The notes under the pieces: model-generated
Told to the model about the DNA's origin: nothing
Databases searched by the model: none
Seen by the model: only the letters and a program-made list of their open reading frames with translations
Shown here: positions 1-64,000 of the stretch, piece after piece
Position numbering within the stretch: the stretch's first letter is position 1
Layout of the letters: the number at the start of each line of letters is the position of its first letter
Made by a program: the position numbers and the translations under genes
Virus record (IMG/VR): IMGVR_UViG_3300047311_000253
Coordinates: 2,373 to 66,372 of that record
Source of the DNA: a virus
Reading direction: 5' to 3' (one strand)
Length of the DNA: 64,000 nucleotides

Positions 1-450
1 ACGACGGGCGGCAATCAGGTTGTGCCCGGTGCCGCAACCGAATTCGAAGATATGCGAGACATCGCGGAAGTGCTTATCAAATAGCCAGTCCTTGATGATT
101 CCGAACGCCTCATATTCGAAGCGAGAACCCACAGGATCGATCAGCTCGCGACACCACCGCACCACCGGGAATTTGCCGAAGTATTTTGGGACCAGAGAGC
201 CACCAAGGTTCTCCGACCAGCCCCTTTCCCATACCGGCAGACGATGCTCCCCCGACCGGTCGAGATCACGCTCGGCCAGCGCCTCGACCACGACGCGCAG
301 CCATTGGTCGCGCTTAGACGCTGGGATTGGCCGATAGGCGAAATCGAACGCCTTGATGCGGCCCGCGACATAACCTGAAATGTCTTCGTTGAATGCCACG
401 GCAAAGTCCCGCGCGTCGAGACGCAGGGATGTCTTATACTGAATGTTCAT
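1..450 (-). CDS. Class I SAM-dependent methyltransferase (truncated at window edge)
   Basis: Not in the ORF track; manual translation from ATG 450 gives MNIQYKTSLR...IFEFGCGTGHNLIAARR (SAM-binding motif I), open to position 1. Confidence 0.75.
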   Translation of the reverse strand, partial: MNIQYKTSLRLDARDFAVAFNEDISGYVAGRIKAFDFAYRPIPASKRDQWLRVVVEALAERDLDRSGEHRLPVWERGWSENLGGSLVPKYFGKFPVVRWCRELIDPVGSRFEYEAFGIIKDWLFDKHFRDVSHIFEFGCGTGHNLIAARR

Positions 451-660
451 TAGGCGGCAATCCTCACAAGGGTCGGCGCATTGCAGTCCTTGTCCGACAC
501 CATTTTAACCATTTACCTATTTGTATTAGACATTTCTTACATATTTGATATTCATTAGATTTAAGTTTAACTCCACAAAACCAACAGTGCGTAGGATTAT
601 ATGTTGACATTACGCGGCAATCCTCGCAAGTGGCGGCGCATTCCTGTCCTTCTCCGACAC
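448..660. repeat. 53-bp direct repeat (448-500 / 608-660) duplicating the rmlC 3' end
   Basis: 46/53 identical; copies translate as VSEKDRNAPPLARIAA* and VSDKDCNAPTLVRIAA*. Confidence 0.85.
464..610 (-). CDS. Small AT-rich Cys-rich protein (48 aa, moron)
   Basis: ATG overlaps the rmlC stop (TAATG); MSTYNPTHCWFC...CKKC, two CxxC pairs. Confidence 0.5.
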   Translation of the reverse strand: MSTYNPTHCWFCGVKLKSNEYQICKKCLIQIGKWLKWCRTRTAMRRPL

Positions 661-1158
661 GATCGGAGGATGCTTCGGATCGATCGGCCATTCGATGCCG
701 ATGGCGGGATCGTTCCACAGCAATTCGCGGGCAAACTCCGGCCGGAAATAGGTCGTGCACTCATAATGCACGACGGCGCCGCGCGAGCCGCACAGGAACC
801 CGTGGGCGAAGCCAGGCGGAACCCAGATGGCGAGGCGGTTCTTATCATCGATCCGGGCGCCCGCCCATTTTCCGAAGGTTTTAGAGCCGACGCGAAGATC
901 AACCACGGCATCAAAGACCGAACCACGCAAGCAGCGCACCAATTTTCCCTGCGCCCGGAACAGTTGCCAATGAAGCCCGCGCAGCGAATGCGGTACCGAA
1001 TAGCATATGTTCGCCGCCACGAACTCGACGCGACGCCCCACTAGGTCGGACAACTCTTTGACGCGATGGCCCTCGAACCGGCAACCGCGTTCGTCCTCGT
1101 AGGCTTCCGGTTCGAATAGCATCACACCGGGAATGGGGAGACGGGCATACAGTTTCAT
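610..1158 (-). CDS. rmlC: dTDP-4-dehydrorhamnose 3,5-epimerase
   Basis: D.RG, LRGLHWQ, QGKLVRC, VVDLR, VPPGFAHGF and WNDP.IGIEWP motifs. Confidence 0.92.
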   Translation of the reverse strand: MKLYARLPIPGVMLFEPEAYEDERGCRFEGHRVKELSDLVGRRVEFVAANICYSVPHSLRGLHWQLFRAQGKLVRCLRGSVFDAVVDLRVGSKTFGKWAGARIDDKNRLAIWVPPGFAHGFLCGSRGAVVHYECTTYFRPEFARELLWNDPAIGIEWPIDPKHPPIVSEKDRNAPPLARIAA

Positions 1159-2054
1159 GCGGCAGGCACCGCGCTGGCAAAATCCAACTCCTGCCCCGCG
1201 CCTGAATTCCGTTGGTCCTTCATCGCCGCGATCGTCCGGTCAAGGCCGATCTCCAGCGGCGTGAATTCTGGAACGCCAAATTCGTGCGCATATCGGGTCA
1301 AAGCGACAGAGACCTCATCTGGTGCCCCAGATAATGGCAACTGCGTACAAAGCTCCACCTGTGCATTAAGCCGTCGTGCAATCATGTGCGCCAGCTCCAA
1401 GATCGTCACCCTGGATACGCCACCCACATTGTAGACCGCCTGCTTGCCCTCCATGAGAATGTTGAGCAGCATCGTCACTGCATCCTCGACATAGCAATAG
1501 GTGCGGATGGCCGATCCCTGATCGCGAAGCTGGATCACGCCCGTCGTCATCGCCTGGCGAATGAAGTCGAACATGACCCGCTTATCGTCCCATCGCGCCG
1601 GGCCATAGACCAGCGACACGCGGGCGATCTTGGCATCGACACCCTTCGCACGCAGCGCATGGACGATTGCCTCCCCGCAGCGCTTCGCCTCGATGTAGCA
1701 GGCGCGGGGATGGTCGGGTCGCGTGGTGCCGATGTCAAGTTCGGTGTGCGGGATGCGCTTGCTGCCGCTGTAGATTTCGGAGGAGGAAAGAAAGATTGCC
1801 TTCCCGCCGCGCTTCAGATTGCCGATTGCGCGATTGAGGCCGGTCGTTGCGACTTCAACCGTTGCGACAGGCTGTGCCATAAACCGCTCCGGTTGCCCAT
1901 ACCCGGCTGCGTGGACAACATAATCCACCATTGGATAATTCTGCTTGGGAACGCCACGCTTCGGTTCGAATGTTGCGATTTCATGTTTAAGCAGACGCCT
2001 CACCAGCGCCGACCCGATCAGTCCTGTTGCCCCTGTAACGATCGCTGTCCTCAT
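1155..2054 (-). CDS. NAD-dependent epimerase/dehydratase (UDP-glucuronate decarboxylase-like SDR)
   Basis: TGATGLIG Rossmann motif, SSSEIY, CYIEAKR (YxxxK), RTYCYVED. Confidence 0.88.
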   Translation of the reverse strand: MRTAIVTGATGLIGSALVRRLLKHEIATFEPKRGVPKQNYPMVDYVVHAAGYGQPERFMAQPVATVEVATTGLNRAIGNLKRGGKAIFLSSSEIYSGSKRIPHTELDIGTTRPDHPRACYIEAKRCGEAIVHALRAKGVDAKIARVSLVYGPARWDDKRVMFDFIRQAMTTGVIQLRDQGSAIRTYCYVEDAVTMLLNILMEGKQAVYNVGGVSRVTILELAHMIARRLNAQVELCTQLPLSGAPDEVSVALTRYAHEFGVPEFTPLEIGLDRTIAAMKDQRNSGAGQELDFASAVPAA

Positions 2055-2359
2055 GGTTTTCGCAGCCTCATGCTTTTGCGTTCAATTAGCGTCCATCCAT
2101 AGCGCTGGGATACAGCCTTGACCCACTGACGAGCCGCCTTGAAATTAACCGGGCTCACATTCTCGTAATAACTCAGATTTATAGATAGCCCTCCGTCATC
2201 CATAACGTACACCGCTGTGCCCCACTTCCGGCGCCTAAGTTCATACCCAACAAATGGTCTGGACAGATCAAGGCCAAAGACATCCGCCACCACCTGCAGC
2301 GATGCAGGTGTAACGAACCGATCACGACGGCGAACTTTTTCAAGATGATGGACTGTCAC
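2051..2359 (-). CDS. Hypothetical protein (inserted moron)
   Basis: Stop overlaps the next ATG; ends RLRKP like the upstream gene's RLRK. Confidence 0.5.
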   Translation of the reverse strand: MTVHHLEKVRRRDRFVTPASLQVVADVFGLDLSRPFVGYELRRRKWGTAVYVMDDGGLSINLSYYENVSPVNFKAARQWVKAVSQRYGWTLIERKSMRLRKP

Positions 2360-2840
2360 TCGTTAATTTCCGCAGCCTCACATACCCAAGATCATTCCAC
2401 GTCACACTCGTACAGATCGCGGCATTGACTTCCTCGACATCCTGCGGCGCAAATACCATCATTCCCGGCACTTCCGCCATCAACTTCAAGTCTTCCGGGC
2501 ACCGATGCGTCGGCCCCAGCGTCGGATAGTCATTATCTGCGCCCACCGTGACGAACAGGCCCGGCAGCTCTTGCGCCCCGAAATCGATGTAAATTTGCTC
2601 ATACGCCCGCCGCACCAGGAACGGCGCGATCGAATGAACAATCGGATAGAACCCTTCCTTGGCCAACCCTGCCGCCATCCCCACCATGGTCTGTTCGGCG
2701 GTGCCGAGATTGTAGCAGCGATCTGGATGTCTCTTGAACGAGTCGCGGAAGGCATGAACACCTATATCCCCAAGCAAGAGGACAATGCGATCATCATCCG
2801 CCAGAAGCTTTTGGACCGAGATGGTAAATTGCTTGCGCAT
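2340..2840 (-). CDS. Transketolase-like subunit, pyrimidine-binding domain
   Basis: LLGDIG, NLGTAEQTMVGMAAGLA, RAYEQI, GPTH, YVRL; no C-terminal domain. Confidence 0.88.
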   Translation of the reverse strand: MRKQFTISVQKLLADDDRIVLLLGDIGVHAFRDSFKRHPDRCYNLGTAEQTMVGMAAGLAKEGFYPIVHSIAPFLVRRAYEQIYIDFGAQELPGLFVTVGADNDYPTLGPTHRCPEDLKLMAEVPGMMVFAPQDVEEVNAAICTSVTWNDLGYVRLRKLTSDSPSS

Positions 2841-3417
2841 CGTTTTCTACCTTCACCGCATAAAATGTCTCGCCGAGACGGCGCACACCAGGAAATCGTT
2901 CCGTCACTGCCACCCTCGCGCTTTCGAGATACGGATAATCATCAAACACCATTGCGCCGCCTGCTACCATGCGCGGCCATAAACGATCGATGCAAGCACA
3001 ATATGTCTCATACTGATCGCAATCCACATGAACAAAGGCGATATTTTGAAGATCATCAGGCAGAGTCGAGGGAAACATTCCAACATGGAATTGCGCCCGC
3101 GGGATCGACGCTTTCACCCGCTCAAGCGAGACATCCGCAAAATCCCCGATGCGGTGCCTGTCGATATCGCACGCCAGGGGGATGCCTGTGAAACTGTCGA
3201 ACAGATGCAGTTCGCGGCTCTGATGCTCCGCAATCTGCCAAAGCACGAAAGCCGAGCCACCGCGAAACACACCGACTTCGACGAAGCATCCGGCTGGCGT
3301 CATTGCCGCAACCGCTGCCATCGACGCCAACCGGTGCGGCAGGATAACGGATGGCGGTGGCGCGATCTCAGCCAAGGTATAGGTGACGGTTTTGCGGTAA
3401 TCGGAGAGGTCACGCAT
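2794..3417 (-). CDS. TylF/MycF/NovP-family sugar O-methyltransferase
   Basis: VEVGVFRGGS, FDSFTG, AFVHVDCDQYE, GG..VFDDY motifs. Confidence 0.85.
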   Translation of the reverse strand: MRDLSDYRKTVTYTLAEIAPPPSVILPHRLASMAAVAAMTPAGCFVEVGVFRGGSAFVLWQIAEHQSRELHLFDSFTGIPLACDIDRHRIGDFADVSLERVKASIPRAQFHVGMFPSTLPDDLQNIAFVHVDCDQYETYCACIDRLWPRMVAGGAMVFDDYPYLESARVAVTERFPGVRRLGETFYAVKVENDAQAIYHLGPKASGG

Positions 3418-4183
3418 CGACCATCTCCCCCAGCAATTCCGGCATTTCCGCCGCAGTCGGTGCCCGATGGTGCCACGCCCGCGGATCGCGCTCCATCACG
3501 GGAACGCCGCGGCCCTTGATGGTTTGCGCAACGATGCAGTTCGGCGATGTCCACCGCTGCGCCCGCGCAGCTTGCTCGATATCATGGTGATTATGCCCGC
3601 AGATGTCATCTACATGCCACTCGAATGCTTCGAACTTGCGCCCGAGCCCGCCCATGTTAACGATGTCATCCCCGGAGTGATTGTGGTCGATGATGACCGT
3701 CAAATTGTTCAATCGATGTTGCGCGGCAAGCGCTGCCGACTCCCACGTCGTTCCTTCAAGCGCTTCCTGATCTCCGATCAGGCAGAACACCCGCGCATTG
3801 GATTTCCGTATCTTGAGCCCCAGCGCCATCCCCACCGCCATCGGCAGGCCATGCCCCAGCGATCCCGTGGTCGCCTCCACCCCCGGCACTTTCAGGCAGT
3901 CCGGATGCCCGTCCAATTCAAAACCAGGCACACAAAACCGATCGAGCCACGCCTTGGAAAAGAAGCCCTTCTCGGCAAGCACGGCATAGAGCGCGAGGCA
4001 GCCGTGGCCCTTGCTGAGGATAAACCGATCGCGGATCGGATTATTCGGCGCCCGCGGCGTATATGTCAGCACCCGGTCATACAGCACCCAGACAATATCC
4101 AGGATACTCAGAGCCGAGGGGATGTGCCCCTCGCCGGCATGATGGGCGGTCTCGATGATAGTGCGGCGCAGGGCTTCGATCAT
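3410..4183 (-). CDS. Transketolase-like subunit, TPP-binding N-terminal domain
   Basis: GHIPSALS, DRFILSKGH, TGSLGHGL, GD.E..EG..WE, TIKGRG, WHH. Confidence 0.9.
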   Translation of the reverse strand: MIEALRRTIIETAHHAGEGHIPSALSILDIVWVLYDRVLTYTPRAPNNPIRDRFILSKGHGCLALYAVLAEKGFFSKAWLDRFCVPGFELDGHPDCLKVPGVEATTGSLGHGLPMAVGMALGLKIRKSNARVFCLIGDQEALEGTTWESAALAAQHRLNNLTVIIDHNHSGDDIVNMGGLGRKFEAFEWHVDDICGHNHHDIEQAARAQRWTSPNCIVAQTIKGRGVPVMERDPRAWHHRAPTAAEMPELLGEMVDA

Positions 4184-4392
4184 TCTGCCTCCTCAAAATT
4201 ATCCAGAAAATACTGCCTCGCCACCAACCACTGATCCTCGTAATTTTTTGGGTTGCGAGCTATCATATCGCCCGTTTTCGGCGATCCGCTTTTGCGGTCA
4301 GGTTCCGAAATAGAGACCCCAATCAAAGCTTCGCCGTCAACATAGGGACGCAGTTCGGCAATCTGCTTTCGACGGTATTGCTTAAAGGTCAT
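4180..4392 (-). CDS. Conserved-type phage hypothetical protein
   Basis: ATGA-coupled at both ends; GDMIARNPKN..DQWLV motif. Confidence 0.6.
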   Translation of the reverse strand: MTFKQYRRKQIAELRPYVDGEALIGVSISEPDRKSGSPKTGDMIARNPKNYEDQWLVARQYFLDNFEEAE

Positions 4393-5159
4393 TCCGCCGC
4401 CTCCGACTGCAGCACTTCCTCAGCCGTCGACAACTCATTCGCGATGTACGACTGCTCGTTGCTTTCCTCGCTCACCAGATTGATTCGCCGCGGCTGCGCC
4501 CCCAACCAATTCGCCACCGAGTTCGTGAATTCGACCGTACCGATATGGGCCGTCACGATGTCCGGATCGATCCAAACCTCTCCCCCAAGTTTACGCCAGC
4601 GCCGGCAGAACGTCACGTCCTCGCCCCACCAATGATGGTTCTCAATCTCGTATTCGAACAGCGCGATTGATTTTCCCCTCTTGACATTTGGATTGACGAA
4701 CCATCTATGACGATAACGATCATTCATCTGATATATGCACTGCCGCGTCATCCGGATGATTCCGGTTCCCACGCTCTGCACTTCCATTAGCCCATTGGGC
4801 GCACGCTGCATCGGCGTGTTGTGCAACCAGCGCACCGGCCATTTCAGCGGCTCTGTCCTCGACCTGCACGGCGCCGCCACCACATCGACATCATGATCAA
4901 GCAACCGCAAAAAATCCGCAGACGAGCAGTAATTGTCCGCGTCGCACATAACCAGATCGGTCGCGGTGCTCTCTAGAAACAGAGAAACGGCCGTATTGCG
5001 TGCGTGTGGAATCATGGCGTCGCCGATGATTTCCATAATCGCAGAACCCCATCCGCGCTTCGCGACCTCGTTTCCGGCTGCAACCACGGCATTCTTGACC
5101 GCGCAATGCACTTCGCCGGTATAGGCAAAGATCGCAAATTGAACGCTTCGCTCCGACAT
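4389..5159 (-). CDS. GT-A fold (GT2-like) glycosyltransferase
   Basis: ARN, DxD (DAD), VGTG..RM, GEDV.FCRRW...GG.VW.DP. Confidence 0.75.
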   Translation of the reverse strand: MSERSVQFAIFAYTGEVHCAVKNAVVAAGNEVAKRGWGSAIMEIIGDAMIPHARNTAVSLFLESTATDLVMCDADNYCSSADFLRLLDHDVDVVAAPCRSRTEPLKWPVRWLHNTPMQRAPNGLMEVQSVGTGIIRMTRQCIYQMNDRYRHRWFVNPNVKRGKSIALFEYEIENHHWWGEDVTFCRRWRKLGGEVWIDPDIVTAHIGTVEFTNSVANWLGAQPRRINLVSEESNEQSYIANELSTAEEVLQSEAAE

Positions 5160-5182
5160 AATTCCTCCCGCTTGGATGAACA

Positions 5183-5206
5183 GGGCGGCACCAGCCGGTG
5201 CCGCCC
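5183..5206 (-). terminator. GC-rich hairpin after the head genes (possible terminator/attenuator)
   Basis: 10-bp inverted repeat gggcggcacc / ggtgccgccc; weak U tract. Confidence 0.4.
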
Positions 5207-5213
5207 CTTCGTG

Positions 5214-5624
5214 TTACGCCTTGAGAATCAACACTTGGAACTGCAGCGTTCCGGACAGCGGAAGGCCGGCCGATACCGTTGCAGCCGCATTGTAGACGCG
5301 AACGATTACGTTGCCCGAGCCAGCGGTGGCGTCCATGATAGTGGGACCGCCGGACGTGTTCGTGCCACCCTTGGTGAGCGTTGCAAACACGATGTCTCCG
5401 ATCGTGACCTGCGTATTGGTGATCGTGCAGGTGTAGACCGTCTGGCAGGGGGTAGTGATCGATTCCGTCGTGACAATCAGAACCTTTGTGGTGCTGGTGG
5501 TCACAACGCCGTTTGCGAGGGTGGAAAGCGTCGACGTTACCGTCGACGAGGACGTGGCGATATTTCCTTGGGCGGCCACATTGCCATCGATCGAGAAATT
5601 CGTTGCCATGGTTATGTGCTCCAT
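5214..5624 (-). CDS. Putative virion beta-rich structural protein
   Basis: Thr/Val-rich, directly downstream of capsid genes; start may be 5609. Confidence 0.55.
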   Translation of the reverse strand: MEHITMATNFSIDGNVAAQGNIATSSSTVTSTLSTLANGVVTTSTTKVLIVTTESITTPCQTVYTCTITNTQVTIGDIVFATLTKGGTNTSGGPTIMDATAGSGNVIVRVYNAAATVSAGLPLSGTLQFQVLILKA

Positions 5625-6040
5625 CCGCCTTCGAATTCGATCACGATGACCGCTTGCCCAGTGGTTGCCGCGCCGCCGGTCTGTGTGTACATCACGAATA
5701 CATCCACATCAGCAGCGGCGGTGAGGGAGCGACCCCAGCCGCGCGTGACAACAGTCACGCCGGTTGCAGCCTCGTTCACATCGCCTGCGTTGACGATGTT
5801 GTTGTACGAGGTCGCATTGGTCCCGACCGTGAGGACGTTCGTCGTGCCCGCATTGAATGCGGTCACGATTTCCACCCAAACCCCAAGGATGAACGCCCCT
5901 TGCGGAAGCGCATCGGGACCGAACACGACGCCGGTTCCAATTCCGACATCGTTCCAGTTCACCGTCTTGCGCATGGTGTTAGATACGTTACGCGGGTCCT
6001 GTCGAGCAGACAGGCCACGCAGGTCAACATTCGTTGCCAT
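5612..6040 (-). CDS. Putative capsid decoration/cement protein
   Basis: Follows the capsid gene with strong RBS; LP.GA.I...V....AFNAGT...L.VG beta-sandwich pattern. Confidence 0.6.
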   Translation of the reverse strand: MATNVDLRGLSARQDPRNVSNTMRKTVNWNDVGIGTGVVFGPDALPQGAFILGVWVEIVTAFNAGTTNVLTVGTNATSYNNIVNAGDVNEAATGVTVVTRGWGRSLTAAADVDVFVMYTQTGGAATTGQAVIVIEFEGGWST

Positions 6041-6055
6041 GTGTGCTGTCTCCTC

Positions 6056-8260
6056 TTAGGTGTGAGCTGCGGCATAGGTCGACATGACCACGCAGCCATA
6101 ATCGGAACCGTTGAAGCGGGTTTTCTTCAACCCCCAGATGCTGAGGGCGGATACTTCCAACCTCCGCTTGTGGTCAAAGAGTTCCTCATTCCAGAGATAC
6201 TTTCCGCCCGCATGCTTCATGCCATAGCCGACACAAGCCGCTTGCGCGCCGAGCAACACCGCCCGGCGAACCGTCGTGATTGCCGCGGCCGTGGACGAAT
6301 TAACGCCCGTGGTCACGTCATAGGACGACTTGAGGATGACGGAGTTGTATTCGCCTATCGCTCCATCGTAGAGCGGCGAGTTTTTACTGCCGTCGCCGGT
6401 CATCGCGGCCTTGGTGATATCGAGCCACTGGCCGGTGCTGGTGTTAGTTCTCAGGTCCGTGACCTGATATGGGTGTAAATAGGCGCCTTGGGTTCATTAT
6501 AGTTCGCTAAACTATAACCGTTTCCTTCCCATAAAAGGAAACCGCTTACATTTACATGTAAGAGCAGACTATATCACCACCCCAATTCTCGGGGGCCTCG
6601 CGCTTCGCGTCGCTTGACGCTACGAGCTTTCGCTCTAGTCGTTGAACCTTCTGTGATTGATGCGGACAGATACCACCATTAGCATGCTTGGCCCAATTAC
6701 AATTCCGACATAGAATTTGGAAATTGCTTGGGTACCCATTATCGACCAGCCATTTATAAAGACGGGTTGTACCAATTACCTTTCGGTGTTTATTCCCATC
6801 GTTATTGACGTGGTCAATGGTCAGGAAGATACGTTCTCTCTCACCACAACATGCACATTGTCGCCCATAATGATCGAATACCATATCTCTTGATTTTTGA
6901 TTGTAAGCCACGCTCCACCTATTGTGCTTGTCTTTTACTCCCTGAGGCCATTTGGAATACGGCCTTGCCATATAGCGATCGTGACTGTTTTTTAGATAGC
7001 ATTCGATGCATTCGAACCGAGGCCCTATTTTTCCGCTTCGTTTCTTATAAACGTAAAAACAGTCCTCTGACTTGCTTTGTCCGCATTTCTTACACTGCCT
7101 CATACGCCCTCCTTTGGTTAAGAGCGCAGTGTATCACAGCTTGGCTGCTGATTGTCCTGCGTGATTCACTTTGTCGCAGGATGTTCCAGCAATTCACGAG
7201 GTTATTCGATGCACATTACTGCGCAAAGACGCCTAATTGACGTACCGGCCTTGTTGAACCGCCCGGTAGTAATCGCCGATGTCCGACTTACCCATGGCAT
7301 TGATCGGGCGCACGAGCGGAGTGGCGGTGATCGCCATTTCCTTCGCTTTGTCGATCATGCCGAGGGTGAACGTATTGGACGAAGTAAGCGACTCGTCGGC
7401 GCTTAGAGAGCCCTGCCACAGGATGCGGCTGGAGGATGGCGCAGTCGGCGCCTGGAGGCCGGTATACTTGGTGCGGGCCTCGTTGTTGTTGCCGCAGACC
7501 TGATTAAAAAAACTTACAGAAAGACGCTTCGCGTACCAGTCTGCAAGGCCGTCTCGTGCTTCGGCCCGCAGGTCGAAGGGAACACGCTGCTGGTCGATGG
7601 TGCGGTCGGACTTGACGCCGGCCACACCCATCAACTCGTTGATGGTAAGTTGCCAGATGTTCACGACGGATCGCTGGGCCGTCGCCGTTCTTTCGAACTG
7701 CCCCACCTCGCGGCAGGGAGCGGACTATATCATCACCTCTTGCGAGGGCGGGGGGCTTCGGCCCGCTTGGGCCTACTTCCTTTCGGAATAGTCTCTACAC
7801 CTTCCGCGACACAACGCAGGGAATCCCATAGATCGGTATATTTGATCGTTTCGACCAACAATGCTTCCGACCACAGTCTCTTGCGGGATAACTGCTTTAC
7901 TCGCGGCTTGGCTCGGTATTGTCTCTTTACAGAGAGATTCACCGAATTCACCCCGTTTGCTATGGCGGCTTACGCTGCCAAAGGGACCAATAGTCGATCC
8001 GTATAGATCGTCAGACTCTCGCCGTTACCTTCGGCGAGTTCGTTTTCGGTGAACCCGTCTTGGGTCATTTGGAGACGCAGGCCGAACGTGACCTGGTCGC
8101 CTTTACCCTTTTCGAGTTCCTCTTTCTTGTGAATGATGCTGCCTGCGTCGGTGCCAATCAAAGGCGCGATTTCGGTGTACTTAAGCGCTTCGACCGAGAG
8201 TTCCTTTGACCACAACTTCACAGCATATGCGTCATTCAAAGCGAAGGATGTAGTCGCCAT
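6056..8260 (-). CDS. Major capsid protein, N4-gp56 family; join(8260-7997, 7652-7240, 6485-6056), 368 aa
   Basis: Exons join in frame (264+413+430=1107 nt): ESLTIYTD|QLTINEL and QGRYV|AYLHPYQVTDLR; motifs VKLWS, GDQVTF.L, R..LLGAQA. Confidence 0.9.
6486..7239 (-). mobile_element. Group I intron 2 (754 nt) with homing endonuclease ORF
   Basis: Exon ends in U, intron ends in G; P1 ACGU/GCGU; UAGGCG can pair with 3' exon CGCCUA; P GAAUUGCUGGAA (7184-7195), Q AAUCAGCAG, R GUUCAACGACUA (6636-6647), S GAUAUAGUCUG (6565-6575). Confidence 0.9.
6552..7103 (-). CDS. Intron-encoded HNH homing endonuclease
   Basis: N-terminal CxxC..CxxC; CACCG...LTIDH.NN...ILCRNCN; AAGGAGG RBS; located in the P6 loop, 3' end overlaps the intron core. 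Confidence 0.85.
   Translation of the reverse strand: MRQCKKCGQSKSEDCFYVYKKRSGKIGPRFECIECYLKNSHDRYMARPYSKWPQGVKDKHNRWSVAYNQKSRDMVFDHYGRQCACCGERERIFLTIDHVNNDGNKHRKVIGTTRLYKWLVDNGYPSNFQILCRNCNWAKHANGGICPHQSQKVQRLERKLVASSDAKREAPENWGGDIVCSYM
7653..7996 (-). ncRNA. Group I intron 1 (344 nt, no endonuclease)
   Basis: Exon GGAU pairs with IGS GUCC (U.G wobble); UUG can pair with 3' exon CAA; P GAAUUCGGUGAA (7938-7949), Q AAUACCGAG, R GUAGAGACUA (7789-7798), S GAUAUAGUCC (7722-7731); terminal G. Confidence 0.9.
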
Positions 8261-8311
8261 GATGATTCCTGCTTGTGAGATTTTGCGGATGAACTGCGGG
8301 ATACGTGCGCA

Positions 8312-8396
8312 GACACGGATCGGTCGATGACGCTCACCGAAAGGCGGAACCCTGCCCGTAGGGACACCGGATCGGCGATACGCTCACCGAAAGGCG
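8312..8396 (-). repeat. Tandem ~35-nt structured repeat in the capsid gene leader
   Basis: 8312-8346 and 8363-8396 share the identical 17-mer acgctcaccgaaaggcg. Confidence 0.75.
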
Positions 8397-8472
8397 ACAC
8401 ACGATTGACTGAGACTGCCCCATGGTCTTGGTGCAGCGCCGCGTAGAGGTCTGCGTCCATGGGAGAAACGAT

Positions 8473-9612
8473 TTACCGGCCCGGCGCCCCGATCAGGCTG
8501 GTGAATTCCTTACGCTGTGCCGCCGTGAGGCTCGATCGCCATGCCGCATATTCGTTGTCGTCCATGTCGGCGAGCTTGGCGAGGTCGATGCCGGCCGGAG
8601 CCGGAGCGCCGCCGGCAGAGGACAGCGAGCGGCTGGCGGCTTGGCCGCGCTGGATGGCCTCGACCTGCTGGGTGACGGTGGGCGGTGCGGCAGCGGGAGC
8701 CGGGGAAGACGCTGCCGCACCGTTTCCAGTGTGGCCAGCACTCCCAGACGGCAAAGGTGCCGCCGGCGCCGGTGCCTGGAATCCGCGAGCCCTCGCCAGC
8801 CCATAGATGATCTGGGCGGGCCCGGCCGCGTTTGGATTGGTCTGTCGTGCCATCAGGGCGCGGGCAACGATATCGCGCTCATCAAGCGTAATGATGCGCA
8901 TGCGCTCGGCGGGATCGGTGTAGCCGGCGGCGGAAAGCTCTGCGTCACGGTTTGCCATCAGCCAATTGTAGGCTTGGCCGAAGTCGGCCTGCCTTGTGGC
9001 GAATTCGCGGGCATCCCGGACATAGGTGGTCTGCAACTCGGTGGCGGCGTCGCGTTCCTGGACGTTGGTGGCAACTTGATCGGTTTTGCCAGCAAGGCCA
9101 TTCACCTGTTCGCCGAGCCATCGCATGTAGCCGAAGGGATCGGCTTCGGGATCGGGCGGGGCGGCGGGCTGCTGGGCCGGGGGCTCGACTGCCTGCTGAA
9201 AGACCTTCAGCCTTTCATCGAGGCGCGCCCATTTCTCGCGCTCGGCTGCGGTTGATGCACGCTCGGCGGCGATCGATGTCTCCCGCGCCTGCAGCTCGCG
9301 TTGGAGTTCCTGGCGGCGGGTCTTCTCGCGCTTCCATTGGGGATAGAAGGGAGAGTCCTTGGCGGGCTCGTCATCCTCCTCAACGGGCTCCGCAGGCGTT
9401 GCCGATGCAGCCTCGGCTGGGGCCGGCTTCGCGGGTTCTGCCGCTTGGGCAGGCTTCTCCGGCTCGGCAGGGGCAGGCTTTGCAGCATCGTCACCGGCGG
9501 CCGGAGGAGTCAATCCATCGCTATTTTTCCCGCCACTTTGCAGGTAATCGATCTCGCCTTGGGTCAATCCCTCATCGAGTAAGGCGCGGGTCTTGGCGTC
9601 GGCTTCTGGCAT
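8473..9612 (-). CDS. Putative scaffolding protein
   Basis: Acidic Ala/Pro-rich coiled-coil protein just upstream of the capsid gene; start MPEADAK follows a GAGGA RBS. Confidence 0.7.
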   Translation of the reverse strand: MPEADAKTRALLDEGLTQGEIDYLQSGGKNSDGLTPPAAGDDAAKPAPAEPEKPAQAAEPAKPAPAEAASATPAEPVEEDDEPAKDSPFYPQWKREKTRRQELQRELQARETSIAAERASTAAEREKWARLDERLKVFQQAVEPPAQQPAAPPDPEADPFGYMRWLGEQVNGLAGKTDQVATNVQERDAATELQTTYVRDAREFATRQADFGQAYNWLMANRDAELSAAGYTDPAERMRIITLDERDIVARALMARQTNPNAAGPAQIIYGLARARGFQAPAPAAPLPSGSAGHTGNGAAASSPAPAAAPPTVTQQVEAIQRGQAASRSLSSAGGAPAPAGIDLAKLADMDDNEYAAWRSSLTAAQRKEFTSLIGAPGR

Positions 9613-9622
9613 AAGTGTCCTC

Positions 9623-10819
9623 TTAGATGAAAGCTTCTTGCGGTGCGAACAACGGCGCGTCCTCCCCCGACACATGCGCGATCCTGCGCTTGATGTCGGC
9701 GACGTATTCCGCCTCGCGCTCGATCAGGATGGCATCGAAGCCATCGCGCATGCAGGCCATGCCTGTGCTGCCGCTGCCGGCAAAGGGGTCGAGCACAATG
9801 CCACCGGGAGGACAGACCAACCGGCACAGATAGGCCATGAGGTCGACCGGCTTGACGGTGGGGTGTTTGGAACTCAGGCGGTCGCCTTTGTCGGCCTTGG
9901 CTGTGTAGAAGAAGCGAGCGGCGGAACCGGAATCATTGCCATAGTCGCGCGTTGTCTCATATCCAGCCTTGGCGTCTTGGCCATAGATCGCGCGCTGGCC
10001 GATTGGCCTTGTTCCAGCTTTCATTAGCCCGCTTGTCGACTCAGGAAACGCCCCCACCACTTCCTCGCTGCCGTCGTGGATCAAATTAGCAGGCCATCTC
10101 CCGATCTCAGAACCACTTTGAAAATCATTACCGTTTCCGGTGCGCCATTGTTCTGGATTTCCGGTCCCGCCATGGTTATTGCGAACCGTGCTTTCTGCCC
10201 CCTTCACCCTGCAAGCGCCTATGTTGAGAGCACCAGCACCGTGCGCCAGCACATTGGCTGCCACAGTTCCAATGAGGGGCTTGCGTGCGAGGATGATGGG
10301 CTCATGGGCGGGCTTTAGGGCGGTGCCCCAGCCCTGCCATTTGCGGGCGGCGTCGGTGGCGGGGGCGGTGACTAAAACCCCGCCGTTTTCCGTCTCCATC
10401 CCGTTCCAGCCGCCGTGAGATTGTTCCTTATGCTCCTGTACCTGTTGTCTCGTTCTACTTTCCCCGACCACTTCCCGTTCCGCCCCCGCGGCCTTGTCGA
10501 TCGCCTTGCTCACGTCAAGCGACTTCGGAAATCCGCTGCCGTAAAGCCACATGATCTGGTCGCGTATCTCAAATCCAGCGTCCTCGATCGCGCATGCCAA
10601 GCGGTGATAGGTGCGGGAGCCGCCGAACGCGAGCAAGTGGCCACCGGGCTTGAGGACACGGAAGACGGCTTTCCAGAATGGAATTCCTGGAACGCCATGG
10701 TCCCAGTTCTTGCCCATGAACGATAGGCCATAGGGCGGGTCCGTCACGCAGGCATCGACCGAGGCTTCCCCGAGCGTCGGCAACACATCCAGACAATCTC
10801 CGGTAAGTACACGAATCAT
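9623..10819 (-). CDS. DNA N6-adenine/N4-cytosine methyltransferase (beta class)
   Basis: VTDPPY, HPTVKP, DPFAGSGST. Confidence 0.9.
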   Translation of the reverse strand: MIRVLTGDCLDVLPTLGEASVDACVTDPPYGLSFMGKNWDHGVPGIPFWKAVFRVLKPGGHLLAFGGSRTYHRLACAIEDAGFEIRDQIMWLYGSGFPKSLDVSKAIDKAAGAEREVVGESRTRQQVQEHKEQSHGGWNGMETENGGVLVTAPATDAARKWQGWGTALKPAHEPIILARKPLIGTVAANVLAHGAGALNIGACRVKGAESTVRNNHGGTGNPEQWRTGNGNDFQSGSEIGRWPANLIHDGSEEVVGAFPESTSGLMKAGTRPIGQRAIYGQDAKAGYETTRDYGNDSGSAARFFYTAKADKGDRLSSKHPTVKPVDLMAYLCRLVCPPGGIVLDPFAGSGSTGMACMRDGFDAILIEREAEYVADIKRRIAHVSGEDAPLFAPQEAFI

Positions 10820-11121
10820 GATGCCGGCGCTGTCTGTTTCGGCGGCGGTAACACATCCTTATGATGGGTTTCAGCCGCCCACGCCTCAATGATATCGCGG
10901 CCTCGTGGAACATGATAGTCGTTCATTATCACTCCCATCGTGCCGGGGAATGCATCCTTATGGTGGATTTTAGCCGCCCACGCCTCAATGATATCGCGGC
11001 TCTGCGTTTCCCTGATATCCACTCCGAGCCCCGCCCAATACCGGACGCAATCCAAATTCCTTGGGTCTCGTGGAACATGATAACCGTTCATTATCACTCC
11101 TATCGTGCCGCGGAAGGTCAT
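10816..11121 (-). CDS. Mosaic small ORF built from internal duplications and a copy of the portal C-terminus
   Basis: GT.GVIMN.YHVPR x2, RDIIEAWAA..HHKD x2, ends PKQTAPAS; ATGA-coupled at both ends. Confidence 0.5.
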   Translation of the reverse strand: MTFRGTIGVIMNGYHVPRDPRNLDCVRYWAGLGVDIRETQSRDIIEAWAAKIHHKDAFPGTMGVIMNDYHVPRGRDIIEAWAAETHHKDVLPPPKQTAPAS

Positions 11122-13424
11122 GCTGGCGCCGTCTGTTTCGGCTGCGGCGGGAACGCATCCTTGTGATGCGGTATCGGTGTCAACGCATCGATCAGCGCCC
11201 CGACACGGGCCGCGTGCGCGCTGGCATGGTCTGCGGCTTGGCCTGCCTGCTCGCTGCCGACCTTGGCCCGGACATGATCCGCGGTTGCCCGTTCGGTCGC
11301 GACCTTGGCATAAGTGTGGGCGGTCTCGGCATTGGTCTTGCCTACATCGGCCTGGGTCTTCATGGCCTCGAAGCCTGACTTGCGGGCTTCGTTCATGGCG
11401 GCGGCTAAATCTCCTTGGTGTTTAAGTAACAAATTTTTTGCCATCGCCAAGTCATACATTGCCGTGGCTTCGGTACTCGATGCCTGCTTGTTGAACAACT
11501 CGGCCTGCGCCTGGTCCTTACTGGCCTTCGCCACCGCACCGGCTAGCGCCGCCTGCTTCATCTGTTCGACCATCGGGTCGGCCTGCTGCGGCGAGTTGAG
11601 CATTTGCCGGATCGATTCCAGCATTGCCTGCGGCAGCGGCGAGAATTCCAATACCTTCAGTAAGATTTGCGGCTGCGCCATCAACTGGTCTTTGAAAGCC
11701 GGCAGCAGGTTCGAAATGATAGCCCAGTTCGCTTGCTTCTGGTTCGGACTTGTCGGCGTGTCGTCAACGATCACGTCGTATTCGCCAAGCGTGCGGTCGC
11801 GAAGAAGCTGAATCGACTTCTGCCCATCCTGGCCGGTGATGCGGATGATACGGCCGTCACTCAGGAAGTTTTGAATGTAATAGAGACGGATTCGCCCGAC
11901 GATCTTGCGCATGCGGCGCAGCGCATCGAACATGGTGGCGAGCACCGTCATCCCGGCCTGCTTGCGCATGGCCTCCAGGATGCCGGGCTGGTTCACATCT
12001 TTTTGGCCGATCAGTTCCAGATTGATGCCGGACACATCGCGGGTGGCGTTGATGGCCATGTCAAGCAATTGCAGATAGCCCTCGACGTTGCCGCCAGTCG
12101 GTTTGGCGACAAACTTGGGACCGTTCTGCCCCGATAGCGCGCCGCGGGCCGCCCATACGATGCCATCGGGACGCGCCCAGTTCTGCTCGGCTTGGCGCTG
12201 GTCCTCAAACATGCCGGTTTCGGCAACGATGCCGCCCTTGGCCGTCGAGTTGAGGATGTGTAGCGTTTGGCTCAACCACTTGTTGCCCCACATCTGGGGG
12301 TCGCGCAAGGTGCGGACGATGCCAAACCATGTCTTCTTGGTGTGGTGTAGCTGGCCAGTGATGACGGTGCGCGAAAACCGGGCGGGGTCTTTGGCGGGGC
12401 CTATTTCCAGGATTTCCTGGCCCAGGAAAGCTTGCTTGAACACCTTGCGCTTGGTTTTAGCGGCCGTGAGTTGCTGCGGGCGATAGCCGGGGATGGCCTG
12501 TGCCTTGATGGCCTCGACCTCGGCGTGACGGGATTTCAGCTTGGTATAGGTCGGCCCATCAAGCTTGTGCATCTTGTTGTTGGTGGGATCGGCGACACAC
12601 CAGCAATCTTCGCGCTCCCACCATTCGAGATGAACGAGGGTGACCTCATCCTGATCGGCTAGCGGGCCGGACGAGTTCTCGTCGCGGACGCGGCGTTCCT
12701 CCAGGGTCTTCTGGGGCGTGCCGGGATCGTTGGCGTACGCCCATTTGGCGTCGAGCTGGTCGCGGTTGAAGTCGGGAAAGAGTTGCTGCGCATCGCCGAG
12801 CGGCATGGTGCGGACGCGCCAATCGCGGCGGCGATCCACCATGTTCTTTTTCTTTGCTGTGCGGTCCCAGTAGAATTCGAGCGGATCGATCGCCTCCTCG
12901 ATGTATTTGCCCTCGGCTTCTTCCTCATAGTCCATGCGGTGCTCGAGCACACCCAGGCCGCAGATCAGTGTGTGTTCGAAGGCTTCACTTTCCTCATCCT
13001 CGCCGTCGCATTCGTCCGCCATCCATTTGGAGGCGCCGGTCAAGGTTTCGTCGATCGCAGAATCTTCCAGCTTGCGGGGCAGAAATGCAATCTCATGGCG
13101 GCCGTTGATCTCCATGCCGGCCACGGCCTTGATGATGGTCAGGCTGCGGTTGAAGACGATGGGGCTGCGGTTCTGGTCCTTGAGAAGGGCTTGGTCCTTT
13201 TCGCTCCACTGGTCACCAGCGATGAAGTCGAAGTCCGTTTTGGCCTGGACGCGCCAATCCTTGGAGTGCCGTTCGTCACCCTTGAACCAAGCCTTGAAGA
13301 CGCGCATGGCCTCCGACTTTTCCAACTCGGACGGACGCATGTCGTTGCCCGGCGCGGCAGACTGATCTGCCTGCGGGCCGTCTTGGGAGGATTTGGTGGC
13401 GACTTGCTCGTCAACGTCGGCCAT
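11118..13424 (-). CDS. Portal protein (P22-like)
   Basis: 768 aa; DF..GDQW, PIVFN, LRDPQ...NK..S, YDV.VD..P.SP; upstream of scaffold and capsid. Confidence 0.85.
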   Translation of the reverse strand: MADVDEQVATKSSQDGPQADQSAAPGNDMRPSELEKSEAMRVFKAWFKGDERHSKDWRVQAKTDFDFIAGDQWSEKDQALLKDQNRSPIVFNRSLTIIKAVAGMEINGRHEIAFLPRKLEDSAIDETLTGASKWMADECDGEDEESEAFEHTLICGLGVLEHRMDYEEEAEGKYIEEAIDPLEFYWDRTAKKKNMVDRRRDWRVRTMPLGDAQQLFPDFNRDQLDAKWAYANDPGTPQKTLEERRVRDENSSGPLADQDEVTLVHLEWWEREDCWCVADPTNNKMHKLDGPTYTKLKSRHAEVEAIKAQAIPGYRPQQLTAAKTKRKVFKQAFLGQEILEIGPAKDPARFSRTVITGQLHHTKKTWFGIVRTLRDPQMWGNKWLSQTLHILNSTAKGGIVAETGMFEDQRQAEQNWARPDGIVWAARGALSGQNGPKFVAKPTGGNVEGYLQLLDMAINATRDVSGINLELIGQKDVNQPGILEAMRKQAGMTVLATMFDALRRMRKIVGRIRLYYIQNFLSDGRIIRITGQDGQKSIQLLRDRTLGEYDVIVDDTPTSPNQKQANWAIISNLLPAFKDQLMAQPQILLKVLEFSPLPQAMLESIRQMLNSPQQADPMVEQMKQAALAGAVAKASKDQAQAELFNKQASSTEATAMYDLAMAKNLLLKHQGDLAAAMNEARKSGFEAMKTQADVGKTNAETAHTYAKVATERATADHVRAKVGSEQAGQAADHASAHAARVGALIDALTPIPHHKDAFPPQPKQTAPA

Positions 13425-13567
13425 GGGTTATTTCTTAGGCGGCGCTTCAGCCGCAGCACGCAGGATTGCTGCACGCTCATCGTGATGACGGCGCCTCTCA
13501 CGCAGTTCTTTCTTGCGTAAGACGCGATCCACATACATTTCGACGGCCAACAAAAGACGCGGTGCCA

Positions 13568-14638
13568 TCAGGCCGCCTCCGATCCTTCGGGCTTCTCGGA
13601 CGGCTTGTCCGTTTCATCGGCGAGTTCGGCGCCAGTCTCGGTCGCCTGCTTCGGAGGACGGTTGCGGCGCTTTGGTGCTTCCTCGGGCGGCTGCCTGTCC
13701 AAAGTTTTGGCATGCAGTTCCAGCACTTCAATGCGATCAACAAGCCGCGTAATCGACAGGAACATCTCATCCATCGTCTGCTTTTGCCGCAACGCCTCCG
13801 GGTTGAAATCCCAACAGTTGAACTGATGCACCTTCCCATTGCCGGCCGGTGAGCCCCGCCGCGGGAGATTGTCCCGATAGGATGGCTCGGAATGGTCCGG
13901 GGTCATGAAGATGGAAATGCGGTCGTGGGAATAGATTTTGACGCACCAGCCGACGATCTCTTGCATGCCGCCGATTTGCTCGCCGGGATTGGTGATGAAC
14001 ATGACGGGGGCGCCGAGCCAGGGGGCGTCGCGGGAGGCGGGGGCGGCGAGGTCAGTGGTGTGAATGGGAGCGAGCGCGACTTCCGGGGAGGGCTGATTGG
14101 GGATCGCACCCGCGGCGGCATAAATATCCTGCTGAATCGCATGGACGATGCCTCGATCCTCCGGCACCTTCACTGCAATCCCCCACTTCTTCGCCCGCTC
14201 GGAAAGGTCCGCCATCCGCACCCGGATCGATGCGGCGACTTCAGGAAGGGCCTCGGCCATCTCGCGCCGCGCGCCTGCGATGGCGTCCGTCAATTCCCGC
14301 ACATGGATGTGCTTGGAAATGTCGGCCCATGTCAGGTCGGATTTCGACCCGATGATGTGCTTGTTCTCGGCCATGTCGTGGAAGGTGACGGTGCCGAGCG
14401 ATTTGCAGGCGACCGGCGCGCCCGGAGGCGGGTCCAAGTAATTCGAGGCGATCGACATGCGATAGCGATTGTATGGCGTGGTGATGAGGATGAAGGCTTG
14501 GTCGCCATTCAATTGCGGCTTGCCGTCGCCACCCTTGGGATAGCGCTCCAGCTCGGGCCGGACGTGTTTGCCCCAGTCCACCACGTCGGCAAGGTGGTTG
14601 GCGACGAAATACTGCAGGCCTTGAATTTGCGATATCAT
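13568..14638 (-). CDS. Hypothetical phage protein
   Basis: 356-aa ORF with GAGGAG RBS, in operon direction. Confidence 0.7.
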   Translation of the reverse strand: MISQIQGLQYFVANHLADVVDWGKHVRPELERYPKGGDGKPQLNGDQAFILITTPYNRYRMSIASNYLDPPPGAPVACKSLGTVTFHDMAENKHIIGSKSDLTWADISKHIHVRELTDAIAGARREMAEALPEVAASIRVRMADLSERAKKWGIAVKVPEDRGIVHAIQQDIYAAAGAIPNQPSPEVALAPIHTTDLAAPASRDAPWLGAPVMFITNPGEQIGGMQEIVGWCVKIYSHDRISIFMTPDHSEPSYRDNLPRRGSPAGNGKVHQFNCWDFNPEALRQKQTMDEMFLSITRLVDRIEVLELHAKTLDRQPPEEAPKRRNRPPKQATETGAELADETDKPSEKPEGSEAA

Positions 14639-14658
14639 TCAAACTCCTCGGATTTGAC

Positions 14659-17600
14659 TTAGACTCCGATGTCGGTCCCAACCGCTGGAACAATCGTATC
14701 TACTTCCAGCGCAATGTTCGGCCACGCCGAAGTACGAGCATAGACCGGATATGGCGTCGTGAAGATACCCTGATCCGTCTCTACCGTAATAGCAAGCTGA
14801 GCATAACTGCTGATCGGCTGTCCTCCGACCAGATCAGGGAACGAGGGACGAACCGAATCAGATAACCACCCGGTATAAAATGCAAAACTGTCTGCGCCGA
14901 TCATCACTGAGGTGGTCGTTCCTGTGAGATTTGTAATCACACGCGAACCAACGTTCAACAAATCAATACTACCGGAAAAATCCAGTGGAAGCTGATTTGC
15001 ATCGAATCCGTTACACCCGTATGCAGTAACCGACGCTGCGCTGGTTGTATTCGCTGCGCTAAGTATGTATTCTCCTGCACCACCAGGCGGTCCGGATACT
15101 TGCGAAACAACCTTAGTTCCTGCTGTGATTCCAGTCCCGATAACCGTATCGCCAGGAGAGATATAACCAGTTACCACAGTAGCAGTAATGTGTGTTGAAG
15201 GTGTTCCCGCAGTTCCAGTAAATGTCGCTTGTGTTTCACCTAGGATCATCGTCCGAGCTCCGCCACCCGTCGTGGTGTCGGCCTTAATGACATCAATCGT
15301 CATCTTCTTTAGATTGCCCCACACCAACATCGGAGACGTTAGATTGGATGCGATAGCATGCATTTGTCCAGTGAAAGAACGAGCCCCATAGCTCCTGAAT
15401 GGGCGGCCTTGTGTAGGTGCACTACGCGCATCCACCACATTTACATGCCCGCCACTTCCTGTGACCGTAACGCACGGACAGGGATGCGGTACAACCTTGA
15501 TAGGTCTTGTGGTGACGGTATGAACTCCGCTTCCGGCCGCCGATGCGTCCGATGCCCCATTGATAGAGGTGGAGCCGTCCACAGATAGTTCAAAAGTCCC
15601 GGCTCCGACATTTCGGTTAAGGGTGACGTACATCTTCGGGACACCGGAATTTCCAGCGGCGAAGGCATCAATGATGCCGCCGAGCGGATCATTGAACGTC
15701 ATGGCGATCGGGCCGACGGTCTGGCTTTTGTTTACATAATACGTGCCGTTGCCACCCACCCCGGTCCCGTACGCTGTGATGATCGTCCCGGCAGTAATGC
15801 CCACGCCAATTGGCGATAGGCGCGGGAAGATGATGCCGGCTGAGAACCCCGCCACCGTTAGGACGGTACCTGAAATGGAACACGTTGCCGCTGTTCCGAC
15901 AGCCGCCGCTGTTGCGGGCAGCGTTCCCGTCGTCTGAATTGCAATGTACGTCCCATCGGCCGGTAGCGGCGTTAGCTGCCCACCGGCAAGCGTAGTAGTA
16001 CATTTGATGGGAGTTCCATGGGCGATCGTTACCGTTCCGGTCGTTTGCGACCCCACGGGAAGCGATTCCAAGGTAGTCGTAACGTCGAATGTAGGCTTGT
16101 GAAAGATCGTCGGAGATGAACCAGTGCCTGATGTCTGTAACGCTGGACCGCCAAGAAATGCCGCCAGCTTGTGTGTGAGGCTGGAGACATCCCGTACCCA
16201 ATACGGAGTCGACGTAATCAGTTGGCCTCCCGAGGGCATGGGTGTATACAGCAGGAACGAGACGACATCGCCATTAGCAGTAGGATTACTGCCGCTCCAG
16301 GTCACGACCGCATCGGTTGGTGATCCCCCACCGCCGGAGACCGCCACCGTGGCGCTGTTGGACGACCCCATAGTGAGATCGATGATCTTGTAGGGGGCGC
16401 CCATGTTGGCAAATCTCTCGTCACCGCCTGCCACAACACCCGTTGTCAGGTTGTTTACGAAGCCCACCGCCCCCTTGACCATCCAAGAGGACTCGGCGGT
16501 TCCGATATTAATAATTGGCTTCTTTAGCACTCCCCCACTGAATGACCACGTATTTACCATGAGACTGAGACCACCGGTATTCGGGTCGTCAGCAACTCTG
16601 ACCGCTGGTTGAAAATTACCAAACGTTGAACTGCGCACATCCAGTGTCTCAGTGAAGCCGAATGCCGGGCCAACGAGCAACCCCAACTCTACCTCAGACT
16701 GTTCAATAACCATATTGCGAGCGGTTCCGGAAATCTGCGTTGGGGTAGAGTTGCGGACCGTCATTTTATTAGGTCCGGCGCCCTCGATCTGGATGGAGCC
16801 TATATTCCGCGAGTTCTGAACCGTCTGATTTGCAACCAGTTTATCGGTGATAAGGGACAGCCTGCCAGGACCACTTATCAAGTTATCAAATATCACGTCC
16901 TGGGCGCAGCTTGAATACGGGCCTTCGCCGTCAGTGGTAAGTCCAATTATGTGAACATACCGTCCGGATATCTGCCATTGAAATGTACCTGTTGTCCTAC
17001 CGCCTCTGATAATTATTTCTGCGTCAAATTCAGGACCGCACGGCATCGCCACCGCCGTCCCGGCCCCCATCTGGCCATCATCGTTGGTACTAAAATTAGG
17101 GGTAGTGTCGGAGTATCCGTACAAAGTTGGTTCAGTGGCGCCAAGTAGGCTCGCCGGACCAAATGTTATCGCCCCCCCACTAATGCCGACTATACGCTTA
17201 AATTCATACGTCATAACATTAGGATTACCAGCGGACGGCCTACCGAAGTATTCCTGCAAACTTGAGTCGCCGAGCAAGAGCATACCGCCAATCGTAAAAT
17301 TAGCGGCATCCGCGGCATTCTTCAGGATCGTCGATGTGCTACCGGCCGGCGTCGTATTGATAGGGAAACTTTTCTGGGGATAGAAACCGCCTACATAGCC
17401 TGCCCCAAAAAACCCGACAGCCATCGAACCAGCACCAACAATTGTGACGCCGCTTATATCGATGTCGAGTTTTCGTGGACCCTGGAGTCGAAATACAGAT
17501 GAGCTATAGTATGCACCGGCGGGAATAAAGAACTTTAACCAGTCTGCATTTACAGTAGCCATGTAAACATGTGACGAACCTGCACCAAGTGTAATATCCG

Positions 17601-19092
17601 GAGGTTGTCCAGCGCCGCCAAACCCAGCAATATTGCTTGTGCAAAATATACCATTGATATCGTAGGCGGTAATCTTAAAGGCGGTCAGCGTCATGCTATT
17701 GAAGCTGACATATACCGGCACCATTGACGTAACGCCGGAAGGTAGAGCCCCACCCCCTCCACTTGGCGTAAATAACACGACGGCATCACTTACACGCAGC
17801 AAATGTGGGATAGGAGTGACACCATCGTCTGGATTGAGTGCCGTGATCACAGACCCGCTGATGCTAACTGGAATTGCTCGGCCATAAGTCGGGTTTATGG
17901 TCTTGAGAGAGGGGATTAGCCCGGTTCCCAACGGAGGCGCATTAGCACCCATCATGTTAAAGAATGCCGGGCCATTATCAGTCGGTGGATCGCTAGAGCC
18001 AATGGCTTTATAGCCGTCCGCGACAAGACCGTAGGCCGCCGCCAGATTGATTGCACCAGGAACGGCGCCGGCAGCACTAAGCACGCCACCCGATACTACA
18101 ATGGTGGAGTTGTCCGGCTTGACAACGCCAAGCACAGATGAAGTAGCGGTCCTAGCCGACGCCACAACATTGCCTGTCGTTGGCGATATGGTGAGCGTTC
18201 CGTCGCTATTGGAAACCGAGCTGACAACACCACCAGCAGGCGTCGCCCAGGTGCCGTCGCCACGCCAAAACGTCGATGATGATGCGCCAGTTCCGCTGTT
18301 GAGATTGGCGACCGGAAGATTGCTGACGCCGCTTAGGGTTGTGGACCCTGTCCATATGCCGATCTGGCCATTGGTGGGCGTCGCGACGTTAGAAACGTTT
18401 CCAGCCCCGGCAGGCGTGGCCCACGTTGCGTCGCCGCGCCAAAACGTCGATGCTGTTGCGCCAGTTCCGCTGTTGAGATGAGAAACCGGCAAATTTCCCG
18501 TCACGCCGCCCTGGGACGTTGACGCAAGGTTCGCCGCGGGGATATCGGAGGATACCAACGCCCGGAAGGTTGGTGTTGCCACACCACCGGATGTCGGGCC
18601 GGACAGAACAACGTTGGGAGCCTGGGTCGCCAAGGTGACGGCGAAAGTGCCCGCTGTCGTAATGGTTGCCGGGCTTACATTAAGGAATGACGGCAGTGTT
18701 AGTGTGACACTGGTGACCGTGCCGGGCGGGATGGTCAGCGTCGCATTTGGCGACGCGCCCCCGATTACGGCGCCCGTGACTGTAAGATTGGTAACCGCCG
18801 CGACGGTGTTGGAACCGTCCGTAAAAGTCACTGTACCTGGAGCGCCCCCCGGGGCACTCAACACACCTCCAGCAATTGTAATGGTGGAATTGTCAGGCTT
18901 GACAACACCCAAGAGGGATGATGTCGCAGTCCTGGCCGAAGCTACGACAGGACCAGTCGTTGGCGATATGCTGAGCGTTCCGTCGCTATTCGAGACGGAA
19001 GTTACGCCACCAGACTCTGCTGGAGCGCCAAACCCCGGCGTTTCCAGTTCGTTGCTACCGCCAAAACCCGGCGTCCCGGTGTTGCTGCTCAT
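14659..19092 (-). CDS. Large tail fibre/tailspike-like protein (~1477 aa)
   Basis: G/T/S/V-rich; duplicated modules SVSNSDGTL.ISPTTG (780-nt period) and SGTGA...TFWRGD.TWATP (174-nt period); ATGA-coupled start. Confidence 0.65.
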   Translation of the reverse strand: MSSNTGTPGFGGSNELETPGFGAPAESGGVTSVSNSDGTLSISPTTGPVVASARTATSSLLGVVKPDNSTITIAGGVLSAPGGAPGTVTFTDGSNTVAAVTNLTVTGAVIGGASPNATLTIPPGTVTSVTLTLPSFLNVSPATITTAGTFAVTLATQAPNVVLSGPTSGGVATPTFRALVSSDIPAANLASTSQGGVTGNLPVSHLNSGTGATASTFWRGDATWATPAGAGNVSNVATPTNGQIGIWTGSTTLSGVSNLPVANLNSGTGASSSTFWRGDGTWATPAGGVVSSVSNSDGTLTISPTTGNVVASARTATSSVLGVVKPDNSTIVVSGGVLSAAGAVPGAINLAAAYGLVADGYKAIGSSDPPTDNGPAFFNMMGANAPPLGTGLIPSLKTINPTYGRAIPVSISGSVITALNPDDGVTPIPHLLRVSDAVVLFTPSGGGGALPSGVTSMVPVYVSFNSMTLTAFKITAYDINGIFCTSNIAGFGGAGQPPDITLGAGSSHVYMATVNADWLKFFIPAGAYYSSSVFRLQGPRKLDIDISGVTIVGAGSMAVGFFGAGYVGGFYPQKSFPINTTPAGSTSTILKNAADAANFTIGGMLLLGDSSLQEYFGRPSAGNPNVMTYEFKRIVGISGGAITFGPASLLGATEPTLYGYSDTTPNFSTNDDGQMGAGTAVAMPCGPEFDAEIIIRGGRTTGTFQWQISGRYVHIIGLTTDGEGPYSSCAQDVIFDNLISGPGRLSLITDKLVANQTVQNSRNIGSIQIEGAGPNKMTVRNSTPTQISGTARNMVIEQSEVELGLLVGPAFGFTETLDVRSSTFGNFQPAVRVADDPNTGGLSLMVNTWSFSGGVLKKPIINIGTAESSWMVKGAVGFVNNLTTGVVAGGDERFANMGAPYKIIDLTMGSSNSATVAVSGGGGSPTDAVVTWSGSNPTANGDVVSFLLYTPMPSGGQLITSTPYWVRDVSSLTHKLAAFLGGPALQTSGTGSSPTIFHKPTFDVTTTLESLPVGSQTTGTVTIAHGTPIKCTTTLAGGQLTPLPADGTYIAIQTTGTLPATAAAVGTAATCSISGTVLTVAGFSAGIIFPRLSPIGVGITAGTIITAYGTGVGGNGTYYVNKSQTVGPIAMTFNDPLGGIIDAFAAGNSGVPKMYVTLNRNVGAGTFELSVDGSTSINGASDASAAGSGVHTVTTRPIKVVPHPCPCVTVTGSGGHVNVVDARSAPTQGRPFRSYGARSFTGQMHAIASNLTSPMLVWGNLKKMTIDVIKADTTTGGGARTMILGETQATFTGTAGTPSTHITATVVTGYISPGDTVIGTGITAGTKVVSQVSGPPGGAGEYILSAANTTSAASVTAYGCNGFDANQLPLDFSGSIDLLNVGSRVITNLTGTTTSVMIGADSFAFYTGWLSDSVRPSFPDLVGGQPISSYAQLAITVETDQGIFTTPYPVYARTSAWPNIALEVDTIVPAVGTDIGV

Positions 19093-19433
19093 GTGCCTGC
19101 GGCATCCATGATGGAGATTTGCCAACCCTGGTTCCAGGGAATGCGGCTGGTCTGGGCCAGGATCGGACTGTTCGCCGAGGCCGTCACCGAACGGATAGGG
19201 GAGTTGATCTCGTAGCGGACGGCATCCCCGGTCGGAATCTCGATGAGCACGACGGTTGCCGTGTCAGGGTTGTTGACTGCCGACAGCACCGGAGATGCAG
19301 ATACCGTGAGGTTCTGCGCCCACTGGTAGGGCTGGGTCAGCATCAGGGCGTTGTCCAGGTTGACCTGATGCGGGTCAACGATGGTTGTTTGCACCATCCC
19401 CTTGTGGCCGAACAGACGGACGGAAAAGCTCAT
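19089..19433 (-). CDS. Hypothetical beta-rich protein
   Basis: In operon, coupled to the downstream gene. Confidence 0.6.
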   Translation of the reverse strand: MSFSVRLFGHKGMVQTTIVDPHQVNLDNALMLTQPYQWAQNLTVSASPVLSAVNNPDTATVVLIEIPTGDAVRYEINSPIRSVTASANSPILAQTSRIPWNQGWQISIMDAAGT

Positions 19434-19443
19434 AGATTACCCT

Positions 19444-21330
19444 TTATCTTCTGCCGCGGCGGCGAGCGCGGATCAGCCATTCGGATACGCCTGTAACCGG
19501 CGGCGGGCCCGGGGTGTAAATGGTAAAGCTCGGATACGGAGCCCCACCCCATCCCGGCGCGGCGATGTCATAGGAGAGCGCCGCCCCGAACGTCTGGAAC
19601 GGCAGATGGAACGGGTTGCCGGCGAGCTTAGCGATGTAGAGGCCGTATCCCTCGGTCGGCTTGCCCTGCCATCCCGGCGCGGCGATGTCGTATGACAGCG
19701 CTGCATTGAATGTCTGAAACGGCAGAAAGAATGGGTTGCGCGTCGGCGTGAGCAGCCGGGCGTTGCGCTCGATCGTCGCCTGCCAAAAAGTCTCCGCGGC
19801 ATCGAAGTCGTAGCGCCACAGCCGGTGCGCTGGATTTCCGGCGGCGCCGAGGATTTGCAGAATAGCGCTCGGATCGGGAGCCCCGACCCAGAACGCATCT
19901 TCCGAATAGTAGGCTTGCCGGCCGACGAATGGCTTGGCGAGAAACAGCGGCGTATTGCGCGGAACCGGCACGCCCTGCCATTGCGGCGGATCATCGAGGC
20001 CGAACCGCCACACGCGGGTCGGCGGCCGACCGGCGGCAACGAGGATTTGAATGATGCCGCTGGGATCAGGCGATCCAACCCAAAACGCATCTTCCGAATA
20101 GAACGGCGGCTGGCGGATGCCAAAGGGTTGCGCGGTGGGCGCCAGCAGCGGGGCGTTGCGCTCAATGAGCACCTGCCACTGAGTTTCGCCGGTGTCTAAA
20201 TCATACCTCCATACCTTTTGGATTGGCTGACCGGCAGTGGCCAATATCTGAATGATTGCGCTCGGATCGGGCGCCGCGTTCCAAAGAGATTCAGCAACAT
20301 TATGATCGTAGCGCCATAGCCTCGCAAATGGCAGCCGACCCAGGATTTGAATGATCCCGCTTGGGTCAGGTGCAGCGTTCCATTGGCTCTCGCCAGTATC
20401 GAAGTCGTCTCTCCACAGCTTCGCGAACGGCACACGCCCGAGGATTTGCATGATGCCGCTGGGATCGGGAGCACCGCTCCACAGCGTTTCGTCGGTTCGG
20501 TCAAATTTCCATAAATCAGGCGAAAATGGTGTCGGCGCAGCATTGAGCAAAGCGACATCGCGGACGAATGCTTGCAGCCATGGCTGCTCCACCGGAGGCC
20601 GGGGTGCCCATAGGGGCGCCATGATGACGCCGGTGATGCTCGCGGGCGGGGCGGCAGGATAAAGCGTGTCAATCGGCCCGACAGGCGTGCCCTGCCAGGC
20701 CGCATCCTCCGAATACAGGTCTGGGAACTGCGGAACGCGAGGGTTGACGGTGACGCTATAGAGATTGTCAATCGGCCCGACAGGCGTGCCCTGCCAGGCC
20801 GCGTCCTCCGAATACAGGTCTGGGAACTGCGGAACGCGAGGGTTGACGGTGACGCTATAGAGATTGTCAATCGGCCCGACAGGCGTGCCCTGCCAGGGGG
20901 GTGGGTCGTTCTGCGTGTAATGCAGCCGCCATAGGAACGGCGTGAACAACGGAAACGTGATCCTGGAGAGCTGCTGAATGACGCCCGAATTTAGCAACTC
21001 TGCCGGCATCTGCCACGGCGGCGGATCGTTCTCCGTGTAGTAAGGCAGCCACCGCTTGGTCGGGACTTGGCCGCCAACGCCATAAATCTTCTGCTTGGTG
21101 AGAAACGCGATGATCGGCGAGTCGGTGGGCGCCGCGTTCCACTGGGATTCCGCAACGTTGTAGGTGTAGTAAGGCAGCCACCGCTTGGTCGGGACTTGTC
21201 CGCCGACGCCATAAATCTTCTGCTTGGTGAGAAACGCGATGATCGGCGAGTCGGTGGGCGCCGCATTCCACGAGTCATCCGCAGACTGCCGAGGAACCCA
21301 GAAGGGAGGCCGAAGGACGACAGCCATCAA
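19444..21330 (-). CDS. Trp/Pro-rich repeat protein
   Basis: Roughly 15 degenerate 30-45 aa units (W.g.P.p..i...l), C-terminal RARRRGRR. Confidence 0.7.
   Translation of the reverse strand: MMAVVLRPPFWVPRQSADDSWNAAPTDSPIIAFLTKQKIYGVGGQVPTKRWLPYYTYNVAESQWNAAPTDSPIIAFLTKQKIYGVGGQVPTKRWLPYYTENDPPPWQMPAELLNSGVIQQLSRITFPLFTPFLWRLHYTQNDPPPWQGTPVGPIDNLYSVTVNPRVPQFPDLYSEDAAWQGTPVGPIDNLYSVTVNPRVPQFPDLYSEDAAWQGTPVGPIDTLYPAAPPASITGVIMAPLWAPRPPVEQPWLQAFVRDVALLNAAPTPFSPDLWKFDRTDETLWSGAPDPSGIMQILGRVPFAKLWRDDFDTGESQWNAAPDPSGIIQILGRLPFARLWRYDHNVAESLWNAAPDPSAIIQILATAGQPIQKVWRYDLDTGETQWQVLIERNAPLLAPTAQPFGIRQPPFYSEDAFWVGSPDPSGIIQILVAAGRPPTRVWRFGLDDPPQWQGVPVPRNTPLFLAKPFVGRQAYYSEDAFWVGAPDPSAILQILGAAGNPAHRLWRYDFDAAETFWQATIERNARLLTPTRNPFFLPFQTFNAALSYDIAAPGWQGKPTEGYGLYIAKLAGNPFHLPFQTFGAALSYDIAAPGWGGAPYPSFTIYTPGPPPVTGVSEWLIRARRRGRR
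20667..20897. repeat. Near-perfect 99-bp tandem repeat (2.3 copies)
   Basis: tgtcaatcggcccgacaggcgtgccctgccagg at 20667, 20766 and 20865. Confidence 0.9.
21035..21271. repeat. 108-bp direct repeat with 129-bp period
   Basis: 21035-21142 vs 21164-21271, encoding WNAAPTDSPIIAFLTKQKIYGVGGQVPTKRWLPYYT. Confidence 0.9.
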
Positions 21331-21334
21331 AGCC

Positions 21335-22351
21335 TCACATCATGAGCAGACGCATCTCGATGCCGAAGGTGTCACCACCAGCAGGCGTATAGATGAGGAC
21401 GGCAATGCCTTGACCGCCTGCACCCGCTGCAGCCGCAGTGTTGCCGCTGCCACCGCCACCGCCACCGCCTCCATAGAGGCCTCCAGTTCCTCCTACTCCA
21501 GCTGTAGCAGCACCGCCGTCTTTACCGCCACCGCCGCCACCTCCACCCACACCATGTGTAGAATCCCAATCTTGCCCCGGACCACCATTTCCACCCTTAC
21601 CACCGTTTCCGGAAGTAGCTGCGCCTCCTCCTCCGCCACCGGCACCTAATGTGCCGTCACCCCCTGCACCTCCTGGACTTGCATTCGCTCCTCCAGTTCC
21701 CACCGTACCCGTAGCTGCAGCATTATTACCGCCATTTGTTCCGGTATCATTTGTAGTGTTTACGCCAGCAGCACCTACTGTTCCACTACCACCACCACCT
21801 GAACCTCCGCCACCGGCACCTGAATTGTTACTTGAAACACCACCCTTACCACCGTTACCTTGCGCACCACCTGCTCCACCACCGCCTGATCCTCCCCATG
21901 AGGAATTAGATGAGAGACCTCCATCACCCCCAGATGAGGTCTTTGTCGCCCCGAGACTACTAGCAGAAGCACCACCAACACCAGCGGTGGCCGTAGTGGA
22001 ATTAGCCCCGGTACCTCCTTTTGCCAGGATACCCTGTGCTGTGGTCGTTGGTGCAGAATTGGTGCCATCGAACCTAAACCAGGTATCGCCGCCGGCACCG
22101 CCGTTTCCATCAGGCGCTGTACCAGCCGTTCCTGCTATACCGACAGAAAAGAAAAATGTTGATCCGGTCGCATTGACATTAGTACTGCTGGCATAGGCAC
22201 CACCACCACCACCAGAAGCTTGGTTGGTGCCTGTAGTACCGCCGGCACCACCACCACCACCGCCGCTGACTACGCAAGTATTTGTTGCCGACCAATCACC
22301 AGGTTTTGCTTGTGAACTGGCGCCGGTAGCGACTACATAGATCGTAGTCAT
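21335..22351 (-). CDS. Glycine-rich fibre/adhesin domain protein
   Basis: GGGGGGAGG...GGGGGAY and G.GG.G..V motifs typical of phage Gly-rich domains. Confidence 0.7.
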   Translation of the reverse strand: MTTIYVVATGASSQAKPGDWSATNTCVVSGGGGGGAGGTTGTNQASGGGGGAYASSTNVNATGSTFFFSVGIAGTAGTAPDGNGGAGGDTWFRFDGTNSAPTTTAQGILAKGGTGANSTTATAGVGGASASSLGATKTSSGGDGGLSSNSSWGGSGGGGAGGAQGNGGKGGVSSNNSGAGGGGSGGGGSGTVGAAGVNTTNDTGTNGGNNAAATGTVGTGGANASPGGAGGDGTLGAGGGGGGAATSGNGGKGGNGGPGQDWDSTHGVGGGGGGGGKDGGAATAGVGGTGGLYGGGGGGGGSGNTAAAAGAGGQGIAVLIYTPAGGDTFGIEMRLLMM

Positions 22352-22578
22352 GACGCGTTGCCGTTAACATAGTCTTGCAACTTATGCAGTAGCGGTAGGC
22401 TAGCGTCTCCTCCCGCCAAAATTTGGTAAAGGGTCAGTGAACACCTAATAAGCCGCTCGCCGTTGTTCTGCGGCTTAAATGCAGCATCGTTTAGTTGGTA
22501 GTCGTGATCCAGCAGATACCAGCGCAAGATTTTCTTGCTGGTATGGTCGTAGATGATCGGAACGACACCAACTGCCAC
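22348..22578 (-). CDS. Hypothetical protein
   Basis: Coupled to both neighbours. Confidence 0.55.
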   Translation of the reverse strand: MAVGVVPIIYDHTSKKILRWYLLDHDYQLNDAAFKPQNNGERLIRCSLTLYQILAGGDASLPLLHKLQDYVNGNAS

Positions 22579-22579
22579 A

Positions 22580-22939
22580 TCAGAACCCCGGCGTCCGGAA
22601 GAAGGAATTAAAGTTGGATGCGATCGCCGTATCGATGTGCCCGTCAGTGACGAGCGCGGCCTGCGTGGCCGCGTTACCGCCCGTCAACACTACCGTCCCG
22701 GAAGCTGTCGCATCACCAATTACGCTCGCGTTCGTCGCGATCGACTGGGAAATGATGACCTTGTAATTGTCCGGGTTGTTTATTACTCCGACCAAAAACG
22801 CCTCGCGTTCCCGATGGAACGCGGTCGTCACAGCCTCATTCTTGATCGAAGTGCAGGCCGTGATTAGAGACTGTCGAACTCGGTTCTGGAACGCCGTGTC
22901 CGCCGCCAGGAACTGCTGGTCGCTGTAGGAAGCTGCCAT
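22580..22939 (-). CDS. Hypothetical protein
   Basis: GAGGA RBS, in operon. Confidence 0.65.
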   Translation of the reverse strand: MAASYSDQQFLAADTAFQNRVRQSLITACTSIKNEAVTTAFHREREAFLVGVINNPDNYKVIISQSIATNASVIGDATASGTVVLTGGNAATQAALVTDGHIDTAIASNFNSFFRTPGF

Positions 22940-22967
22940 TATTTATGTCCTCTGCGTGGACGAGCCA

Positions 22968-23339
22968 TTATGCGGCACCCCGCAACACCAGGTTAGGAGG
23001 CCCGGAATTGGACACTCCAGGCGTCTCCACTTGATCGTTCCGCAGCGCTGAATAGGCAGCCTTTTCAAAGCAACCATTGCAGACGAAGTGAACACGCCGC
23101 ACCGCCGGACCGGTCACCTTGAGGGCGACATGCAACTTTTCCAAGTCGGCATAACCCCGCGGCTTGTATTCGAAGAACTCGCAACACCATTCGCAGACGC
23201 GGGGGCCAGGCTCGTTGGGATCGAGATCGGCCTGCGCGTCGAGGCGGACGAGCTTGAATGCGACCTCGGGAACGACCGGCGCCGCATCCGGCGGAACGAC
23301 TTGTATCTGATTGGAACGGCCAACGGGAATGTCGGTCAT
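22968..23339 (-). CDS. Hypothetical Zn-finger protein
   Basis: Start MTDIPVG overlaps the upstream stop; CEWC...CNGC. Confidence 0.55.
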   Translation of the reverse strand: MTDIPVGRSNQIQVVPPDAAPVVPEVAFKLVRLDAQADLDPNEPGPRVCEWCCEFFEYKPRGYADLEKLHVALKVTGPAVRRVHFVCNGCFEKAAYSALRNDQVETPGVSNSGPPNLVLRGAA

Positions 23340-23845
23340 AGCGACTCGTAGATCATATGTGCCCCAATCGCCCCAGTTGTGCCTCCGGTAAAAGCCGACA
23401 TGGACACTTCGCCAAACGAGGCCGTATTGCCAAGCGTGCTGAAACACTCCTCCAAGCGATTGGCGCGCCAAAAATAAACACCACCAAACGCATTCAGTGA
23501 TGCGTTAGCCAAGTGCAATGAGGAGGAGCGCTGCGGCTTGGTCGTGTTGGTGTTTCCAACCAAAGGAACCGCAGCCAAAGTTGCGGTTGCCGGATCGAGT
23601 GATGCGTCGGTCTGCCCGGAACCGAGCGAGTTCGTGACGGCGATCGTCGAATCCCGCGACAACAGCATAAACGTCGGCGATGAGGTAGACGCTGCCTGCC
23701 CGGAGATCGAGATTTCCCAGACTTTGTTGACCTGGGTGGTCGTGCCTCCCTGGAGAAGAAAAGGATAGGTGGCATCGACCAAGTTGGTCGTGTCTGCGGT
23801 GGCGGTAGGCGTGATCGTGGTGATTGATGTGATTCTGCGTGCCAT
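23336..23845 (-). CDS. Hypothetical beta-rich (putative virion) protein
   Basis: Thr/Ser/Ala-rich, GGAG RBS. Confidence 0.65.
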   Translation of the reverse strand: MARRITSITTITPTATADTTNLVDATYPFLLQGGTTTQVNKVWEISISGQAASTSSPTFMLLSRDSTIAVTNSLGSGQTDASLDPATATLAAVPLVGNTNTTKPQRSSSLHLANASLNAFGGVYFWRANRLEECFSTLGNTASFGEVSMSAFTGGTTGAIGAHMIYESL

Positions 23846-23923
23846 AGGTAGGCTCCATTCAGGAGGATGGGCGCGCCGTCACGGCGGGCCGAGAGCCTTG
23901 CCCAAGGGCCTTTAGGGCGACGA

Positions 23924-24985
23924 TCAGGCCGCTGCTGGCACGATCGAACCGATATGCTGATGCCACGCAGACACGATGTTCTCGTATGTGTCGGGCGCCC
24001 AGATCACCCGTTGATTGGGGGCTGACCATGGATATTGATCGCCGGGGGAAAGGCCGATCTTGTCCCGCCAGAATTCCGGCGCCCCGTCTGCATCCCGCAC
24101 GAATTGTAGCCAAGGGCGCGAGCCGAAGACACAGAGGACGCCGGGGCCGTTGCTGACGAACAGATTGGCGGCAGCGTGCTCGTAAACTGCCATGCGAGCA
24201 ATGATTTCACGCGAGGCAAACGGATTGGTGTCAAACCCCGATAAGCGCTCGTCCGCCTTAGCGAAGTCGCGAATGAAGATAACACGATCGCCTCGCCGCT
24301 GGAGATATTTTGCAAACGACACCCAGGCGCCCAACTTGCTATTACGCTCGGGAACGTGCTCGGCTTCCCGCAAAGTTATCGTGATGTACCGCGTATCGTT
24401 TGTCGTGGTGATGCGTGATCGCAATCGCGGAATCTCGATACCCTGCCTCGCAGCCTCGACCAAGGGCCGCGTCACATAGGTTTGAGGGCAATGTCCCTGC
24501 AATGCCCGTTTGTCCTCGACTGCGCAAATCAGTGCCAGCGCGGGCCGGAACATATTATCTATCCATTGGTCGCGGCCTCTCGCACTCAGCCGCGCATCGC
24601 CGTCATTGCCAACATCGCGACCCGTCCAAAAGGCGACCTTAAGCGGAGCGGGCGCATTGGCTAGCCTGCGTTGCAACTCTGCGTTAATCAGCCAGACGAC
24701 GAAATCAAACCCAATCGGGGCGCGCCCCAGATCATAAACCACATGGCTTGCGTCGAGAGATTCATCCCGCGGCGGCAACGCCCATCCGGAAATCGACCGC
24801 TCGATCTTGCCGGTGAGGATTTCGATGGCATCCTTGGTGGCCGGTTCAAGCCGGAGATCACCGGCATAGTCGAGCGCGGCGATGTTGGGATATCCCGTCA
24901 TGGCGATGGCGACGCTATCGAAGTGGCCTTCCCTCGCGGCCTCCAAATAGGCTTCGAGAAGTTCGATGACGATGGGATTACTCAT
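23924..24985 (-). CDS. Putative GT-B fold glycosyltransferase-like protein
   Basis: YITITLRE...RNS...W, R.A.YE.A..NLFVSNGP..L resembles GT9-like C-terminal domains. Confidence 0.45.
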   Translation of the reverse strand: MSNPIVIELLEAYLEAAREGHFDSVAIAMTGYPNIAALDYAGDLRLEPATKDAIEILTGKIERSISGWALPPRDESLDASHVVYDLGRAPIGFDFVVWLINAELQRRLANAPAPLKVAFWTGRDVGNDGDARLSARGRDQWIDNMFRPALALICAVEDKRALQGHCPQTYVTRPLVEAARQGIEIPRLRSRITTTNDTRYITITLREAEHVPERNSKLGAWVSFAKYLQRRGDRVIFIRDFAKADERLSGFDTNPFASREIIARMAVYEHAAANLFVSNGPGVLCVFGSRPWLQFVRDADGAPEFWRDKIGLSPGDQYPWSAPNQRVIWAPDTYENIVSAWHQHIGSIVPAAA

Positions 24986-24991
24986 GCAGAT

Positions 24992-25357
24992 TTAAGCCCC
25001 ATCCGTTGAATCTCCGCTCGACATGCCGACAATCTTCCCCTTGATCGCCTGATCTATAAATTCGTCAATGATCTGCTTGAACGGCTTGTGAACCCCGGTG
25101 ATCTTGAACGCGAGAGAGCAGCCGTCGCACATATACGCATCGCATTTCGCACACCATGTCCGTTGCCGCGTCCGCTCGGGACGCACGATCACCATGGCCT
25201 CGCACCCACAGCACTTATAGGTGCAAAACTGGAACCGCTTGCTACCCACCGGCATGGTCTTGCCGAAGCGGCTGGCCCGCGCTTGCTCTGGCGTGAACCC
25301 CGGACTTTCCCGGTGGTCTATCTCCAGATAACTTTCGAGATCAAGCTTGGAGAACAT
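24992..25357 (-). CDS. Zn-finger hypothetical protein
   Basis: CCGC, CAKC, CDGC. Confidence 0.6.
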   Translation of the reverse strand: MFSKLDLESYLEIDHRESPGFTPEQARASRFGKTMPVGSKRFQFCTYKCCGCEAMVIVRPERTRQRTWCAKCDAYMCDGCSLAFKITGVHKPFKQIIDEFIDQAIKGKIVGMSSGDSTDGA

Positions 25358-25370
25358 CAGCGCAGCACCC

Positions 25371-26099
25371 TCACATGAACATCAATTGCTGGGTGTTGGC
25401 GAACGGCAGGATGATGGTGGCGTCGAACGGCACCGTCAGTGGCCTGCGTGGCGTGAACATCATCATCGGGGCACCGGCTGCCTTCCCTGTACCAGTCACC
25501 GTACCATTATTGGCATTGCCTGAAAAATCAGGTTCCGGAGATTCGATGCCATCCAGTGGCCAATATCCGGCGAGTGCCGTTTGCCTGACCTGACTCGGAA
25601 GCGTACCATTCGACAGCGCCATGATTTCGGTCGGCGTCAGGACGACGTTCCACTCTGCAACCTGGGCGATGCGGCCACTAAACGAATTTCCGCCGGCATC
25701 TCCACCGCCAAACCTAAGTGTTAGTCCTGCCGTGGCAAGCAAGCCATTGGCAGCGTGCGTTCCGTCTACAGCTCCATTGACGTAACCCGTCAGACCATTT
25801 ACGGAATCATAAGTTAAGGCGAGATGATACCAATTACCCAAGCTAATCGGCGTTGTGCCAGGGTCATAAAAAATAGCGGTAGTCCCATTATGGCAGTAGA
25901 CCGCCGTGGCCCCTGCATTAAGAAAAAATGCAAATTTCCGGATTCCGCCTCCGGTTCCGTTGGAAGCAACGGTAGCATACGATATCGACGCAGTGGGCAT
26001 CGCCCAGCATGATATCGTCACTGCCGTCTCGGATGTGATGACCGAAGCGGAGCCGCAATTTACTAGATCATTATTGGCCGATATAAAGCTGCGCGCCAT
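25371..26099 (-). CDS. LamG/ConA-like jellyroll domain protein
   Basis: TISCW, WYHLALTYD, YVNG, FSGRIA.V..WN..LT..EI, YWPLD. Confidence 0.85.
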   Translation of the reverse strand: MARSFISANNDLVNCGSASVITSETAVTISCWAMPTASISYATVASNGTGGGIRKFAFFLNAGATAVYCHNGTTAIFYDPGTTPISLGNWYHLALTYDSVNGLTGYVNGAVDGTHAANGLLATAGLTLRFGGGDAGGNSFSGRIAQVAEWNVVLTPTEIMALSNGTLPSQVRQTALAGYWPLDGIESPEPDFSGNANNGTVTGTGKAAGAPMMMFTPRRPLTVPFDATIILPFANTQQLMFM

Positions 26100-26107
26100 T
26101 TCATGAA

Positions 26108-26593
26108 TTACTCCCAGACTATACTGAATTGCCAAACGCTTGTTGCAGCAAGCGTCCAGCCCGACGTATTGAACGTCGCCAGCACCGTCAGAATATCATT
26201 GGCGCTTGGAGATGACGTTAAAGTGATCTTGTTCTCAACGAGGATATCCGCCGTTGCCCAGGTTTGGGACAACTGGGTTTCCGAATTGAGTGTCGAAGTT
26301 CCGAGGCTGCTGCCCGCCGCGACGTTCTTATCCCCGACCGTCAGCTTGGCGACCCCAGAGGTCGCATTCGCCATAGCGAGACACCGCAACTTGAGTGTTC
26401 CCGATGGAATGCTCTCCGGCATATTGAACTGCAACACAGCCGATGCGTCGGCCGCAAGAGACGCAATGACACCAATGCCCTCGATGGCACCGGCGTTGTT
26501 CGTATTCGTCGCCGGAACGTAGAATGTGGGCGATAAATTCCCAGCAGCTCCACCCAGATAAACAGATGATGGGAGGATCGGTCCGCCGGCCAT
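26108..26593 (-). CDS. Hypothetical beta-rich protein
   Basis: In operon with the LamG gene. Confidence 0.65.
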   Translation of the reverse strand: MAGGPILPSSVYLGGAAGNLSPTFYVPATNTNNAGAIEGIGVIASLAADASAVLQFNMPESIPSGTLKLRCLAMANATSGVAKLTVGDKNVAAGSSLGTSTLNSETQLSQTWATADILVENKITLTSSPSANDILTVLATFNTSGWTLAATSVWQFSIVWE

Positions 26594-26596
26594 TGA

Positions 26597-27139
26597 TTAC
26601 CTTCCCAACCGCGCGAGGACTTCATCGATCGCCGCTTTGACCTTTTGGTGTTCCCCTTCTTTGTCGGCGATTGACCTTGCTAAGACTGCATGATCATCGG
26701 TCACGGACTTTATCTTGGATATCCAGTCGGCATGCTCGGCCTGCAAAGCGGCGAGTTTTTCCCGAGCGACAGAAAGGGCTTTTTCAGCATTAGATTTGTT
26801 GGCGTCTATTAACGTCTGGGCCTCATCACGGAGGGACTTAGCGTCTTGTTTTGCCTCATCCAACACTTTGTTTGCATCGCGCTTGATGGAATCGGCAAGA
26901 GTCCGCGCGTCCAGGATGATCCTGTCCGAGGTAGCTCGCGCGGCCCCCTCCACACGCCGGGCATCCTCCTCGCCCTTTGTGGCCTCCGACTTGATTTGAT
27001 CGAGCCGAATGCGAGCTTCATCCTGCGCTCCCTTGAGCGAGGAAATCTTTTGTAATTCCGGCGCAATATCGATGATCCCGCGGAACATCACCGCAAGGCG
27101 CTGCAGGTTTTCGAAGGCCACTTGCTCGGGATTGCTCAT
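26597..27139 (-). CDS. Coiled-coil protein
   Basis: Start MSNPEQ (ATGA overlap); A/E/K heptads. Confidence 0.65.
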   Translation of the reverse strand: MSNPEQVAFENLQRLAVMFRGIIDIAPELQKISSLKGAQDEARIRLDQIKSEATKGEEDARRVEGAARATSDRIILDARTLADSIKRDANKVLDEAKQDAKSLRDEAQTLIDANKSNAEKALSVAREKLAALQAEHADWISKIKSVTDDHAVLARSIADKEGEHQKVKAAIDEVLARLGR

Positions 27140-27494
27140 CTGCCTTGTGTCTTTCGAAAAAACATGGTGACGGTCTCGACGCGCGGTTCGCGGCGCAGCT
27201 CGTCGAGGCGCGCGGTTCGGAGCAGCGTGGCTTGAGCGGCCATCATTCGTCGCCGATCCTCTCGTTGTATCGTCCATGAAGGCAAACGGAATTCTCCGGC
27301 TGTGGATAGAGAATATCGTTCTCGTAAACTCCCCCTTTAACCGGAATATACCACCCCGTATCTGTGTCATGGATCAGAACGTCGGCGTGTTGTGGCTGAG
27401 TCTGCAGCCATTCGATTAATTGGGAAACAGTCATGGCCACTTGCTCGGAATTGCTCATCTACCTTGTGTCTTTCGAAAGAACATGGTGACGGTC
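27116..27494. repeat. 60-bp direct repeat (27116-27175 / 27435-27494) of a gene junction
   Basis: 57/60 identical; contains TVTMFFRKTQGR* plus MSN.EQVA. Confidence 0.9.
27243..27458 (-). CDS. Inserted hypothetical protein using a duplicated start region
   Basis: MSNSEQVA copy fused to MTVSQLIEWLQ..P..A.V. Confidence 0.55.
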   Translation of the reverse strand: MSNSEQVAMTVSQLIEWLQTQPQHADVLIHDTDTGWYIPVKGGVYENDILYPQPENSVCLHGRYNERIGDE

Positions 27495-27868
27495 AATGCG
27501 GTCGAGCCATCGCCCCCGGTGACATGTGGACGCACCCAGATCACGGCTTCTGTCAATGCCTTGATGCCGGGCGATGTCATGGCAACAGTCACACCCTGGG
27601 GATCAGTCAATGGCCGGTAGTGCGTGGGATCACCGTCATTGGTGCCCTCCAGCGCGACCGAGCCGCCACCGCCGAATGTGCCCTCGACCTGGATGCTTTT
27701 GTCCGCGAAACCGGCGAAGAAACCGCCGCCGCCGACATTCGCGCCATTGACGGTATTGCCTACCCCAATCCCCACGTCGCCATTGGCCATCGGCCCCCAG
27801 GTGACCTGGAAGCCGTCGGCATCGCCTTGGCCGATGACGGGGTAGATGACCGGCGTGATGTTGGGCAT
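27455..27868 (-). CDS. Hypothetical beta-sandwich protein
   Basis: SIQVEGTFGGG.V.LEG.ND pattern of phage structural proteins. Confidence 0.65.
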   Translation of the reverse strand: MPNITPVIYPVIGQGDADGFQVTWGPMANGDVGIGVGNTVNGANVGGGGFFAGFADKSIQVEGTFGGGGSVALEGTNDGDPTHYRPLTDPQGVTVAMTSPGIKALTEAVIWVRPHVTGGDGSTALTVTMFFRKTQGR

Positions 27869-27872
27869 CGGA

Positions 27873-28298
27873 TCAATTCCCCAATGAATAGTAGACAGTG
27901 ATGCTCGCCGTGGCCGATGCAGACGCGCAAAGGCTCTGACCTGTCAAAGTGATCCCGGCTGGCGGCACGACGAAGCCTCGAAATGCCGGAGAACTGTCGA
28001 TCACGGTCGTCGTGGAGGCGAGTTGCAGCGCGCTCCCAAACGCAACGTTTGTAGTGCCGCAGTTGGCCCCGGTGCCATACGACCATGTGATGACGCTTGC
28101 GCCCACCGCGGTCGCCATGAACCCGCAGATGCGGATTTTAGCGTTTCCTGCCGCGGGGCCGGTGATAACTGTTGTGAGGGTTGAAGTTGCCAGCGCCGCA
28201 GTCGCCGCGAGGTCGCAGGGCTGGCCGCCGGCTTGGGCCCCGGCGCGAACCGGGAGCAGCGCGAGGGCAAACAGCAGCAGAGCAGGCCAGCGCTTCAT
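27873..28298 (-). CDS. Exported protein with Sec signal peptide
   Basis: MKRW + hydrophobic core + AGA|Q cleavage site. Confidence 0.65.
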   Translation of the reverse strand: MKRWPALLLFALALLPVRAGAQAGGQPCDLAATAALATSTLTTVITGPAAGNAKIRICGFMATAVGASVITWSYGTGANCGTTNVAFGSALQLASTTTVIDSSPAFRGFVVPPAGITLTGQSLCASASATASITVYYSLGN

Positions 28299-28449
28299 GT
28301 GGTCTTCCCTTCGATCAATTCCGTCTCTCGCACTTTGCGTTCGCGCTCTTTATCCACGTCCACGCGCGCCTTGATTCGGCCGATCGCGAGCGCGTTGCTT
28401 GTTTCGATGTTAGCTTTTGTCTGGAGACTATAGAGCACAGGCAGCTTGT

Positions 28450-28734
28450 TCAGCGCGCCGCTCTCCCTTCGATCAGTTCCCTCGCCATCGCCCGCGCATG
28501 GGGCGCGAGCGGCGCACCAGCCGCCACGGTATCGCAGACATCGAACGGCGCACCGTCCGCAGCCCAACGCCCAATGAAGCGGAGCACCTGACAATCCGGG
28601 GCGTCGGTATGGTCATAGTTCATGCGGGCATCGAGACAGACCAGCAGGCCATTCGATGCAGCCTGGAAGGCATCGCGGATCGCGGCAATGCCGCCCGTGG
28701 TTTCCTTGCCGTCTTTTTCGATCACGACGGCCAT
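28450..28734 (-). CDS. Hypothetical protein
   Basis: TAATG-coupled start. Confidence 0.5.
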   Translation of the reverse strand: MAVVIEKDGKETTGGIAAIRDAFQAASNGLLVCLDARMNYDHTDAPDCQVLRFIGRWAADGAPFDVCDTVAAGAPLAPHARAMARELIEGRAAR

Positions 28735-28931
28735 TATGCAGCCTCGCTTTTAGATTTCCAGGCCGCCGCAAGTTTCTCAAGCTCCTCCGGTTCTGTTTCG
28801 TTAATAATGTAGGTACGAAGCCACTCCTCGATCATCGGATCGGAAGCGGCCACCATTCTTTCATGAAATGCAGCCTCCGCCACCGCGCGCCGCATCCTAC
28901 CAATCTCGGCGACGGAATATTTTCTGATCAT
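28734..28931 (-). CDS. Hypothetical protein
   Basis: Coupled at both ends. Confidence 0.5.
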   Translation of the reverse strand: MIRKYSVAEIGRMRRAVAEAAFHERMVAASDPMIEEWLRTYIINETEPEELEKLAAAWKSKSEAA

Positions 28932-29161
28932 GGTGCAAAGCTCCCGAACGGCTTTCGCATCATCATCTTCGATCCCGAGGGTGCCTTGGGCCCGACGCGC
29001 TGCGGAAGCTTCTTGACGCTGCCGAGGGGCTGATTCCAGATGAACTCTTTCACCGTGCTTTGCTTCAGCCCGTGTTTGGCCCGAGCCTGCTCGGGATGCG
29101 CGTCAGCCCAATGAAAAAACCGATTTTGCGCTTGGCTTACAACCGGCATGGAATCACCCAA
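28928..29161 (-). CDS. Small basic hypothetical protein
   Basis: MP.VSQAQ.RF...A motif (likely start 29149); ends RKPFGSFAP. Confidence 0.55.
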   Translation of the reverse strand: MGDSMPVVSQAQNRFFHWADAHPEQARAKHGLKQSTVKEFIWNQPLGSVKKLPQRVGPKAPSGSKMMMRKPFGSFAP

Positions 29162-29401
29162 TCACGGTGTAGGTATTTTGCATAATTCCCATTTGCCATC
29201 ACTCCTGCACATCGCGTCGCACCGCACAAGAGTTTGGCGAAAGCGGCATAAATCACCATAGGACTGCTTTAGAGCTTCGCTTGCCCACTCTGGGGGAGGA
29301 AAAAGCCAAAGATTAGCCGCGCCAACCATCAACAGCAGACCGAAAGCGAAAAAAGCAAGTAATACGATACGACGCAGCAGGCGCTTATCCTCTCGCGTCA
29401 T
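29162..29401 (-). CDS. Small membrane protein
   Basis: Single N-terminal hydrophobic helix. Confidence 0.5.
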   Translation of the reverse strand: MTREDKRLLRRIVLLAFFAFGLLLMVGAANLWLFPPPEWASEALKQSYGDLCRFRQTLVRCDAMCRSDGKWELCKIPTP

Positions 29402-29693
29402 GCATCGCTACGCCATTGCGCATCGGCGCAAAGCTGATCTCGATCGTGCGCGGGTGTGGACACATCAAGTTTTCCACCGCCAGGCTTCGGGTCAACTGGT
29501 CCATGTTGCGCTCGCCGATGAACGACTCCGCGGCCTGCTGGCGATGGACATCGCACACGCACACCGTAGACTCCGCATCGACCGGCCACAGCGTGCCCAT
29601 CCGGGTCATGGATACGAATTTGACATACATGCGCCAGCGGGCCTCGCTGTCGCAGCCGTTGTAATGGCACTGGCGGGAGGCGCGGGAGGTCAA
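29385..29693 (-). CDS. Hypothetical Cys/His protein
   Basis: C....C and CDVH motifs. Confidence 0.5.
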   Translation of the reverse strand: MTSRASRQCHYNGCDSEARWRMYVKFVSMTRMGTLWPVDAESTVCVCDVHRQQAAESFIGERNMDQLTRSLAVENLMCPHPRTIEISFAPMRNGVAMHDARG

Positions 29694-30092
29694 GATAATT
29701 CTACCTTAGGTCGCCAATTGGATGATTTTTGAATGTGTTTCATTGCTTGCTTTAGACGGCGAACACCCCGACGCATTAATTGTTAGGATTCAGTTGCACT
29801 AACCCCCATTGCAACACCAATTTCACGAAACGAGGCGTTCTCACATCGCAATAGCATTGCATGCATATGTCTCGCCTCAAAATATATCCTCGTATTGTAC
29901 GCGAATTTATCGGAAGCGCTGGAGGTCATTTGGTGATGTTCCATCCCCAGATGTATGGCGCCAACACCGGCGATATAGGCTTGGCATAACCGGATGCTGC
30001 GCCGTCATTGATTCTGCGAACCGCCTCCGCAAGTCCATCCTCGAATCCCCGCGCATAGGCGGCATCGATTTCTCGTTCTTCGATCTCACGAC

Positions 30093-31334
30093 TCATGGTG
30101 CCCAACTCCCGAACGCCTTGCGCTTCGATATGAACCGCTGCGACGCCTTCACATGCTTGTCACGCTCGGCAGCGGTGATGTGGCCCACGGCATGCAGTGC
30201 CTTGGCTCCGGCGATAGCGCGGCCATGGGAGAGGGCCTCGGTATTCATGGCCCCCGCCGCTGTTGAAGGCGGGGGCCGCTCGTCAGAGGAATTGTTCGAT
30301 TGGTGACGCCGGTCGGCGTATACAGGTGGCCTCACCTCTCTTTCGGACTCCGCAGCTTCCATTGCCTTGGATTCGTAGCGCGTACACCAGCCTGCCGGAT
30401 ATATCGGCGGTTCAACGATCATGCAGTTGTTTTTCGCAACGTAGTGCCCACAGGTCGCACACTTATCGCCACCGGGCTTTGCCATGCCGTATTTGACTTG
30501 CGTATGGGAAAGCTTGGGCGCCTCGGGCATTTCAGAGGGGTTCTGCATGTTTGGCCCATTCTTGCCAGCCGGGGAGGGCGGTATCGCTGCCCGGCTTTCG
30601 GCGGAAGTAGAGGCCGAGGGCTGGGCGGGCAAATTCTTCGCGGGCGTCTTGACTATAGGTGCCGACAACTCCCCTTGTGAGTTCGCTGACTTTGCGGAGC
30701 CGTCGGCTGATGTCGCGGAGCCGTTCGCTGTAGTCGTTTTCGGTTCCCATTGCTCCACATCCCCTATCGCCAGTTCCTTGATCCCGCCCGGCGGATCGCC
30801 CTTGTCCAAAAACGTATCGAGGTCAATCGATAAATCTTCCGGCCGTCCCGCCTTTTCCCATGCCTCATAAAGCCGTTCGTCGCGGTGATGAGTGACGATC
30901 ACCAGCACCCTGCCGTGATTGGCCTCGATGGCGTCGGCGAGGCCAGCAAACGCCCGCTGCTTGAACTCGTTGAATGACTCGCCCTCGGGCACTGCTTCGT
31001 CCGGCTTGTTGCGGACATAATCCGCGATTTTAGGCAGCGCCTCTTTTGTAGATTTGCCGGCGAACACCCCAAGGTTCCAAGGCCGCAGCCCCCTCGACAC
31101 CGCTGGCTTCACACCCAGAATCTTGCCTATGATTTTCGCCGTCTCCTGGGCGCGCGAGAGGTCAGAAGTGACGATGGCTTGCACCCCCTTGGCTTTGAGC
31201 TTGATCCCCGCCGCCTTGGCTTCTTTGCGGCCCTCCTCGACGAGCGGCACATCACGCCAACCGCGGATGCGATCCTGTGACAAATCGTTCTTATTATTGA
31301 GCTTGGTGGCGCCGTGACGGAGGATGTAGATCAC
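30093..31334 (-). CDS. Histidine phosphatase fused to a HiPIP-like Cys4 domain
   Basis: LRHG, SDLSRAQETA, PEGES, VTH; later CATC...C.IV...I...GWC; GTG start overlaps the terL stop. Confidence 0.8.
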   Translation of the reverse strand: MIYILRHGATKLNNKNDLSQDRIRGWRDVPLVEEGRKEAKAAGIKLKAKGVQAIVTSDLSRAQETAKIIGKILGVKPAVSRGLRPWNLGVFAGKSTKEALPKIADYVRNKPDEAVPEGESFNEFKQRAFAGLADAIEANHGRVLVIVTHHRDERLYEAWEKAGRPEDLSIDLDTFLDKGDPPGGIKELAIGDVEQWEPKTTTANGSATSADGSAKSANSQGELSAPIVKTPAKNLPAQPSASTSAESRAAIPPSPAGKNGPNMQNPSEMPEAPKLSHTQVKYGMAKPGGDKCATCGHYVAKNNCMIVEPPIYPAGWCTRYESKAMEAAESEREVRPPVYADRRHQSNNSSDERPPPSTAAGAMNTEALSHGRAIAGAKALHAVGHITAAERDKHVKASQRFISKRKAFGSWAP

Positions 31335-32665
31335 GCCGCCCATGAACTACCTCCCTCGCTATTCACCCGGCGGCGCTCCGGCCGCGGGGCCAGGGTGCCG
31401 GGATCATCAAACCCCGCCGCAAAGGTGCGCAGCGCGTCGGAGGCATGATTTGTCCAATCGCGATATTCGCTGGATTTCCAATCCTGCAACTTGTCGTCCC
31501 ATTGCCGGCGGTACTGGCGCAAGGCGTCGAGGCCACGCTTGCCACGGTTCGGATCGATCCAGGTGCGCCCGAGCATCCTGCGCACTACGTTGATGCCTTC
31601 GAGCACGTCATGAGCGGGAACGATCTGCCCGTCGACGCCCCTCGATCGCATCATCTCGATCCGCGACTTGTCGGAATCGAGCATGTGAACGCCCATATCG
31701 TGGGGAAAGAAGTGCTCCCCGTAGGTCCAGCCGTGCTCGCGTTTCTTGTCTTGGAGCACGTCAACGTAGGCCGTCAGAATCTTTCCCGAGCCCTCGTAAT
31801 AATCGACCAGGCGGCGCTGGTGGCCGACGCATTGAATGAACCAGATCGCCGTGGAGTCGGTATAGCCCAGGTCCCAGCCGGTATTGACCCGCACGTCCTT
31901 GACGATTTCCAGCGGGCAGATGCGGCCTTCCGCTTCCATGGTCCGCATTTCGTCCGCATAGAAGGCACCCTTGATGGCGACGTTCGGGTCACACTCCATT
32001 TCCTGGCGGTAGCCGTCCGGCCCCATGCTGGCACGCATTTCGTCGAGTTCGGTCTGGGGCAGGATGCCGCTTTCACTCGCTTTCAACATCATCGTATACC
32101 AGTCGGGATGATTTACCGCGCCAGGCCAGCCCATATCCTCGTCGCCGGCCCACAATTTCCAGAATGCGTTATTGCCTTTGATTGTACCGATGAATGTTGC
32201 CCAACCCATACGATCGGCCAGCATTGGGCGGATGACATCGTACCAGACGCTCGGAACCATGTCGCCGTATTCGTCGAACACGACACCATCGAGGTAGAGG
32301 CCACGCAGGCGATCGGGGTTGTCTGCACCATAAAGCCTGATCCTCGCGCCATTGAACAGCAGCACGCTCAGTTCAGACTCACGGGGCGGCTCTGCCAGGA
32401 TCGGGCGCGCGTAGGTTTTGAGGTAGTTCCAGGCGATGTCCTTGGCCTGACTGTAGAAGGGCGCGATGAAGGCATAACGGCCATCAGGCTTTCGCTCGGA
32501 TGCGGCCCGACCGATCAGGTCATTGATGGCGCAGACGGTCTTTCCAGCGCGGCGATGGCATATGCTGCACGCCCAGCGCTGGGGGCGCCGATGGAAGGCA
32601 AGGAACTGACGCCGCGCCACGTAAGCGATGTCGATCGTGGATGGCGGCTTGACGAGCACATTCAA
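31331..32665 (-). CDS. terL: Terminase large subunit
   Basis: Walker A HRRAGKT, Walker B VVFDEY, nuclease GWDLG..D and H..DA.R. Confidence 0.92.
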   Translation of the reverse strand: MNVLVKPPSTIDIAYVARRQFLAFHRRPQRWACSICHRRAGKTVCAINDLIGRAASERKPDGRYAFIAPFYSQAKDIAWNYLKTYARPILAEPPRESELSVLLFNGARIRLYGADNPDRLRGLYLDGVVFDEYGDMVPSVWYDVIRPMLADRMGWATFIGTIKGNNAFWKLWAGDEDMGWPGAVNHPDWYTMMLKASESGILPQTELDEMRASMGPDGYRQEMECDPNVAIKGAFYADEMRTMEAEGRICPLEIVKDVRVNTGWDLGYTDSTAIWFIQCVGHQRRLVDYYEGSGKILTAYVDVLQDKKREHGWTYGEHFFPHDMGVHMLDSDKSRIEMMRSRGVDGQIVPAHDVLEGINVVRRMLGRTWIDPNRGKRGLDALRQYRRQWDDKLQDWKSSEYRDWTNHASDALRTFAAGFDDPGTLAPRPERRRVNSEGGSSWAA

Positions 32666-32704
32666 GAATCACCGATTTGTAACATTTCGTGATGAGAGGC
32701 TATC

Positions 32705-32733
32705 TTGACCTATCCTCCCCTATAGGCTATATT
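32705..32733 (+). promoter_or_regulatory. Sigma70-type promoter of an antisense two-gene moron
   Basis: TTGACC-17-TATATT overlapped by inverted repeat TAGGC...GCCTA. Confidence 0.6.
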
Positions 32734-32876
32734 GGCCTACATCAGATGGGGGCGGGACATGATCAGCGCCCTGGCCGCTCAGGCATGGACTTGCTGCAAT
32801 GCAGATTCCTACCAAATGGCACGCTCTTACCTAGCACTCGCCTGAAACTTCCACCCGCTGCGAATAGGAGACGGAA

Positions 32877-33080
32877 ATGACCCTCAAACAACTCGTAAAG
32901 CTGATTCAAGAAACCCCCGCCCGCAGTCAAGAGCGCACCCGACTAGAAGCCCTTGTTGTCGCAGCTGCCCGCGATGGTGGGGCGGTGTATTACTCAGATG
33001 TCGGTCCTACCGGCGCTTGGAATGTATTTGGCGATTGCTATGACTATGCAGAAGCCCACCCCGATCAAGAGGTTGGCTGA
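32877..33080 (+). CDS. Hypothetical protein (moron)
   Basis: AGGAG RBS; coupled to the HTH gene. Confidence 0.55.
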   Translation: MTLKQLVKLIQETPARSQERTRLEALVVAAARDGGAVYYSDVGPTGAWNVFGDCYDYAEAHPDQEVG

Positions 33081-33271
33081 TGACTCCCTCCCAATACCGC
33101 CAAGCCATTGCCCGCCTCGGCCTCACTCAGGTCGCGGCGGGCGAGTTCCTAATCGGCAATCCGCGAACCTCGCGGCGCTGGGCTTTAGGTGAGAGCCCGG
33201 TGCCGCGATCTGTCGCGCTATTGCTGCGGCTGATGATCGAGCACGATATCAAACCGGAAGATGTGACCTAA
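33080..33271 (+). CDS. Small HTH DNA-binding protein
   Basis: MTP..YR.A...LGLTQ..A...L....RT.RRW..G..PVP..VA.LL. Confidence 0.75.
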   Translation: MTPSQYRQAIARLGLTQVAAGEFLIGNPRTSRRWALGESPVPRSVALLLRLMIEHDIKPEDVT

Positions 33272-33286
33272 AAAAGCATGCTTTTT

Positions 33287-33829
33287 TCACGACCCATCCG
33301 CCGGAGGCCAATTGACGACCATGTGCTCGTGCCTGTGCTCTGCCGGGCCGTCGCCTTGGGCGTTGGTCGGGGCGAGCTTGGTGGGCGCATCCCCGCCGAG
33401 CATCTTGCGGAGTTCGATATGGGCGTCGAGCCGGGAGACAAGCTTCAGGTTTGGCTTGCCCTTTTCGGTGAACATCAGCCCCTCAATCAAGGTGCGGTCT
33501 TCGGGGTCGATCTGGTCCCATTCCTTCAACCGGGAACCGTCCCAAAAGATCATGGGATCGTAGCGCAGCACGCGCCACAGCCAGGCTTCGAGCGCAAGCC
33601 GCTTGGCCTTGATGGTTTCTTCGGGCTGGCCCGTCAGGTATTCAATCCGCTCCCGGACATCGCGGCGCCGCTCTACTTTCGTGATGGCACCGCTTTTATC
33701 GGCATATCCGGCGATCCGGGCCGCCTCTACGGCGGTGTGCATTTCGGCGCGCGCGCGGGCATACCGCTCATGCGAGGCAATCCGCAGCGGTTTACAACCA
33801 GGAGTCTCTACAACCTCGCACAAAGACAA
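33287..33829 (-). CDS. Putative terminase small subunit
   Basis: HERYA...A...AA..AGY HTH-like N-terminus, L.K.LG near the C-terminus; upstream of terL. Confidence 0.65.
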   Translation of the reverse strand: MSLCEVVETPGCKPLRIASHERYARARAEMHTAVEAARIAGYADKSGAITKVERRRDVRERIEYLTGQPEETIKAKRLALEAWLWRVLRYDPMIFWDGSRLKEWDQIDPEDRTLIEGLMFTEKGKPNLKLVSRLDAHIELRKMLGGDAPTKLAPTNAQGDGPAEHRHEHMVVNWPPADGS

Positions 33830-33905
33830 TGGAATGATTCCCGAAGATTCCCAATTGCGGCAACTTGGTGCGCCCCCGACCGGGCCATCACATCCGATCG
33901 CTTAA

Positions 33906-34065
33906 TGGCGGAGGCAGGGATTCACACCCCGCCGGTGCGCAAAATGATGAGGGTTCCTTCCCGTAGGTGTCACCCACAACCAGCGTCTTCGGTGCGCCCC
34001 GAAGCAAGCCTACTAACGGCAACAGCCGCGTTCGCCAGGCATCGGTGGAATCCTTCTCAGCCCCC
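33906..34065 (-). ncRNA. Degenerate tmRNA-like RNA (tRNA-like domain only)
   Basis: 5' GGGGGCUGAGAAGGAUUCCAC; 3' GGGGUGUGAAUCCCUGCCUCCGCCA; G3.U70-type pair; helix CGAUGC/GCACCG. Confidence 0.4.
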
Positions 34066-34227
34066 GAGGCCAATTGTGGCCTTCCAAGGGCCCAGCGATC
34101 GTGATCATGACCGCGGCGCATTTTGACCGACCCAATGGCACGGAACAAGAATGCGCTGGTTCCCTCTCTACGCCTATTTGGACGGATTGCAAGGGGCTTT
34201 AGGCGGCTGTTGTCAACAGAAGACGGC

Positions 34228-34938
34228 TCAAATGAACGATTCTTGCTTCGCAGGCTTGGGCCGCTCGATGAAAAGGTCGGGTGCGTCGAGCGCGGCCTGG
34301 ATGCGGCGGCAGGCGATGTCGAAATACTTCGGCTCGATCTCGATCCCGATAAAACGCCTCCCCAGCTTCACGGCGGCGACGCCTGTGGTGCCGGAGCCCA
34401 TGAAGGGGTCGAGGATGGTGCGGGCATCGCCCCTCAATTGCCTGATGCAGAACCGCATGACCTCAATCGGCTTCTGCATTATGTGGTGCCGTGGCTCGCC
34501 CTTCTCGCCGTCCTGCCTGACACCCTTCCATAGATAGTTGATGATCTTCGCCGCGCCCGGCTCACTGTGCCAAGCAAACTCGACATCCGAGAATGTATCC
34601 TCGAAAGACCACATCGCGCGTTTGTCCCACGCGAGCCAGCGGCCAGAGTCAGGCAACCGCGTATGGTAGTGATCCGCGCCCCACATGATGACCTCGCCCA
34701 GCCCACAGAATGGCGCCGGATCAAAAGGCTCGTCATCGCCTTCAATCGGATTGATATGTCGCGAGGCGCACAAGCGCCGCCCCGTGACGCGCAGACCACT
34801 CTCGCCTTTCGAAAAACCAATCCCATACGGCGGATCAGTGACCACTGCATCGACATTCCCCAATGTCGGCAGCACTTCCCGACAATCCCCACAGACCAGT
34901 CGAACGGACTCCGAGAGGTGTTCTTCGCGGACGCTCAT
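34228..34938 (-). CDS. DNA N6-adenine/N4-cytosine methyltransferase
   Basis: VTDPPY, H..QKP, DPFMGSGTT, IGIEI. Confidence 0.9.
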   Translation of the reverse strand: MSVREEHLSESVRLVCGDCREVLPTLGNVDAVVTDPPYGIGFSKGESGLRVTGRRLCASRHINPIEGDDEPFDPAPFCGLGEVIMWGADHYHTRLPDSGRWLAWDKRAMWSFEDTFSDVEFAWHSEPGAAKIINYLWKGVRQDGEKGEPRHHIMQKPIEVMRFCIRQLRGDARTILDPFMGSGTTGVAAVKLGRRFIGIEIEPKYFDIACRRIQAALDAPDLFIERPKPAKQESFI

Positions 34939-35429
34939 GCGTTGACCATCTCCAAACTATCCACCGATATCGTCATTTTGTGAACGAAATCGATCAGAAG
35001 GCTGACGCGCTTCTTCACTTTCGCGCTGCGCACCTTGGCGATCAGGCCGGCATAAGGGCCGCCTATGATGCGAACGGTGTCGCCTTCGTGAAATACGGCA
35101 TCGGCCCGATCGAAGACGCCACAACCTTCGGCGCGCTGAAAGGCGTCAATGAGAACCATGGGAATCCGAGACACCTTGCCGCGACCGCACCGCAGGACAG
35201 TCTCGACACCATCGATTTCCAACAGGCGATCGATGCGCCCGGCATCGCACTCGGCGAACACGTAGCGTTCGAACAACGGCCGGATAATCACATAGCGATC
35301 CCCGTTTCTTTGGGCTACCCGCGTACGCACCCATGGACAGAATACAGGGATTCTTGCAGCCTTGATGCCCAGCTCGGCGCGACCTTCGGCCTGCGGTTTG
35401 GTGTAGACGCCAAGCCAATAGTCGGTCAT
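34935..35429 (-). CDS. NusG-family transcription antiterminator
   Basis: W..VYT.P..E, PLF..YVF (NGN domain) and GDTVRIIGGP (KOW domain). Confidence 0.85.
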   Translation of the reverse strand: MTDYWLGVYTKPQAEGRAELGIKAARIPVFCPWVRTRVAQRNGDRYVIIRPLFERYVFAECDAGRIDRLLEIDGVETVLRCGRGKVSRIPMVLIDAFQRAEGCGVFDRADAVFHEGDTVRIIGGPYAGLIAKVRSAKVKKRVSLLIDFVHKMTISVDSLEMVNA

Positions 35430-35623
35430 TTGGTTGAGCCTCCCGCTCGTGTTTCCAATTGTGACCGTGCTGTCTCAAAATCGGTAGGGCGGGCTAGACC
35501 CTGCCAACCATCCAGTTCACGCGTTCCCTTGCCAAAACATGCTTGGAGTTGCCACAAGCGATCGGGGAAAGAGCAAATCCTGAATTTCTCGTGGTCCTTG
35601 TGATAGATCGGCTTACGTTGCAT
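35426..35623 (-). CDS. Hypothetical protein
   Basis: Coupled to the NusG-like gene. Confidence 0.5.
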   Translation of the reverse strand: MQRKPIYHKDHEKFRICSFPDRLWQLQACFGKGTRELDGWQGLARPTDFETARSQLETRAGGSTK

Positions 35624-35627
35624 GAAA

Positions 35628-36461
35628 TCAAATCCCTCGTGCGAGTTCCGCTTCGTCGGCTTCCGTCATCAGGGAACTGAGCGGGGGGCCTGTGGATTTG
35701 GGTGGGAACAGCGTTCGAAACTCCCAGCCGCGACGGGGCTTGCCGTCAACGAGGATGATCCCAACCAGCGTGCGCGGATGTCCTGCACGGACATGCGCTT
35801 CCCAGGCTTTGGTGCCTTCGATGACGGGAACGCGCCTGTTTGTCGATCTTGCTTCCTCGGCTACTTGATGACGTTCAAAGGCTGCTTGCCGTGCTTTGGG
35901 ATCGAAACCGGGAGGCGCCAGCGCTTGTGGAGGCGAGACGACGGCGACGGGGCGCGGCTCTGAGCGCGCCTCCGGCGACGGCTCCTTGCGCCCTTCAACA
36001 GGGAAAGACTCCTGATGGTTAGAATAGTGATGGTTAGTCTGCACGCTGCTTGCAGATATCCCGTCTGCAATGTCTGCACCACGTTCACAGTCTAACGGTT
36101 GTGTGATGTCGCTATCACTATCCTCAATGTGTGAATCTGGTGCAGATTGATCGTCATCCTTTTTGTTGAAAACCCACGGGTCTTTCGAGCGGTCAAAGCG
36201 TATCCAATAATTGTTTGAGCGCGCCTGTCCGGCTTTGTGGCGGCCCGATTCGATATCGATATAACCGTTGCGTTTGAGGGCGCCCAGATAGGTATGGACC
36301 GACCTCGAAGAGATGTGCGCCTCTTTGGCGATGGTGGCAACGCTCGGCCATGCGTGGCCGGTTTTGGTGTCTGCGTGGTTCGCAAGAGAGATCAGCACGA
36401 GCCTAGCGAAGCCGGGCACGTTCTCGTCTTCCAGAACCCAGGCGACGGCTTGGATGCTCAT
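35628..36461 (-). CDS. Replication initiator with N-terminal winged HTH
   Basis: MSIQA..W, LVLI.LAN.AD, WPS..TIA, SN.Y; internal TCTGCA/TGCAGA repeats (~36038-36146) may be origin iterons. Confidence 0.75.
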   Translation of the reverse strand: MSIQAVAWVLEDENVPGFARLVLISLANHADTKTGHAWPSVATIAKEAHISSRSVHTYLGALKRNGYIDIESGRHKAGQARSNNYWIRFDRSKDPWVFNKKDDDQSAPDSHIEDSDSDITQPLDCERGADIADGISASSVQTNHHYSNHQESFPVEGRKEPSPEARSEPRPVAVVSPPQALAPPGFDPKARQAAFERHQVAEEARSTNRRVPVIEGTKAWEAHVRAGHPRTLVGIILVDGKPRRGWEFRTLFPPKSTGPPLSSLMTEADEAELARGI

Positions 36462-36691
36462 TGAGGCACAGCCATTGATTCAAATGTCGGAGTTTCATTT
36501 GATGCAAAAACAACGTCGCCCCAGCCAACAAAAATAATACTCCGGCACTTCCATCCCTTCTTGGGCTGGAGGTCTTGCAAAATTTCCATCTCCTTAATTG
36601 CCGACTCTTTTGAGTTCAAAACACCGAATGGGAATAATTCGCCATCCTCGACGTAGTATATAAACCAACCGTTTGTGGCATGTCTTAACAT
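36458..36691 (-). CDS. AT-rich hypothetical protein
   Basis: ATGA-coupled to the replication gene. Confidence 0.45.
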   Translation of the reverse strand: MLRHATNGWFIYYVEDGELFPFGVLNSKESAIKEMEILQDLQPKKGWKCRSIIFVGWGDVVFASNETPTFESMAVPQ

Positions 36692-36870
36692 GGCTACTCT
36701 GCCTTAGATTGTTGCCTTGATGAATTCTGTGGCCATTGCCGCTCGTGCCTTATTCCAGTCCACCACGATGTATCGCCCATTCACCCACGGGCCTGGAGGA
36801 TCGATGGCGGTACGGTCGTAGAGTTCGTAGAGTTTATTGATGCGGCAGAGGGGGCAGAGGCAGCGGGAGG

Positions 36871-37152
36871 TCATGTCCGCCTATCCAGTGCCGACCTGCC
36901 GGGAAGCGGATCGCCCGACAGGACCGCATTGAGATCGCGCGGGGCTGCGATGGCGCGATCGCGTTCGGCGAGGACATGATCCGGAGGCGCTCGCGAATAG
37001 GCTGGGGCGAACACTCCGGATGCACGCATGGCAGCGGTGGTCTCTTTATCTTTGAGACGCCGCACATGTTCGCGCTCTTTGCGTCGGGCGATGGCTTCCG
37101 GGCTGCGGGTTCGGCCAATGGCGCAGTGGGCGCCCCATGGGAGTTTTGTCAT
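36871..37152 (-). CDS. Hypothetical phage protein
   Basis: Coupled; GDP.PGRSALD motif. Confidence 0.6.
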   Translation of the reverse strand: MTKLPWGAHCAIGRTRSPEAIARRKEREHVRRLKDKETTAAMRASGVFAPAYSRAPPDHVLAERDRAIAAPRDLNAVLSGDPLPGRSALDRRT

Positions 37153-38078
37153 GAGGGAAATCCGTTATGTTCGGCGCCATCGAGAAGGCGGCCCGAGCGC
37201 TTCTTACCGAGGCTTCGCCACGCCAGATCATTCTCTGTTGGCGGCCGGTGCTGACCCCATTGCTTGAAGAAAAATGGGACACCAGCCGCGGCACATTGGT
37301 CGCGCAAATCACGCACCCATCGGCGGTGCATCGGCCGCGCGTGGGGGCCGCTCTCGCCGCCAACGATCACCCAATTGAGACCGCGCTCTTCCCCAGAAAG
37401 CCCACTGGCTAGCCACTCGCCATGTCGGTCTGTGCTCAATGTTTCCCGGAGTTTAATCGGCCCCAGCAGGGGCTCCAGGCTTACGAACCGCACCGCTGCG
37501 GGCGTCTGTAGCAGCAGCGGTATGCGTTCATCGGCTGCGGCTTGGTCTTCGGCGCTGATGCCCAGCCAGACGTTGGGGAGGGGCCACGACGGAAATGGAC
37601 CCTGCGGACCGGTCAGCCCAGTCCACAGCGCGGTGGCGCCAAGGCGATTAACGCCGATGCTTTGATCGCCCATTACGGCGTCGATGTACGCCCGCATCCG
37701 CTCCGGCCGCTTCGTCAGAACTTGAAACGTATGTTGCGGGCACAGCGCCATCACCGCGAACATGCGGTCGAGCCATTCGTCTTTGACGAACTCGGCGAAC
37801 GTATCGGACATGCTGTTGACGAAGATGCGCCGCGGCTTTTTCCAGCGCAGCGGGGCGAGCAGCATCTTGTCGTCGAGGAAAATTTCTACATCGGCGCGGT
37901 GTCCGGGCTTGAAGTCGAGGCCGGTGCCGAGGTGGCGGTTGATAGACTCGGCATAGCAATTACGGCAGCCATCACTGACATGCTCGCAATGCCAGCCGAT
38001 CTTGCCGGTGGCGAGATTGCGGGCGCGGATCGGTGACCAGCTCGCATCGGTCCATTCTATTTTCGATTGCGCTCCCAT
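37149..38078 (-). CDS. Phage Gp37/Gp68 (DUF5131) family protein
   Basis: IEWTD.SW, C..VS.GC.NCYA, FVNSMSD, LTKR, GGESG, FFFKQWG. Confidence 0.9.
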   Translation of the reverse strand: MGAQSKIEWTDASWSPIRARNLATGKIGWHCEHVSDGCRNCYAESINRHLGTGLDFKPGHRADVEIFLDDKMLLAPLRWKKPRRIFVNSMSDTFAEFVKDEWLDRMFAVMALCPQHTFQVLTKRPERMRAYIDAVMGDQSIGVNRLGATALWTGLTGPQGPFPSWPLPNVWLGISAEDQAAADERIPLLLQTPAAVRFVSLEPLLGPIKLRETLSTDRHGEWLASGLSGEERGLNWVIVGGESGPHARPMHRRWVRDLRDQCAAAGVPFFFKQWGQHRPPTENDLAWRSLGKKRSGRLLDGAEHNGFPS

Positions 38079-38081
38079 AAG

Positions 38082-39266
38082 CTATTCCGCCGCCTCCATC
38101 TTCGGAGCATCCAACCCCCAGACATCCCAATTCGGACGCGCTCCCCTCGCGTTAAGTTCGATCTTCGGCAGATGTGGGAAATACGATTCGATCATTGCGT
38201 AAAAACAGGGTGGCTTGACCGAATGCTCTCCGATCACAGCCTCCAGCATGGACCCCCATTGATCGCCTGGAGCCGGGGCTGTGACGTTGCCCTTGATGCC
38301 GAGCAGCAGCAGCTCATGGCTGTTGCGGAACCAATAGCCGGTGCCGATGGCTGGCTTGGTGGTAGCAACGCCATTGTCACTGGCGTCGCGACGCTTCGAC
38401 CACACCACATGGGATCGGTAGTCGAAGCCCCATGCCTCCATCACCGCCAGTGCATGCGGCAGCATCGGCACCGTGGCCCATAGGAACAGGGCACAATCCT
38501 TGGCGGCGATGTCCGGCACCGGCCGGGCGGCAATGACCTCGGTGACCGATGTCGGGTAATGGTTGTCCGGTGAGCGGTCTAGGCCGGTTTCACGTGACCA
38601 GGGTTCGAATCTCCATTCTGGGTCGGCCAGAATCACCCCGTATTTCTTGTCGGGGAGTTTGAGATTGGCGGCGGCCTGCATTTCGCCGAGATGGGCCTCG
38701 CGGGCTGCGCGACGGGTCGCTTTCACAGCGGTCGCGATATCGCGGCGCTCCATGTCGGGGCGGATGGTGCCATCCGTGATTCGTGCCTTAAGTGCCTGAT
38801 CGTCCAGCTTTGTCAGTTCATAAAGCGTTCCCCAAGACGGAGGCAAATGTTGCACCAGGTGCCGATTTTGCAGGCGCTCATCCGCGGCTATTTTCATTAA
38901 CCGCGCAGCAGTTGATGGCCCGAACGGCAAGCCTTCATTGATCATCGGTGTAAATTCGCCATGTTCCAATGCCTCCTTTGCAGCGTTCAATAAACGCCCA
39001 GTCTCAAAGATCGCCTCGATGCTCTGCTGCCATGAATTAGCAATTGCGGCAGCGTAATCTGTGGCTGTTTTGAGGAAGGCGGGCGTGCGGACGCGCGCAA
39101 GCGGCTGCACAGTAGAGAATGACACGCTGATTGCGTCTTCTAGCTTCAGCTTTTTCAGCAACCGCAACGCCGCATCCTTTCCGATGCCCAATTCGGCCCC
39201 GATCTGGCGGCACCCCCAGCCCTTCTCATCGCGAAGTCGGCGAACGGCGGGAAGGTGGTCAATCAC
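38082..39266 (-). CDS. MT-A70 family methyltransferase with N-terminal HTH/DUF3102-like region
   Basis: VILADPEW, HYPT, LFLWAT, WGF.Y, GTGYWFR..HE, HS.KP, IELNAR; GTG start overlaps upstream stop. Confidence 0.85.
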   Translation of the reverse strand: MIDHLPAVRRLRDEKGWGCRQIGAELGIGKDAALRLLKKLKLEDAISVSFSTVQPLARVRTPAFLKTATDYAAAIANSWQQSIEAIFETGRLLNAAKEALEHGEFTPMINEGLPFGPSTAARLMKIAADERLQNRHLVQHLPPSWGTLYELTKLDDQALKARITDGTIRPDMERRDIATAVKATRRAAREAHLGEMQAAANLKLPDKKYGVILADPEWRFEPWSRETGLDRSPDNHYPTSVTEVIAARPVPDIAAKDCALFLWATVPMLPHALAVMEAWGFDYRSHVVWSKRRDASDNGVATTKPAIGTGYWFRNSHELLLLGIKGNVTAPAPGDQWGSMLEAVIGEHSVKPPCFYAMIESYFPHLPKIELNARGARPNWDVWGLDAPKMEAAE

Positions 39267-39478
39267 GCGGCCATCCTTCCCGGGATCACCATCTTGCATC
39301 GACACACCCACACCATATGAACGGACCACTCGCGGTGAACCGGATGCGGCTCTCCGGTGAGCACCGCCATCCATCCGGTGCGCAAATGGTCCTCTGCCTC
39401 CGGGAGGGGAACGAACTTGTGGATGCCGCGGATGCGGGTGACATCGAGGGGATTGATCATAAATTCCGCACCCTCCAT
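39263..39478 (-). CDS. Hypothetical protein
   Basis: In early operon, coupled to the MT-A70 gene. Confidence 0.45.
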   Translation of the reverse strand: MEGAEFMINPLDVTRIRGIHKFVPLPEAEDHLRTGWMAVLTGEPHPVHREWSVHMVWVCRCKMVIPGRMAA

Positions 39479-39642
39479 TCATCCAAAGCTTTTCGGTCCT
39501 CGGCATTTCTCCGCTCTATCTCTTCATCGCTGATCCCCAGACACTTCGGGCAGGTAATGTCGTAGAGATGCACGCCGCGCGCCGAAATGATCGGATAGGT
39601 GCCCGCACCATCACAAATGGGACATGAAGGCTCCCCGCTCAT
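39457..39642 (-). CDS. Small Zn-ribbon protein
   Basis: CPICDG.G...CPKCLG. Confidence 0.5.
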   Translation of the reverse strand: MSGEPSCPICDGAGTYPIISARGVHLYDITCPKCLGISDEEIERRNAEDRKALDEWRVRNL

Positions 39643-39923
39643 GCCGCCCGCTCCGAATGCGCCTTCCGGCCATCCCTCTTTTTGGCTCTTGCCGCAGCTT
39701 CGCGGCGCATGACTTCAAGTGCATCGTCTATGCGACCCGCTTCCATCTCATCGGCGAGAAGACGCATCCCGCACGGGGTGATCCGACACCAATCGCCTTT
39801 TCCGTCATCAGCGAGGATCCCACGTTTAACGAGGGACTTTGAAATTCGGTCGCCAACGACAAGTATGCGCCCCGGCGATGCGAGGGAGATTAGGAGCTGC
39901 AATTGCTGATGTCCGATTTTCAT
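39639..39923 (-). CDS. Hypothetical protein flanked by a 25-bp direct repeat
   Basis: tcatgccgcccgctccgaatgcgcc at 39639 and 39920. Confidence 0.55.
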   Translation of the reverse strand: MKIGHQQLQLLISLASPGRILVVGDRISKSLVKRGILADDGKGDWCRITPCGMRLLADEMEAGRIDDALEVMRREAAARAKKRDGRKAHSERAA

Positions 39924-40096
39924 GCCGCCCGCTCCGAATGCGCCCGCCGATCATCCTCGATGATCGCCCGCAGCAGCGAGCGGATCAGGGCGGATCGGCT
40001 TGGGTAGCCGCCTTCATCGGCCATGTTATCGAGGTAGGCGGCATCGGCAGGTGGAAGCCAGGTGACGCTTCTTATGAGTGTGCGCAGTGCTTTCAT
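39920..40096 (-). CDS. Ribbon-helix-helix protein (58 aa)
   Basis: Manual translation MKALRTLIRSVTWLP...LD.MA...G..SRSALIR.LL; GGAG RBS. Confidence 0.6.
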   Translation of the reverse strand: MKALRTLIRSVTWLPPADAAYLDNMADEGGYPSRSALIRSLLRAIIEDDRRAHSERAA

Positions 40097-40146
40097 GGTG
40101 TCTCCCCAGCATCAGGTTAAATCGCTCCCGCGTGACGCGAAGCCGG

Positions 40147-40347
40147 TCATTCAGCGGCCTCCGGCGTAAAGCAATCCTCAATTGTGAGGGCCCCATCGGT
40201 CGCCTCGGAAATCTTCTTTGCCATCCGCAGGCTGTTGGTGCCGTTCAGACAGATTTGCGACACCCGCCCCTGTGTGAGACCAACCATCTCACCGAAGGTG
40301 CGTTGCGAAATCTTGTTGTCTTTCAACCATTTGGCGAGGCGAATCAT
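40147..40347 (-). CDS. Cro-like HTH regulator
   Basis: L..WL....ISQ..FG..VG.TQ..VS; divergent from the repressor. Confidence 0.8.
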   Translation of the reverse strand: MIRLAKWLKDNKISQRTFGEMVGLTQGRVSQICLNGTNSLRMAKKISEATDGALTIEDCFTPEAAE

Positions 40348-40354
40348 GTGGGTA

Positions 40355-40396
40355 TATTAGTGTCATTGATAATTCTCGTCAATAGCTGTATTAATA
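40355..40396. promoter_or_regulatory. Operators and cro promoter of the immunity switch
   Basis: Two 17-bp TATTAG-N5-CTAATA-like boxes (40355, 40380); minus-strand TTGACG-17-TAATAT ends 6 nt before the cro ATG. Confidence 0.65.
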
Positions 40397-40413
40397 AGAG
40401 CGAATAGACGGTT

Positions 40414-40770
40414 GTGGATATGTCCAGCACGATAGCGTTTATGACAAAGACGCCATCGAAGCGGCCAGCCCCTCCTTGCGTGCGTGGGTTGCCAAAACTC
40501 GCCAAATGGCGGCGGCACCGTGACCGCATGTCGCAGGAGGAACTGGCGGCCAGGATTGGCGTCACTCAAAGCATGATTTCCCAATGGGAAAATGGCGAAT
40601 CGGACATTCCGTTCTCAACCGTTCACGACATTGCACGGGCGCTCGACACCACGATCGAGCGCCTTTTACGCGACCCGAGCGAGGGCGAGGATTTCTACCG
40701 CGTCTGGGAACAACTCCCACTGAACGAGCGTCCCCGCGCCCTCCGCATCCTCCGCAATCTCACAGACTGA
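40414..40770 (+). CDS. CI-like Xre HTH repressor
   Basis: MSQEELAARIGVTQSMISQWENG; start uncertain. Confidence 0.85.
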   Translation: MDMSSTIAFMTKTPSKRPAPPCVRGLPKLAKWRRHRDRMSQEELAARIGVTQSMISQWENGESDIPFSTVHDIARALDTTIERLLRDPSEGEDFYRVWEQLPLNERPRALRILRNLTD

Positions 40771-40788
40771 ACCAGTCCAGAAAATAAT

Positions 40789-40841
40789 TATTAGTCACAC
40801 TCATTTTTCTGTTGCCTAAGAGTATTAGTATGGTTTATAGT
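40789..40841 (+). promoter_or_regulatory. Second operator pair and early promoter
   Basis: TATTAG-N5 boxes at 40789 and 40823; TTGCCT-18-TATAGT. Confidence 0.6.
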
Positions 40842-40869
40842 CTCCCCAGATCAAAGGGGAGTTGACCAA

Positions 40870-41073
40870 ATGACCGACCGCATCGCCTTCAAGTCTGCCG
40901 GACTAGTCCCGCCTCAGTTCCGCAATCGCCAGCCGGAATGGGTACGCGGCGAAAAGGTCGCTTGCGGCTGCTGCCGCGGACCTGAGAGCGACCGTTGCTG
41001 CTGCTGGATTCATCAGGATCGCCCCCACGGTCTTCTACCTCACAAGTGCTCGCTGCATTGTGAGGAGGCCTGA
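40870..41073 (+). CDS. Small Cys-rich hypothetical protein
   Basis: GGGAG RBS after the promoter. Confidence 0.5.
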   Translation: MTDRIAFKSAGLVPPQFRNRQPEWVRGEKVACGCCRGPESDRCCCWIHQDRPHGLLPHKCSLHCEEA

Positions 41074-41415
41074 CCATGCCCCACGAATCCTCTCCCTACA
41101 TCGCGCTCGGAATCACGTTCGCGCTTATCTGCGTTCTTTGGTTTGTCGCTGCCAACGTTTTTCTCAGTGTGATCCTATGGCTGTAATCCATCTCGGCCTT
41201 TCAACCGAAGACTTCCCCGACAGCGATCTCAGTTACACCCAGCAACGCGCCAAGACTATCGCGGAAGATCAGGACTTCGTGGCCGCCATGATCGCGGCGC
41301 ATCCCGATATCTGCCAGGGCGTTCACACCGAGCCCTGCACCGACAACCCCCAGCCCATGGCGCCCGTCGTGATGGTGCGGTCATGCCAGGGGTTTGATTG
41401 GCCCAAAGGTGACTG

Positions 41416-41715
41416 ATGCTCCCCATTGATGTCTGGCGGATCGACCTCGCCCTTTGTGCCGGAGAATTCCGGCGAGGGCGCCTGTCCGAGGCTGGCTTCC
41501 GCCATCACCTAGCCCGGCTCGGCTATCTTGCGCATGAGATTGAGGCAGAGGTTGAGCATCATCGGGCATCTGAAATGAAAGCCGTTCCCATCGGACCTGT
41601 GCTGCCCCGGAACGGTGAAACAGGTCCGCAGCGCGGCTCCGACGCTTCACAGTACCAGCGCAGTGATCGGAGCCGCGCCCCTCTAGATGACATGATTAAG
41701 GAACGGAGCACATGA
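41416..41715 (+). CDS. Hypothetical protein
   Basis: TGATG-coupled in the early operon. Confidence 0.45.
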   Translation: MLPIDVWRIDLALCAGEFRRGRLSEAGFRHHLARLGYLAHEIEAEVEHHRASEMKAVPIGPVLPRNGETGPQRGSDASQYQRSDRSRAPLDDMIKERST

Positions 41716-42068
41716 CCGACAGGCGAGACTTTCCGACCGCAGTTATTGCCTCGCTATCGAGTGGCATCAGTCTTTGCTCTTTCAACGAGATGCACGAGGC
41801 GGCTGAATACTTGATGGGGCATCCGATATGGACGCATCAATTTGCCAGTAAAGACCTTTGGCAGGACATGCAGCGCACAGTCCTGGCCCAGTGTTCGGAG
41901 ATGCCGACTGAACTATTGGATGTCACCAAGGACAACTACAAAGAACGCATCGCCGCTTTGGAGTCAGAATTCGGAAAGACCGTCAAAATACGAAAAGGCT
42001 CGGGTCTTACAGCGATGCTCCCGACCGATGGCATTCTCGATCATCTCAAAGATAAACGATCATCATGA
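41712..42068 (+). CDS. Hypothetical phage protein
   Basis: GGAG RBS; YLMG.PIWTHQ motif. Confidence 0.6.
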   Translation: MTDRRDFPTAVIASLSSGISLCSFNEMHEAAEYLMGHPIWTHQFASKDLWQDMQRTVLAQCSEMPTELLDVTKDNYKERIAALESEFGKTVKIRKGSGLTAMLPTDGILDHLKDKRSS

Positions 42069-42282
42069 TGGGGCTGGTGAGATGACCGCAAATTACCTCA
42101 TCGAAGGCGCCACATGGCGCGGCCCCCGCTCCGGCCGAATGGCCGTCGTCCCCGTCCGGATCACTACCGCGCTGCTCACTCGCATCAGAGCCCGCGGAAT
42201 CCCCGTCAGCAAATTTCTGCGCGAGGCGGGGGAGAAGGCGGCGGACATCGCTTCCCTTCCACCACAGGGAAAGGGCGAGTGA

Positions 42283-42483
42283 ATGGACGATATTGTCGAG
42301 CGACTCCGCAACCGAGAGGGATTTGTTCTTGAGGGACCGAGGCGACTTATGATGCTCTGCGAGCAAGCCGCCGACGAGATCGCGCGGCTCCGAGAGGAAC
42401 TCAGGCAGGTGCGAAGGGCGTTGCAATGCTATAACCCGGATCATTCTCTCCTCGCTCCCGGTCCACCAGAGGATACACCATGA
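42283..42483 (+). CDS. Hypothetical phage protein
   Basis: DIVERLR...AADEI.RLR motif common in phage early genes. Confidence 0.55.
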   Translation: MDDIVERLRNREGFVLEGPRRLMMLCEQAADEIARLREELRQVRRALQCYNPDHSLLAPGPPEDTP

Positions 42484-42866
42484 GGATGATCACCGTCTAT
42501 TTGCCTGACAGTCCTGCCGCGCCTCAGGCCGAGTATGAATCTGCGCTTTTGCAAACTATCCGCAATTGCGATTCAGAGTCCGCAAGCATCTTTGTTAGCT
42601 TTCTGTCTTTTTTCAGGCCCATCCAGAATGCTTGGTTCTTAGAACTCTCCACTAAGCTTGCTATGGAAAAAGAGATCGCGCAGCTGCGGGAGGCGCTGGT
42701 GCCTTTTGCAAAATGCGCCGACGCCATCGAATGCACCACCACGCACGAGTGCCATGACGCGGACCAATGGGCTATCGGCGATCTCGACCACATCCTTAAA
42801 TTTAGTGACCTGCGCCGCGCCCGCGCTGCCATCGCTCCCCATCCACCAGAGGGAAAGGGCGAGTGA
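42480..42866 (+). CDS. Hypothetical phage protein
   Basis: LREAL.PFA...DLRRARAA. Confidence 0.55.
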   Translation: MRMITVYLPDSPAAPQAEYESALLQTIRNCDSESASIFVSFLSFFRPIQNAWFLELSTKLAMEKEIAQLREALVPFAKCADAIECTTTHECHDADQWAIGDLDHILKFSDLRRARAAIAPHPPEGKGE

Positions 42867-43261
42867 TGGACCGCGTAAGCTTCCCCCTTGAAACCGCGGC
42901 AGAGCGCCTTGGCGTCACCCGCCGCTGGTTGATGGAGTGGCTGCGCAAATACCCGTGGGATGTCCACGGCACCCCCTTTTACCGTCGCGCGGGCAAGACT
43001 AAGCTCTTCACACCCGGAGACGTGGCCCGCATCCATGCGGCGCTGCCGGGCCCGGAAAGTGCCCCATGCTCCGTCTCTACCCGCCGCGCAAAGGCTTCTC
43101 GCAGAACTGGCGCATCCGCGGCACCTACCTCGGAGTCCGCGTGGATCAAAGCAGCGGAACTCACCGGCGACAGGTCGCTGCTGCCATCCTCGATGAGATC
43201 GCCGGAAAAATCGAGTGCAAAGAGTGGAAAGCTGCGCCTCGTGAAGACGACAGTTTCCTGA
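42863..43261 (+). CDS. Excisionase-like HTH protein overlapping the integrase start
   Basis: LE.AA.RLGVTRRWL...G...LFT..D. Confidence 0.65.
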   Translation: MMDRVSFPLETAAERLGVTRRWLMEWLRKYPWDVHGTPFYRRAGKTKLFTPGDVARIHAALPGPESAPCSVSTRRAKASRRTGASAAPTSESAWIKAAELTGDRSLLPSSMRSPEKSSAKSGKLRLVKTTVS

Positions 43262-44067
43262 GCGCCGCTCTGTCCTACATGCAGACGACCGGGAACAAGC
43301 GCTATGTGGCGCCCCTGATCAAACACTTCGGAGAAACGCCATGGCGCGAAATCGATCAAAACGCTATCGACCGCGCGGCTGTAGCTTTGAGACCGGATGC
43401 ATCCCCTGCTACCAGGAATCGCTGTGTCTATACCCCGCTTGCCGCAATTTTAAGGCACAAAGGGTCGACGCTCCGCATCCGCCGGCCGCCGGGGGCGAAG
43501 GGCAAGCCGCGCACCGACTACCTCAACCCGCCCGACGCCATGGCGATCATTGAAGCAGCGGAGACGTTCGATGGTGAGTTTGGCCTTTTGCTTCAATTAT
43601 TGCTCTACTCCGGTTGCCGCCTCGGGGAGGCTTTGGCCCTGGAATGGCCCAATATTCACGGTGGAACGGCTTACATCCGAACGTCTAAGAACGACGATTC
43701 TCGCACAGTGCGACTGCGGACTGATCTGGAGGATCGTTTTGAGTCCCGCAGGAAGCCCGCCGGCCCCGTCTTCCCCTTCCACTATGGCGGTCGCCTCAAA
43801 GAACTCCTAAAGCGCGCCACGTGCCTCGCCAGCGGCGTGACGCCGGCATCCCGAGGCAAGTCACCCGCGCATCGGCTGCGATGGGTGAATTTTCACACGT
43901 TTCGCCATACGTTCGCGACGTGGTTCCGCAGGGCCGGAGGCGACGTGCAGGGCTTGGTGGCAACCGGCAATTGGCGCGATCCCAAGTCCGCGGCCCGCTA
44001 CCAGCATGTACATGCCCATGAAGAGTGGGAACGGACGGAGCGGTTTCCGTCAATGAAGCGAGGGTGA
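43066..44067 (+). CDS. int: Tyrosine recombinase/integrase
   Basis: SGCRLGEAL.L.W, K, HTFRHTFATW, GNW, ARY catalytic set. Confidence 0.9.
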   Translation: MLRLYPPRKGFSQNWRIRGTYLGVRVDQSSGTHRRQVAAAILDEIAGKIECKEWKAAPREDDSFLSAALSYMQTTGNKRYVAPLIKHFGETPWREIDQNAIDRAAVALRPDASPATRNRCVYTPLAAILRHKGSTLRIRRPPGAKGKPRTDYLNPPDAMAIIEAAETFDGEFGLLLQLLLYSGCRLGEALALEWPNIHGGTAYIRTSKNDDSRTVRLRTDLEDRFESRRKPAGPVFPFHYGGRLKELLKRATCLASGVTPASRGKSPAHRLRWVNFHTFRHTFATWFRRAGGDVQGLVATGNWRDPKSAARYQHVHAHEEWERTERFPSMKRG

Positions 44068-44099
44068 ACGATGAGCGAGACTCGCATGTGTCCGAAATG

Positions 44100-44310
44100 G
44101 GCAGTCAACCAAAAAAGTCGTCTAAGCTATTGATTTAATTAGTGCAGGGCTGCCCTCCCCCAGGGCAGCCCGCTTTCGCGTTGTCCCGCAAAATCAGGAT
44201 TTACGGGGCTTTCGGTGCACGCCTTGAGACGTTTGCACACGAACAGAGACGGAACTGCGCCTATGGGCGTGTGTAATTCCTGGGCAGCCCCCCCACAAAA
44301 AGGGGGCCGC
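44100..44310. other. Candidate attP region
   Basis: Non-coding, downstream of int between convergent operons; AAGCTATTGATTTAAT, GTGCA repeats, GGGCTGCCC/GGGCAGCCC; core not identified. Confidence 0.3.
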
Positions 44311-44597
44311 ATGAGCAAGCCCATCCGGCCCCAAGTCCAGGGAGGAAACGACCATTGCTGGCCACCATCCGGTCATGATAATAACCGGAGGGTTGAGGAC
44401 GGCGGCATGGGCCGCCGAATTCATCGGGCGTCATCTTCCTTTTCATCGGGTTGAGCGATCGAGTCTCCGCAGCAGCTCGTCGTCCCGCAGCCGTTGCACT
44501 CCGGACACGGAATGAGCTGGTAGTGTCCCGGCCGGTCGGCGATGTCTCGGGCTTCGCGGCCGAAGCCGTGGCAGCGGTCGTATTTCATGATCATTCC

Positions 44598-45032
44598 TTA
44601 TTTGACGTAAATGTGAGAAAAGACCGCAATCATCGACACGATGGCGGCGACGGCCGTGATCATCGCAATCGTCACGCTGCCCACCCAACTGATCCCCTGT
44701 GACTGCCCTTGCTTTAATGTCATGTTGGTTTGCAAAGCATCCAAATCCTTTTTGGTGGCGGCGTCGTTCACTTTCTTTTCCAGGAAGCCATGCCGCTCCT
44801 CGTACTGCTTGGTGAAACCGTTCCAAGTATCTGCGCTGACCGTCTTCAAAGTCATGTCTGCGATGCGGCGGCCTTCGTGGTTGAGGTTTTTAAGATGCTC
44901 GTTGAGCTGTCTCTGTTCCAGAATTTTGGCCGACTCAATCGCCTTAAACTTTTCCTCGATGACCAGCAGCTTTAGGTCGACGTATTCCCTGCAAACCTTG
45001 CAAGGCTCACGCTTATCCGCAGGATCGGTCAT
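44598..45032 (-). CDS. Coiled-coil protein with C-terminal TM helix (lysis module)
   Basis: Heptads then WVGSVTIAMITAVAAIVSMIAVF. Confidence 0.6.
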   Translation of the reverse strand: MTDPADKREPCKVCREYVDLKLLVIEEKFKAIESAKILEQRQLNEHLKNLNHEGRRIADMTLKTVSADTWNGFTKQYEERHGFLEKKVNDAATKKDLDALQTNMTLKQGQSQGISWVGSVTIAMITAVAAIVSMIAVFSHIYVK

Positions 45033-45205
45033 CAGACTCTCGCCGCCTCGCGGTCATCCGCCGAATACCGTGAGCACCAGCCAGAACGCGAGCATGATTG
45101 CGAACACAGCCCCGAACGCGATCATGAACCGGCGCGGGGCACCGCGCATATCCTGCGGCCAGCGGTGGCGCAGGGTAAGCAGCCGCTCATACTCGCGGCG
45201 CCTCA

Positions 45206-45370
45206 TCAGTGGACCACGAAGCCGAAGTCATGCCATCCGAGCAGGAACAGCAGGACGAACAAGAGGATGTTCGGAGCCCAACCGAAGGCAGTCCCACCAC
45301 CCCAGTTAGTCCAGCCCCAGAACACGAACCACAGGATCATCAACATCCAAAAGACCATTCCGATAGGCAT
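45206..45370 (-). CDS. Small two-TM membrane protein (54 aa)
   Basis: Manual translation MPIGMVFWMLMILWFVFWG...LLFVLLFLLGW; AAGGAG RBS. Confidence 0.6.
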   Translation of the reverse strand: MPIGMVFWMLMILWFVFWGWTNWGGGTAFGWAPNILLFVLLFLLGWHDFGFVVH

Positions 45371-45498
45371 TGTCGTTCTCCTTATTTGAAGGATAAGGCA
45401 GCCCCGGCGTGGCGTGGCACGTCAAACCGGGGCCGCTCACGCCCTGACGGTGTGCGGGTACGGGGGATGGGGGGTTGCACTTCGCGTCAGGGCGTTTC

Positions 45499-45858
45499 TC
45501 AGGGCGATGGCGGCAGCGAGGACTTCATCTGATCGATGTCGGCCCTTAGCTTCGCCGAAAGGGCAGCGAGGTTTTGTGCAGCCGCATGGGCCTCGGGGTT
45601 ATTCGTCCCGGCAAGCGCGAGAATGAGCGCCGCAATTTCCGTTTGAACGGCGGCGTCGTTGTCGGTGACGACTTGCGTGATCTCGGCGACGGCATCGGCG
45701 AGTTCGCTCATGATCTTTTCTCCTTGCGCCAGGATGGCGCGTTGGTTGGACAGTAGGGTATCTATCTGCCCTAACAGGTTGAACCAAGTCGTTTTTTGAT
45801 ACGTCGTCATTTGCGATTTTCTAAAGACTCTCGACGACGTTTCTGTTCCGCTTCCCAC
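45499..45858 (-). CDS. Hypothetical coiled-coil protein
   Basis: Downstream of the endolysin; start uncertain. Confidence 0.5.
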   Translation of the reverse strand: MGSGTETSSRVFRKSQMTTYQKTTWFNLLGQIDTLLSNQRAILAQGEKIMSELADAVAEITQVVTDNDAAVQTEIAALILALAGTNNPEAHAAAQNLAALSAKLRADIDQMKSSLPPSP

Positions 45859-45961
45859 ATCTTCTCGCGCTCAAGTTCTCCGGATTGGCGGATCGCCATA
45901 AAATACGCCTTGGCGTTTGCGGCCCACGATTTAGCCGTTTCGGTTAGCATCAAAGGCGTTC

Positions 45962-47200
45962 TCATCTGACTCTCGCGGCCTGAAAATGCATTGCGTCTAC
46001 TGAGCCGACACTCCATCGGCCGCCCCAAATCCATCCCTCGGTTTCGAATGCCTGTGTGATCAGGCTGTCCGACTTGAATTTCGTATTTGTCGCATGCTGC
46101 GGATTGGCGGCAGCGTCAAAATCGATCGCGGCACCGTAGGAATGGACTGATGGCGTATTGGTTCCGGCAATCGGGCGCCAATTGAAAGAACCGTCAAAAA
46201 CGTCATATCCGAATTGATGGATTTGATCCTGCGATTTGCCACACTGTTCCCAAATAAAGTTCACAACGCGCGTTAGGCTTTCCGCGCACTTCTTGTGAAT
46301 TTCTATCGTTTGCGCCTTGCCGTTCATCAACCACGGAACATGCACACTGACCAGATTGGCGCGGATGGTCGCTTCGCTGTCGCCGTAGAACGCGGGACAC
46401 TCTGCCTGTGTCGGCCAAACATTGTGTTGGAGGACCGTTCCTCCTACCGTCCCAGGTCGGACTGGTGTGGAAATGATAGGCCCCACGTTTCCTTTGTCGA
46501 GGACGCTGACGAAATCCCAGCTTGTGATGTCCGTGACCCGATCGAGGTTGCCAGTCTTTCCGAGTGCCGCCCATGCTCCCGGTGTGAGGTCGAGGCCGGC
46601 GCGGTTCGTGTGGCGGCCCGTGGTGTCGGTGCCGCTTTCGGCTTGCGGCCGGCCGGCGTGATCCCAATACGGGTCGTGCGTATTCCATGGGCCAACGTCG
46701 ACGATTGGGATGTCGACCGTTTTGCCGCGGAGGAAGACACGGATGACCGGGGGCGTCCCGGGGAAGTGGTATGGGAGCGCGGCACCGGGCTTGGCACTGT
46801 CGATGGTTTTGCCTGTGTAAGCCGATCGTTTTGAGAAGTCGCTGTCACTGGCTCCGGCGAAAGATGTGGCAGTGATGCCGGTGAACCGGGGAATTCCGGG
46901 AGCGGGAGGAACGGGCGGGGTGACCGGAGGAGTGACGGGGGGCTTATCGGGTTCGACGGGGGGCTTGACGGGCGGCCCGAGAGGACCGGGATCAGGAACA
47001 GGAATGGGACCAGGAGCAGGAGGCACGACAACAGGAGGGGGAGGAATCGGAAAGCTCGGCGCACGCTGATTCCCGACGAGGGCATTGATTAGGCCCCACA
47101 CATGAACATCGGTGATGATCCCTTTGATCGCATCCAAAATGAGGAGGGCGCCAAGAACAGCAATCGCGACTATCAGGACTTGCGTGGGGTCGAGGGTCAT
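45962..47200 (-). CDS. Endolysin: N-terminal TM, Pro linker, DPBB-like domain, M15 peptidase
   Basis: DVGPWN...DLT (double-psi barrel-like); FNWR, S.HSYG.AID, W.WGG.W, D.MHFQ. Confidence 0.85.
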   Translation of the reverse strand: MTLDPTQVLIVAIAVLGALLILDAIKGIITDVHVWGLINALVGNQRAPSFPIPPPPVVVPPAPGPIPVPDPGPLGPPVKPPVEPDKPPVTPPVTPPVPPAPGIPRFTGITATSFAGASDSDFSKRSAYTGKTIDSAKPGAALPYHFPGTPPVIRVFLRGKTVDIPIVDVGPWNTHDPYWDHAGRPQAESGTDTTGRHTNRAGLDLTPGAWAALGKTGNLDRVTDITSWDFVSVLDKGNVGPIISTPVRPGTVGGTVLQHNVWPTQAECPAFYGDSEATIRANLVSVHVPWLMNGKAQTIEIHKKCAESLTRVVNFIWEQCGKSQDQIHQFGYDVFDGSFNWRPIAGTNTPSVHSYGAAIDFDAAANPQHATNTKFKSDSLITQAFETEGWIWGGRWSVGSVDAMHFQAARVR

Positions 47201-47493
47201 GAGGTGTATGTCCCTGGCCCCGGCGGCGGAGCGGGCGGCACCGCCACCGATGGCGTCTTGAGCGCCGCAAAGAACGACTGAAGGTCCGCGCCAAAATTGC
47301 CTGTCAGATGCAGCAGCGCACCCGAAGCGATCTGGCCTGCAGCTTGATTAGTTACGACGGTCGGATGCGCACCGGCCGCAATCTTCGCGTTGATGTCGGC
47401 GAAGATTTTCTGCACCAGGGCTTGAAAAGCCGGGCTCTGCAGAAGTTGTGTGAGGAGCGGCTGGATGGCAGCCCAAACGACTTGAAAGTTCAT
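47197..47493 (-). CDS. Hypothetical protein (lysis module)
   Basis: Coupled at both ends. Confidence 0.55.
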   Translation of the reverse strand: MNFQVVWAAIQPLLTQLLQSPAFQALVQKIFADINAKIAAGAHPTVVTNQAAGQIASGALLHLTGNFGADLQSFFAALKTPSVAVPPAPPPGPGTYTS

Positions 47494-47807
47494 GAGCGGT
47501 ATCCCTTTGATGGAGTGATCTCCGGTTTGACATTGGGCACACTGTCGTCATGGGCGAGCTGCTGGAGGGCCACAGGTGCATCCCGAGCAATCTTAATGGG
47601 TTCGGCGAGGCCCTGAACCTGTGACGCCGTTTGCACCACTTTGGCGTCGCGATGGATGAAAAGGCCCCAGAGAAGCGGGATAAGCGTTGCCGCGGCACCA
47701 GCAATCGTCGTCGCTGTGTTGGCGTCGATCAGCCCGCGGTCAAGAGCGGCACCCGCGCCTATGCCGATTCCCGTCGTCACCCAACTGATTACCGTGTTTT
47801 GATTCAT
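47490..47807 (-). CDS. Putative holin
   Basis: Two short hydrophobic segments, upstream of the endolysin. Confidence 0.55.
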   Translation of the reverse strand: MNQNTVISWVTTGIGIGAGAALDRGLIDANTATTIAGAAATLIPLLWGLFIHRDAKVVQTASQVQGLAEPIKIARDAPVALQQLAHDDSVPNVKPEITPSKGYRS

Positions 47808-48230
47808 TTCGGTTTGTCTCCTTTGGCATTGTCTGCGTTATTAAGTTCGTTTTCGCCCCTCATCGTCAACTTATTGTTTTTGTCGATATAATACTCTGAT
47901 TTCAGCCAGAATTGTTCGGCGCGTGTGAGATGTCCACCGTCACGAACGGCGCGAAGGGCCATAATCATATTGGGGGAAAGGGTCATATTCCCTCCGTCTT
48001 GGCTATCGTAAAGCGCAGATCGTCGATGTGGACGACGGCACCTTCACTCAGCATCTCAATGCCGATCGAGTGGTCGTTGATCGTCACAGTCTCACCATGG
48101 CTGTCGCCGACATAGGCATGTACGATGCACTCCTTGCCGCTCACATAGCCGAAGGCGACGACATCCTGGCCGCCGAGCGTTGCCATGGCGGCGCAGAAGG
48201 AAAATGCGAGGGCAACGAAGCCGGCGTCCA

Positions 48231-48683
48231 TTACCCCTTAGCCCCTGGCGCAAAACACCGAATGAACGGGGTTGGCGTTCCGCCGGTCGGGTAGTTCACG
48301 CCCCACCACACGGCCGGCGCACCGTGAATGTTTGGCGTCGTGTCGAGGATGGTATCAGTCGGCACTTCCATCCAATCTGAAGTTTTCTCCACTTCAGCGC
48401 CGCTGTCACCACTGACTCGGTATTTGAACTTCGTCCAATAATGGCCGTCACGGATATCTTCTTCGGCGTAGGTGCCATCGGCATTGCTGCAGCAATTGAT
48501 TTTGGTGGTCGGATTGTGTTGGTCCTTCCACCATTGCTGTTCAAGGGGGTTCATCTGGGCATATTCCGGGCGCCAATGTGCATGCGCCCGCATCCCAAGC
48601 GTCAGCAAGAACATGGCAACGGCTACAGCGATGACGACGGCAATGCCGGCGAGCGTTCCGGGATCGGCGTAGGTTTTTCTCAT
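48231..48683 (-). CDS. Exported/membrane-anchored Cys protein
   Basis: Hydrophobic N-terminus with AHA; CC..AD and IRCF.PG. Confidence 0.65.
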   Translation of the reverse strand: MRKTYADPGTLAGIAVVIAVAVAMFLLTLGMRAHAHWRPEYAQMNPLEQQWWKDQHNPTTKINCCSNADGTYAEEDIRDGHYWTKFKYRVSGDSGAEVEKTSDWMEVPTDTILDTTPNIHGAPAVWWGVNYPTGGTPTPFIRCFAPGAKG

Positions 48684-48685
48684 GG

Positions 48686-48895
48686 TTAGCCTCTCTTTCC
48701 AAGCTCTGTAAAAACCTCGGAGAGAGTCACCTTGCCGTGCTGCGCGGCGATGGTGGAACCCAATTTTCGCGCCAAGTCCTTGTTTTCCTGCATCAGCGCG
48801 CGGATGACCTGCGCGGCATCGCGGCTATCACGCCCGCGGCTCGCGTCAAGCCGGTTGACCAGTTCTGCAATTGCGTGCGTGCTTATCTCAAACAC
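48686..48895 (-). CDS. Hypothetical protein
   Basis: In operon. Confidence 0.45.
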   Translation of the reverse strand: MFEISTHAIAELVNRLDASRGRDSRDAAQVIRALMQENKDLARKLGSTIAAQHGKVTLSEVFTELGKRG

Positions 48896-48900
48896 GGCAA

Positions 48901-49116
48901 CTATCCCTTTATCGTTCGTGTGAGGCAGCCATATTTATCGATCGACCAGGGTGCGTCTGGCGTAATCGCATTGAATTTGTTGAGCAGGCGCGTCAGCGGC
49001 GTCTTTAGATAGGGATGCTTGGGGTCGAACTTCTGCGCCGCTGCCCGCGACTCGCGATAGGCAGCGCGCTCGCGCGATGTGACGATGCGTGCGTTGGGGA
49101 TGCCGGGAGGAGGCAT
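48901..49116 (-). CDS. Hypothetical protein
   Basis: AGGAGG RBS. Confidence 0.5.
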   Translation of the reverse strand: MPPPGIPNARIVTSRERAAYRESRAAAQKFDPKHPYLKTPLTRLLNKFNAITPDAPWSIDKYGCLTRTIKG

Positions 49117-49137
49117 GGGCCTCCTGTGAGGTTGAGA

Positions 49138-49311
49138 CTAGCGCTTGCCCTTGAGGGCTTGGTCGACGAGGCGGCGGATGGCCTCTGCCCGTGAGGGCAG
49201 ATCAGGTTGCTTGCGCCGCCATTCGTCAATTGTTTCCAGCGGCTTAGGCTGAAATCTGACTAGGACGGGCGCCCCGGTTTCAGGGGCTCTACTTTTTTTT
49301 GCTGATTTCAT
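49138..49311 (-). CDS. Ribbon-helix-helix regulator
   Basis: PVLVR.....L..ID.WR..Q.D.PSRAEAIRRLV..AL. Confidence 0.75.
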   Translation of the reverse strand: MKSAKKSRAPETGAPVLVRFQPKPLETIDEWRRKQPDLPSRAEAIRRLVDQALKGKR

Positions 49312-49348
49312 GATTTCACTTGACGGTATCATGAAATCACGATACAAC
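49303..49348 (+). promoter_or_regulatory. Divergent promoter with TGATTTCA operator repeats
   Basis: TGATTTCA x2 (49303, 49311) plus inverted TGAAATCA (49332); TTGACG-17-TACAAC. Confidence 0.6.
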
Positions 49349-49380
49349 ACAATCACAGACGAAGCAAGAGGGACACGGAC

Positions 49381-49608
49381 ATGAAAACCACAGCCACCCT
49401 GACCGAAATTCGCAAAGATGGCTTCCAGAAGTGGGAACGCTCTGAGCTGCCTAAGTCAGACCGTATGCGCTACATCTGGCTGCAACCCTTTCAATCAATC
49501 AAAGGTGCCGAGATTGGTTCGACTGCCACACTCGTTTTCAGCAAGGGCACCGGCGGCCTTATCGGCGGCCACCACGCTGGCTGGAGAGTAACAGAACTCG
49601 TGGCCTGA
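49381..49608 (+). CDS. Hypothetical protein
   Basis: First ORF after the promoter. Confidence 0.55.
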   Translation: MKTTATLTEIRKDGFQKWERSELPKSDRMRYIWLQPFQSIKGAEIGSTATLVFSKGTGGLIGGHHAGWRVTELVA

Positions 49609-49718
49609 TCCGCGACGGGCCGATGGCGCATCGGCCTATCGGGCGATCAGCCCAAGACGACCCGGACAGTGTTAGGCGCACCGTCCGGGTCTAACCAGAC
49701 CCACAGGAGACCAGTCCT

Positions 49719-50033
49719 ATGGCCCAGGCCAACACCATCCTTGACTCACATCGCCACCTGATTGCAAGGCTCTCAACGAATAAGCCTTGCCACATCCACA
49801 ATTGTCACGTCGCCGATGATCTCGATTTCGAGGATCGCGCCGCCCATCTGAAAGCCTTGTTGAATGCGGTCGGCGATTATGTCCGTACCGCTCTCAAGGA
49901 CATCGAGGTCAAGGCCAACGTCCGCATCGATGTGAGCTACCTCGAAGGGATCATGAACGACACCGCCGCCGACGTGGTGGGATCGCTTGAGAATGCGGCC
50001 GACGAAGTGCGCGGGTATAGCCGCGCGGCATAA
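49719..50033 (+). CDS. Hypothetical protein
   Basis: AGGAG RBS after a hairpin (49658-49692). Confidence 0.6.
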   Translation: MAQANTILDSHRHLIARLSTNKPCHIHNCHVADDLDFEDRAAHLKALLNAVGDYVRTALKDIEVKANVRIDVSYLEGIMNDTAADVVGSLENAADEVRGYSRAA

Positions 50034-50274
50034 CCAATGGTTCCCTTCTCATCCCTTTGGGTAGCCTCGCGCGCCCGCAAGATTTTGGAGCTAACCATGC
50101 CCCGCAAGATCATCACATCTTATTGGGCAAAGCCCATCCAAAACCGCGCCTTCGATTGGTCAGCCAGTTACGACGGCTTCGAAGAAGGCCCTTACGGCTA
50201 CGGCGAGACCGAACAGCAGGCCATCGCCGATCTCACCGACAATTACGACAATCCAGATCAGGAGTAGAGCCACC

Positions 50275-51054
50275 ATGAAAATCCTCGCAGCGTTTCCCTC
50301 AAAATACCTCAAAGCCGCTGACCTGCACGACAAGCATATCAAGGTCATCATGAGCCACGTCGCGCTTGAGGAACTCGTCAACAAGGACGGCAGCGACATG
50401 CTGCCGATCCTCTATTTCAACGGCGTTGACAAGGGCATGGTGCTCAACAAGACCAACGCCAAGGTCATCTCGGCTGCCTATACAGACGAGACCGATGCGT
50501 GGCAGGGCATGCCGATCGTGCTGTTCCCGGCGATGGTCGCGTTCGGTGCGGAGACCGTCGAGGCGATCCGCATCAAAGTTCCGTCTGCAGCCGAGCGCAT
50601 CAAAGCAATCAACGAGTCGGCGCACAAGGACGCATTAGGCGAACACATGGTCGAGCAAATCCACGACCGCCCGATGACCGCTTCGATGATGCCATACACG
50701 CCGACACCAGCCGACATGGATCGCGCCAAGGAAGTGTGGCGAACGAAGAAGCCGACGCCGCGGCCGAAGGTATTTGCTTTCCAAGACGTGATGCACGATG
50801 CCGACGGCGTGGTGTGGGAGGAGACCAGCGAACGACCCTTAACGCCAGCAGAACGCACCGAGCAACTGACCGCACAACTCAAGGAATCTCTTGCCCGCGC
50901 CAATGCGGCCCTGGATGAGCGTAGGGAAGCCCGTGGTGCGACGAAGCCCGACGATGGCCTCGATATCCCGGCGGTCTTCGATCGCCGTTCCAAGCCTCCA
51001 GAACCGGAGTACAATGCCAATTCCTGGATCGAGCTCATGCAGGCGGCAGAGTAG
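50275..51054 (+). CDS. Putative ssDNA-binding/recombination protein
   Basis: FPSKYLKA.DL, LYF....K.MVLNKTN, D.W.G..I.L, AIRI. Confidence 0.55.
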   Translation: MKILAAFPSKYLKAADLHDKHIKVIMSHVALEELVNKDGSDMLPILYFNGVDKGMVLNKTNAKVISAAYTDETDAWQGMPIVLFPAMVAFGAETVEAIRIKVPSAAERIKAINESAHKDALGEHMVEQIHDRPMTASMMPYTPTPADMDRAKEVWRTKKPTPRPKVFAFQDVMHDADGVVWEETSERPLTPAERTEQLTAQLKESLARANAALDERREARGATKPDDGLDIPAVFDRRSKPPEPEYNANSWIELMQAAE

Positions 51055-51094
51055 AAGGGAGAAGCCCCAGCCGTGTGCAATCGGCTGGGGCCAA

Positions 51095-52078
51095 TCAAAT
51101 GATCCTCAGAATGAAAGGAACCACCATGGCCGGGTTGAGGATGGTATGCGCGCCCCCGCCACCGGTATTGCCCACACCGATGTTGGCTGCTCCACCCTGC
51201 ACGGCGGCTCCGGTGTTGTCTCCAAGTTGGTCAATTGTCGAAACGCGAAGATTGGCACCACCCAGTATAACATCACTGGATTTTTGGTAAGTAAAACTAT
51301 GCGTGTGACCAAAATCCGTAGCAGTATGATTGTGGCTTGGAATTTCCGTGGTGCTCAGGGTATGGCTCTGAGCGCCACCCGTATTGCCGAGGATCGTGCC
51401 ATCAAAGTTGAGGGCCGCCGTGATGCGGTTCGCGGCGGAACCGCCCATGTTGTCGAGACCGAACAGGCCGCGACCGCGCAAATCAGGCAGCGCGAAAGTT
51501 CCTCCTCCCGAGCCGAAAGTCGTTCCGATCAACGCAAACAATACGGAATAGGTCGTCGTAGAGAGCAATTGGCCGAACGGCAAGGCAAAGTTTGCATTGG
51601 GTGCCGTCGCCCCAAAATATGGAAGGACCGCTCCCACGGGAATTCCAAACGGGTTGCTGTAAAGCCCAAACATGATCCATGCGTTGGCGGAGGCGTTGAA
51701 CTTGGCTGCATAGGGCGTGCCCTGGACAAGGCTTGCTGCCGCAAGCGCGGTGCCCGCGGCGGATTGCAGCGGATACGCGCCCCCGCCATCAACGAAAAGC
51801 GTCGCCGCCACCCCATTTCCGGCATGCGGGGTGAAGGCGATCAGTTGCCCGTCCGCGGGAGGGTTTACAAGGCCCTGATTGGTGGTCAGCGTATAGGCCG
51901 TCGCAGTGCCCCCGGTTGCCAACAGGCCCGAGGTATCGTCACGGTATTCCGCGAGCCGTGCCATCATGGCGCGGGCGGAATCGTTATACGATGCCGGAGG
52001 CTGACCCTCGGCCCAGTTTATCGTGGCATCAGCCGAAGCGTTGCTTGCTGCGGTCTTAGACCAACTGAAAAAGGCCAT
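51095..52078 (-). CDS. Tail fibre protein with tail collar domain
   Basis: PVGAV.PY.G..AP, Y..LFALIGTTFG, F.LPDLRGR, P.H.H repeats. Confidence 0.85.
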   Translation of the reverse strand: MAFFSWSKTAASNASADATINWAEGQPPASYNDSARAMMARLAEYRDDTSGLLATGGTATAYTLTTNQGLVNPPADGQLIAFTPHAGNGVAATLFVDGGGAYPLQSAAGTALAAASLVQGTPYAAKFNASANAWIMFGLYSNPFGIPVGAVLPYFGATAPNANFALPFGQLLSTTTYSVLFALIGTTFGSGGGTFALPDLRGRGLFGLDNMGGSAANRITAALNFDGTILGNTGGAQSHTLSTTEIPSHNHTATDFGHTHSFTYQKSSDVILGGANLRVSTIDQLGDNTGAAVQGGAANIGVGNTGGGGAHTILNPAMVVPFILRII

Positions 52079-52081
52079 ATT

Positions 52082-52927
52082 CTACCCTCTCCCCAACGCC
52101 GCCATCTGCAAGCGCGCCAGCACTTGCGGGCTCAATCCCTTGGGCATAGCGATCGGCAGCGGCTTCATGGGTTGAACCTGTTGCGGGGCCATCATCGCCG
52201 CCGCCCGCTGTGCCAATTGGCCGATGTCCGGTCCCTTGCTTTCTCCCGAGAGATCGGCGCCGGAGAGCATCCCCGCCCCAATGGAAGGAGTCGAGGATGC
52301 TCGATCCGGCGCCATCCCTCCGGAGCCCGCTGCACCGGCTGTGAGGCCAACTGGAACAGCGACGGCTGGGGCAGCCGGGGAGGACATAGCCCCAGCCCCG
52401 GAAGGGCCGTTCTCAAATTTGGCAACCCATCCGCGCGTGAAATCTCCAGACGTGACGGTGCCAACCCCACCTGGAAACATCGTTTTGTTGAATTGCGGAG
52501 AGGTTTGAGGATTGTCGGGGATGTTTCCCCATATGGCATCCCTGGCCCAGCCGGCGCCTTTGCGGCGCCCCTCTGCAGTACCGGCCATGTTCTGCCAGGC
52601 AGGAACATCGGGATTGCTAAGATGCGCCGTCGCACCGCCGATGCCCTGTTGGTGGGCGAGATAAAGCTCACCTGGGGTTGGGGCACGGCCCAGGCTTCGC
52701 CCCAAAATTGCCGCATGCTCCTGCGCCTCTTGCGCGACTGCGGACGCTTGAACACCGGGATCGGTGCGGTTCTGATCGGTGATGCCGTATTTGCGTTCGA
52801 GGTCGGGGGAAAACTGGCCCATGCCGCGATTCGATCCAGTCGGCGCGACATTGGGGTTGCCACCGCTCTCGATTTGAAAGAGGCGGGACGTGTAGGATGG
52901 GTCAAGACTGAATTGGTCGTCAGCCAT
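52082..52927 (-). CDS. Virion-associated lytic transglycosylase-like protein
   Basis: IESGGNP, GMGQF, LYLAHQQG.GGA. Confidence 0.7.
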   Translation of the reverse strand: MADDQFSLDPSYTSRLFQIESGGNPNVAPTGSNRGMGQFSPDLERKYGITDQNRTDPGVQASAVAQEAQEHAAILGRSLGRAPTPGELYLAHQQGIGGATAHLSNPDVPAWQNMAGTAEGRRKGAGWARDAIWGNIPDNPQTSPQFNKTMFPGGVGTVTSGDFTRGWVAKFENGPSGAGAMSSPAAPAVAVPVGLTAGAAGSGGMAPDRASSTPSIGAGMLSGADLSGESKGPDIGQLAQRAAAMMAPQQVQPMKPLPIAMPKGLSPQVLARLQMAALGRG

Positions 52928-53104
52928 TAGGAGGGTGCTTCATGTGGTGGTATGTGTTGCAGGGAACGATAATGGGCGCCGTGTTCTGGTCGGATTGGAT
53001 GTGGCAGTGGGGCGTCAGTCGAATTTCCGTCTCGTTCCTTGCCTTCCTTGCGGCTTGGACGACCAGCTTCATGCTGGCGTGGATCATGGATGGCGCGTGG
53101 AAGA

Positions 53105-54643
53105 TCAGCGACCCTGAGCACTCGGCAGAGCCAAGGCCGAGGCCATCAGGCGACGCTGAAGCGGCGTCAGGCGCGGCCTGGGAGGCGCAGGCACAGCCGC
53201 CGCCATCTGTTGGGCGAGCGGCGAGCGGGCGCGCAGCATTTCCTCAAGCTTCTGCGCCTGATTTGAAGTCATCTTCTCGGCGGCCTTCCGCGCGATAGTG
53301 CCGGCAACTCCGATCGGGATACTTGCACCGCCGCTCGGCACCGCCGCTGCGGCATGGGCCATCAGCGTCAGGCCATCATTGAAGCCAAGCTTGCCGGCCT
53401 TGCGCAGCAGGTTTTCTGTGGGCGATCCGCGCACCACGCGCTCGGCTTGCGCTTTTTCAGCGGCGCTATAGCCGACCGAACGCTGCGGCACGTCGAGAAC
53501 GGCGCTTACCTTCTGCTTGATGGCGTTCTGAATATTAGCGCCAGAGCCGGCCTTGGCGGCCTGCCGTTCGGCACGGGTGAGGCGCACGCCCAAGTCCTCG
53601 GCGCGCATGGCCGCGCCCCAATTCTTGCGGGCATCATTTAGGATGGGGATGGCAAGGGATGCGTCCCCGGCCATGAGGTCGGGCTGCTTGAGATTGCCAA
53701 GGAAGTCGTCAAGTCGTTTGACGGCACGGCTTGCCGCCGCTGCATCGGCTGTCGGTCGTCCGACCGTATCGACCTCGCGGGCAACGTTCCCGAGCGCCTT
53801 ATGAACGCTATCGAGGTCGGCGACCTTGACCGACGCGACGCCTTTCGGAACCTGCAATTCATTGACGACGCCGAAAGCCTTGGGCGTAGTGATCGGCCGG
53901 AAGCCATCCTTGGCGAGGTCACTGTGAATTTGAAAGGCTAGATTGGAGACGGCTTGCGGCTTGATCTCGACGGCCGCGACTTCGGGGTGTTGGTAGCCAG
54001 CGCGGGCTGCGTCCTTGAGTCTTTCGACTGTCGGCACGGCCGCCACGGCGGCTTTCGGTACGGCCCCCGCGCCGCCGCCGGCCACTGCGCCAGCGATGCG
54101 GGCCACCGGCTCCAAGCCCGTGCCCTTGGTCAACTGCCCAGCCGTCTCGCTGGTGATTGCAGGGCCGAGCACCCTCAATAACGTCCTGCCTATCTTGACC
54201 AGTGCCGGAACCGCAGTCGCCCCACCCGTTTCGGCTGCACCGATTAAATTTGGCGCAAATTCACCGACCGTCTGCGCATATTGGCCCGGCAATGTCTTCG
54301 GCTCATAAAGAGGACCAGTTTTGCTTTCGACTGCCCCCGTGAGTTCCTGCCCGGTCGGAATGATGCGCTCGGTTCGGCTCGGCTTCACATTGAAGCCCGC
54401 TTCGGCATATTTCTTGTTGAGCCAATCGCCCGCCTTGTCGGCATAGGACATGATGTCGCCGGGGAGGCCGGCAAGTCCGATCGCGCCCTTGGCCACGCCA
54501 ATGCCCGCCGACTTGGCCACGTCGGATGCTACGGAGGGCTGAGCCGCAAACGGATCATGATCCACCGGCACCAATTGGGGTGCCGTTTGCGGTGCTGGCG
54601 CAGTCGCAAAGGGATCATTGTCAACCGGAATTAGTTGCGCCAT
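53105..54643 (-). CDS. Putative DNA ejection/transfer protein
   Basis: Ala/Gly-rich helical protein; L.PVD.DPFA x2; podovirus ejection-gene position. Confidence 0.6.
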   Translation of the reverse strand: MAQLIPVDNDPFATAPAPQTAPQLVPVDHDPFAAQPSVASDVAKSAGIGVAKGAIGLAGLPGDIMSYADKAGDWLNKKYAEAGFNVKPSRTERIIPTGQELTGAVESKTGPLYEPKTLPGQYAQTVGEFAPNLIGAAETGGATAVPALVKIGRTLLRVLGPAITSETAGQLTKGTGLEPVARIAGAVAGGGAGAVPKAAVAAVPTVERLKDAARAGYQHPEVAAVEIKPQAVSNLAFQIHSDLAKDGFRPITTPKAFGVVNELQVPKGVASVKVADLDSVHKALGNVAREVDTVGRPTADAAAASRAVKRLDDFLGNLKQPDLMAGDASLAIPILNDARKNWGAAMRAEDLGVRLTRAERQAAKAGSGANIQNAIKQKVSAVLDVPQRSVGYSAAEKAQAERVVRGSPTENLLRKAGKLGFNDGLTLMAHAAAAVPSGGASIPIGVAGTIARKAAEKMTSNQAQKLEEMLRARSPLAQQMAAAVPAPPRPRLTPLQRRLMASALALPSAQGR

Positions 54644-56229
54644 CAGGACTTGACCATCAGATATTTTCCCGGTCTGGCCGGGTCCGGAACGTACCAGTTG
54701 CCATCTGGGGCCTGTTTGGCGCCTGGGGGAGCGCCAGGAGGCGGCGCCGCAGCCGTGGTTGCACCTGGCGGTGAGGCGGCGACGGCAGGCGCAGCAGTCT
54801 TGGCCTCATGCCCATAGTTGAGTAGGCGATCATAGTTGGCCTGATTCTTAGGGTCGATGAAGGTGAACCCGCCGGCCGCCGACCCCATGCCCTGCTGGTA
54901 GTTTTGCTCTGCCGCGCTCTTGCGACCTTCAATCACTTCCATCACGGATCGAATGGCCGCCTTCCGCTCGGTCGGCGTACTCGCTGCACCTAAAATGGAG
55001 CGCCAATGTTCCTTGTCCGCAACGTGAGGCGTGCCGCCATTGAGGGCTTTAGAGACTTCGGTGGCGAGCGTTTCAGATTTGGTGTCCCACTCTCGTTTGG
55101 CGTCCTGGAAGTCGGAGTCATACATCTCCCTTGCTGCCTGGACAATTCCTTGAACATGGTGGCCGCCGAAGTCGAAGCCTCCCAACCGTTCATCAATCTT
55201 GGTGAGCTGGCCGGCGTGCTCGATCGCGGTGTTTGCGGCCTTCGCCTCCATGCCGCCGGGACCGGTCTTGTAGAACTGGCTTGTCTTCGCCCGCGTAGCG
55301 TAATCAAATTGATGCAGGCTGGGATCAACCAGCGCCGCCAGCGGGAGCAGCTTTTGGAGATTGCGCCCCCCAGCGTTGACATCACCGCGGATGATCGCCT
55401 CGATGCCCGCAGCAGCCACGGGTTGATTCTTTTTTAGATAGGATAGCAATTCTTGGCCTTGAATGGGCTGCCCATCGGGGCCGGTCGGGATCGTCATGCC
55501 GCCCCCGCCGCCAGACGACCCCGGTACAATTTCCTTACCAGTCTGGTCATAGGTTCGGCCCGAGGCTTCGTCGACAAAGCCGAATGACTTATTGCCCATA
55601 AAATCTTCGCCGGTCTGCGTCCACTTCAATTGCCTTGCCCCCATCAGGCGCGGCAATACCTGCTTCAGCATCTCGGGATTGTTGACGAGCGCTTGCGCCT
55701 CCTCCGGAGGCATGTGCTTTTGCTCAACCAGCCACTTCGCCGTCTGATTCTGCTTCTGCTCCGCAATGTCCCGCTGCTGTGCCGGGATTGCCAGTTGCAT
55801 TCCCCGACTCAACCCCTGCCCGAGGCTCTGCGATCCCGCCATCCCAGCGCCCAGCGCCAACAGAGTCGATTGATTGTTCTTCAAGAAATTGTCTATCTTG
55901 CCGCCGATACGACCGAGCAGCGAGGTCTCCGGCACGTCCGTCTTTGGCGGCGGGCGATCCGATCCATAGGCCCCGGATAGTGCCGCCATGTCAGGTGTGG
56001 CTGGAGGCGGTGCCGGCACCGGCATTAAAGCCCCGCCATCGCCATTTGACATTGGTCCGGGCGGAATCCCACCTGGAGGCGGTCCCACATTCGCGGGCGG
56101 CGGTAGGCCAGGTGCCCAATCCGGCGGCGGCGCCCCGCCTTGCATCGGCGTTCCGAACATCTGGGCAAGCATGCCCGGCGTCGGCGCATAGGTCGCCGGA
56201 TCGAACATGGCGGGGTCGAGCATGGGCAT
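54643..56229 (-). CDS. Putative DNA ejection/transfer protein
   Basis: TAATG-coupled start MPMLDP; C-terminal PPGAKQAPDGNWYVPDP.RPGKY. Confidence 0.6.
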   Translation of the reverse strand: MPMLDPAMFDPATYAPTPGMLAQMFGTPMQGGAPPPDWAPGLPPPANVGPPPGGIPPGPMSNGDGGALMPVPAPPPATPDMAALSGAYGSDRPPPKTDVPETSLLGRIGGKIDNFLKNNQSTLLALGAGMAGSQSLGQGLSRGMQLAIPAQQRDIAEQKQNQTAKWLVEQKHMPPEEAQALVNNPEMLKQVLPRLMGARQLKWTQTGEDFMGNKSFGFVDEASGRTYDQTGKEIVPGSSGGGGGMTIPTGPDGQPIQGQELLSYLKKNQPVAAAGIEAIIRGDVNAGGRNLQKLLPLAALVDPSLHQFDYATRAKTSQFYKTGPGGMEAKAANTAIEHAGQLTKIDERLGGFDFGGHHVQGIVQAAREMYDSDFQDAKREWDTKSETLATEVSKALNGGTPHVADKEHWRSILGAASTPTERKAAIRSVMEVIEGRKSAAEQNYQQGMGSAAGGFTFIDPKNQANYDRLLNYGHEAKTAAPAVAASPPGATTAAAPPPGAPPGAKQAPDGNWYVPDPARPGKYLMVKS

Positions 56230-56774
56230 TAGGTCGGTCCCCATTGTACAAATGTTACGTCTTGCGGAAACCATTCCGCAAGAGCTTGGATGACATCTGC
56301 AGGAAGTATATCTATTAATGGCTTAATAGATTCAGGCGGCGGACGATGGAAGTCTTTCTCTTTTTCCAACAACTGATTCAAACGATTACGCTGCGATGGC
56401 GTCAAAACATCAGGATGATTTCCGAGAAAACATAATTCTTTCCATTCCTTTTCATTAAAAGGCGTCTCAAATAATACATTGCCATCGGCAGCCACAACGA
56501 TACGATAGGGAGTACATGTTACGCCATTATCTATAGAAATAAAGAAATGATTACCCGGAAATAGCCCTATATTTACACCAATAGGAAGCACACCACCATC
56601 TTCGGTCCACGTGTAATGCCATTCGCAAGTCCCATTCATGGCTTTCCGCAGCTTATATAACATATCTTGGCCAACTTCGTGCCAGCAGCAGTCTGCTGCG
56701 CCCCATCTATAATGGGTGTTCGACGGCCCATCAACCATATCACACATCCTCATCGCAGACGCAAGGTTGGGCAA
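56229..56774 (-). CDS. AT-rich hypothetical protein (moron)
   Basis: Low-GC insert; start uncertain. Confidence 0.45.
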   Translation of the reverse strand: MPNLASAMRMCDMVDGPSNTHYRWGAADCCWHEVGQDMLYKLRKAMNGTCEWHYTWTEDGGVLPIGVNIGLFPGNHFFISIDNGVTCTPYRIVVAADGNVLFETPFNEKEWKELCFLGNHPDVLTPSQRNRLNQLLEKEKDFHRPPPESIKPLIDILPADVIQALAEWFPQDVTFVQWGPT

Positions 56775-56946
56775 AGCCTGATCGCAGGTTAGAAGGGGTC
56801 ACGCTCTGCAATTCTTTGCCGCAATCGCATTGACAGCGCCATCTCTCGCACTTCGTTGCCGCATGATAACCAGAGACTTCAACAACAGTAAGCCGTCCGA
56901 ATCGCATGCCCGGCTCAATTTGTTTTGGTCCACGTCGAATGGGCAT
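56740..56946 (-). CDS. Stand-alone homing-endonuclease-type DNA-binding module (possible remnant)
   Basis: G.RFGRLTV...W.C.CDCG...LRSG....C.C. Confidence 0.55.
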   Translation of the reverse strand: MPIRRGPKQIEPGMRFGRLTVVEVSGYHAATKCERWRCQCDCGKELQSVTPSNLRSGFAQPCVCDEDV

Positions 56947-57153
56947 AAATGCGCGCCTTCTATAAAATTACGAGCATTTTATTATTTCGCCACGGTCATG
57001 CTCAGGACCGGCGAGGACCACCTAAGTGCTGTGCTCTGCGGACAACCAGCTAGGCCGACTAAAGCTTCGCCTTCAACGCCCAAGCTTGCACAAATACCTT
57101 TGGTCACGCTCCAAAGGCTTTTTCGGACTCCTCTTGACCAAACTGCTATCGCC

Positions 57154-57720
57154 TCACATCAATCCGCCCAGCATACCGGTCTGCTGTGTAGGCATCGGCG
57201 GCTGCGGTGTGGACGACGGGGGTGCCTGCGGCTGCCCGATCTGCATGGGCGGTGCCTGTCCAGGCTGTTGCTGCCGGCGCATCGCCGCCCATTTGGCAAA
57301 GTCGTTGGGATTGCTCATCATTGCCTGTAGCGGATTCTGCCCGCCCATGAGGGCGCCGCCGAACTTGGCCATCATCGGGTTGCCGGCGCCCCCCATCATT
57401 CCCCCCGGATGGTTCTGCTGCCATTGGCTGAATGCGGAATCGACCTTCTGGCCGATGGGGGATGCGTTGAACTTATCCATGAGGCCGCCCCCACCCATGC
57501 TGCCGAGCAGCATGGACAGCGGATTGCCGCCACCACCCGGGGCACCGCCACCGCCAGGCTGCGCCGGCACCCCTCCCTGCTGCGCCGGGCCCCCTGCCGG
57601 AGGACTGGCCCCAAAGCCACCCATTGACGGGGCCACAGGAGGCTTCGGCGCCATCGATTGATTGGGCTGGGACCATGCGCCCCAGGCGCTCGGGTTGAAG
57701 AATCCGGTGAAGTCGGGCAT
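57154..57720 (-). CDS. Gly/Pro/Gln/Met-rich putative internal virion protein
   Basis: Low-complexity ORF among the ejection genes. Confidence 0.6.
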   Translation of the reverse strand: MPDFTGFFNPSAWGAWSQPNQSMAPKPPVAPSMGGFGASPPAGGPAQQGGVPAQPGGGGAPGGGGNPLSMLLGSMGGGGLMDKFNASPIGQKVDSAFSQWQQNHPGGMMGGAGNPMMAKFGGALMGGQNPLQAMMSNPNDFAKWAAMRRQQQPGQAPPMQIGQPQAPPSSTPQPPMPTQQTGMLGGLM

Positions 57721-57721
57721 G

Positions 57722-58024
57722 TCAGGACCGCCTATTTAGTTTGAGGTTGATTTTTACTAAATCTTCTAATCCGGAATAATCCTGGTTTGGGATGGGTGGG
57801 ATATGCATCCAAAGCGTTATCTGCTGGGGGCACGTCTCCAAATCATCAACTTGATATTCACCATGTTGAGATGCTATAATTACCCATCGTTTGTGACCAA
57901 GTCTTTTATTCTGCCGCTGATAATAACAGAATGCCGGTTCCCATCCCCACTGTAAGACAAGAAAGGTATTACCATCTTTCGGAGCCGTACTTGTCGGGCG
58001 CCATTTTAATTTTTTAATTTTCAT
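57722..58024 (-). CDS. AT-rich DUF551-like protein (moron)
   Basis: W.P..TAPKDG..FL...T.WM.IP..P. Confidence 0.6.
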   Translation of the reverse strand: MKIKKLKWRPTSTAPKDGNTFLVLQWGWEPAFCYYQRQNKRLGHKRWVIIASQHGEYQVDDLETCPQQITLWMHIPPIPNQDYSGLEDLVKINLKLNRRS

Positions 58025-58025
58025 A

Positions 58026-59111
58026 TTATGCCGCCAAGTCGGCCAACATTCCTATCCTACGGGAGCGCCTTGTGGCAAGATCATAATTCACCGCCTTATA
58101 CCCACCGATCTCCCCGACCGCTTCCGGCCGGTCGCGCTCGATCTCCTGGGCGATAAGGCCGATGCGCGGGGTTTCGTCGCCTTTGTATTTGTAGCTATAA
58201 ACATTTGTGCCGTCATAAAGCTCGCCGACCGGCTGGATGTCTTCCTTCAGGTTGGCGTCGGAGAACATCGAGGCCCCAAGCAATCCCGCCCCAATCGCCG
58301 TATTCTGCCAGGGCTGCTGTTGCGATGTCGTTCCCGTCATGTTTCCCGTTGACTGCCCGCCCAGTTTGGCGATTGGCTCGACCAGCCCTTCCGCCGCGCC
58401 GAGATTGGCCCATGGTAACTGCGCCTGGAGATTTTGGGCCGATAACATCCCGAGCGCCGGTTGGGTGAACAGGCCGGGGATCGAACCAGCCGCACCGATG
58501 CCCTGAATCTGGTTTTGCAGCGCCGCCTCTTGCGCTGCCGTGAGGCCGCTTGCGGTTGATCCAGCCGCCCCGCCGAGCTGATTGATCGCCTGTAATTGGT
58601 TGCCGGTAAGGGTATTGAATTCGTTCGCCAGCAGCCCGCCCTCGCCTTGGGAGAGGCCGCGCGCGAGCGCCTGCGTCATCGACGCATTGGTCCCGACCGG
58701 CCGTCCCGCTGCTGCCGCCTGTCCTTCGATCTGGTTGGTGATGTCCGAATTCATCGTAGACATCGCCTGCTTGAGCGCCGGATTTGTATAGGGGTTCGTG
58801 TAATCAGCGCCCAACATTGGAGACAGCGCGCCCAATTCCTGGCCATAGGCACCGGCCAGCATGCCCTGCTGTGGGTTCGTGTTCGACCCGAACAGGTTAT
58901 TGACCGCCCCCGCCCCAGCCTGCCCGAAGTTCGGCAGCCCAGTGGTGGCATCGATCAGCCCTTGTGTCGCGCCACTCTGTCCCGTGGTCGGGCTGAAATT
59001 GCCAGCGCCAACCTGCTTCAGGATGTTTTTGAGAGCCGGCGCAGACGGCCCCCACGGATTGGTCGTGGACTGCTGCTGTTGGTTTTGAGTCGTTTGAGTT
59101 GTGCCGGACAT
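58026..59111 (-). CDS. Pilot/ejection protein with C-terminal S74-type intramolecular chaperone domain
   Basis: Gln/Gly/Ala-rich; SD..LKE.I, Y.Y.YK, IGLIAQE. Confidence 0.7.
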   Translation of the reverse strand: MSGTTQTTQNQQQQSTTNPWGPSAPALKNILKQVGAGNFSPTTGQSGATQGLIDATTGLPNFGQAGAGAVNNLFGSNTNPQQGMLAGAYGQELGALSPMLGADYTNPYTNPALKQAMSTMNSDITNQIEGQAAAAGRPVGTNASMTQALARGLSQGEGGLLANEFNTLTGNQLQAINQLGGAAGSTASGLTAAQEAALQNQIQGIGAAGSIPGLFTQPALGMLSAQNLQAQLPWANLGAAEGLVEPIAKLGGQSTGNMTGTTSQQQPWQNTAIGAGLLGASMFSDANLKEDIQPVGELYDGTNVYSYKYKGDETPRIGLIAQEIERDRPEAVGEIGGYKAVNYDLATRRSRRIGMLADLAA

Positions 59112-59123
59112 TAGAGCCTCTTT

Positions 59124-59414
59124 TCAATGGCAAAAAACAAACCATGGAATTTGGGTCTTGCAAGGCAGAAAGTGTTCTCGTGTTGTCAAATCGTACCTTG
59201 CCAGCATTTCTTTGATTTCGTCGAGTGACTTTCTTCCTAAATTTGGAATCCCGAGCAATTCCCCGTCGCTTATTTTGGCGATATCTCCAAGCGTATCAAT
59301 TGCGCCGAAGGTCCACCAACCATTACCCTCCAGGTAAGCGGTATTAGATAAACAATGTGCGACCCTGGTACTCCATTCTAACGATCTCCAAGGTATGTCT
59401 TCGTGGCCCATCAC
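59124..59414 (-). CDS. Stand-alone RNA polymerase alpha subunit C-terminal domain
   Basis: LE.STR..HCL...I.TLGD......ELL.IPNLGRKSL.EIK..L. Confidence 0.8.
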   Translation of the reverse strand: MMGHEDIPWRSLEWSTRVAHCLSNTAYLEGNGWWTFGAIDTLGDIAKISDGELLGIPNLGRKSLDEIKEMLARYDLTTREHFLPCKTQIPWFVFCH

Positions 59415-59824
59415 AACCTCTTTTCAAGCATGACCCATCTCTCGTTATAGTCGGGAAAGTATCCCTTCCATCCTTTGCGCCCCTCGATGCGGACGGACAT
59501 ACACCCTTCTGCCTTGGCGTAGGCTTCGACCTTGGCGAGAAGGCCCGCCCAACGATCGAGTTCAACGCCGCCGCATGACGTGATCTGGCACACGATTCCG
59601 CGTGGGGTCTTGATCAGTTTCGTGGTCAGTGCGGCAAGGATAGCGCGATCGTCGCGCTCCCAAACGAGCCATAGGACCGAGGTCTGCGCCTTCAGTTCGG
59701 CCAACACGATGTTCGCATCGTCATCACCCCGTTCACGGGCGAATGCACTCTCGATGAAGCCCCTGGCATGGGGCCAGATGTCCTCGATAGCGACGGGATG
59801 AACGCACACGAGATCACATGCCAT
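59411..59824 (-). CDS. Podovirus tail-region protein (GNAT-like)
   Basis: W......I..A, LWL, GG, AK..GC..V...GR.GW. Confidence 0.6.
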   Translation of the reverse strand: MACDLVCVHPVAIEDIWPHARGFIESAFARERGDDDANIVLAELKAQTSVLWLVWERDDRAILAALTTKLIKTPRGIVCQITSCGGVELDRWAGLLAKVEAYAKAEGCMSVRIEGRKGWKGYFPDYNERWVMLEKRL

Positions 59825-59827
59825 GAA

Positions 59828-60133
59828 TTATCCAAGGACGGCAAAACCAAAGGATTTGTCGACCTGCGCGTTATTGGCATGTGTCAGCACGAATTGCCCC
59901 GTCCCGGCAGCATAGAAAGTCGTAGCAATCGCAGCAGCCGCATTGGCCGTCTGTGGCGAATACAGCACGACGGAACTCGGAGAGCACGTCGGTGCCTTCA
60001 CCGTGGTCGTCGCCGCATTGGCGGTGAGGGTGAATGTCCCCGTGGCATTGGATTTGCCCTGCACCAATTGGCGGATGACATCGACGATCTTGCGAAAGCT
60101 CGTCTCACCTGGGTTGATGTCGAGACCAGCCAT
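59828..60133 (-). CDS. Small tail-associated protein
   Basis: GK.NA.G..TLTA...TT, F..TH.NN. Confidence 0.6.
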   Translation of the reverse strand: MAGLDINPGETSFRKIVDVIRQLVQGKSNATGTFTLTANAATTTVKAPTCSPSSVVLYSPQTANAAAAIATTFYAAGTGQFVLTHANNAQVDKSFGFAVLG

Positions 60134-60137
60134 GCCA

Positions 60138-61835
60138 TCAGTTGCCCTTATCCTGGTAGTGATAGGCGTTCATGGCGGGGAGGGCTCCTATGCCGGCGAT
60201 TCCGTATTTCTTTAGGATGTCGATGAGCTTGTCATCGAAAACGACGAAGTTGCGGGTTGCCGATTGAAGCGGTTCGTCGCTTTTCAGAAGGCGCAGGACT
60301 TCTTGCGGATCGTTCGGGCGATCGTGCCTAAACGGAATGTCCTCACCCTGTCTAGCTGACTTGCGACCGGAAATTCTGCTTTCAAACTGCTTCGCAGCCT
60401 CTGCTCTGTCACCACCATAGAATTTGACGATATCCTGCGCTGCATTGCCGGCGGCCGAATTGTTATGTCCTGGCCGCGACCCCTGATCCAGATACTTGAT
60501 GCCGGGGATGCCGGCATCGCGGAGGAGTTTCGATGCTCGCTCGTCATCAAAAGCGATGCCGCCTCTGCGCACTAGATGCTCGACACTGGCGCTTTGTAGT
60601 TCATCCCATTGTTTCTGGCGCAATTCCTTATTGCCCTTTGGGTAGGAGGCATCGTAGGCTCTTTTGAAAGCATCCCTTACTTTAGGACTCTGCTCACTCA
60701 GCGGCTTGTCCCAGTCCAGGAAGTGTTCGGGATTGGACTTGATGGCGACTTGGTACATGCGGCCGGGATTTTGCATTTTAGGAACTGCACCAACCTCTTG
60801 CCATTCCTTAATCCGATTAGAGGCTTTTTCAATCAAGACACGAGTTGGATGATTTGGGTCGCTGTAGTCGGACGCCTGTTTTATGAGGTGTTGTAGCGCA
60901 CCAGCAAATGTTCCATCCGAATCGACCATCGCTCCTATGGCCGTCTTGCCATATCGATCCGTATTTTCAGTCGAGATTGGTTCCTTTTCTATAGGAGAAT
61001 GGATCGCAATATCTCTCGGCGATAAGGCATTGCGATAATCTCGCGCCACCCCCTCATTCTCAGCAAAATACAACCCATGCCCATAAGCCTGTGCCCCCTC
61101 CCCGGTTCCTATCTTGGAGAGGTCGAACCTATCGAAGTCATGTGGTGAGCCGTGATAGGCGGTGATGAAGTCGGAGAGGGTGCCGGCGGGCTTTTCCTCC
61201 GCTCCACCCTTTAAGACCTGAAACTTGTCGCGTGCGTTATACGGTGCCAGGAAATCGTTCAACCGCGCCAAACTTGCGTCAACGTCTTCCTGCGGGGTGC
61301 CCTTGCCCCCTCCGGGAACGTTCTCGTTTGAGCCCGGCGTATAGGTGTTTTTGGACTTGCCATAGGCGTTGAAGTCTCCAGGGCCTAGTTTGCCTCCAGC
61401 CATCCCCGCCGCCCCCTGCTTCGCAAACGGCAATCCTCCCGTCATTGCCAGATTGGCCACCCCCTGCCCCCGGTCCATGGCTTCCCTGGTAGGCATTCCC
61501 GTCTCGGGGTCAGTGACCTGCATCGCCCCTGTAAGGGCATCCCTTGGCGCTGTGACGGCGCTGGAGAGCTTGTTGGCGTAATAGTTGAAGATGTCCGGTA
61601 GGCCGCTCTGTCGCTCATTGGCCTTGGTGTAGGGTGCCCGCACGCGGGCGGCTGCGGCTTCGGCTGCGTCTTGGGCCTCGGCCGGCTCGTCGAGCCCGAG
61701 CCTTGCCCGGAGCGCGGCGATCACCTCGGGAGGCACTTGCGGCCCCTTGGGCATGGGCGGCTGCGGAGCCTGGCCCGCACCACTGCCCCATGATCCCCAT
61801 GGGGTTGCCGAGAAAAACTGGGAGAAGTCAGCCAT
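60138..61835 (-). CDS. ADP-ribosyltransferase-fold (ART-PolyVal-like) protein
   Basis: AYHGSPHDFD.FD..KIGTGEG.QAYG.GLYFAE, GI.GIKY, NFVVFD; TAATG-coupled start MADFSQ. Confidence 0.7.
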   Translation of the reverse strand: MADFSQFFSATPWGSWGSGAGQAPQPPMPKGPQVPPEVIAALRARLGLDEPAEAQDAAEAAAARVRAPYTKANERQSGLPDIFNYYANKLSSAVTAPRDALTGAMQVTDPETGMPTREAMDRGQGVANLAMTGGLPFAKQGAAGMAGGKLGPGDFNAYGKSKNTYTPGSNENVPGGGKGTPQEDVDASLARLNDFLAPYNARDKFQVLKGGAEEKPAGTLSDFITAYHGSPHDFDRFDLSKIGTGEGAQAYGHGLYFAENEGVARDYRNALSPRDIAIHSPIEKEPISTENTDRYGKTAIGAMVDSDGTFAGALQHLIKQASDYSDPNHPTRVLIEKASNRIKEWQEVGAVPKMQNPGRMYQVAIKSNPEHFLDWDKPLSEQSPKVRDAFKRAYDASYPKGNKELRQKQWDELQSASVEHLVRRGGIAFDDERASKLLRDAGIPGIKYLDQGSRPGHNNSAAGNAAQDIVKFYGGDRAEAAKQFESRISGRKSARQGEDIPFRHDRPNDPQEVLRLLKSDEPLQSATRNFVVFDDKLIDILKKYGIAGIGALPAMNAYHYQDKGN

Positions 61836-63592
61836 TACCTCACCCCATCCAGAACCGATTCCGGCTCGATCCCCATAGCATAGGTCCATGCCGTGCCATA
61901 TGGAATCCTGATCTTGCCCCTGGCGTACCGGGTCGATACCCGTGCGTGAATGTTCCCGGTCGCCGTGATCGCCTGCTCTGCCGAATAGACCCGCACCGCC
62001 TGCAGGTTTTCACGCGACGACACCGATCCATAGACCACGGGCGCATCCGTCGCCGGGCGAAAGCTGCGGATGAAAAGCCTGATTCCGAGGTCGCCCTTTT
62101 CCGAGGACTCCAGCTTGGCTTCAAGGTTAGGCCCATTGAAGAACCCCAGCGCATGAGCGCCATTGAACCCCGCCAACGCCGCCGCAGTCGCGCTCGGATA
62201 GGAGTCGAGCGACGGGATCATGGCGTCCATCGGACCGGCAATGATACCACCAGACGTGTAAGCGCCGACCATATTGGTGGTCAGATCGATATGCGTGCTG
62301 TCATGGATGGCAAGGATGACCTGACCTTCTGTGTTCAGCGCAGCCGGGAGTCCGCCCGTTCCCGTCACCCCAGAAATGTCGATCGCCATCCCGGCCGTAA
62401 GCTGCGTCGGCACAGGAGCGCCATCGGGAGGCGCTGGCATGGCGGGCAGGTTGATTGTTGAAACCGTCAGTCTCACTTTGCCGGTGCCGTTGTTCACCGC
62501 GCCGCTGATCGCGATGGTGGCGGTGGCGATGACATCGAGATTTTCCAGCGTCACCCCAGGCTTTGCCGCCGTCGCAATGTATTCCAGCGACAGCCCAATC
62601 ATCGGCGCCCAGCGCTGGAGCACGTAATCATAGAAAATGATCATATCGATCAGGGCGCGAGAGCCAGAGGTCGACTTGAATGCGAACCCCACTCGCGTCG
62701 AATTTGGATCGGATGTGGCGACGAACAGTTGCGGGTTGGCCGAATCCCATTCCGTCGAGAATGATCGGTCAATTTTCTCCTTCCCGATCGGCTGCGGGAG
62801 TGACCCCGGCGTCAACTGCTGGAAGCCTTGTGCCGAATAGAAAAATATATTCCCACCGGCCTTGGTGAAGGCATAGGGCGAGGCCAAGCCCTGATCTTCG
62901 CAAATGCGGGTGATCTGGAAGATGTAGCTCGATCCCGGCGCATAGGTGAGTTGGCGGATCGTGGTGTCCTGGAAGACGACGCCGTACTCGCCGCCGGCCA
63001 CGCCGCGGACGAGCCCGCCATCAGCGAAGTCCTGAAAATCACTTTGATTCACCCCCGCCGTCCATCCCGTAGTGTCGCCGATCGCCGACCATTGCATGCG
63101 ATAGGGCGTCGACAAAAGCCCCGAGAGCACCACAAACTGCCCGACGATGGTGACATAGGCAGCCTGCGGGGGCGATCCCGCCACGTCCGCAAACGCCGTT
63201 GACGATCCCATAGTGAATTGCTGCAGCGGCACATTCGCCTGGGCCGCCAAGACGATCGAACCAAATTGTGCGAATTGCCAGTTGGCGTTGCCGGACACCG
63301 CCGCATAGCTGCCGGCGCCCTTGGAAACATCCACCCACCCGAAGGTCGAATTGTCCAGCCGGTAGAGCTTGGTCGCCGTGGCCCCAAACACGACGATCGA
63401 GCCATCCGACTTGCGCGCCGAAAAAAAGCCCCGGCACGGACCGGATAACGTCTGGGTGAATGCCTGGTGATCGGAAAATGGCCCATAGCCGTCGCCCCGC
63501 GGGACGACATTGCTTATGACCTGGGATGCGATACCTTCGTAATCGCTCACATCAGGCTTGAATTCGCCGAAGGGGAGGAGGCTATCGGGCAC
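61835..63592 (-). CDS. Tail hub/nozzle (P22 gp10 / T7 gp12-like) protein
   Basis: 585-aa beta-rich ORF after the adaptor; W.F.QFG, WS...D...W, IG..K.D..F. Confidence 0.65.
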   Translation of the reverse strand: MPDSLLPFGEFKPDVSDYEGIASQVISNVVPRGDGYGPFSDHQAFTQTLSGPCRGFFSARKSDGSIVVFGATATKLYRLDNSTFGWVDVSKGAGSYAAVSGNANWQFAQFGSIVLAAQANVPLQQFTMGSSTAFADVAGSPPQAAYVTIVGQFVVLSGLLSTPYRMQWSAIGDTTGWTAGVNQSDFQDFADGGLVRGVAGGEYGVVFQDTTIRQLTYAPGSSYIFQITRICEDQGLASPYAFTKAGGNIFFYSAQGFQQLTPGSLPQPIGKEKIDRSFSTEWDSANPQLFVATSDPNSTRVGFAFKSTSGSRALIDMIIFYDYVLQRWAPMIGLSLEYIATAAKPGVTLENLDVIATATIAISGAVNNGTGKVRLTVSTINLPAMPAPPDGAPVPTQLTAGMAIDISGVTGTGGLPAALNTEGQVILAIHDSTHIDLTTNMVGAYTSGGIIAGPMDAMIPSLDSYPSATAAALAGFNGAHALGFFNGPNLEAKLESSEKGDLGIRLFIRSFRPATDAPVVYGSVSSRENLQAVRVYSAEQAITATGNIHARVSTRYARGKIRIPYGTAWTYAMGIEPESVLDGVR

Positions 63593-63595
63593 GGC

Positions 63596-64000
63596 CTAAA
63601 ACTCCATCGGCGCCATTATGCCGCGACCAACCAGCCTGTTCGTCTGTCCTTTGAGTACATCATATGCTTCGATGGCCAGCCCAAAGAACTTCTGCGCCTC
63701 CTCATCCTCGCGGATCACATGGGCATACAATTCACCCTTCGCACGGCACCGGATCATGCGTTCCGCGATCTGCGTCATCCAGGGGTTGCCTGTCTGGTCG
63801 TCTGTGGTCGGCGGGGCGATCCTCTGATGCGCCGCGATCCGCATCTGGTAAGTCGTGTCCGGCACCGGCCCAAGACGAAGCTGCTCATTGAAATAGGACC
63901 AATTCCAGGGCTGACCCCGCATCAGTCCATTCTGGTTGAGGACTTCGATTTCGGTGTCCGTCCTTCTCGCGATTGGCCATGGGATCGACCCGATGTAGAG
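63596..64000 (-). CDS. Head-tail adaptor protein (5' truncated at window edge)
   Basis: G.P..W.Y....LRL.PVPD..Y, N.W; frame extends upstream of the listed start. Confidence 0.6.
   Translation of the reverse strand, partial: LYIGSIPWPIARRTDTEIEVLNQNGLMRGQPWNWSYFNEQLRLGPVPDTTYQMRIAAHQRIAPPTTDDQTGNPWMTQIAERMIRCRAKGELYAHVIREDEEAQKFFGLAIEAYDVLKGQTNRLVGRGIMAPMEF

What the first reader, a model, noticed from the sequence alone, without database searches (positions are those of the whole stretch)
6056..8260. Major capsid gene interrupted by two group I introns
Seen: three capsid fragments rejoin exactly in frame when 7996-7653 and 7239-6486 are removed. Both inserts follow a U, end in G, form P1 with a U.G pair, offer P10 pairing and contain P, Q, R and S elements. 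Known: phage group I introns are mostly described in nucleotide-metabolism, polymerase, terminase and lysin genes. Inference: synthesis of the most abundant virion protein depends on two self-splicing events, which could act as a timing or metabolic checkpoint. Standard annotation would give three broken ORFs.
Basis: partly seen in the sequence, partly recalled or inferred. Interest (0 to 1): 0.85.

Follow-up and report, generated by a model that had tools for sequence, protein, structure and literature searches.

The report
Phage capsid gene with two introns

Summary
On the minus strand, three fragments (8260-7997, 7652-7240, 6485-6056) join into a 1107-nt, 368-aa frame without a stop. It aligns without gaps to uninterrupted 368-aa N4-gp56/Phage_capsid_3 capsid proteins, which read straight across both junctions. 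Both inserts are subgroup-IA-type group I introns. Rfam RF00028 matches both end to end, below its gathering score (40.8 and 29.1 bits against 50). Their 3' cores share P7, P7.1, P7.2, P8 and P9 with nine other phage introns, with 98.4% of cells paired and 16 of 24 pairs compensatory. One of those nine is the LUZ24 polymerase intron, which splices in vivo. A related phage carries an orthologous 250-nt intron at exactly the intron-1 site, and it scores above the Rfam cut-off (61.8 bits). Intron 2 holds a 183-aa HNH endonuclease ORF. Splicing itself is not shown, because no RNA run was listed. The "checkpoint" idea has no support. Capsid-gene group I introns are in print for mycobacteriophage LittleE, Tuc2009 and crAss-like phages, and this scan has noted many on other DNA. 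Verdict: a new member of a known kind, of modest interest.

The parts
7997..8260 (-). Capsid exon 1 (264 nt, codons 1-88, ATG at 8260)
   Evidence: Pfam PF13252 positions 2-88, E 2e-20. Ends ...ACGGAU.
7653..7996 (-). Intron 1: 344-nt group I intron without an ORF, subgroup-IA type, with a P6 extension of about 94-100 nt
   Evidence: RF00028 40.8 bits, E 2e-8, model positions 1-253. An orthologous 250-nt intron with the same guide sits at the same site in L098 and scores 61.8 bits on Rfam. The internal 72-aa ORF 7733-7951 has no Pfam family.
7678..7807 (-). Intron 1 3' core (P7, P7.1, P7.2, P3', P8, P7', P9)
   Evidence: Alignment A1 and pair counts. 69% identical to the LUZ24 DNA polymerase intron core.
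7240..7652 (-). Capsid exon 2 (413 nt)
   Evidence: PF13252 positions 86-215, E 2.4e-20.
6486..7239 (-). Intron 2: 754-nt group I intron with an HNH ORF in the P6 loop
   Evidence: RF00028 29.1 bits, E 6.7e-5 at 6545-6832, plus a 13-bit piece at 7124-7191 covering P3-P6. Helices read.
6552..7103 (-). Intron-encoded HNH endonuclease ORF (183 aa). AGGAGG lies 4 nt before the ATG. The last ~103 nt overlap the ribozyme 3' core.
   Evidence: phrog_2255 'HNH endonuclease' E 2.8e-16 and phrog_1035 E 6.3e-12. 45% identity (E 5e-32) to the HNH ORF inside the capsid intron of MW202512.1. Pfam HNH is only E 0.15.
6522..6654 (-). Intron 2 3' core (P7, P7.1, P7.2, P3', P8, P7', P9)
   Evidence: Alignment A1 and pair counts.
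6056..6485 (-). Capsid exon 3 (430 nt including the TAA stop)
   Evidence: PF13252 positions 253-375, E 9e-27. TIGR04387 capsid_maj_N4 E 5e-12, below its cut-off.

Best explanation
The single N4-gp56/Phage_capsid_3-type major capsid gene of this uncultured soil or rhizosphere phage is interrupted by two independently acquired subgroup-IA-type group I introns. The late pre-mRNA must lose both to give the 368-aa capsid protein. The inferred mechanism is the standard group I pathway. The guide sequence pairs with the end of the upstream exon (P1, with a U.G pair at the cut). Exogenous guanosine bound in P7 attacks after U7997 and after U7240. The freed exon then attacks after the terminal G (7653 and 6486) and the exons are ligated. 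Intron 2 also encodes an HNH homing endonuclease in its P6 loop. This enzyme presumably cuts intron-less capsid alleles in co-infecting relatives and so spreads the intron. The ORF runs about 103 nt into the ribozyme core, so translating it and folding the ribozyme should compete with each other. Shown here: the exon structure, collinearity with intron-less homologues, conserved and covarying ribozyme helices, an orthologous intron at the same site in a relative, and the HNH family assignment. Inferred only: that splicing occurs and is efficient, and that the endonuclease is active.
For: The three exons join in frame with no stop. The product aligns with 0 gaps to 368-aa homologues at 80-84% identity. 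In the 80 IMG/VR relatives, junction 1 is read through uninterrupted in 78 (the other two contigs do not reach it) and junction 2 in 80. In the 80 metagenome relatives, no locus is interrupted at junction 2 and only L098 at junction 1; some of those contigs do not reach the sites. RF00028 gives full-length matches on the correct strand inside both inserts, at E 2e-8 and 6.7e-5. The 3'-core alignment of 11 introns has 98.4% of 257 cells paired and 16 of 24 pairs with changes on both sides. None of 500 shuffles reached this, and the slid controls gave 28-45% paired. The LUZ24 member of that alignment lies inside the 669-bp intron shown to splice in vivo. L098 has a 250-nt intron at the identical site, with the same guide UUGGUCC and compensatory changes in P2, P5, P7.1, P8, P9 and P9.1; it scores 61.8 bits on Rfam, above the cut-off of 50. 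P3 pairs in both introns: CGGGGUG/CCCCCCG in intron 1 (6 of 7) and CCUCGUG/CGCGAGG in intron 2 (7 of 7) (read). The ORF is an HNH endonuclease by PHROG. DNA contigs from other runs carry the same intron-bearing gene with 0 differences across all four boundaries: X2 6889-8118, X3 6139-6637 and 7106-7256, X4 7379-7659. There is no second capsid gene in the record.
Against: There is no RNA evidence, because no RNA holder was listed. Both Rfam scores fall below the gathering score of 50, and nothing in the window reached it. Both P1 helices have only 4 base pairs, and intron 2 lacks a canonical adjacent P10. No relative with an intron at the intron-2 site was found among 160 loci, so that junction rests on protein collinearity and the U...G rule alone. 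The paired structure I tested was derived from these same sequences, which favours it over the slid controls. The Pfam HNH match is not significant (E 0.15).
Confidence: 0.9

Rival explanations
1. The introns are real but serve the phage as a regulatory checkpoint for capsid synthesis, tying it to timing, GTP level or translation, and are not merely tolerated selfish elements.
For: Capsid output must depend on two splicing events, since this is the only capsid gene. The literature reports that phage group I splicing varies with conditions: the LUZ24 preprint's passages cite Sandegren and Sjoberg 2007 for this. I saw that paper only as a citation and as a title in a reference list.
Against: The nearest relatives make the same protein without either intron. 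The two introns are unrelated in detail (56% in the core) and each resembles introns in polymerase genes of other phages. Intron 2 carries a homing endonuclease, the hallmark of a selfish element. Among the 160 related loci, introns occur sporadically at many different positions of this capsid family, and MW202512.1 adds one more position.
Confidence: 0.07
2. One or both inserts no longer splice, being decayed introns or an HNH cassette insertion. The gene is then a pseudogene in a defective phage, or the capsid is supplied in trans.
For: Rfam scores are below the cut-off, both P1 helices are short, and there is no RNA evidence.
Against: The exons keep an intact frame with 80-84% identity to functional-length homologues. 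All core helices are intact, with compensatory changes only. The same allele occurs with 0 differences in contigs of at least three further runs, as expected for a propagating phage. The low Rfam scores are explained by the ~94-nt P6 extension and the 552-nt ORF, because the shorter orthologue L098 passes.
Confidence: 0.05
3. The interruptions are assembly chimeras.
For: The record is a metagenome assembly.
Against: Independent contigs from other runs bridge every exon-intron boundary identically. A related contig has the orthologous intron at the same site.
Confidence: 0.01

Closest known systems
Mycobacteriophage LittleE major capsid gene intron (Pope et al. 2013, PMC3706429; passages read)
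   Same: A self-splicing-type intron with U at the exon end and G at the intron end interrupts the major capsid gene of a tailed phage and carries a homing endonuclease gene. Close relatives lack it.
   Different: LittleE has one intron, a LAGLIDADG-like ORF on the opposite strand, and splicing shown by RT-PCR and N-terminal sequencing. Here there are two introns, an HNH ORF on the same strand, a different capsid family, and no RNA evidence.
MCP genes of crAss-like Delta and Zeta group phages (Yutin et al. 2021, PMC7886860; passages read)
   Same: Metagenome-assembled phages whose MCP gene is split by one or several group I introns that encode endonucleases. One MCP is in five fragments.
   Different: These are gut Bacteroidetes phages with a different capsid family. 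The introns were recognised mainly through their protein domains. Their supplementary figures were not seen.
Pseudomonas phage LUZ24 DNA polymerase group I intron (bioRxiv 10.1101/2023.10.13.562163, passages read; Ceyssens 2008 seen only as a citation)
   Same: The 3' ribozyme core is isostructural with and 69% identical to that of intron 1. It contains an endonuclease ORF and is shown to splice in vivo.
   Different: The host gene is a DNA polymerase, not a capsid gene.
Capsid-gene introns in relatives found here: MW202512.1 (L001), L073, L019, L098, L095/L096, L109, L123, L128
   Same: The same capsid family and the same IA-type core, found by Rfam and/or by my model R1. L098 has the orthologue of intron 1. 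The MW202512.1 intron carries an HNH protein 45% identical to that of intron 2.
   Different: Except for L098, these introns sit at other positions of the gene: about codons 8, 14, 31, 134, 268, 328 and 335. None sits at the intron-2 site.
T4 td, nrdB and nrdD introns and Staphylococcus phage Twort orf142 (three introns in one gene) - recalled, or seen only as citations
   Same: Phage group I introns, some with endonuclease ORFs in peripheral loops, and several introns in one gene.
   Different: Different host genes. No direct comparison was made here.

Membership tests
Group I catalytic intron (Rfam RF00028) | Covariance-model match at or above Rfam's gathering score (50 bits) | tested here: inconclusive
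   Intron 1 scores 40.8 bits (E 2e-8) and intron 2 scores 29.1 bits (E 6.7e-5). Both are full-length matches on the correct strand but below 50. The 250-nt orthologue of intron 1 in L098, which lacks the P6 extension, scores 61.8. This cut-off is operational and is not a defining property.
Group I catalytic intron | The 5' exon ends in U paired with G in P1, formed with an internal guide sequence | tested here: met
   Intron 1 pairs GGAU with GUCC; intron 2 pairs ACGU with GCGU. Each helix is only 4 bp. L098 has the same guide at the same site.
Group I catalytic intron | [quoted passage not shown] | tested here: met
   G7653 and G6486.
Group I catalytic intron | Conserved core helices P3-P9, including P7 formed by the R and S elements | tested here: met
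   P7 (GACUA with UAGUC) is invariant in 11 of 11 introns. P7.1, P7.2, P8 and P9 are 88-100% paired with 16 compensatory pairs. P3, P4, P5 and P6 were read from the cmscan alignment and the sequence. The 5' half was checked by inspection only, not by a count.
Group I catalytic intron | Excision restores a frame collinear with intron-less homologues | tested here: met
Group I catalytic intron | Guanosine-dependent self-splicing | not testable with these tools
   No RNA run holds the stretch. An in vitro assay is needed.
Subgroup IA (criterion recalled from Michel and Westhof 1990) | Extra helices P7.1 and P7.2 between P7 and P3' | tested here: met
   Intron 1 has UUCC-GAAA-GGAA and GGCCC-AAGC-GGGCC. 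Intron 2 has GAGC-GAAA-GCUC and GCGUC-AAGC-GACGC. Both helices covary across the 11 introns. The finer class (IA1, IA2 or IA3) was not determined.
HNH homing endonuclease | HNH nuclease family membership and a location inside an intron loop | tested here: met
   phrog_2255 E 2.8e-16. The ORF starts in the P6 loop with its own AGGAGG. Pfam HNH is below its threshold (12.7 against 21.4 bits). Site-specific cleavage is not testable here.
N4-gp56 / Phage_capsid_3 major capsid protein (PF13252) | Profile match above the curated cut-off over the full length | tested here: met
   The three fragments score 73.5, 73.3 and 94.4 bits against a cut-off of 23 and together cover profile positions 2-375. 1751 longer homologues have E <= 1e-10, and many are named 'N4-gp56 family major capsid protein'.

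The most novel reading that the evidence does not exclude
This capsid gene family is a hot-spot in which one structural lineage of small IA-type introns repeatedly changes its insertion site. Among about 160 related loci plus one GenBank phage, I found such introns at some nine different codon positions (about 8, 14, 31, 88, 134, 226, 268, 328 and 335). Where I checked, each has a guide sequence matched to its own site. Related HNH genes (45% identity) sit at two different sites. This would point to frequent ectopic transposition within one gene, by reverse splicing or by endonuclease retargeting, and not to simple homing.
Probability: 0.35. Interest if true: 0.5.

Novelty: new member of a known kind. 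Interest (0 to 1): 0.3.

Why it matters
This has practical consequences for annotation. Gene callers break such capsid genes, and two cases here point that way. MW202512.1 lists exon 1 as a 'hypothetical protein' and gives an N-truncated capsid. The database proteins P0004 and P0010 begin just after junction 1, although I could not fetch their contigs to confirm an intron there. Broken genes of this kind distort capsid-based phage classification and marker-gene surveys. Biologically, it adds a soil-phage capsid family to the list of structural genes that tolerate group I introns. It also provides a compact set of related introns at many sites of one gene, useful for studying how guide sequences and homing endonucleases are retargeted. 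It opens no new question by itself.

Tried and rejected
The alternative 5' splice site for intron 1 suggested by cmscan's own P1 (a CGAUC/GAUCG hairpin, cutting after U8005) is rejected. It would delete the Y-T-D residues that intron-less homologues keep (TIYTDQLTINEL in P0002 and P0007).

An intein is rejected, because both inserts carry in-frame stops and shift the frame.

The idea that intron 2 arose by duplication of intron 1 is rejected. The two are 56% alike in the 3' core, and each is closer to other introns.

The 12-residue 'extra' stretch just before junction 2 (SDIGDYYRAVQQGR), seen against distant homologues, made me suspect a misplaced splice site. Close homologues contain the same stretch uninterrupted, so the site stands.

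No RNA holder was listed for the stretch, so expression and splicing could not be examined. Laying DNA contigs of four runs gave no intron-less joint. The only joint reported (7807 to 7902, skipping 94 nt) comes from contigs with many differences. I take those contigs to be a related intron lacking the P6 extension, not an allele of this phage.

The Rfam search at gathering threshold over the whole window found nothing. The Selles Vidal 2025 intron database paper does not mention capsid or phage in its main text. The L. plantarum phage, Shewanella KASIA, Jug phage, Vibrio N4-like, Citrobacter, cyanophage and Pectobacterium papers mention no capsid-gene intron in the passages returned. The MFE fold of intron 1 is only modestly better than shuffles (z -2.14), which adds little.

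Supplementary files of the papers were not opened. Yutin's Supplementary Fig. 12 and the LUZ24 preprint's Supplementary Fig. S7 may hold relevant detail. I ran no structure prediction or complex prediction.
Full report
WHAT IS THERE.
The window is most of a 66,372-base IMG/VR virus record, estimated 91% complete. The region 6056-8260 lies on the minus strand in a head module. Upstream are a portal gene (11118-13424, phrog_156, E 6e-92), a DNA methyltransferase (9623-10819) and a 400-aa Ala/Pro-rich ORF in the scaffold position (8473-9675, no PHROG match). Three ORF fragments each match Pfam PF13252 (Phage_capsid_3) well above its cut-off, at successive profile positions 2-88, 86-215 and 253-375. 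They are the only matches to that family in the record.

Joining 8260-7997, 7652-7240 and 6485-6056 gives 1107 nt. This encodes 368 aa with only the terminal stop.

- A search with exon 3 for longer proteins returned 1751 homologues at E <= 1e-10. Most of the 120 listed are 355-372 aa, and many are named 'N4-gp56 family major capsid protein'.
- I read 12 of them and aligned 9 full-length ones to the spliced product. P0002, P0003 and P0012 are 368 aa and align with 0 gaps at 82%, 84% and 80% identity.
- The junction peptides are conserved in these uninterrupted proteins: TIYTDQLTINEL is identical in P0002 and P0007, and P0001 has QQGKYVAYLHPYQ.
- In 80 IMG/VR loci found with exon 3, junction 1 is crossed by an unbroken tblastn alignment in 78 (the other two contigs end before it) and junction 2 in all 80.
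- In 80 metagenome loci found with exon 2, only L098 is broken at junction 1 and none is broken at junction 2. Several of those contigs are partial.

The inserts are therefore precise additions to an otherwise ordinary capsid gene.

THE INSERTS ARE GROUP I INTRONS.
At Rfam's gathering threshold nothing in the window matches. With E-value reporting, RF00028 matches both inserts end to end (model positions 1-253) on the coding strand. The scores are 40.8 bits (E 2e-8) at 7701-8014 and 29.1 bits (E 6.7e-5) at 6545-6832. A third piece at 7124-7191 covers P3-P6 of intron 2.

Both inserts follow a U and end in G. Reading the sequence, the helices are:

Intron 1:
- P1: GGAU with GUCC, including the U.G pair.
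- P10: UUG with CAA, adjacent to P1.
- P2: a hairpin with a GUAA loop.
- P3: CGGGGUG with CCCCCCG (6 of 7 paired).
- P4: UCGGUG with UACCGA.
- P5: UCUCU-GUAA-AGAGA.
- P6: carries an extension of about 100 nt.
- P7: GACUA with UAGUC.
- P7.1: UUCC-GAAA-GGAA.
- P7.2: GGCCC-AAGC-GGGCC.
- P8: CCUC-GCAA-GAGG.
- P9: 7 bp with a GCGA loop.

Intron 2 has the same plan:
- P1: ACGU with GCGU.
- P3: CCUCGUG with CGCGAGG.
- P4: UGCUGG with UCAGCA.
- P7.1: GAGC-GAAA-GCUC.
- P7.2: GCGUC-AAGC-GACGC.
- P9: CUUACAU-GUAA-AUGUAAG.

P7.1 and P7.2 mark subgroup IA (criterion recalled from Michel and Westhof 1990). For intron 2 the only strong P10 candidate overlaps the P1 strand, so a canonical P10 is not evident.

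COMPARATIVE SUPPORT.
A blastn search of phage genomes matched the 3' core of intron 1 at 76-82% identity. The matches fell in split DNA- or RNA-polymerase genes of Pseudomonas, Acinetobacter, Klebsiella, Pectobacterium and Ralstonia phages. It also matched intron 2 to a GenBank podovirus, MW202512.1 (29 records in all; annotation).

I aligned the contiguous 3' domains of 11 introns: the two here, two in L073, MW202512.1 and six polymerase introns. I then counted pairs for P7, P7.1, P7.2, three pairs of P8, and P9.
- 98.4% of 257 cells pair.
- 16 of 24 pairs show changes on both sides.
- 0 of 500 shuffles reached this.
- Sliding the partners by 1 to 3 columns gave 28-45% paired.

The caveat is that I derived the structure from these same sequences, which favours it over the slid versions.

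The LUZ24 member of the alignment lies at record positions 19661-19787. That is inside the 669-bp intron (19,143-19,811) which long-read cDNA data show to be spliced in vivo (passages read).

A covariance model of this domain (R1) found, besides its own training sequences, new copies inside every other interrupted capsid gene:
- L019, 105.7 bits.
- L098, 102.8 bits.
- L123, 123.2 and 50.7 bits.
- L128, 121.5 bits.
- L095 and L096, 90 bits.
- L109, 88.3 bits.

It found no further copy in the 64-kb window.

THE STRONGEST SINGLE RESULT.
L098 encodes a capsid protein 75-84% identical to this one, and its gene is interrupted at exactly the intron-1 site (...ACGGAU|CGAUUGGUCCC...UUAG|CAAUUG). The insert is a 250-nt intron with the same guide, UUGGUCC. 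It shows compensatory differences in P2, P5, P7.1, P8, P9 and P9.1, and it lacks a block of about 94 nt in P6. It scores 61.8 bits on RF00028, above the gathering score. The sub-threshold score of intron 1 is therefore explained by its P6 extension. The low score of intron 2 is explained by the 552-nt ORF.

THE ORF IN INTRON 2.
ORF 7103-6552 (183 aa) starts in the P6 loop, 4 nt after an AGGAGG. It matches PHROG HNH endonuclease families (phrog_2255 E 2.8e-16; phrog_1035 'endonuclease VII' E 6.3e-12). Pfam HNH is not significant (E 0.15). The protein is 45% identical (E 5e-32) to the HNH protein, annotated 'icea protein', that lies inside the capsid intron of MW202512.1. Its last ~103 nt are the ribozyme's P7 to P9 region. 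The only similarity to the nACB1 intron endonuclease is the tail KVQRLER, which that RNA core encodes. Intron 1 has no credible ORF: the 72-aa GTG frame has no family match.

IS IT A REAL, PROPAGATING GENOME?
Eleven DNA runs from soil and rhizosphere metagenomes hold parts of the stretch, and none is on record as RNA. Contigs from three of the four runs I laid (X2, X3, X4) carry the intron-bearing gene with 0 differences across all four boundaries: X2 6889-8118, X3 6139-6637 and 7106-7256, X4 7379-7659. This argues against an assembly chimera and against a dead-end pseudogene. No DNA contig skipped either intron.

ORIGIN.
In the 3' core the two introns are 56% alike. Intron 1 is closest to the LUZ24 intron (69%) and to L073 intron A (68%). 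Intron 2 is closest to the nACB1 intron (67%) and to the MW202512.1 intron (62%). They are therefore separate acquisitions.

Across the relatives, introns of this type sit at about nine positions of the capsid gene:
- about codon 8 (L109);
- about codon 14 (L123, L128);
- codon 31 (MW202512.1);
- codon 88 (this window, L098);
- codon 134 (L073 and its near-identical copies L125, L127 and L129; L019);
- codon 226 (this window only);
- codon 268 (L073);
- about codon 328 (L095, L096);
- about codon 335 (L123).

Positions marked 'about' are taken from alignment ends and were not mapped to the base. Counted by locus, 2 of the 80 IMG/VR loci and 9 of the 80 metagenome loci carry at least one such intron.

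HOW IT MOST LIKELY WORKS.
Inferred from established group I chemistry, the late transcript folds two ribozymes. Guanosine attacks after U7997 and after U7240, and the exons are ligated after G7653 and G6486, giving the 368-aa capsid mRNA. The HNH enzyme of intron 2 would cut intron-less alleles in co-infections and so copy the intron in. Because ribosomes translating the HNH ORF run through P7-P9, translation of that ORF and folding of the ribozyme should be mutually exclusive on any one RNA molecule. None of this was observed directly.

WHAT IS KNOWN.
Pope et al. 2013 (PMC3706429, passages) showed by RT-PCR and N-terminal sequencing that the LittleE capsid gene contains a spliced, probably group I, intron with a homing endonuclease. 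They also cite a capsid-gene intron in lactococcal phage Tuc2009. That look-up also lists 1159 notes holding the words group, intron, major and capsid, in at least 784 genomes; the eight notes it printed describe capsid-gene introns, up to 16 in one gene. My literature searches turned up no description of introns in the N4-gp56/Phage_capsid_3 family specifically, but this is a narrow gap.

VERDICT.
The premise of rarity and the checkpoint inference are not supported. This is a new member of a known kind and of modest interest. The more interesting lead is the spread of one intron type over many sites of a single capsid family.

Noticed in passing
L001 (GenBank MW202512.1) 1607-3304: The capsid gene of this deposited podovirus genome contains an unannotated group I intron (RF00028 47.5 bits) with an HNH ORF annotated 'icea protein'. 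Exon 1 (31 codons) is annotated as a 'hypothetical protein' and the capsid CDS is N-truncated. My reading of the junction is UGGAU|...AAGG|UUACAAG, with a 7-bp P1 (CUUGGAU with GUUCAAG).
   Followed up: partly
L073 3741-4001 (also L125, L127, L129): The second intron of this capsid gene scores 65.6 bits on Rfam, but its boundaries cannot have both a U before the 5' splice site and a terminal G. The in-frame options are U...A or C...G. This is unexplained; it may be a non-canonical omega nucleotide or a sequence error.
   Followed up: partly
L019 about 2960-3757: An insert of about 760-800 nt at about codon 134 of a capsid gene gave no RF00028 match at E <= 0.01, but matched my 3'-core model at 105.7 bits. 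The general Rfam model therefore misses some members of this intron group.
   Followed up: partly
L098 310-325: The tblastn pieces overlap and change frame around codons 15-19 of this capsid gene. This may be a frameshift or sequencing error, or another small interruption.
   Followed up: no
window 6589-6651 and 7718-7807: Other contigs in the same soil and rhizosphere runs match only these ribozyme-core stretches, with 5-15 differences. One form lacks 94 nt (7807 to 7902). Related introns in other genomes are therefore common in these samples.
   Followed up: no
window 6552-6654: The C-terminal ~34 residues of the HNH protein are encoded by the ribozyme's P7-P9 core. The same KVQRLER tail occurs in the otherwise unrelated endonuclease of the Acinetobacter phage nACB1 polymerase intron, so it appears to be a peptide dictated by RNA structure.
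   Followed up: partly
window 8473-10819: A DNA methyltransferase gene (9623-10819, phrog_67 E 1.6e-73) sits between the portal gene and a 400-aa Ala/Pro-rich ORF (8473-9675, no PHROG match) that occupies the scaffold position upstream of the capsid gene.
   Followed up: no

What the first reader, a model, noticed from the sequence alone, without database searches (positions are those of the whole stretch)
7829..7879. Intron 1 carries a diverged copy of capsid N-terminal coding sequence in its P6 extension
Seen: 7879-7829 translates as RLWSEALLVETIKYTDL, versus KLWSKELSVEALKYTEI in exon 1 (8218-8168). That is 9/17 identical residues and 33/51 identical nucleotides, with 5 of the 9 identical residues using synonymous codons. 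It sits where intron 2 holds its endonuclease, and it can fold as a hairpin (GGUCGG/CCGAUC, UUGGUC/GAUCAA). Inference: a captured fragment of another phage's capsid gene. It might be the target-like landing site of a lost homing endonuclease, a decoy site or a recombination template.
Basis: partly seen in the sequence, partly recalled or inferred. Interest (0 to 1): 0.75.

Follow-up and report, generated by a model that had tools for sequence, protein, structure and literature searches.

The report
Capsid-gene scrap inside an intron loop
A self-splicing intron in a soil phage's capsid gene carries, in one outer RNA loop, a short decayed copy of an earlier stretch of capsid coding sequence; it is most likely a tolerated scar of sloppy DNA repair, not a working part.

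Summary
7879-7829 (minus strand) reads RLWSEALLVETIKYTDL against KLWSKELSVEALKYTEI at 8218-8168. That is 9/17 residues and 33/51 bases, with 5 of the 9 shared residues on synonymous codons.

The stretch lies in the middle of a 94-nt insertion (7901-7808) in the P6a end loop of group I intron 1 (7996-7653). The orthologous intron at the same capsid site (L146) lacks the insertion, and so do all 120 other copies of this intron family examined.

The likeness is more than chance:
- 0 of 1000 shuffles reach its score.
- Searched against every open frame of the window, the insertion's best hit is its own host gene (E 0.003).
- A profile of 119 capsid N-termini picks it out of all six frames of the window (14.7 bits against 6.6 for the best unrelated tile).

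No donor was found; the best match is 10/17 residues or 36/51 bases. I found no sign of function. There is no endonuclease remnant, no promoter or terminator, and no significant likeness to either intron's homing junction, and identical runs are too short for recombination.

Best reading: a decayed capsid-gene fragment captured by illegitimate repair, now a tolerated hairpin. It is a curiosity of modest interest.

The parts
7997..8260 (-). Capsid exon 1 (codons 1-88, ends ...ACG GAT)
   Evidence: PF13252 match, E 2e-20. The junction was set by intronless relatives P0122 and P0123, which read LTIYTDQLTINEL, and by the spliced translation.
8168..8218 (-). Exon 1 codons 15-31 (KLWSKELSVEALKYTEI), the stretch that the intron fragment resembles
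   Evidence: K15, L16, W17, L21 and I31 are invariant or nearly so in 120 capsid N-termini.
7653..7996 (-). Group I intron 1 (344 nt). It follows a U and ends in G.
Evidence: Rfam RF00028 40.8 bits, E 2e-8, below the gathering score of 50. An orthologous intron sits at the same site in L146.
7808..7901 (-). 94-nt lineage-specific insertion in the P6a end loop. It folds as one long irregular hairpin closed by CCGCGA/UCGCGG (7906-7901 / 7809-7804).
   Evidence: Related-intron contigs in runs X4 and X5 skip exactly 7808-7901 and have 3 letters there instead. L019 and L146 have CCGC-GCAA-GCGG and CCGUC-GCAA-GGCGG. Folds.
7829..7879 (-). Capsid-like fragment RLWSEALLVETIKYTDL. The best base-level core is 7877-7833. 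It forms the outer end of the P6a hairpin.
7240..7652 (-). Capsid exon 2
   Evidence: PF13252 positions 86-215. blastn to intronless relatives starts at 7652.
6486..7239 (-). Group I intron 2 of the same family, with an HNH endonuclease frame (7103-6552) in its P6 loop that runs on into the 3' core
   Evidence: Rfam partial matches. Weak HNH matches: Pfam PF01844 at E 0.15 and an NCBIfam IscB HNH-region match at E 1.5e-4. It is 37% identical to the L013 intron's HNH protein.
6056..6485 (-). Capsid exon 3
   Evidence: PF13252 positions 225-375, E 1.1e-34. I read the junction against the capsid coding sequence of L146 read.

Best explanation
The 51-nt stretch is a real but decayed piece of capsid coding sequence (codons 15-31 of a capsid gene of this phage's own clade). 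It was captured inside a 94-nt insertion in the P6a end loop of group I intron 1.

I infer that it entered by illegitimate, microhomology-type repair or template switching during the recombination traffic that introns and their endonucleases cause among co-infecting relatives. It came either as filler DNA or as the flank of a cassette since lost. P6a is the permissive loop of this intron family; the sister intron carries a 183-codon endonuclease gene there.

Today the fragment is non-coding. It simply forms the outer part of a long hairpin that the ribozyme tolerates, and its sequence as such has no job.

Shown: the likeness, its significance, its place in a lineage-specific insertion, and its persistence unchanged in other samples.
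Inferred: the capture mechanism, and that the sequence is neutral.
For: Homology:
- 0 of 1000 shuffles reach the protein score, and 8 of 2000 reach the base-level score against the whole coding sequence.
- Against all 713 open frames of the window, the insertion's top hit is its own host gene, E 0.003 and 15 raw units above the next unrelated hit.
- A profile of 119 capsid N-termini picks the fragment out of 21,306 six-frame tiles, 14.7 bits against 6.6.
- Base identity is graded by kinship: 32-36 of 51 to the five sequences of its own 'KYT' clade, against 26-29 of 51 to ten more distant capsids (the 15 correctly registered rows).
- Residues that differ from the window's own exon occur in relatives: VET in L004, IKYTD in L003.

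Coding past: about 1% of 20,000 neutral-decay simulations match the excess of synonymous differences.

Insertion:
- The orthologous intron in L146 has a 12-nt P6a.
- Of 120 other family copies, the longest P6 is 77 nt and the rest are 36 nt or less, against 101 here.
- Related contigs skip exactly 7808-7901.

Tolerated: a 1230-nt contig from another sample (X2) is identical across intron 1, insertion included. The insertion folds as a self-contained hairpin in the whole-intron fold.

Mechanism precedent: illegitimate double-strand-break repair at microhomologies during T4 intron homing (PMC2988022, section 5, passages read). This genome also has at least seven short diverged duplications flanking small inserted genes.
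Against: - No donor sequence was found. The best matches are 10/17 residues and 36/51 bases.
- The fragment departs at K15 (K in 120 of 120) and K19 (K or R in 117 of 120), and has L at a position that is never L. The match is therefore far from a working capsid.
- With many capsid queries against the whole window, chance hits of equal size appear: raw 59, and 37.4 and 34.6 bits. An unrelated AT-rich phage gave a 26/30 match to the insertion at the same E-value.
- Homology does not extend beyond about 45-51 nt on either side, so no junction or microhomology can be shown.
- Two other large peripheral insertions in related introns (L117 P6 and L019 intron A) show no host-gene likeness, so this is a single case.
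- Neutrality is an inference from negative results.
Confidence: 0.6

Rival explanations
1. Chance resemblance. The P6a extension grew by ordinary loop expansion or slippage, and its middle happens to read like the capsid N-terminus.
For: - The match is short (17 residues) and no closer donor exists.
- Searches with 17 capsid queries over the whole window give unrelated hits of the same size.
- An unrelated 26/30 match to the insertion was seen in a 1.2-Mb set.
- A small profile on whole frames gave i-E 0.59.
- The find is post hoc.
Against: - 0 of 1000 and 8 of 2000 shuffles reach the observed scores.
- E 0.003 against every open frame of the window, with the host gene as top hit.
- The profile gives an 8-bit gap over the best unrelated tile in all six frames.
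- The hit lies in the 0.3 kb of the gene's own intron, out of 128 kb of both strands.
- Identity is graded by clade.
Confidence: 0.2
2. Relic of a lost endonuclease cassette. An HNH gene that sat next to capsid 5' sequence in a donor phage moved into P6a with its capsid flank, as in the collaborative-homing and ORF-invasion models. The donor arrangement could be the endonuclease-bearing intron that relatives carry after base 23 of the gene, or a free-standing gene upstream. The gene was later deleted and the flank stayed. This is a special case of the best explanation.
For: - P6a is where intron 2 holds its HNH gene.
- L013 carries an HNH-bearing intron after base 23 of the capsid gene, 20 nt upstream of the region copied. 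L154 and L159 show what looks like an intron 3' end, read through to a stop, at the same place.
- The fragment has the orientation expected for a downstream flank.
- This genome shows seven small-gene insertions flanked by diverged copies of neighbouring gene ends.
- The models are described in PMC3984707, section 12.
Against: - There is no trace of an endonuclease frame in intron 1. The best tblastn is raw 42 with an internal stop, no better than shuffles.
- The insertion's flanks match nothing: 2 chance hits and 0 hits in IMG/VR.
- None of 120 other family copies sampled has an ORF-sized P6.
Confidence: 0.12
3. Working DNA or RNA mimic of the capsid 5' region: a decoy, immunity site or operator for an endonuclease or other protein that recognises capsid codons 15-31, or a template for recombination with exon 1.
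For: - There is a known precedent for a target-like site inside an intron. I-TevI binds an operator in the td intron as well as its homing site (PMC2988022, legend of figure 4).
- Intron sequences flanking I-TevII resemble its target (PMC3984707, section 12).
- An endonuclease-bearing intron inserts 20 nt upstream of the copied region in relatives.
Against: - Intron 1 has no endonuclease gene.
- The fragment does not resemble either homing junction of this gene (junction B 221 of 2000 shuffles as good, junction C nil).
- It starts 20 nt beyond the site-A insertion point.
- Only 33 of 51 bases are shared with the window's own exon, and identical runs are 7 nt, too short for homologous recombination by what I recall of minimal homology lengths.
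- There is no promoter-like or terminator-like site on its strand.
- A same-sense copy cannot pair with exon 1 RNA.
Confidence: 0.05

Closest known systems
Peripheral loop insertions of phage group I introns, including endonuclease genes in P6 (here: intron 2 of the same capsid gene)
   Same: Same intron family and same loop. Both have the P6 strand GCCAAGC, and the downstream AAGGU, GACUA and AUAUAGUC motifs. The ribozyme core is left intact and the inserted part folds apart from it.
   Different: The insertion is only 94 nt and holds no gene. Its centre resembles the host gene's own coding sequence, which I did not find described (searches; listings and passages only).
Intron sequences flanking I-TevII in the T4 sunY intron that resemble the exon junction (Loizos et al. 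1994, as told in PMC3984707 section 12; the original is not held)
   Same: A stretch inside a group I intron that looks like host-gene exon DNA. It is read as a footprint of how mobile DNA entered the intron.
   Different: There the likeness is to the endonuclease's own target at the exon junction, and it flanks a living ORF. Here there is no ORF, the copied region lies about 170 nt upstream of the junction, and the junction likeness is not significant.
I-TevI operator in the td intron (PMC2988022, figure 4 legend)
   Same: A target-like site within the intron.
   Different: That site overlaps the endonuclease's promoter and is bound by the intron's own enzyme. Intron 1 has neither an enzyme nor a promoter-like site.
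Illegitimate double-strand-break repair during T4 intron homing (Parker et al. 1999, as told in PMC2988022 section 5; the original is not held)
   Same: It gives a known route by which intron traffic joins unrelated DNA at microhomologies in phages.
   Different: No junction microhomology or donor can be shown here. The event is inferred, not seen.
This genome's own short diverged duplications of gene ends flanking small inserted genes (note e1-6201018)
   Same: Short copies (14-60 nt, 69-100% identical) of neighbouring coding sequence left beside insertions.
   Different: Those copies are of the immediately adjacent gene end and lie in pairs around a gene. The P6 fragment is a single copy, 339 nt from its counterpart, inside an RNA loop.

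Membership tests
Group I intron (Rfam RF00028) | Removal rejoins the exons in frame and restores the protein seen in intronless relatives | tested here: met
   Removing 7996-7653 gives ...LTIYTDQLTINELMGV.... This matches intronless P0122 and P0123 and the blastn joins in L002 and L004.
Group I intron (Rfam RF00028) | U before the 5' splice site and G as the last intron base | tested here: met
   ...ACGGAU|CGACU... and ...CAUCUGG|CAACUU, read.
Group I intron (Rfam RF00028) | Conserved catalytic core (P3-P9) scoring at the curated threshold | tested here: inconclusive
   40.8 bits, E 2e-8, full model length, but below the gathering score of 50. Supported by 120 other IMG/VR copies that share the P5-P6 19-mer. 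116 of them also show the P7 motif within reach of the regex.
Group I intron (Rfam RF00028) | Self-splicing activity | not testable with these tools
   No RNA run holds the stretch. This needs an in vitro splicing assay.
Captured or duplicated coding fragment (pseudo-exon) | Similarity to the source gene above chance in an unbiased search | tested here: met
   Weaker under the many-query nulls.
Captured or duplicated coding fragment (pseudo-exon) | Absent from orthologous or closely related elements (that is, an insertion) | tested here: met
   L146 at the same site, the two L019 introns, 120 other family copies, and the contigs of X4 and X5.
Captured or duplicated coding fragment (pseudo-exon) | Identifiable donor or recombination junction | tested here: not met
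   At most 10/17 residues and 36/51 bases. No hits. The flanks are unmatched.
Endonuclease-invasion footprint (sunY / I-TevII type) | Intron sequence flanking an endonuclease ORF resembles the exon junction that the enzyme cuts | tested here: not met
   Intron 1 has no ORF of that kind. Junction B: 221 of 2000 shuffles score as well. Junction C: a 5-nt match only.
Homing-endonuclease operator (I-TevI type) | A target-like site overlapping the promoter of an endonuclease gene in the same intron | tested here: not met
   No endonuclease gene in intron 1. 0 promoter-like sites in 7600-8500.
Degenerate endonuclease-gene remnant | Residual similarity to HNH or other homing endonuclease proteins | tested here: not met
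   Pfam and NCBIfam find nothing in the 72-aa frame. tblastn with two HNH proteins gives raw 42 with an internal stop.

The most novel reading that the evidence does not exclude
The copy is kept because it works as a mimic of the capsid gene's 5' region. One possibility is a DNA site that soaks up or misdirects the HNH endonuclease of the introns that invade this capsid family after base 23, seen in relatives L013, L154 and L159. Another is an RNA hairpin that a capsid-mRNA-binding factor recognises. Either would make it the first exon-derived functional module reported inside a phage group I intron.
Probability: 0.05. Interest if true: 0.7.

Novelty: new variant of a known kind. Interest (0 to 1): 0.3.

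Why it matters
If the reading holds, it is a small, datable fossil of how phage group I introns grow. Their permissive loops can take up scraps of nearby coding DNA, not only endonuclease genes. The ribozyme tolerates such scraps once they fold as a hairpin.

That bears on how composite mobile introns form (illegitimate recombination into loops). It also bears on how heavy the intron traffic is in this capsid family, which has at least six insertion sites among the relatives seen here.

It opens no long-standing question and shows no new mechanism. As a single case without a donor, it is a curiosity.

Tried and rejected
1. Donor search.
- A degenerate pattern for W...L.VETIKYT in IMG/VR gave 0 hits.
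- Among 120 capsid N-termini from the 5.8-billion-protein set, the best was 10/17.
- A word search with the 72-aa intron frame against longer proteins gave 15 candidates, none at E of 10 or less.
- blastn of the P6 region against GenBank phages gave only 27-nt chance matches in Rhodococcus phage polymerase genes, E 4.

2. Same element elsewhere.
- Exact 18-mers of the two insertion flanks in IMG/VR gave 2 chance hits and 0 hits.
- There is no second copy in the window or in 136 loci, apart from capsid N-termini and one 26/30 chance match in three related AT-rich contigs.

3. More introns at the same site.
- A P2 pattern in IMG/VR gave 9 hits, none an intron.
- An exon-intron pattern in metagenomes gave 0 hits.
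- The search for related loci with P0130 gave 23 loci, of which only L146 has the orthologous intron, without the insertion.

4. Homing-junction mimicry. The motif ACGATC..TATACsGATC resembles the exon 1 end, but 221 of 2000 shuffles score as well. Rejected.

5. 'Optimised for a hairpin'. The fragment's MFE of -13.0 lies within the range of its 15 correctly registered coding homologues (-6.1 to -15.6). Only 3 of the 6 positions flagged as unique to the fragment are paired, and that count was itself made with two mis-registered rows (L151, L152) in the reference set. Neither figure is informative. In that call, the rows L147 to L165 were mis-registered by my own error (starts were those of K15, not of the ATG), and I dropped them.

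6. Endonuclease remnant: none.

7. Promoter or terminator in the insertion: none on its strand.

8. Generality. The L117 P6 insertion (77 nt) and the L019 intron A insertion (160 nt) show no likeness to their own loci. Best tblastx E values were 0.7 and 0.1.

9. Expression. No RNA holder is listed for the stretch. This is no evidence either way.

10. Mini-exon or twintron reading. Rejected, because neither half of intron 1 is a complete ribozyme.

11. Papers. Two full-text searches listed nothing on exon-derived sequence in intron loops. I read only passages of PMC2988022 and PMC3984707. Loizos 1994 and Parker 1999 are not held and are cited through those reviews. Supplements were not consulted.
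Full report
**What is there.** The window is part of a 66-kb IMG/VR virus record. It occurs in soil and rhizosphere metagenomes.

On the minus strand lies a major capsid gene of family PF13252, the N4-gp56-like capsid family. It is split into three exons. I fixed the splice sites from relatives without introns. P0122 and P0123 read ...GESLTIYTDQLTINEL..., and blastn to L002 and L004 joins exon 1 to exon 2 at 7652. The layout is:
- exon 1: 8260-7997
- intron 1: 7996-7653. It follows a U and ends in G.
- exon 2: 7652-7240
- intron 2: 7239-6486
- exon 3: 6485-6056

Rfam's group I model matches both introns below its gathering score. Intron 1 scores 40.8 bits, E 2e-8, over the full model; intron 2 scores 29.1 bits. 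The family itself is real and large. In 116 of those places my regex finds the P7 motif shortly after it, and the other four show a short hairpin by eye.

**The observation.**
- RLWSEALLVETIKYTDL at 7879-7829, against KLWSKELSVEALKYTEI at 8218-8168
- 9 of 17 residues and 33 of 51 bases identical
- 5 of the 9 shared residues on synonymous codons

The stated hairpin forms. Intron 2 does hold its HNH frame (7103-6552) in the same loop, starting 35 nt after the same P6 strand GCCAAGC.

**It sits in a lineage-specific insertion.**
- The Rfam alignment leaves 100 nt unmatched between the P6 strands.
- Among 120 other copies of the family (two of them the same contig fetched twice), the distance from P6 to P7 is 8-36 nt in all but one. 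The exception is L117 at 77 nt. L024's 63 is a regex artefact.
- The window's distance is 101 nt.
- L146, a metagenome contig, carries the orthologous intron at exactly the same capsid site. Its P6a is CCGUC-GCAA-GGCGG.
- When Logan contigs of four other runs were laid on the region, two contigs of related introns (about 83% alike, from X4 and X5) skipped exactly 7808-7901 and had three letters instead.
- A 1230-nt contig from X2 was identical to the window across the whole intron, insertion included.

So a tetraloop hairpin was replaced by a 94-nt element. That element folds as one long irregular hairpin closed by CCGCGA/UCGCGG, on its own and in the fold of the whole intron. The capsid-like 51-mer is its outer end.

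**Is the likeness more than chance?** Tests in favour:
- 0 of 1000 dinucleotide shuffles of the insertion reach raw score 55 against the spliced capsid protein in six frames (max 42).
- 1 of 2000 shuffles reach the base-level score against exon 1, and 8 of 2000 against the whole coding sequence.
- An unbiased blastx of the insertion against all 713 stop-to-stop frames of 50 aa or more in the window puts capsid exon 1 first, at E 0.003. The next unrelated hit is 15 raw units lower.
- A profile of 119 capsid N-termini from public data was scored on 21,306 tiles covering all six frames. The three tiles over the fragment get 14.7, 14.4 and 13.5 bits. The best unrelated tile gets 6.6.
- Base identity follows kinship: 32-36 of 51 to the five sequences of the window's own clade, and 26-29 of 51 to ten others (correctly registered rows only).

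Tests against:
- With 17 capsid queries against the whole window, one unrelated gapped hit scores raw 59 against the fragment's 58.
- At base level, unrelated hits of 37.4 and 34.6 bits flank its 35.6.
- A 26/30 match of the insertion to an unrelated AT-rich phage had the same E-value as the capsid matches in a 1.2-Mb set.
- A small profile on whole frames gave i-E 0.59.

Weighing these, I put genuine descent from capsid coding sequence at about 0.8.

**Whose capsid gene?** No donor turned up.
- The best of 120 N-termini is 10 of 17 residues.
- The best base match is 36 of 51, to L019; blastn gave 34 of 44.
- A degenerate pattern found nothing in IMG/VR.
- A word search with the intron frame found nothing.

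The fragment has R for the invariant K15, E for K19 and L where no capsid has L. It has therefore decayed since it last coded.

The excess of synonymous differences is hard to get by neutral decay of a copy of the present exon; about 1% of 20,000 simulations reach it. So part of the divergence happened under coding constraint. That could have been in a different donor gene, or in the window's own exon after an old duplication. The data do not separate these two.

**What it does.** I found nothing that points to a function of the sequence as such.
- Intron 1 has no endonuclease frame or remnant.
- The insertion has no promoter-like or terminator-like site on its strand.
- Its flanks match nothing.
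- The fragment corresponds to codons 15-31, about 170 nt upstream of intron 1's insertion site.
- Its partial likeness to that junction (ACGATC..TATACsGATC) is not significant (221 of 2000 shuffles). To intron 2's junction there is none.
- Identical runs with exon 1 are 7 nt long.
- As a same-sense copy, it cannot pair with exon 1 RNA.

One lead remains. L013 carries an HNH-bearing intron after base 23 of the capsid gene, 20 nt upstream of the copied region. L154 and L159 show what looks like an intron end at the same place. A cassette from such a place would carry just this capsid flank. This lets the 'relic of a lost cassette' variant stand, though without positive evidence.

The general mechanism has precedent. 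Illegitimate double-strand-break repair at microhomologies occurs during T4 intron homing (PMC2988022, section 5). Illegitimate recombination is also the proposed route of endonuclease genes into intron loops (PMC3984707, section 12).

This genome also shows seven short diverged duplications of gene ends beside small inserted genes (note e1-6201018, checked). Scraps of neighbouring coding DNA left at insertions are therefore common here.

**Comparison with what is known.** Target-like sequences inside introns are known in two forms:
- the flanks of I-TevII in the sunY intron (told in PMC3984707)
- the I-TevI operator in the td intron (PMC2988022)

Both involve the intron's own enzyme and its own homing site. 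Neither condition is met here, so I do not file the fragment under them.

Two other large peripheral insertions in related introns show no likeness to their host loci, so this is a single case, not a rule. Two full-text searches listed no report of host-exon-derived sequence in a phage intron loop. I read only listings and passages, so the claim of novelty is weak.

**Verdict.**
- The reading 'captured capsid fragment' is probably right.
- 'From another phage' is undecided.
- 'Landing site, decoy or recombination template' is not supported.

It is a new variant of a known kind: a peripheral insertion in a phage group I intron whose content is exon-derived. Interest is modest, at 0.3.

Noticed in passing
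window 6056-8260; L013 1040-1775; L019 4355-4783 and 5159-5450; L003 1753-2499; L146 530-778: This capsid family is a hot spot for group I introns. Among the relatives fetched I count at least six different insertion sites:
- after base 23 (L013, and by reading also L154 and L159)
- after codon 88 (window intron 1, L146, and the cut frames P0121, P0124, P0126, P0127, P0130 and P0135)
- after ...KRLSV (L019 intron A; the cut frames P0122, P0123 and P0125)
- window intron 2
- L019 intron B
- one in the exon 3 region of L003

   Followed up: partly
L146 280-330: The only contig with the orthologous intron has a TGA in place of the invariant TGG (W17). It also has a 1-nt deletion three codons later, in just the capsid stretch that the window's intron copy resembles. 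This is either a pseudogene or an assembly error.
   Followed up: no
window 448-660, 2057-2380, 10816-11168, 27116-27494, 39639-39944, 42246-42866, 59109-59427: The seven pairs of short direct repeats from note e1-6201018 exist as stated. They are 14-60 nt long and 69-100% identical, and each pair brackets roughly 300-600 nt. At the portal end, the small frame 10816-11121 ends with a diverged copy of the portal C-terminus.
   Followed up: partly
window 8340-8445 (minus strand), just upstream of the capsid start: The motif CGCCTTTCGGTGAGCGT occurs twice, about 55 nt apart, in the leader between the scaffold-like gene and the capsid gene (read). It was not analysed.
   Followed up: no
L019 4441-4600: Intron A of L019 has a roughly 160-nt insertion in its P5 region. 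It has no likeness to its own locus (best tblastx E 0.1) and no obvious gene.
   Followed up: partly
window 6552-7103 (minus): The intron 2 endonuclease scores only weakly with Pfam HNH (E 0.15). It matches the HNH part of NCBIfam's IscB model at E 1.5e-4. It is 37% identical to the HNH protein of the L013 intron, which sits at a different capsid site.
   Followed up: no
window 7970-7972 and 7736-7969 (minus): The copy lies exactly 339 nt (113 codons) downstream of its counterpart, in the same reading frame. A single TAA separates the exon 1 frame from a 78-codon open stretch that covers the fragment. This is a one-in-three coincidence, and I attach no meaning to it.
   Followed up: no
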